A stretch of DNA of 20,000 nucleotides from an uncultured Methanosarcinales archaeon (GCA_964455675.1 CAYVYK010000002.1:185440-205439); one strand, 5' to 3'. Counted from the first letter of the stretch, positions 1 through 20,000 are shown. Notes: a model not told the origin generated them from the sequence alone. Made by a program: numbers and translations.

Positions 1-1
1 A

Positions 2-2560
2 GTTGGGTGTGTGGACTGCGAAGGGAACGTCCTGCATAAAGTATACGAGCCAACTAAGCCGGTGAGGAGGGCGCTCATTCTCGTCCATGGATGGGGTGTC
101 TCATCGCGAAGGTTCACGCAACTGATCGATGAGATGAGAGTTACGGATCAGCCTTGGCAGATCTGGACGTTTGATTATCCAAAGGACCAGAATATTGACG
201 TGACAGTTACTGAGTTCATGAACGCTGTCGAATCCGCGAGCGGCGAGTTTGATGATGTGGTTATCGTCGCCCATAGTCTTGGAGGTATTGTTGCTCAGCA
301 GTCGGTCACGAGCGCATATAATGCCGCAAAATCTCAGGAGAGGGTGTATGGATTCCTTCCGAAAGTGAGGAAGATGATCCTCGTTGCGGTGCCAAATGAT
401 GGGCTCATCCGAAGCGACATGTACCAACTGTTAAAGGCAAAATCTTCACAATTGCCTCTTGTGGAGGACTTCTTCGACATTCCGTACATGATTCTTGAGG
501 AGCTGAAGGATGGAAGGGTTACGCCGCGAGTTCCCGGCATCGACTATTATGTTGTTGCGGGCACGAGGGATTACTTCTTCACGAAAAGCCTTGGAGTGAA
601 CGTGAAGAACGATGGGCTTGTTTCCGTCAGGAGTGCGCAGCATATCGGTGATGATTACGTAGAGGATCGCTGTGTGAACTATTATGAACTCGACGTGAGC
701 CACACCGATCTTCTTGATAATGTGGAGTCCGTGCGCATCATTGCCCGTCTTGCGGCAAAAGACTTGCTCGAGACACAGAACAGCGCTCTCCTCGGGTATA
801 ACCAAATCGTGAACATTGACATTCCCGAATGCGATCCATCAGGGTATTACTGGGTTGTGGGCAAGATTGTGGATGCTGACGAAACGGACGATCCATGTAA
901 TTGCGGAAACAAGATCTGTGGTGCTGGAGAAGATGAGATGACATGCCCCGAGGATTGTGCAGCGTTCCATTCAAATGAGGAAGCATGTTTCCTCCTGAAG
1001 GGAATGAAGGTATCCACATGGGCGATGCTTGCAGTTCTCATTCTCATCGTGCTCGCAAGTATTGCGGTCTTCCGTATTGATTCTAAGAATGCGCTTGTCC
1101 TCCTGACGTTCATGGTGTTTGCGGCAGCGACTGCGATGACGGTCATTGAGTTTTTCAACTGCGTATACCCGATAAATATGACGAATCCATTCCTGAAGAT
1201 CCTGCAGGGCCTTGGCCTCATCCTCGAATTTGTCGTCGCTGCGGGAATATTCTTCCTGTATCGTTTCCAAATAATGTTAAAGGAGCGCCACGTTTTCGTC
1301 AAAGCTCTTGGCATTCTGTCATCATCCATCGTGATCGTACTCCTGACATTCCTATTCGCTCCCTGGAATGAATGGCTCGCGGGCTTTGTTATATTCTATG
1401 GCCTTGTTCTGCTTCACGTGTGTATTTTCCATCATGTGAAGGATCTTGCTCCCGATGAGGTGAGCCGAAGGCGTATCCGTGACTTGCATCACATTGGTGA
1501 GCGCGTCCATGAGATTTGGAAGTCCGCCGTAAGGTCCTTTTGTTCGTCGGATATCAAGGCGGTCAAAGACTCGTTTGCCGCAATACTCACGGTGCACAAT
1601 TCTCTCAAAGCCATGGATGATGAGGCGGTGAAGATACTGAGTGCTGTCCATAAACCTCTGGAGAGTATTATCGCTTTTGCCGCGAGGGCCATTGAGATCC
1701 GGATGATGCTGGCTGGCGTGTCAGGTGATAAGAAGAAAGCTATTAAAGAGATCCTTGATGCTTATGAGCGCCTGCTTGATGATCCTCCAAGTGATGCGCT
1801 GACGATTGCGCGGTATGGAAGGATTGACCGCCTTCGCGCGAAAGAAGCCTCCGCAAAAGTGCTCCTTGCTCGTGCCAGGTCCCTCTATGCGTCAGGTGAC
1901 ATGGATGAGTGTGAGAAGCTTTGCGGCAAATTATCCTCCGCCGTCGATGAAATCGTCGAGGAATCATTCCTTGCGATCGAACTGTTCCATGATGCCCTTA
2001 TTGCCCAGTCGATCCGTGCCTGGAGCTATCATGGTATTGGTGCTCTTCCAGAAAGGAAGCGTCGCATGCTTCATGAGCGCGCCATGCACGCTCGTGATCT
2101 TCTTATGCGAGCGAGGAGGGCGTATTTCAAGCACGATTTACTCTCTGCCTTCGACTTGTACAAGCAGCTAGAAGTGATGTATGATTCGCTTCTGTATGAT
2201 GATAAGAAGGATGTGTATGGAGAGATGGTGTTCCTGTATAACGATCTTGATGTGGCAAGACACCAGCTCACGGAGAACTTCGCCCGCAAGAATGAAGCGA
2301 GTTCCCATCACAAGCAGTATTTGATGCACCGATGGCTGCGCCTTGCTTCATGGCGTCAGAAACAGGGCATCGTGAATTCGGAATCAGTGCAGCAGCTCAT
2401 GCGTGTCGGGGATAAGATTGCGGATATCAGGTCTCGCCCGCGTCAGGAGGCCCACGATCTGTACAAGGAAGCCATCGGACTGTATTCCAAACTGCCCGAT
2501 GAATTGAAAGCAATATGTTATCGGGATCTTATGAGATCCTACCATATGTTGTCAAGGTGA
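2..2560 (+). CDS. Membrane-anchored alpha/beta-hydrolase (lipase/esterase, PGAP1-like) with Cys-rich motif, about 5 TM helices and helical C-terminal repeats; 5'-partial
   Basis: Frame is open from base 2 (VGC precedes the GTG at 11), so the true start is probably upstream of the window. Motifs: LILVHGW (oxyanion), AHSLGG nucleophile elbow (269-286), NDGLV and SHTDL as candidate Asp/His, CGNKIC...CPEDC (896-958), several hydrophobic segments at about 1015-1430. Confidence 0.85.
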   Translation, partial: VGCVDCEGNVLHKVYEPTKPVRRALILVHGWGVSSRRFTQLIDEMRVTDQPWQIWTFDYPKDQNIDVTVTEFMNAVESASGEFDDVVIVAHSLGGIVAQQSVTSAYNAAKSQERVYGFLPKVRKMILVAVPNDGLIRSDMYQLLKAKSSQLPLVEDFFDIPYMILEELKDGRVTPRVPGIDYYVVAGTRDYFFTKSLGVNVKNDGLVSVRSAQHIGDDYVEDRCVNYYELDVSHTDLLDNVESVRIIARLAAKDLLETQNSALLGYNQIVNIDIPECDPSGYYWVVGKIVDADETDDPCNCGNKICGAGEDEMTCPEDCAAFHSNEEACFLLKGMKVSTWAMLAVLILIVLASIAVFRIDSKNALVLLTFMVFAAATAMTVIEFFNCVYPINMTNPFLKILQGLGLILEFVVAAGIFFLYRFQIMLKERHVFVKALGILSSSIVIVLLTFLFAPWNEWLAGFVIFYGLVLLHVCIFHHVKDLAPDEVSRRRIRDLHHIGERVHEIWKSAVRSFCSSDIKAVKDSFAAILTVHNSLKAMDDEAVKILSAVHKPLESIIAFAARAIEIRMMLAGVSGDKKKAIKEILDAYERLLDDPPSDALTIARYGRIDRLRAKEASAKVLLARARSLYASGDMDECEKLCGKLSSAVDEIVEESFLAIELFHDALIAQSIRAWSYHGIGALPERKRRMLHERAMHARDLLMRARRAYFKHDLLSAFDLYKQLEVMYDSLLYDDKKDVYGEMVFLYNDLDVARHQLTENFARKNEASSHHKQYLMHRWLRLASWRQKQGIVNSESVQQLMRVGDKIADIRSRPRQEAHDLYKEAIGLYSKLPDELKAICYRDLMRSYHMLSR

Positions 2561-2565
2561 TGATG

Positions 2566-3114
2566 ATGGCACGGAAAAAAGCGAAAAAAAGTGATGATGA
2601 TCTCCTGAATTTGCCAAAGGACGAGGGCGTGGCGATGCGCGCATCGATATGGAGAAGGATCGCGGCAGTGATCATTGATCTGTTTCTTGTCTATGGGCTA
2701 GGTTCTGCAGTGTTATCGCTCCTCCCGATTACAAAGCAGATTCAAAGTGATATTCCAAAGAATGCGACTTTTCTGCAGCTTCAGGACCATTTTCTGAGCA
2801 ATCCTGATCTCGTCCAGTGGTCGACGGCAATGACAATCCTCTTCTCCGCGCTCTTCCTGCTCTATTTTTCCATCGCAGAGTTCAAGTTTGGTCAGACTGT
2901 GGGAAAGAACATTCTGAATATCAGGATCGAAGCGATTGCAGGAAAGCTCTCGCTTGGAAAGTGTATGGTGCGAAGCTTGTGGAGCGTTGTCTTCGTTCCG
3001 GTCTATCTCTTATGGATCATCGACATCATGTATATGTTCTTTAACAAGGACCAGCAGAGGCTCCTTGAGAAATTGAGCAAAACAAGGACCATCCAGAAGG
3101 TGCGTATCACATGA
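2566..3114 (+). CDS. RDD family membrane protein
   Basis: ASIWRRIAAVIIDL (R, D), GQTVGK..L.I.I, R-SL and QRLLEKLSKT (second D replaced by E). Start chosen at ATG 2566 after SD-like AGGTGA at 2555-2560; ATGs at 2560 and 2563 are alternatives. Confidence 0.9.
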   Translation: MARKKAKKSDDDLLNLPKDEGVAMRASIWRRIAAVIIDLFLVYGLGSAVLSLLPITKQIQSDIPKNATFLQLQDHFLSNPDLVQWSTAMTILFSALFLLYFSIAEFKFGQTVGKNILNIRIEAIAGKLSLGKCMVRSLWSVVFVPVYLLWIIDIMYMFFNKDQQRLLEKLSKTRTIQKVRIT

Positions 3115-6100
3115 AAAAGCTCTCCATCGCAGTGCTGCTCGCAGTGCTTGTAGCCAGCGTTGCGATCTATTCAGAGAGCAATGGTACAAACGAGTCGGGG
3201 AACTGGAGTAACAGCTCTTTTGGATTACCAAACATCGAACCTACCGAACTGCCCGATGTTATCATCACTCCGAGGGCTATCCTCACACCAGAACCTGATA
3301 TTCCTCCGACAAGTGTGGAAGTTGAGGAGATTGCCGCGTTATCTGAAGAGGACGAATATGTGCAAGTGACGATCTGGCTTGATGAGTCCGATCGCGCGCT
3401 GAATTCACCAACAGAGATTCAACAGGCGACGGAAAATGTGCTGTCCGCGATGGATGCTCGCGCGCTTGTTGATCTGAAGAACGCGATTCTGACAGAGAAT
3501 GAAGAGGGAATGATGCTTTCCGCTACCTCCCTGCCTGATTTTGTTGTGACAAATTCGTATTCTCACTTGCCAGCGGTCTCCGGCCTCATCCGGGCGTCGA
3601 TGCTTGACGAGATTGGAAACCTTCCTGGCGTTGATAGCGTGATGCCCTCGGAGAGAGTGTATGCGAGCCTCGTTCAAAGTAATCCTATGATAAACGCGAC
3701 GCTCGCGAATATGATAGAGGTCGGAACGACGAACATTACGGGCGCTCAAGTTGCCGTGTGCGTTCTTGACACGGGTGTCCGCTCGGATCACGCGTACCTT
3801 GGCGGGAGGGTGATCGCTGAGAAGTGTTATCTCACGAGCAGCGAATGCCCGAATGATCTGACGGAGGATGATGACGCAACCGATGATCACGGGCACGGTA
3901 CGCATGTGGCTGGGATCATCGCATCGGAATCTACGACCTATAAGGGTGTTGCTCCTGCTGTGAATATTGTTGCAGTGAAGGTCTTGAACTCTGCTGGTAG
4001 TGGAATTGGCTCTGATGTCATATCAGGTATTGATTACTGCATTGCCCAGAAGAATGTGTATAACATCACCGCAATCGTGATGAGTCTTGGTAGTGCTCAC
4101 ATGTTTGCGACGGAAGCCGAATGCGATCCAAATTCTGCCACTGCTCGTGCGGCAAATGATGCGCACGTTGCGGGCATCTTTGTTGTGGCTGCTGCAGGTA
4201 ATTATGGTAACGCAAGCGGAGTTTCCCCTCCTGCGTGCGGTACGAATGTGACAGCAGTTGGGGCAGTGTATGATTTTACGGCCACATCGATCATAACATA
4301 TACCCTGGCATCCTGCACGGATGATGCAGAGACAAAGGGTAATGTGACATGTTTTTCAAATAGCGCTCCAGCCCTTGACCTCCTCGCGCCTGGCGCGAAC
4401 ATCACTAGTTCTTGGTACACGAGTACATCTGCCATCGGGCGTGTTGCGGGAACGTCGCAGGCAGCGCCGCATGTTGCTGCCGCGGGTGCTCTTCTAGCCC
4501 AGTATGGTAGGCTCTACAGTGGTCGCAACCTCACGCCTAGTGAGATCAAGCAGGCGCTGATTGATGGCGGTGTTGACTATACCGATCCGAGAAACAGCAT
4601 TGAGACCCCGATCCTGAATGTCTATCAAGCAATGCAGATGATTAATGATGGCGTCGCTGTCAATGTGACATACCCAATTACGACGGGTAATAGGCTAGTC
4701 ACAAACCATTCCTGGACAATTGTGAATGTAAGCACGTCAGATCGCGCATCAGAGGTTGTCCTGCAGGTATGGTCTAATCCAAATAATGTAAGAAACATGA
4801 CCATGCGGAAACTGAATGACACGAGGTTTACGATTAACATTTCTCGCAATGCGACGAATTATTCAAGGCTCGGCCTTGAGCGTCTCTCCCTGAACATATC
4901 AAAGGGCTGGGACACGAACGATTACGTTGTGGATTATATCAACGCGACAGCGATCAGCACGAACGCTCTTGGCATCGTGAATCACTCCTCAAGCTTCCGG
5001 ATATACCTTGAGAACAGGAACTTCACGAACCTCTCATACCTTCCAGCGGGCAACACATCCACGGATGAAGGGTTGAATGTCACATTCAATGTCACGTTTT
5101 ATGATTATCACGCCATGAATACTACGCTGCTCCTGATTGTCGACGGTGACATTGTATCTCGCTTTGGGCATGATTCATATCAAGGAGGCGTTCATGTACA
5201 GAATGTAACACTAGGCAACTGGAGCGAGATGTGCTCTCTGAATTTCAGCGTCCCAAGGATTAACCGCACGTATGACATGTTCAACGCTACGTGGAATAAC
5301 GCGACGGTGAATGTTGCGGGATATGGTAATTACACGTTCTACCGCAATAGTGAGATCCAGTTTATGGGCTGCCAGGTACGCGTGCAGAACTTCTCGAACG
5401 TGTCAGGTGTGCACAAAGTTGAGTTTTGGTATCGCGAGGGCGCGTTCAGCACCGAGGCTAATTTCAGCGATAATAGCGCAAATTATCATAATGTTTCTGT
5501 AAATTATACCGATGGAGAATATTCATTCCTCATCAATTGGACGGTCCTTGTGAATGAGAGCAATGATATCCCTGATGTGAGTAATGTGAATATCACGAGC
5601 GGCACAAGGGGAAATTATTCAAATGGGTCCATCCGCTGCAATTTTTCATTCATTGACAATGATTATGATAGCACAACGCCAATGAATGAGACACGGTGGT
5701 ATAAGAATAACGTGAGCCAGGCGTGGACGAACGTGAGCACGATTCTTGCGGGAAATCTTTCAAAGTATGATGTCTGGATCTGCTCGGTGCGGGTGCATGA
5801 TGATTATGACTGGAGTAATTTCACGAACGGTTCGATCACGATAAGGAATGCGCCTCCAACAAGGGAACTGATCGACGACTATTTCATGCCGAGGGGTACG
5901 AACCGGACGAATGTGATTAACCTTTCCGAGTACTTCACGGATATTGACAACGCGACGCTGAACTTCAGCGCAAGGACAAACACGTCAATCAACAATTTCA
6001 CGGTGATCTTGCGGGGCGCGAATGTCTCATTCAATACGAGTCACAGGTTTGCGGGCAGCGTCCGAGTGACGTTTAATGCATCTGATGAGTCGTCGTGGGT

Positions 6101-7232
6101 TACCGATGTCATTATTGTTAAAGCGTATTACTGCGGTGATGACGAGTGCGACCCAGCCGAGAGCTCCTCGAATTGCGAGGAGGACTGCGGCTCGAGTGAT
6201 GATGACAGTTCTGGCGGTGATGATGACGATGGGGGAGGCGGCCTTCCTGGTGGAACGACGACGCCTTCGCTTGCTTCAGAGGTTGTCCAGATTGCGTCCA
6301 TTGCCGCTGGTGCAACAGGGAATTTCCGGTTTGTCTCAACGAGCCTCCCAATCACGAATATCCAGGTACGCGTAAAGACTGCTGTGGAGGAACCAAAGAT
6401 AACAGTAAAACAGGTTGATCCAGCATCGCTTGGAACAATGATGCTCTCAACACTTGCGGGAGGAACGTATCAGTATCTCGACATGTCCGCGGTGAAGCTG
6501 ACGTCAACAAACATTGACACGGTCACGATCGATTTCAAGATCCCGCGCTCCTGGTTCCAGGGTTACATCGAGAATTCTCTTGTGATGAAGCGATACGTGA
6601 ACAGTCAGTGGGTTGACCTTCCGACGACGAAGGTTGCGACAGAGTCAACGTGGGCCCACTACCGTGCGACATCCCCGGGATTCTCGATTTTCGCGCTCTA
6701 TGCGCAAAAGCCTGAAATTATGCTGACGGCATCCCCATCGCAAAATCTGACATTGAACGCCACGCAGAATCTCACAAATCAGTCCACCCCAACGCCTACT
6801 CCGACAGAAACGCCGCCAGCGGATGCGACGCAAAGCAGGGGGAGCGGAATTGTGGGAAAGGTCATTGCTCTTATTCTCGTGCTATGTGCAGTAGGTCTTG
6901 GTGTATTTATCTATCTCCATAAGAGGAAAAAGCCTATTGGACAGAAAAAGGAAGAAACCCCTGAGCGTTCTGAGATCATGAGCACAGTCTCGGAATTCGT
7001 GAAGGAAAGAAAGCAGAAGAGGGAGATAGTTAAGGAGGAGAAAAAGCACCAAGAAATAGTCTCCTCAGTTGCGGAGCCTGCTGACACGTCGTTCGAGAAT
7101 CTTCCAGAGGTGCTGAGATTCGTCGCCAAAATGCGCAGCAATGGAGAGTCCGATACAGTAATTCGAAAGAAACTGATTGATGCAGGTTGGCCTGAGAAAC
7201 TGGTGACGAGGGCATTATCAAAGCAGAAGTAA
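3111..7232 (+). CDS. Secreted, C-terminally membrane-anchored S8 subtilisin-like serine protease with Asn-rich stalk and PGF-pre-PGF domain
   Basis: Signal peptide MKKLSIAVLLAVLVASVA, propeptide, catalytic VLDTG, HGTHVAG and GTSQAAP, oxyanion AAGN. Later YRATSPGFSIFA (PGF-pre-PGF type), a Thr/Pro linker, one TM helix and a basic tail. ATGA overlap with the RDD stop. Confidence 0.95.
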   Translation: MKKLSIAVLLAVLVASVAIYSESNGTNESGNWSNSSFGLPNIEPTELPDVIITPRAILTPEPDIPPTSVEVEEIAALSEEDEYVQVTIWLDESDRALNSPTEIQQATENVLSAMDARALVDLKNAILTENEEGMMLSATSLPDFVVTNSYSHLPAVSGLIRASMLDEIGNLPGVDSVMPSERVYASLVQSNPMINATLANMIEVGTTNITGAQVAVCVLDTGVRSDHAYLGGRVIAEKCYLTSSECPNDLTEDDDATDDHGHGTHVAGIIASESTTYKGVAPAVNIVAVKVLNSAGSGIGSDVISGIDYCIAQKNVYNITAIVMSLGSAHMFATEAECDPNSATARAANDAHVAGIFVVAAAGNYGNASGVSPPACGTNVTAVGAVYDFTATSIITYTLASCTDDAETKGNVTCFSNSAPALDLLAPGANITSSWYTSTSAIGRVAGTSQAAPHVAAAGALLAQYGRLYSGRNLTPSEIKQALIDGGVDYTDPRNSIETPILNVYQAMQMINDGVAVNVTYPITTGNRLVTNHSWTIVNVSTSDRASEVVLQVWSNPNNVRNMTMRKLNDTRFTINISRNATNYSRLGLERLSLNISKGWDTNDYVVDYINATAISTNALGIVNHSSSFRIYLENRNFTNLSYLPAGNTSTDEGLNVTFNVTFYDYHAMNTTLLLIVDGDIVSRFGHDSYQGGVHVQNVTLGNWSEMCSLNFSVPRINRTYDMFNATWNNATVNVAGYGNYTFYRNSEIQFMGCQVRVQNFSNVSGVHKVEFWYREGAFSTEANFSDNSANYHNVSVNYTDGEYSFLINWTVLVNESNDIPDVSNVNITSGTRGNYSNGSIRCNFSFIDNDYDSTTPMNETRWYKNNVSQAWTNVSTILAGNLSKYDVWICSVRVHDDYDWSNFTNGSITIRNAPPTRELIDDYFMPRGTNRTNVINLSEYFTDIDNATLNFSARTNTSINNFTVILRGANVSFNTSHRFAGSVRVTFNASDESSWVTDVIIVKAYYCGDDECDPAESSSNCEEDCGSSDDDSSGGDDDDGGGGLPGGTTTPSLASEVVQIASIAAGATGNFRFVSTSLPITNIQVRVKTAVEEPKITVKQVDPASLGTMMLSTLAGGTYQYLDMSAVKLTSTNIDTVTIDFKIPRSWFQGYIENSLVMKRYVNSQWVDLPTTKVATESTWAHYRATSPGFSIFALYAQKPEIMLTASPSQNLTLNATQNLTNQSTPTPTPTETPPADATQSRGSGIVGKVIALILVLCAVGLGVFIYLHKRKKPIGQKKEETPERSEIMSTVSEFVKERKQKREIVKEEKKHQEIVSSVAEPADTSFENLPEVLRFVAKMRSNGESDTVIRKKLIDAGWPEKLVTRALSKQK

Positions 7233-7250
7233 TCGATTTTCCCCGTCAGT

Positions 7251-7258
7251 TTTATATA
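7251..7258 (+). promoter_or_regulatory. TATA box for the PolB-like gene (leaderless)
   Basis: TTTATATA lies 23 nt upstream of ATG 7282. Confidence 0.65.
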
Positions 7259-7281
7259 TTTTTACTACTCACCAGGTATAT

Positions 7282-9567
7282 ATGGAGAGGATGCAGGTCA
7301 GGGTTCAGGATATTGGCACGCTGTGGGTAGAAAATCAAGTGATGATTGTTCTGTATGCAAAGACGAGCGCTAATCGCAGGATTTGCCTCATCGATCGTTT
7401 TGAACCATACTTCTTTGTTTTTCCTCGTGTTGGGGCTGACGTTATCCCGCGTCTTGAGTCTGTTCGTGTCGCGCTCCCGCAGGGCAAGTTTGGGAGAGTG
7501 ACGCATATCGAGAGCGAAGTGCTTGTCCGCGACGGAGAGGAAATCCCATGCCTCAAAGTCTCAGTGAATATTCCCGAGGCGAGTGTTGAGATCGCAAAGC
7601 TTGCTCGGGAATGGGAAGAAATTGAAGGATTGAGTTATCATGATGTTGGTTTTCTCGCATTGTATGCGTTTGAGCGGCAGATCGTCCCGTTCACGATTTA
7701 CGACGCTGAGATGGAAGCATCCGGAACGCACAAGGGATTGCCGATGTATAACCTTGTGTCCATCAAGCCAACTATTGATGTCGTAACCGAGAATAAAGTG
7801 TCCTCCATGTATTTCAGCGCAGAATTTCTTGAGCCATTCATGGGGAGGCTGAGCGAGGATCGCCCGCTTGTGGCATACACGATCATCGATCCTGAGCGCA
7901 CGAAGACAAGGACATGGAAGCTGTTTCGCCAGGATACGCAGAAGATGCCGTTCCGTGTGGACTTTGTCCGTAGCGAGATTGAATTAATCGAGGCGCTCAA
8001 GCGCGATCTTGAATCGGTAAACATGGATGTCATGTGGGGATTCTATTCTGATTTCTTCGAGATTCCCTGGATACTGAGGCGTTGTAGGCATTACCGTATG
8101 ACGCTCAATGTAGAATGGGATGGATCTCCGCTTCGGGAACCACGGAGCAGAAAAAGAATGCCGAAGTGGAACGGCCTCGTGCACATTGATATTTTCAGGA
8201 CTCTTCGAAAGCTTCTTGGATCCACCTCACCTGAGGACATGACGGTTGGTTCTGCTTCGCTCCTCGATGTGAGCCGGGATGCGGAAGGGCTGAAGTATTG
8301 CATGAAGAGCTTTGAGGGCTGTTCATCGATTGAAAAGTACGCAAAGACTCTCTGGCCATTGTATGAGGAGTTGCTGCATCTGACATCACTCCCGCTCTTC
8401 TACGTCAGCCGCATGACGAGAAATCAGGTCATGGAAGCGTTCATGACCAAGCGGGCGGTTGAAAAGCGGCAGTCCCTTCCAGCAAGGCCCATGAAGGGCG
8501 AGCTTGGGTATCGCGTGTCCCACTCCTATCCGCAGGCCCCAGTTCGTGAGGCAATTCCCGCGTTACATTCTGATGTGATCGTTCTTGATTATCGCCAGTT
8601 GTATGCGTATTTGATTCGTACGCATAATCTGTCGCATGAGACATTCTGCTGCTCCTGCTGCCGCGAGAAGAGCATCTCGCTTGGTGATGAGGAAGTGTGG
8701 ATGTGTGCCCGCCGTCAGGGTTTCCTTGCAGATGTCGTTGCGGATTTGGAAGCAAGAGGCGAGAAATCTAGACTTCGTCATATTCTGCTTGCAGGTATGC
8801 TTGAGTATCTGAAGTATCCGAAATCACGCTGGTTCTCTCCAGCTCTCAGCAATGTTCTCGAAAAGCTCGCACGCCGCGACCTTGAGCCTGTGCTAGGAAA
8901 GATTGAAGAGCTTGGCGCAAAGATCCTTTTTGTGAATCACCAGTATGTATTTCTCTCGTCCAAGGATGCAGACCAGTTGGTGCGAGGTATCACTGAGTTG
9001 TCAATCCCGTTTCCGATCGTTGTACGTGGAACCTACACCCGAGCGCTCTTTGCTCCAAGCCGCACGGGTAAAGGCAGCAGGAAATACGCGCTTCTGAGTG
9101 CATCTGGAGATCTTGAATTGATGGGTTTTGAGATCACCCATCAGAATTATTGTGAGTTTGCACGGAGGATTCAGAAGGAAGTTATTACAAGAATCCTCAA
9201 GACCGGCGATCCTGCTCTTGCATTTTCGTATGTGGAAGCGCAGATCGTCAAGCTGAGATCCCGGCAAGTCCTGTTCGAGTCACTTATCATCCGCAACCGG
9301 CTCGCGAAGGATCCGCAAAAATATGAGGTCAAGCTTCCGCACGTTCGTGTTGCTGAGTCGCTGCAAAGCCAGGGGTATGATCTGCCCCCAGGATCGACTG
9401 TTCCCTACGTTATTCGCGAGGGTCCTGGAAAGTTGAGCGATCGTGCCGTGTACTCGAGGGACGCGACGCTGGCAGATATTGATACTGAGTATTACATTGC
9501 TGGTCAAGTGCTCCCGCTCATCAATCCGCTCTTTCAGTTGTTCGGAAAAGAAGTACGTGAGGGTTAG
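7282..9567 (+). CDS. Family B DNA polymerase homolog, predicted catalytically inactive
   Basis: PolB layout: N-terminal FEPYF, exonuclease-like region (SEIELI, GFYSDFFEIPWI, HIDIF), LDYRQLY (motif A), HNLSHET, RKYAL, MGFE, YEVKLPHV and IDTEYYIAGQ. Exo I/II/III and pol motifs B and C are substituted. Confidence 0.9.
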   Translation: MERMQVRVQDIGTLWVENQVMIVLYAKTSANRRICLIDRFEPYFFVFPRVGADVIPRLESVRVALPQGKFGRVTHIESEVLVRDGEEIPCLKVSVNIPEASVEIAKLAREWEEIEGLSYHDVGFLALYAFERQIVPFTIYDAEMEASGTHKGLPMYNLVSIKPTIDVVTENKVSSMYFSAEFLEPFMGRLSEDRPLVAYTIIDPERTKTRTWKLFRQDTQKMPFRVDFVRSEIELIEALKRDLESVNMDVMWGFYSDFFEIPWILRRCRHYRMTLNVEWDGSPLREPRSRKRMPKWNGLVHIDIFRTLRKLLGSTSPEDMTVGSASLLDVSRDAEGLKYCMKSFEGCSSIEKYAKTLWPLYEELLHLTSLPLFYVSRMTRNQVMEAFMTKRAVEKRQSLPARPMKGELGYRVSHSYPQAPVREAIPALHSDVIVLDYRQLYAYLIRTHNLSHETFCCSCCREKSISLGDEEVWMCARRQGFLADVVADLEARGEKSRLRHILLAGMLEYLKYPKSRWFSPALSNVLEKLARRDLEPVLGKIEELGAKILFVNHQYVFLSSKDADQLVRGITELSIPFPIVVRGTYTRALFAPSRTGKGSRKYALLSASGDLELMGFEITHQNYCEFARRIQKEVITRILKTGDPALAFSYVEAQIVKLRSRQVLFESLIIRNRLAKDPQKYEVKLPHVRVAESLQSQGYDLPPGSTVPYVIREGPGKLSDRAVYSRDATLADIDTEYYIAGQVLPLINPLFQLFGKEVREG

Positions 9568-9588
9568 GATATATCCCCTTATCGTGTT

Positions 9589-9978
9589 CTAGCGCTTCTT
9601 GCGTGCTTTCCCTTTGGTCTCCTGCTTTGGTAATGGCGGCAGATCAGGAGGTACTTCTGTCTCTTTCCAGAGGACTGAAAAGAGGAATAGCATCGCGGCA
9701 GGTATGAAGCCAAGGAAAAAGAGCAGAAGATCCTGGAGGGCCAGAAGGAAGATGACTGATTGGAGTGCCATCGCAAGCGTGAGATAAGAGCCTGATGCGA
9801 TGACGTCGGGTTCTTCGCTCACAACGCCACTGATGAACCAGAACGTGAGAATGATGAAGAGGACCGTGATGAGGAGCAGCACAAGGACGCTCGATGGAGC
9901 GGTTAAGAGTTGGATAATGTGCGTAATGTAATACATGCAAAGCAGGAGGAGAATTCCGTAGATCGTGCTCGTCCGCAT
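9589..9978 (-). CDS. Small hypothetical membrane protein (about 4 TM) with basic C-tail
   Basis: 129-aa ORF with four hydrophobic stretches; TTTAAATA on the minus strand (10001-10008) is 22 nt upstream of the ATG. Confidence 0.8.
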   Translation of the reverse strand: MRTSTIYGILLLLCMYYITHIIQLLTAPSSVLVLLLITVLFIILTFWFISGVVSEEPDVIASGSYLTLAMALQSVIFLLALQDLLLFFLGFIPAAMLFLFSVLWKETEVPPDLPPLPKQETKGKARKKR

Positions 9979-10000
9979 GGCACAGTACGAGGAGGGTATT

Positions 10001-10008
10001 TATTTAAA
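10001..10008 (-). promoter_or_regulatory. TATA box for the membrane protein gene
   Basis: TTTAAATA on the minus strand, 22 nt before ATG 9978. Confidence 0.6.
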
Positions 10009-10130
10009 TTTTTTTATTCTAAAGTAGTAGCAAAAGTGAAAAACCTCGGCCTAAAGGGGAGAAATTGTCTGTCAAGAAATCCGGTCTGATCATGTTCCAA
10101 AGAAGGAAGTATTGATCAAAATTCTTTGCA

Positions 10131-10460
10131 TCAGAATTCTTCAAATTCGTCGAGCTTGTTAAGGTACCCTTTTTTTCGTAGGAATTCGACTTGGAGCGGT
10201 CGGTACTTGAATACGATGTCGCCTTTTTCGTCGCCGCCAAACTCCCATGGCTCAACGATGACAATATCTCCCTCGCGCACCCAGAGTTTTCTCTTGAGTC
10301 TTCCGGGGATGCGGCAGACTCTTGTTTTTGCGTCAAGGCATTTTACTTTCGTGCGTGATGCTCCATAGCGCTGCTCAAGGACACCAAATACTTCCCGCCC
10401 CCGCGGCAGGCGGACTCGTGTAAGCTCAGACAGTTCATCTTCGGTATCCCTTGGATTCAT
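10131..10460 (-). CDS. eif1a: Translation initiation factor aIF-1A
   Basis: RVRLP..EVFG...G..R.KVKCLD..TR.CRIPGRLKRKLWVREGDIVIVEPWE...KGDIVFKY....L.KKGYL matches the archaeal aIF-1A pattern. Confidence 0.96.
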   Translation of the reverse strand: MNPRDTEDELSELTRVRLPRGREVFGVLEQRYGASRTKVKCLDAKTRVCRIPGRLKRKLWVREGDIVIVEPWEFGGDEKGDIVFKYRPLQVEFLRKKGYLNKLDEFEEF

Positions 10461-10482
10461 GATTCAAGCGAGAGGAGTATCG

Positions 10483-10557
10483 TATTTAAATGTTCCTGCT
10501 TCTCGGTTACGCGGCACACGTGTAAAAATTTAAGGCGGAGAGAATTACTTTTAAATA
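10483..10557. promoter_or_regulatory. Divergent TATA boxes for aIF-1A (-) and ROK (+)
   Basis: TTTAAATA on the minus strand at 10483-10490 (22 nt to ATG 10460) and on the plus strand at 10550-10557 (23 nt to ATG 10581). Confidence 0.65.
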
Positions 10558-10580
10558 CCCGAACTGTCAGGACTGCTTGT

Positions 10581-11408
10581 ATGGCAGTCCTCGCGCTTGA
10601 CATCGGCGGCACTAATATCAAGTCTGCACTGATTGTCAATGGAAGGGTAACAAAATACACGTCCCGTCCGACGTATGCCGGAAAGGGAAGAGCGGAAGTG
10701 ATTTCTCAGATTGACGCGGCCGTTCGCGAGCTGTGCTCGCCCTCTGTCACAAGGATCGGCATCTCGATGGCTGGCCCTGCTGATTATGTGAGGGGAGTGT
10801 TCACAAAACCCACGAGTCTTCCGCTCGACAAATTCAATATCAAGGAGTATCTCAAGAGGAAGTATAAGGTTCCTGTTTTCTGCCAGAACGACGCGCGTTG
10901 TTTCGCGCTTGGCGAAGCATACTATGGAACTGGTAAGAAAGCGAAGAATCTTGTGGGCATCACTCTTGGTACCAGTGTCGGTTTTGGCATTGTGATTGGT
11001 CGCAAGGCGTATGATGGTCGTGGCAACGCAGGAGAGCTTGCGCACTCGATTGTGAATTTTGATGATGGTCGGCCTTCGGTCCACGATGTTCTCGGCACAG
11101 CATTCATTATTGACGGATTTCCCAAGAGGACGCCAAAAGATGTCTTTTTGCTTGCGCGTCATGGCAATAGCAAGGCTAAACGTCGCTGGGAGGAGTTTGG
11201 CAGGAATCTTGGTGTTGCCATCGCAAATACGGTGCACGGTCTTGATCCTGACATCGTTGTGATTGGTGGTAATGTCGCGAACGCGTTCCCCTTCTTCCGC
11301 CAAAGCATGCAGCGCGAACTTTCTGCCCGCATGGTATTCCCTCCCTGTCCTATCACACAGAGCAAGCTCGATCACGCGATTCTTCTTGGCGCATCCGTCT
11401 TGGAATAG
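10581..11408 (+). CDS. ROK family sugar kinase (glucokinase-like)
   Basis: LALDIGGTNIK, QNDARCFALGE, GITLGTSVGFGIV..G....G.GNAGELAH, LDPDIVVIGGNV and A.LLGA. Confidence 0.93.
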   Translation: MAVLALDIGGTNIKSALIVNGRVTKYTSRPTYAGKGRAEVISQIDAAVRELCSPSVTRIGISMAGPADYVRGVFTKPTSLPLDKFNIKEYLKRKYKVPVFCQNDARCFALGEAYYGTGKKAKNLVGITLGTSVGFGIVIGRKAYDGRGNAGELAHSIVNFDDGRPSVHDVLGTAFIIDGFPKRTPKDVFLLARHGNSKAKRRWEEFGRNLGVAIANTVHGLDPDIVVIGGNVANAFPFFRQSMQRELSARMVFPPCPITQSKLDHAILLGASVLE

Positions 11409-11429
11409 ATGCCCGCAGTACGTCCCCAG

Positions 11430-11640
11430 ACGTTTAATTACGCACCGCAAGGAGAGAACGGCTTACTACAACACGCAAAGGATTTTTCTCCCCGAAGAGA
11501 AAAAAGCCGTCCGAAACCAGCCGACCAAAGGGAGGCTGACCGTCCCACTCTACTTCCATTGAGAAGGAAGAGATAGTCTCAAATCGCGGATTGATCCTTC
11601 TCCGCAACTCCACGAAAACGAGCTTTGTGAGCCCACCAAA
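11430..11640. ncRNA. Candidate structured RNA (unassigned), probably minus strand
   Basis: Intergenic stretch with five or more hairpins, including a c(UUCG)g-capped stem on the minus strand (11484-11505). No family recognised. Confidence 0.3.
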
Positions 11641-11677
11641 CGATAGCTTTTTAAATGGCCTCCTTTTCCTCTGCCGC

Positions 11678-12109
11678 ATGCCAACAATGTTTGACGTTCA
11701 TCCAAATAAGCTCATTCCTCGTATCGCAGAGGAGCTCAAGAAGGACAGCAATATCCACCCACCTCGGTGGGCGGAGTTTGTGAAGACGGGAGCGCACGCT
11801 GAACGCCCGCCTGTAGATCCAGACTGGTGGTTTGTGCGCTGTGCGTCCGTCCTGCGAACATTGAAGACGAGAGGCCCCATCGGTGTCTCAAAGCTTCGGG
11901 TGAAGTATGGAGGCAAGCGCAACAGGGGCATGAAGCCCGAAGAATTCCGCAAGGCTTCCGGTAACATCATCAGAAAAGTGCTGCAGCAGCTTGAGAAGGG
12001 CGGCTATGCAAAGTCGGTTGAGAAGAGCCAGAAGAAGGGACGGATTATTACACCAAAGGGTGTCGCCCTGCTCGACAAAACAGCCGCGAAGATCCTGAAA
12101 AATGGATGA
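11678..12109 (+). CDS. rps19e: 30S ribosomal protein S19e
   Basis: PP.WAEFVKTG.H.ERPP...DWW.VR.ASVLR, GPIGVSKLR.KYGG, SGNIIRKVLQQLE and GRIITPKG..LLD. Start placed at ATG 11678, about 22 nt after TTTTTAAA (11648-11655). Confidence 0.97.
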   Translation: MPTMFDVHPNKLIPRIAEELKKDSNIHPPRWAEFVKTGAHAERPPVDPDWWFVRCASVLRTLKTRGPIGVSKLRVKYGGKRNRGMKPEEFRKASGNIIRKVLQQLEKGGYAKSVEKSQKKGRIITPKGVALLDKTAAKILKNG

Positions 12110-12380
12110 AGACGATTATCGCAGAGAGCTTGACGAGCAAGCGCGACTGGAGCAGCAGATCCAGCAACTTGAGATGCTTGTTCGTTCACGGTTCACGAAA
12201 GGCGCCCTTGAAAGGTTTGGCGCGCTGAAAAGCGCTCATCCCGAGAAGGCGGTGCAGGTCCTGCTCATCCTGGGCCAGCTGATCGACGCTGGTAAGGCTA
12301 AGACCGTGGATGAGAACCAGCTTCGGGAACTGCTTTCGCATATCAGCCCAAGGCGGGATTTTAAGATTCAAAGAAAGTGA
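12102..12380 (+). CDS. PDCD5-like DNA-binding protein
   Basis: T..A.ER...LK.AHPEKA, DE.QL.ELL..I and RRDFKIQRK; conserved position between rps19e and rpl39e in archaea. Confidence 0.92.
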   Translation: MDEDDYRRELDEQARLEQQIQQLEMLVRSRFTKGALERFGALKSAHPEKAVQVLLILGQLIDAGKAKTVDENQLRELLSHISPRRDFKIQRK

Positions 12381-12385
12381 TTCGT

Positions 12386-12559
12386 ATGGCACGATACAAG
12401 CATACAAGCAGAAAGAAACGATTGGTTAAGCTCGCAAAGCTCACGCGTTGGGCCCCGTTTTGGACGGTCCCAAAGAAGTATGGCAGGGGACGGCAAGTGC
12501 ACCCTGGTAGGCATACCGCGTACAAGCGCAACTGGCGACGTCGAAAAAGCAAGGCGTAA
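12386..12559 (+). CDS. rpl39e: 50S ribosomal protein L39e (57 aa)
   Basis: MARYK...RKKRL.K....R.AP.W...K......HP......R.WRR, plus operon position. Confidence 0.92.
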   Translation: MARYKHTSRKKRLVKLAKLTRWAPFWTVPKKYGRGRQVHPGRHTAYKRNWRRRKSKA

Positions 12560-12561
12560 AC

Positions 12562-13168
12562 ATGGCAGAGAAGAAGTCCAAGGAAAAGAAACAAGTGAGC
12601 AAGGTTGTCGTTGAACGAACGTACAACGTTCCTCTCCGGAAAGGATTCATCAAGGTTCCACTGCACAAGCGAAGCAACCGGGCGATGACTGAACTGCGCA
12701 ATTTCCTTACCCGTCACATGAAGTCCGAAACTATCCGAATCGGTCCGATGCTCAATCAGAAGGTGTGGCAATCCGGGATGAAGAACCCTCCGCACCATGT
12801 GAAGGTCGTCACGGTCAAAATGGATTCTGGCGAAGTTAACGCTGAACTCTTTGGAGCTCCCAAATTTTGGGAGGTTGTAGAGGAGAAGAAGGCAAAGAAG
12901 GATGAGACAAAGAAAGATGAGAAGAAGCCGATCGAACAGGCTGTAGAGCAGCCAAAGGATGTCCCGTCAGAGCCAAGTGCACCGGCTACAGCAGAGTCTG
13001 ACCCGTCGGATAAGCCTGCAAAGAAGGCAAAACCAGNNNNNNNNNNNNNNNNNNNNNNNNNNNNNNNNNNNNNNNNNNNNNNNNNNNNNNNNNNNNNNNN
13101 NNNNNNNNNNNNNNNNNNNNNNNNNNNNNNNNNNNNCAAAACCAGCAAAGAAGCCTGCGAAGAAATGA
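12562..13168 (+). CDS. rpl31e: 50S ribosomal protein L31e with long Lys/Glu/Pro/Ala-rich C-terminal extension (spans scaffold gap)
   Basis: ERTYNVPLR....VP..KR.NRA...LR.F..RHMK...I.I...LN..VW..G..NPP..VKV. After the gap the KPAKKPAKK frame stops at TGA 13166-13168; the end at 13218 in the ORF track is a frame artefact of the 100 Ns. Confidence 0.9.
13037..13136. other. Assembly gap (100 N)
   Basis: Run of 100 N; CAAAACCAG is present on both flanks (13028-13036 and 13137-13145). Confidence 0.99.
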
Positions 13169-13198
13169 TTTTATACTCCTGTTGTACTGATGAGTTCT

Positions 13199-14326
13199 AT
13201 GAGTGCAGAGCCGACTAAGTTATCATCAAAGCTTCGAACACAAGCTCAGATCAAGGAGCTCGAGGCAGAGCTTTCTAAGACAAAATACAACAAGCGTACG
13301 CAGGGCCACTTTGCCGTCGTCAAAGCAAAAATTCGGATGTTGAAGGAGAAAGAGTCATCCAGGCAAAAGGGCAAGGGAAAAACAGACGGTTTTGTCGTGC
13401 GAAAGACTGGCGATGGCACGGTCATTCTTGTCGGATTTCCTTCCGTTGGAAAAAGCACGCTCCTCAATGCGATCACGAATGCGGAGTCGACCGTTGCGGC
13501 ATACGCGTTTACAACACTGACATGCATCCCTGGGCTTCTTGAGTATAAGGGCGCGAAGATCCAGGTTCTTGACGTTCCAGGAATATTGCAGGGAGCGTCG
13601 GATGGTACTGGCCGCGGCAAGGAAGTGCTTGCCTGCGCGTGGAACTGCGACCTCATCTTATTTCTCGTGGACGCTATTTACCCAGAGCATCTTCCCGTGA
13701 TCAGGAAGGAGATTTACGATGTCAACATCCGCGTTGATCAGCATAGGCCCGATGTGCGGATCACAAAGACAGCGAGGGGCGGCATAAGGGTAGGTTCAAC
13801 TGTCAAGCTGACAAAGATTGACAAGGAGATGATCGAGGATGTCTGCAAGGAGTTCCGTATCATGAACGCGGACGTTGTCCTGCATGAGGATATTAACGAG
13901 GACCAGTTGATTGATGTCATCGAGGGCAACAAGAAGTACGTGCCTTCAATCACCGTCCTAAATAAGGCGGATATGCTCACGCGCGAGCAGCTTGAGAAGG
14001 TCAAGCGCGACGTGAAGCCTGATGTGATCATTTCAGCTGAGAAGCGCATCAATATCGATAAGCTTCGCGAGGCGATCTTCCAGCGCATGCAGTGCATGCC
14101 TGTGTACTGCAAGGAAGTTGGGAAGAAAGCAGACCTGGAGGCTCCTCTCATCATGACGCGCGGCTCGACGCTTCAAGACATGTGTGATAAGCTCCACAAG
14201 GATTTCTCGTCGAAATTCCGCTTCGCTCGCATCTGGGGAAAGAGCGTTCGTTTTTCCGGTCAGAAGGTCATGAATCTCAAGCACGTTCTGCATGAAGGCG
14301 ACATCATTGAGATTCATGTGCGATGA
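13199..14326 (+). CDS. drg: DRG/RBG-family OBG-like GTPase with TGS domain
   Basis: N-terminal I.ELE.EL.KT.YNK.T..H, G1 GFPSVGKS, YAFTT, DVPG, GRGKEVL, NKAD and C-terminal TGS (RFARIWG.S..F.GQKV...H.L.EGD). ATG 13199 preferred because TTTTATAC (13169-13176) is 22 nt upstream; 13190 is the alternative. Confidence 0.95.
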   Translation: MSAEPTKLSSKLRTQAQIKELEAELSKTKYNKRTQGHFAVVKAKIRMLKEKESSRQKGKGKTDGFVVRKTGDGTVILVGFPSVGKSTLLNAITNAESTVAAYAFTTLTCIPGLLEYKGAKIQVLDVPGILQGASDGTGRGKEVLACAWNCDLILFLVDAIYPEHLPVIRKEIYDVNIRVDQHRPDVRITKTARGGIRVGSTVKLTKIDKEMIEDVCKEFRIMNADVVLHEDINEDQLIDVIEGNKKYVPSITVLNKADMLTREQLEKVKRDVKPDVIISAEKRINIDKLREAIFQRMQCMPVYCKEVGKKADLEAPLIMTRGSTLQDMCDKLHKDFSSKFRFARIWGKSVRFSGQKVMNLKHVLHEGDIIEIHVR

Positions 14327-14398
14327 AGAGTTGTGCGGCACATTTATAAACTAACCCAGTTGTACCATCCCGGTGGTTAATTCTCCACGTGATTCAAT

Positions 14399-15844
14399 AT
14401 GGCATTCAAAAAACTGATAGAACCTCTCCAGAGGGCATTGAAAGAACAGAAGTATGAGATTCCAACTCCGATTCAAGAGCAGGCGATCCCTCCACTCCTC
14501 GAGGGAAAAGACATGCTTGGCTGCGCTCAGACAGGCACGGGGAAGACCGCGGCATTCACGCTTCCTCTCTTGCAGTATCTTGCGGCAAACAAGAAGCACC
14601 GTTTCCCTGGCAAGACAAGAGCACTCATTCTTGCTCCGACGAGGGAGCTTGCGGCGCAGATTTTCGCGTCGGTAAAAACCTATGGCAAATTCCTTCCATT
14701 CAGGTATGCGGTTGTGTTTGGCGGTGTCGGCCAGCAGCCTCAGGTTGACGCTATGAGGCATGGTGTTGATATTCTTGTGGCAACTCCAGGCAGGCTTATT
14801 GACCTCATGGAACAAGGCTACATTAGTCTAGATGAGGTTGAATTTTTCGTGCTTGACGAGGCAGATAGGATGCTTGACATGGGTTTTATTCCTGACATTC
14901 GGAGAATTATCGCTCATCTTCCCTCGCAGCGGCAGTCATTATTCTTTTCAGCGACGTTAACGAGTGAAGCGCTCAAGCTGGCGCACACGATGCTGAAAGC
15001 TCCGGTAAAGATTTCCGTGACGCCCGATAAGCCAACTGTCGACAAGGTCGAGCAGCATATCATCCATGTGGAAAAGGCGTCAAAGCAGCAGCTCCTTATT
15101 GATCTCCTGACGCACGCGAAAAAGGCGCTGATATTCACAAAGACCAAGCACCAGGCTAATCGTCTTGCGATGAATCTTGAGAAGGAAGGAATACCATCGC
15201 AAGCCATTCATGGGAACAAGTCGCAGACGGCTCGGACTCAGGCGCTGCATGAGTTCAAGACAGGTAAAGCCCACGTGCTTGTCGCGACCGACATCGCGGC
15301 AAGGGGTATTGACGTCGATGGCATCACGCACGTATTCAATTTTGATATGCCTATGGAGCCTGAGAGTTATGTTCACAGGATTGGGAGGACCGCGCGCGCT
15401 GGCGCATCCGGCATCGCGATCTCGTTCTGCACAAGCGGTGAGAACGCACAGCTTCGTGATATCGAGCGGCTCATCCACGCAAGGATTCCTGTCATGGAAC
15501 ACGCTCTCGCGAGAAAAGCGCCAATATCAACTGGTGGGGAAGCAAGACAGTCCCACGATAGGCCATTCCATAGGTTTTCCCACAAAAGGAACCAATCACC
15601 GCAGAGGTCATTTCATAGATCGGGAGGATCATTTTCTCACGCGAGGGACGCAAATAGGCCTTCGCACAATCGTTCAGAAAGTTCGTTCTCGTATGGAAAG
15701 CGACCGCAGAGGTCTGAGTTTAGATCTGATGAGTCGTCAGAAAAGCGGCATGGCTGGCACAAATCGCCTGAGAGTAAACCTCACGGCAAGGACAAGCGCA
15801 ATTTCTGGCACAAGAAACGTAGGCAAATAGGATCAAGAAATTAA
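14399..15844 (+). CDS. DEAD-box RNA helicase (RhlE-like) with basic, disordered C-tail
   Basis: Q motif [36 protein letters not shown] and [20 protein letters not shown] at 14343-14350. Confidence 0.96.
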
Positions 15845-15859
15845 AAAAAAGAGAGAGTA

Positions 15860-16021
15860 TTACATCTGGCCAGTATCTGCGTACTTCTTCATGAGTCGCT
15901 CAACGACGATCTGCGGCGCGTATCCTGATCTGCTGCATGCTTTCACAAAAAGGTCGTACGTTGGCCTGTCAACTGCGTAATCAAGTCGTATCTTTGGAGG
16001 ATCTTTTGGTCGTGCTGCCAT
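15860..16021 (-). CDS. 53-aa ribbon-helix-helix-like small protein (below the ORF-track cutoff)
   Basis: Translated by hand: MAARPKDPPKIRLDYAVDRPTYDLFVKACSRSGYAPQIVVERLMKKYADTGQM*. SD-like AGGTGA lies just upstream and TTTATATA is at 16056-16063 on the minus strand. Confidence 0.8.
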   Translation of the reverse strand: MAARPKDPPKIRLDYAVDRPTYDLFVKACSRSGYAPQIVVERLMKKYADTGQM

Positions 16022-16114
16022 AATGTATCACCTAGCAGCATGCCTGACGCAGGACTATATAAAATGTTGGCAGCGTAACATTTAAAAAAGCCCCCCTGCT
16101 CATTATCCTCTGTC

Positions 16115-16185
16115 GCGCCAATAGTTGAACGGCACAATGGGACCTTGCCAAGGTCTTGGTCCGGGTTCGATTCCCGGTTGGCGCA
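16115..16185 (+). tRNA. tRNA-Gly (GCC), intronless, CCA not encoded
   Basis: Acceptor GCGCCAA/TTGGCGC plus discriminator A; D arm GTTG/CAAT; anticodon arm GGACC-TTGCCAA-GGTCT; T arm CCGGG-TTCGATT-CCCGG. TATA TTTAAAAA at 16081-16088. Confidence 0.97.
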
Positions 16186-16252
16186 GTTTTCAGTAACAAT
16201 CCCAAACGGGACCTGCGACAAGTGGGCGTTAGCGATCTTTGATCGCTCTACG

Positions 16253-16265
16253 CCCGGTTGGCGCA
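16253..16265 (+). repeat. 13-bp direct repeat of the tRNA-Gly 3' end (att-like)
   Basis: CCCGGTTGGCGCA occurs at 16173-16185 and again at 16253-16265. Confidence 0.85.
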
Positions 16266-16399
16266 TTACAACGAGTTCTAACGAAACCCAACCGGGCTAC
16301 GAACGATCGAGAGTCTGCCAGGTTGTGGCAATTTCACTTTCAAGCTGTATGGGGAGTACCGGAAAGGGAATTAGAATGGATATACCGGGAAACGAATTC

Positions 16400-19300
16400 C
16401 TACGTTCTAATCTGCTGTTGGATGTCATATATTAACCGCGACATAGCTTGTTTGTCGGGTATTTTTCCCTCATTGATGTACAAGAGCTGTACATCGTCGA
16501 AGAGAGCATACGTCTGCAAGTCACTTAGTCCGCGCTCATGCCAAGAACTAGTAGATATGACATGTGCGATTCTTTGCCGATGATTATATGGGAAGTGCTG
16601 ATTGTTCAGGATCTCCTCGGCAAAAAGTTCGGCTCTCAGAAGCGCGTTTGAGGAGGCATGCTTCACACGTGATCCGTTAGTAAGATCTTTTTTGGAGAAG
16701 ATATGCTCATGTGGAGTGTCACCATTACCATTGGTGAGACTCCTTGCTGTTGGTGTTATCACATCTGCTGCCTGCAGTTGACTGTTGTCTTGCCTCTCCA
16801 TGGGATCTGATTTTCTTGCTCTGTATCCATCACAGATACTCTTGTACAGTTCATCATCCCTCCTTACGTATCCGACGATTGCTTCGATGTTTTTTGGTAT
16901 TTCATCCAGAACTCGCGTAATATTTTCGGGTGTCCCGTCATCACCTCTTCTTGCACACCTAATACGGTCAATCATGATCTGAGCGTCGGGTGCATGGGCT
17001 AGGTAAGCATACGCCATATCCCTATCAATAGCTGCCAGTGCTCTAGTTCGCCGTATTTTGTTCCTGAATAGCTGCACTGCAACCTGGAGGGAGTACAACC
17101 GTGCAACAACAATGTCATTTCGAAACGGCCCGCGATGCGACGGATTATGTCGAATAATCTGTTCACAGATTTTTACATAATCAATTGTTTTTTGTTTGGC
17201 TAGGTCTAAGATTGATTCTAGCGATCTTCTACACTGTTCAATGCAATCCATTTGCCAATCCATATTGTGGTCAGCTACATACTCACTTGTTGCGATTAAT
17301 CGGTATCCCAGGTGGTAGTCATCTGCTGCCATACCCCTTATGCGACCTATGGCATCTCCCGCCCTCCGAAGCCTTTTCAGGATATCTACAGGACCACGAA
17401 GGGTAATCTTATCCTCCGATAGAATCTCATCCTCATCTGCGAGTTTCTGGAGTTTATCCCTATCAAAATTATTTAGAATGTGTGACAGTCGGGGATTGTC
17501 AATGAGGGCATCAATCTCCTTCTTATGCTCAGGATCAATCTCTTGGAGTGTCAGATACTTCTGGCGGTCTCTTACATGGGGACGGTAAAGCGCAAGCATC
17601 TGTACACGTAGTGGTTTATCATCAGCGACTTCAACAACACAAGGGCTTGTCTTCACCCACTTTTGTAGCTCATGTATTTGTGCGCGGAGAATATTCTTCC
17701 TCAGAACAGGATCATCATACCGAGTGTGAGACTCAGTGTTATAAACCATCGAATGCGCATGCTTGAATTCACGGATGCTTAACCACCTCACCGGGAGGGT
17801 ATCTTGCAGTGCGGAGTCCTGTGTAACTGCCGCTTCCATAATCTTGTCGAGCATACGGTGGTCACGAGCCTCCCGCACCCACAAAGAAACAGAGAATAAA
17901 TTCGCGGTCAATTGCCGAGTATCATGAGTCTTTGCGTATTCTCTAAACGCCCCTTTATTGACAAAGATGTTATTCCAAGTTTTTCCCTTGAAGGTGGAAT
18001 AAGCCGGTAGGTCATCGGGAGTTTGGATGGTGACTCCTGCACCTGCCAAACGGTTAATAGAACGAACCGCCGGACAGTCTCTGCTCCAGAGGATGTAAAC
18101 CAATGGTCTTCCCGATCTTACATAGTCAGCTAATTGGGTTCTGTCTCTATCCCCAAAAATGTTTCCCGATTTCACTTCGATGATCTGCTCTAAGTTTCTC
18201 TGTCCATAATCTACGATCCTCACCGACTCGTTTCCTTTTAGAATAATCTGGTGTTCTATACTTGGATTCTGGAGCGCAAGCAGAATTCCCACATACTGCT
18301 CAAAGGCTAGACCAAAATTAAAGAAAGTGGGTGTATCATTTCTAACAATCTTACCCGGATTAACTTGCTTCCGTAGCTCCTTATACTGCTTTGTCAGAGC
18401 AATCAGCTCTTCGTCACGATCTGCCCACTTGTGGGCACCGCCGAGCAATGACTTGAAGAATATCCCTCGTTCCGGACTGGTCGTTCCTTTTCCTCTGAGT
18501 AAGTTTTCCAGTCCACGAAGTTTGGTGTACCCAAGTACTCCATTGCAGTCTTCTGATCTAAGGCTTTCTGCAGTCGTTGCCCCAGACCATTTTCTTAATA
18601 ATTCACGCTGCAAATCCCGGTTCCCCTGAATTTTTCTGGAAAGAATTCGCAAGAAGGGTGAATATTGATACGAACCAGGGTAAACAGAATGCCCTGTGAC
18701 GTCTAAATCATGAATTAATACTTCACGCGGTGTTTGTTGTACGTATCTGACCGAGAAATTTTGTATATACTCCCTTCGGGCTCTTGAGATAATAGGAACT
18801 CGGTTTTGTCGTGCAAGATTCCTGAAATAGGTAATATCTCCGTTCAGTTTGTGTTTACCCCCGGTGATAATTGTCGCGATGCTACGATGGTGAGAATGCA
18901 ACAGCGCACTAGCCTTTCCGATCTCGTCCCGAGATGTAATACCAGTTATTTTTGAAAACACCTCCCATTGAAGTCGTGGATCTGATGATATTCGGGCTGA
19001 TACAGCGCTAAGGTAACTATACTCGTAACAGATGTTTACATCTACCCTTGGTAGGAGCGCCCGTAGCTGATCTGCACTCATTCTCCGTACATTGTCAGCA
19101 GTCAGTTGTTCTAGACTCTCCTGGTGTAGTTTCGTGAGCGCAGGAAGACCCAGTGATTTCGCGACGTCCCGTAGTGTATCTGCATACGCTCTATAACCCG
19201 ACGGTTTGTTAGTGAAGAGTACCTCAAGTCTCTTCCAACCTCCTCGACTTGATGTACTCTCCTTGGTGATCTCTTCCAACGCGGTAAATCCAGTTGCAAC

Positions 19301-19501
19301 TAAAAATAGGGTTCGTTCAATACCCAAGCGCTTAATCATATGTCGTTGACGTCCATACCTCAGGGTAATTGATTTAGGGAGTTCTTCACGTATCTCCTTG
19401 GGGGTTCTATGTTTAGCATACTCCTGAATCGCCAGTTCAATTTCCTCCCGAGGAGTCCCTGATGGAAAAGATGACAGAATATGAAATAGTCCGCCTTCCA
19501 T
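16400..19501 (-). CDS. 1033-aa hypothetical protein: three N-terminal tandem repeats, central PD-(D/E)XK nuclease, helical C-terminal region
   Basis: Long ORF with its own TATA box. Candidate nuclease residues GLAFE401, RIVD431, IIE442VK444 and Q456LADY460. Confidence 0.8.
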   Translation of the reverse strand: MEGGLFHILSSFPSGTPREEIELAIQEYAKHRTPKEIREELPKSITLRYGRQRHMIKRLGIERTLFLVATGFTALEEITKESTSSRGGWKRLEVLFTNKPSGYRAYADTLRDVAKSLGLPALTKLHQESLEQLTADNVRRMSADQLRALLPRVDVNICYEYSYLSAVSARISSDPRLQWEVFSKITGITSRDEIGKASALLHSHHRSIATIITGGKHKLNGDITYFRNLARQNRVPIISRARREYIQNFSVRYVQQTPREVLIHDLDVTGHSVYPGSYQYSPFLRILSRKIQGNRDLQRELLRKWSGATTAESLRSEDCNGVLGYTKLRGLENLLRGKGTTSPERGIFFKSLLGGAHKWADRDEELIALTKQYKELRKQVNPGKIVRNDTPTFFNFGLAFEQYVGILLALQNPSIEHQIILKGNESVRIVDYGQRNLEQIIEVKSGNIFGDRDRTQLADYVRSGRPLVYILWSRDCPAVRSINRLAGAGVTIQTPDDLPAYSTFKGKTWNNIFVNKGAFREYAKTHDTRQLTANLFSVSLWVREARDHRMLDKIMEAAVTQDSALQDTLPVRWLSIREFKHAHSMVYNTESHTRYDDPVLRKNILRAQIHELQKWVKTSPCVVEVADDKPLRVQMLALYRPHVRDRQKYLTLQEIDPEHKKEIDALIDNPRLSHILNNFDRDKLQKLADEDEILSEDKITLRGPVDILKRLRRAGDAIGRIRGMAADDYHLGYRLIATSEYVADHNMDWQMDCIEQCRRSLESILDLAKQKTIDYVKICEQIIRHNPSHRGPFRNDIVVARLYSLQVAVQLFRNKIRRTRALAAIDRDMAYAYLAHAPDAQIMIDRIRCARRGDDGTPENITRVLDEIPKNIEAIVGYVRRDDELYKSICDGYRARKSDPMERQDNSQLQAADVITPTARSLTNGNGDTPHEHIFSKKDLTNGSRVKHASSNALLRAELFAEEILNNQHFPYNHRQRIAHVISTSSWHERGLSDLQTYALFDDVQLLYINEGKIPDKQAMSRLIYDIQQQIRT

Positions 19502-19523
19502 GGTAGTGATGAAGAAAAAACCC

Positions 19524-19531
19524 TATTTAAA
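19524..19531 (-). promoter_or_regulatory. TATA box for the 1033-aa gene
   Basis: TTTAAATA on the minus strand, 22 nt before ATG 19501, the same spacing as the housekeeping genes. Confidence 0.65.
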
Positions 19532-19718
19532 TCTATAGTTTGTCACTACTCTCAGATGAACACCCAATTGGTCGACTGCAGATTAGAGAGATATTGTTAA
19601 AGATAATGCATCTAAAACAGATATTACCGTCCGGGGAATACCGCCCATATTCTGATACGTCAAAATCAGATGAAAAGTGGACGCACTGAACTGCTGATGT
19701 TATGTGCGGTCGTCGCAT

Positions 19719-20000
19719 TTAAATTATTCTGTCCGAGAGCGCCTCATGATCTAGCTTACTCTTGCGTTTATGGCAGTCTTTGCAGAGCGTCCGCAGATTT
19801 GCTTTTTCAAGGAGAGTTCCGCCCATCTGCACGGGAATGATATGGTCAACGTCAAGCTGTGATTTTCGCAGTCTTTGCTTGCATATGCTGCATCGGTAGT
19901 GGTCCCGTCGCAGTACGTCCTTTCTGACGAAATACCAGGAGTTTTCCCGGTTAAAGTGGTCCATGCATGCTTTTGAGCAGTAATGCCGTCGTCCGCTAGC
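19719..20000 (-). CDS. HNH endonuclease with N-terminal Zn-finger half-motif; 5'-partial
   Basis: RD.YRCSIC...LDVDHIIP...GG.....NLRTLCKDCH..K. The frame stays open to the window edge, adding ASGRRHYCSKAC before the Met at 19964. Confidence 0.92.
   Translation of the reverse strand, partial: ASGRRHYCSKACMDHFNRENSWYFVRKDVLRRDHYRCSICKQRLRKSQLDVDHIIPVQMGGTLLEKANLRTLCKDCHKRKSKLDHEALSDRII

Follow-up and report, generated by a model that had tools for sequence, protein, structure and literature searches.

Gene, promoter and genomic setting

One gene on the minus strand of the window, the whole 20,000-nucleotide stretch of DNA analysed here, encodes a protein of 1033 amino acids (aa) in a Woesearchaeote, a very small DPANN archaeon, and lies directly beside a tRNA-Gly(GCC) gene. 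The original prediction placed this open reading frame (ORF) at 16400-19501, and translation agrees, running without an internal stop; above the ATG the frame stays open for 7 codons only, which would give 1040 aa at most. The features of the gene are as follows.

16400..19501, minus strand: complete gene for the 1033-aa protein (P0001), from a stop-free ORF translation
19524-19531, minus strand: TATA box TTTAAATA, 22 nt before the ATG, in a leaderless-type promoter layout
19214..19501, minus strand: N-terminal head (aa 1-96) with a partial repeat unit (aa 27-96), common to about 14 relatives, domain E down to 1e-11
18848..19174, minus strand: repeat unit 1 (aa 110-218), from jackhmmer and unit alignment
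18446..18832, minus strand: repeat unit 2 (aa 224-352), from jackhmmer and unit alignment
17651..18424, minus strand: predicted nuclease domain (aa 360-617), composed of a coiled-coil linker, a PD-(D/E)XK core and a helical subdomain, common to 15 proteins
18089..18322, minus strand: predicted catalytic alpha-beta-beta-beta-alpha-beta core (aa 394-471) with E401, E416, D431, E442, K444 and Q456
16403..17644, minus strand: C-terminal helical module of about 400 aa (aa 620-1033), present in 12 relatives and matching no family

Contigs from two DNA sequencing runs of one study span the gene, no joint skips it, and metagenome contig depth does not drop over it; no RNA run is listed as containing the stretch. 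The octamer TTTAAATA occurs four times in the window, against 0.3 copies expected by chance, and every copy lies 22-23 nt before a start codon (ORF starts 9978, 10460, 10581 and 19501). The host-type TATA box proposed for this gene is therefore present, with the same spacing as the window's other three copies.

A richness in AT had been suspected by eye and is borne out, but is modest. The GC content of the gene is 45.5% (ORF mean 49.8%, sd 3.4), which lies at the 7th percentile of 1101 ORFs, and its GC3 is 42.6% (ORF mean 54.8%, sd 6.8), at the 2.5th percentile of the same set. The low GC3 counts in favour of the reading preferred below, and an unremarkable distance in codon usage (57th percentile of 220 long ORFs) counts against it. 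The low-GC trough extends over approximately 4 kb and corresponds to this gene and an adjacent HNH endonuclease gene.

According to Pfam scans, the window also encodes PolB, a DEAD-box helicase and ribosomal proteins, and holds no CRISPR genes; downstream of the gene there is only the tRNA. The same scans found no methyltransferase among 17 window ORFs or among 11 ORFs of the contig that continues the window, in line with the absence noted originally for the window. Restriction-modification systems of type II or type I/III were considered and rejected, the cognate methyltransferase gene being absent beside the nuclease.

An att-like repeat at the tRNA had been taken as a sign of integration, and the gene might have come in as the cargo of a mobile element that used the tRNA-Gly gene as its integration site. 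In favour of this explanation are the adjacent tRNA-Gly(GCC) with a 13-nt copy of its 3′ end, the approximately 4-kb low-GC stretch shared with the HNH endonuclease gene, and a break of the assembly at the tRNA end in both sequencing runs. However, both copies of the exact 13-nt repeat (16173-16185 and 16253-16265, 80 nt apart, the second 67 nt past the tRNA) sit to one side of the gene, that of the tRNA, and do not bracket it, and there is no further copy elsewhere in the genome or beyond the contig join. The same type of repeat is common genome-wide: 13 of the 27 tRNA genes are followed, at a distance of 37-106 nt, by an 11-18-nt copy of their own 3′ end, and 6 of 27 are preceded by a copy of their own 5′ end, compared with 0 of 27 in each of two control directions. 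Because 13 of 27 tRNA genes carry such copies, the repeat, which at tRNA-Gly falls within a stable hairpin (z -3.55), is a general feature of tRNA flanks here; what had hinted at mobility is a general trait of this genome's tRNA genes. No integrase or transposase was found either in the window or over the 10 kb that follow beyond the contig join; phages and plasmids gave no tblastn match, and a profile locus search of viral contigs returned none. We consider integration as mobile cargo highly doubtful. A tRNA-integrated genomic island, recognized by bracketing direct repeats together with an integrase, was likewise rejected, as both are absent. Single contigs give rise to the loose ends at 16175/16185; these fall on the conserved end of the tRNA and were given no weight.

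Predicted fold and catalytic residues of the central domain

The original prediction recognized an E...D...ExK...QxxxY arrangement of restriction-fold nucleases in the middle of the protein. Every named residue is found exactly at its position, in the motifs GLAFEQYV (397-404, with E401), RIVD (428-431), IIEVKSG (440-446, with E442 and K444) and QLADY (456-460), which together span 18122-18301 in window coordinates. In a 16-row alignment, which amounts to about 14 independent rows since P0003 and P0017 are near-identical, E401 is kept in 15/15 sequences, D431 in 14/15, and E/D442, K444 and Q456 in 16/16 each, although the homologues are only 22-34% identical. The arrangement thus stands at these five positions but not at Y460, which varies among homologues (F/I/Y/V/H/L).

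An AF2 model of aa 355-625, built with the 16-row alignment, has a pLDDT of 85.7 and a pTM of 0.81. It comprises a helix (394-411), three strands (416-422, 427-433 and 440-444), a second helix (451-463) and a further strand (467-471), and places E401 on the first helix, D431 on strand 427-433, E442 and K444 on strand 440-444 and Q456 on the second helix. Residues 395-500 had been expected to adopt the restriction-endonuclease fold, and both the predicted core and the conservation of its catalytic residues agree with this expectation. By comparison, a full-length AF2 prediction without an alignment reached a mean pLDDT of 35.9, and homodimer prediction for the nuclease domain scored 0.00 in two runs made without controls, which counts neither for nor against a dimer.

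Structural comparisons point in the same direction at the level of fold. A search independent of Foldseek, covering 48,161 chains, placed AF1548 (1y88) at the top with Z 6.9 (146 aligned residues, rmsd 4.6), followed by BstEII (6.4), Cdn1 and Can2 (5.5), SfsA (5.4), PspGI (5.2), EcoT38I (5.1) and NucS (5.0), with BamHI, BsaWI, Bax1 and BglII all at 4.9; every Z is below 8, a range that the tool describes as common for unrelated folds. The matches cover model residues 34-155 approximately. In a second structural listing, about 36 of the 50 matches listed are judged, in part from entry titles, to be restriction-fold nucleases, and a viral structure library lists Endonuclease I, PD-(D/E)XK, Vsr and DUF559 proteins. 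The single-domain Foldseek check had been proposed as a test and gave no significant individual match (E <= 0.001 nowhere in the PDB or the viral library), yet the structural match lists are dominated by PD-(D/E)XK nucleases. By sequence, the nuclease profile matched just a primase in the PDB, at E 6, and neither sequence nor profile searches tied the protein to a named nuclease family. The model and the conserved residues support a predicted PD-(D/E)XK (restriction-endonuclease-like) fold for the central domain.

Many restriction-fold domains have lost activity, and this one could have retained the fold in an inactive form, serving as a structural or DNA-binding scaffold; the long helical modules and repeats would suit such a part. 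Against this, every canonical catalytic position is kept across the divergent homologues, and we regard an inactive scaffold as extremely improbable.

Flanking modules, relatives and rarity

The nuclease domain is flanked on both sides by modules that can be followed separately through relatives. The repeats claimed for the N-terminal part are present as helical units of about 125 aa in a repeat region of aa 27-352, one of them partial (27-96) and two longer (110-218 and 224-352); the unit alignment comprises 36 units. Unit 2 matches five places in the relative P0002, with E from 3e-4 down to 3e-33, and repeat number (1-5) and even repeat type differ between homologues.

No NTPase, helicase or methylase motif had been seen in these flanks, and the searches match them to no known family. 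The 1033-aa protein matched 0 families in Pfam (E <= 0.01) and 0 in NCBIfam and PHROGs; sequence searches of the PDB with this protein alone returned RPN5 only, at E 0.32, and PADLOC was likewise without a match. The repeat profile found nothing below E 0.05 in the PDB, the tail remained without a match when 11 members of its alignment were scanned with Pfam at E <= 1, and an ESM Atlas structure search with parts 1-355 and 620-1033 gave no usable match. The tail profile reached NucS 2vld in the PDB with E 5.7e-8, solely via the N-terminal NucS_C part of relatives: six tail-bearing relatives carry an N-terminal NucS_C domain, scoring 28-35 bits against a cut-off of 24. The same tail thus follows two PD-(D/E)XK domains that are mutually unrelated in sequence, which argues that the 400-aa module works together with the nuclease.

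HMMER searches of 1.84 billion representatives identified 43 proteins, including this one, that share at least one module. The 42 relatives are all unnamed and all from Nanoarchaeota/Woesearchaeota, and searches with separate segments gave disjoint sets of relatives (repeats 19, nuclease 15, tail 12). The description of the protein as an orphan therefore holds in that no named family covers it, but not in the strict sense, as 42 representatives share a module. The combination of nuclease and tail occurs in this protein alone among the 43, and the overall architecture, not recognized at the outset, is unique in the same set. Word-indexed homologue searches with the whole protein and with 620-1033 returned the query only, among 8000 scored candidates each.

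Among 401 genomes of the order, single-sequence searches found the nuclease domain in 4; among 401 of the phylum, they found it in 3 and the tail in 2. This genome is included in all three counts. A profile search recovered three loci in genome contigs and two in metagenome contigs. The genes around homologues are unrelated ones with housekeeping functions (SepF, ZPR1, EF-2, NDK, ThyX, Tmk, MetRS and ribosomal proteins), and in general no neighbour is conserved, so the neighbourhood check did not bring out the expected link to defence. The only methyltransferase near a homologue is an RNA methyltransferase, three genes away in genome G511.

In two loci, an ORF of about 330 aa without a known family directly precedes the homologue; in genomes G035 and G009 its relatives are on contigs other than that of the homologue, and in this genome the same query turned up no relative.

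The surroundings of the homologues and the NucS-type partners of the tail bear on an alternative in which the protein serves the cell's own DNA metabolism as a nuclease for repair or recombination, functionally analogous to NucS/EndoMS or to a junction resolvase, with repeats and tail that would bind partners in replication or repair. The tail is otherwise fused to NucS-type domains, and NucS/EndoMS acts in repair; homologues from either group have housekeeping genes around them, the promoter is of host type, and the window itself holds PolB, a DEAD-box helicase and ribosomal proteins. On the other hand, a core repair factor should be widespread, whereas the domain and the tail reach only 3-4 and 2 of 401 related genomes, respectively, in the single-sequence searches; the low GC3, the variation of homologues in repeat number and type, a NucS_C model that this protein does not reach and the lack of a NucS N-terminal domain also speak against it. 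We consider such a repair role unlikely. A literature search joining NucS with Woesearchaeota, run without the nuclease superfamily's own name, found nothing.

A bolder reading takes the two Nanoarchaeota protein groups as a new single-chain immune or conflict nuclease kit, in which either of two unrelated restriction-fold families would be combined with the same 400-aa control or sensor module. In one group, swappable helical repeat arrays would recognize the target, be it DNA or a protein of the invader, and the present protein would be a natural hybrid showing that the parts are interchangeable. We put this forward as a speculation that is distinctly unlikely to hold as a whole.

Predicted role and comparison with known systems

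A link to defence was sought in PADLOC-DB 2.0, a 2023 library with few archaeal systems, and no model matched: the 1033-aa protein gave 0 families at E <= 1, and the nuclease domain, P0002, P0003, P0046 and P0047 gave 0 families at E <= 0.01. In all, five relatives matched 0 families, two others showed weak matches via their NucS_C part, and the HNH neighbour matched only the generic HNH parts of DpdF, PtuB and ZorE. What remains are indirect hints of a defence or conflict role: the protein is rare, its GC3 is low, an HNH gene lies next to it and its modules are shuffled. The low GC3 and the HNH gene, together with the presence of the domain in only 3-4 of 401 related genomes, suggest an accessory gene.

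Shuffled modules are typical of toxin-like proteins, and the nuclease could instead be the lethal half of a toxin-immunity or abortive-infection pair, or an RNA or tRNA cutter, with the fold acting on RNA or the cell's own nucleic acids when triggered. Its structural neighbours include contact-dependent and type VI toxins with this fold, CdiA-CT (4g6v, 4g6u and 4zqu, Z 3.3-4.0) and TseT (7dym, Z 4.9), as well as the signal-activated Can2, Card1 and Cdn1, but ordinary restriction enzymes score at least as well, and Pfam detected neither CARF nor another known sensor domain. Further, the nuclease lies in the middle of the chain (aa 394-471 of 1033) rather than at its C-terminus, reading the N-terminus by eye showed no signal peptide or membrane segment, and there is no candidate immunity gene, with only a tRNA downstream and neighbours that are not conserved. 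A polymorphic toxin was rejected on the central position, the lack of a hydrophobic signal by eye and the lone downstream tRNA, and we judge a toxin-like nuclease in the wider sense very doubtful.

Our preferred reading, to which we give about an even chance as a whole, is that of a three-module PD-(D/E)XK endonuclease encoded by a rare accessory gene, most likely with a role in genome conflict. The protein would be a cytoplasmic, metal-dependent endonuclease, most likely acting on DNA, built from three exchangeable modules: an N-terminal repeat array, a nuclease domain and a C-terminal module. E401 on the first helix, D431 on strand 2 and E442-x-K444 on strand 3 are predicted to form a metal-binding, water-activating site, with Q456 helping. 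At a guess, the helical repeat array may serve as the targeting or partner-binding part, and the C-terminal module of about 400 aa might regulate or position the nuclease. The gene would be a lineage-restricted accessory of Woesearchaeota-type archaea, expressed from its predicted host-type promoter, and the most likely role would be that of a solitary, methylase-independent restriction-like or sensor nuclease.

The DPANN archaea have not been brought into culture, and no function is assigned to the bulk of their larger proteins. One of these proteins can now be given a testable biochemical identity as a predicted metal-dependent nuclease with four named catalytic residues. The available evidence does not make it a defence system. 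As a natural hybrid of two unnamed protein groups, it offers a handle on module function through the module that they share, and a modular nuclease of this kind would be of interest if the repeat arrays prove to set target specificity.

Among known proteins, AF1548 from Archaeoglobus fulgidus (1y88) ranks first among the structural neighbours in each of the three PDB searches (Foldseek E 0.019), and the alignment, of model residues 42-221 on chain residues 3-167, extends into the helical part past the core. AF1548 was itself predicted to be a restriction endonuclease with D38/E51/K53 (PMC1821046), so that, by that prediction, this archaeal protein has the same D...ExK core. It differs in being a stand-alone protein of 184 aa rather than a three-module protein of 1033 aa, with 12% identity and no match at the sequence level.

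NucS/EndoMS (PF01939; 2vld, 5gke) is also an archaeal PD-(D/E)XK nuclease with its D on strand 2, its ExK on strand 3 and its Q in the next helix, and 2vld aligns with the present nuclease domain over 91-92 residues at Z 5.0. The two are linked further by the 400-aa tail, which follows NucS_C in six relatives. However, this protein has no NucS_C match in Pfam or NCBIfam and no NucS N-terminal domain, and NucS lacks the repeats and tail. When the 15-row core alignment was compared by hhalign with the six NucS_C-bearing N-termini, just 26 columns round ExK..Q were aligned, without significance (P 0.23).

Single-chain restriction enzymes with the same catalytic fold include FokI (Z 4.8), AspBHI (4.7), LlaBIII (Type ISP, 4.7) and MspJI (4.3), of which MspJI and AspBHI are modification-dependent type IV enzymes. 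As in these enzymes, one chain unites a nuclease with other large modules, and no methyltransferase gene lies near the gene. They have no sequence relation to this protein, in which their recognition and motor domains were not detected (Pfam, NCBIfam and PADLOC) and the nuclease is central, not terminal.

Finally, Can2, Card1 and Cdn1, nucleases that type III CRISPR and related systems activate by signals, share the nuclease fold at Z 4.1-5.5 and offer a parallel in that a sensor part governs a nuclease of the restriction fold. Pfam detected no CARF or other nucleotide-sensing domain in the present protein, and the likeness is at the level of the fold only.

Nuclease domain and its predicted fold

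A HMMER search of 1.84 billion representative proteins found 42 others that match P0001, the 1033-residue protein under study, at E ≤ 0.001, and related genomes contributed 2 further copies. The named relatives are all 'hypothetical protein', with source labels of Nanoarchaeota, Woesearchaeota and Pacearchaeota. P0001 residues ~360–617, the nuclease domain, are common to 15 of these relatives, which we aligned to the domain with query columns kept; the alignment is clean across the domain, with identities to P0001 of 22–34% (rows P0003 and P0017 are nearly identical sequences). Each residue that the original prediction had named as part of the nuclease motifs occurs in P0001 at the number it was given. 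E401 is kept in all 15 covering rows, E416 and D431 in 14/15 each, position 442 is E or D in 16/16, and K444 and Q456 are both kept in 16/16; Y460 is variable.

An AlphaFold2 model made with this alignment (pLDDT 85.7, pTM 0.81) begins, in its first half, with a helix, three strands, a helix and a strand, and places the conserved residues on the first helix, second strand, third strand and second helix, which matches PD-(D/E)XK nucleases exactly. Foldseek gave no match at E ≤ 0.001 for this model in the PDB or a viral library, and the top VIA-align Z was 6.9, a level that the tool warns unrelated folds can reach. A Foldseek-independent PDB search aligned model residues ~34–155 with AF1548 (1y88), BstEII, Cdn1, Can2, SfsA, PspGI, EcoT38I, VC1899, NucS, BamHI, BsaWI, Bax1, BglII, TseT, FokI, LlaBIII and AspBHI, its other rows being long-helix alignments of 50–60 residues. 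About 36 of the 50 rows in the second structure search are nucleases of the PD-(D/E)XK fold, judged by title or by general background on the entries. The viral structure list contains Endonuclease I, Vsr, DUF559 and PD-(D/E)XK proteins. AF1548, the top match in all three PDB structure searches, is described in one published account as a predicted restriction endonuclease with D38/E51/K53 (PMC1821046). Each of these matches to a predicted model would prove nothing alone; overall, the lists are one-sided toward PD-(D/E)XK nucleases and, taken with the motif conservation, they lead us to regard the fold assignment as sound. From fold and conserved motifs we infer nuclease activity, and the domain is quite probably an active nuclease.

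Modules flanking the nuclease

Segment-wise searches divide P0001 into three modules, the relatives of which form different sets:

Residues 1–352: module 1, a head and copies of a ~125-aa helical repeat (27–96, partial; 110–218; 224–352)
Residues 360–617: module 2, the nuclease domain and a helical extension
Residues 620–1033: module 3, a tail of ~400 aa

The ~125-aa repeat is found in one to five copies in 19 relatives. As the two full units of P0001 share just 18% identity, its repeats are old, not the product of recent amplification. Elsewhere in the nuclease group the N-terminal arrays are quite different:

P0046, L021:7170–9122: four ~70-aa 'GYWPN..ENIERE' repeats
P0003, L009:9144–11258: ~70-aa 'W..EYNNHP' repeats
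P0002, L008:8977–13992: five 125-aa units, then a second array of ~140-aa repeats

Module 3 is present in 12 relatives, two of them with two copies, and 6 of these 12 carry NucS_C at the N-terminus; it is through this domain that a profile of module-3 proteins matches NucS and EndoMS structures (E 5.7e-8 and 1.6e-5). Aromatic or aliphatic residues (Y, F, P, L) occupy most of the conserved positions of module 3, which suggests that it serves in structure or binding, not in catalysis. The module-2 and module-3 protein sets overlap in P0001 only. P0001 is thus a natural hybrid that passes, at about residue 618–627, from the front of one unnamed group to the back of another, an architecture seen in none of the relatives found. 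In both groups module 3 comes directly after a restriction-fold nuclease, and the two nuclease domains have no detectable sequence relation (hhalign P 0.23); no other observation points as clearly to module 3 working with the nuclease.

P0001 has no match in Pfam, NCBIfam, PHROGs or PADLOC, and PDB sequence and profile searches gave none for its three modules. PADLOC also returned nothing for the nuclease domain or five relatives; two NucS_C-type relatives match weakly, via the NucS_C domain. A thin literature search did not find the nuclease family in print, which is too little for us to call it undescribed.

Gene, promoter and tRNA flank

The window is the terminal 20 kb of contig C2 of the host genome (G000; 1.72 Mb, 99% complete), and Pfam identifies ribosomal proteins S19e and L31e, eIF-1A, a family-B DNA polymerase and a DEAD-box helicase among its genes. 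Features around the P0001 gene, with ordinary-looking genes farther off, are as follows:

11–9567 (+): 849-aa alpha/beta-hydrolase-like protein, RDD-family protein, 1373-aa subtilase (Peptidase_S8) and the family-B DNA polymerase
15860–16021 (−): 53-aa ORF just upstream of tRNA-Gly, on the opposite strand, with no PADLOC match
16115–16185: tRNA-Gly(GCC), on one flank of the P0001 gene
16400–19501 (−): P0001 gene, ORF of 1033 residues
19524–19531 (−): TTTAAATA box, 22 nt before the ATG of the P0001 gene
19719–20000 (−): HNH endonuclease gene, directly upstream on the same strand, running off the contig end

The start of P0001 is well defined, since the open frame reaches just 7 codons above the ATG and the box lies at the spacing noted. 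The octamer TTTAAATA occurs four times in the window (10001–10008 (−), 10483–10490 (−), 10550–10557 (+) and 19524–19531 (−); 0.3 expected), and every copy is 22–23 nt before a start codon; the promoter layout of the P0001 gene is thus that of the host. These positions suggest that leaderless transcripts are the rule in G000, and the spacing can serve as a simple rule for promoters when the genome is annotated. In one study, two sequencing runs gave contigs that cover the gene, show few differences and never skip it. The gene is real and intact, with a host-type promoter.

The final 26 bases of C2, once reverse-complemented, match the end of contig C6 (locus L026) exactly. Across this junction the HNH frame continues at about 17900–18000 of L026 and closes to encode 121 aa, start codon included; the join is therefore likely. 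In PADLOC, the HNH protein resembles defence proteins only in the generic HNH part. Beyond the join are a 203-aa protein without known family and then, ~1–6 kb past the HNH gene if the join is right, a cluster that may form a pathway modifying nucleotides or sugars:

L026 11383–16817: B12-binding radical SAM, HD phosphohydrolase, two radical-SAM-SPASM proteins, nucleotidyl transferase
L026 6542–9064 (+): separately, a protein of 840 aa that contains a Hint/intein-type module (residues ~500–650)

Neither side of the P0001 gene, across the window and the contig past the join, has an integrase, transposase or DNA methyltransferase. The gene had been thought AT-rich by eye, and its composition bears this out (GC 45.5% against an ORF mean of 49.8%; GC3 at the 2.5th percentile). 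Its codon-usage distance is ordinary, and the low-GC trough at ~16.4–20.5 kb, formed by the P0001 and HNH genes, has comparable troughs elsewhere.

The 13-mer CCCGGTTGGCGCA that ends tRNA-Gly recurs 67 nt later (16173–16185 and 16253–16265), and the original prediction had read this att-like repeat as a sign of integration. That reading fails: both copies precede the P0001 gene and there is no third copy in the genome or across the join, so the repeat cannot bound an island holding the gene. Across all 27 tRNA genes (examples are at C2:6851–6936, C20:10800–10885 and C4:56685–56761), 13 are followed 37–106 nt downstream by an exact 11–18-nt copy of their own 3′ end, and for 6 the 5′ end is repeated 64–152 nt upstream, against 0/27 in each of two control directions. 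The tRNA-Gly trailer, copy included, folds into a strong hairpin (−52.3 kcal/mol, z −3.55). We therefore reject an integration scar and regard the repeat as general to the tRNA flanks of this organism; the copies may be leader/trailer processing or decoy structures peculiar to the lineage.

Distribution and possible role of the group

In single-sequence searches, with the host genome included in each count, the nuclease domain was found in 4/401 genomes that sample 258 genera of the order and 3/401 high-quality genomes sampled from the phylum, and the tail module in 2/401 genomes of the phylum. Public contig scans added three genome loci, two metagenome loci and no viral ones, and phage and plasmid collections had no match to the group. 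At the inspected loci the neighbours are unrelated housekeeping genes:

G035: SepF, ZPR1, PHP, TctA
G009: NDK, EF-2, GDPD, Mur ligase
L021: ThyX, Tmk, aminotransferase, Lgt
L022: Na/H exchanger
G511 (NucS_C-type relative): MetRS, ribosomal proteins L3 and L4

The sole recurring neighbour is a ~330-aa ORF directly upstream of the nuclease-group gene at two loci (L021:6214–7182 (+) and L022:6200–7213 (+); 28% identity, E 3e-34), for which Pfam and PADLOC gave nothing. In G035 and G009 the relatives of this ORF are on other contigs than the nuclease-group gene, and the same query found none in G000; it may be an occasional partner.

Two things leave room for a role in repair: all relatives lie in such housekeeping surroundings, and the tail is linked to NucS-type proteins. 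We nevertheless consider this role unlikely; other alternatives rank lower still. P0001 is a nuclease of the restriction fold and belongs to a rare group confined to Nanoarchaeota. Several signs point to an accessory gene: it is rare and patchily distributed over families, its GC3 is low, an HNH gene lies beside it, and modules are exchanged freely. For the whole statement, that P0001 is an active DNA nuclease, accessory and conflict-related, we put the chances at about even. Such a profile is common among conflict systems, although all of these signs are indirect. What is new here lies not in the catalytic fold, since PD-(D/E)XK is among the best known, but in a nuclease family that no model of the searched libraries covers, two unfamiliar flanking modules and their hybrid arrangement.
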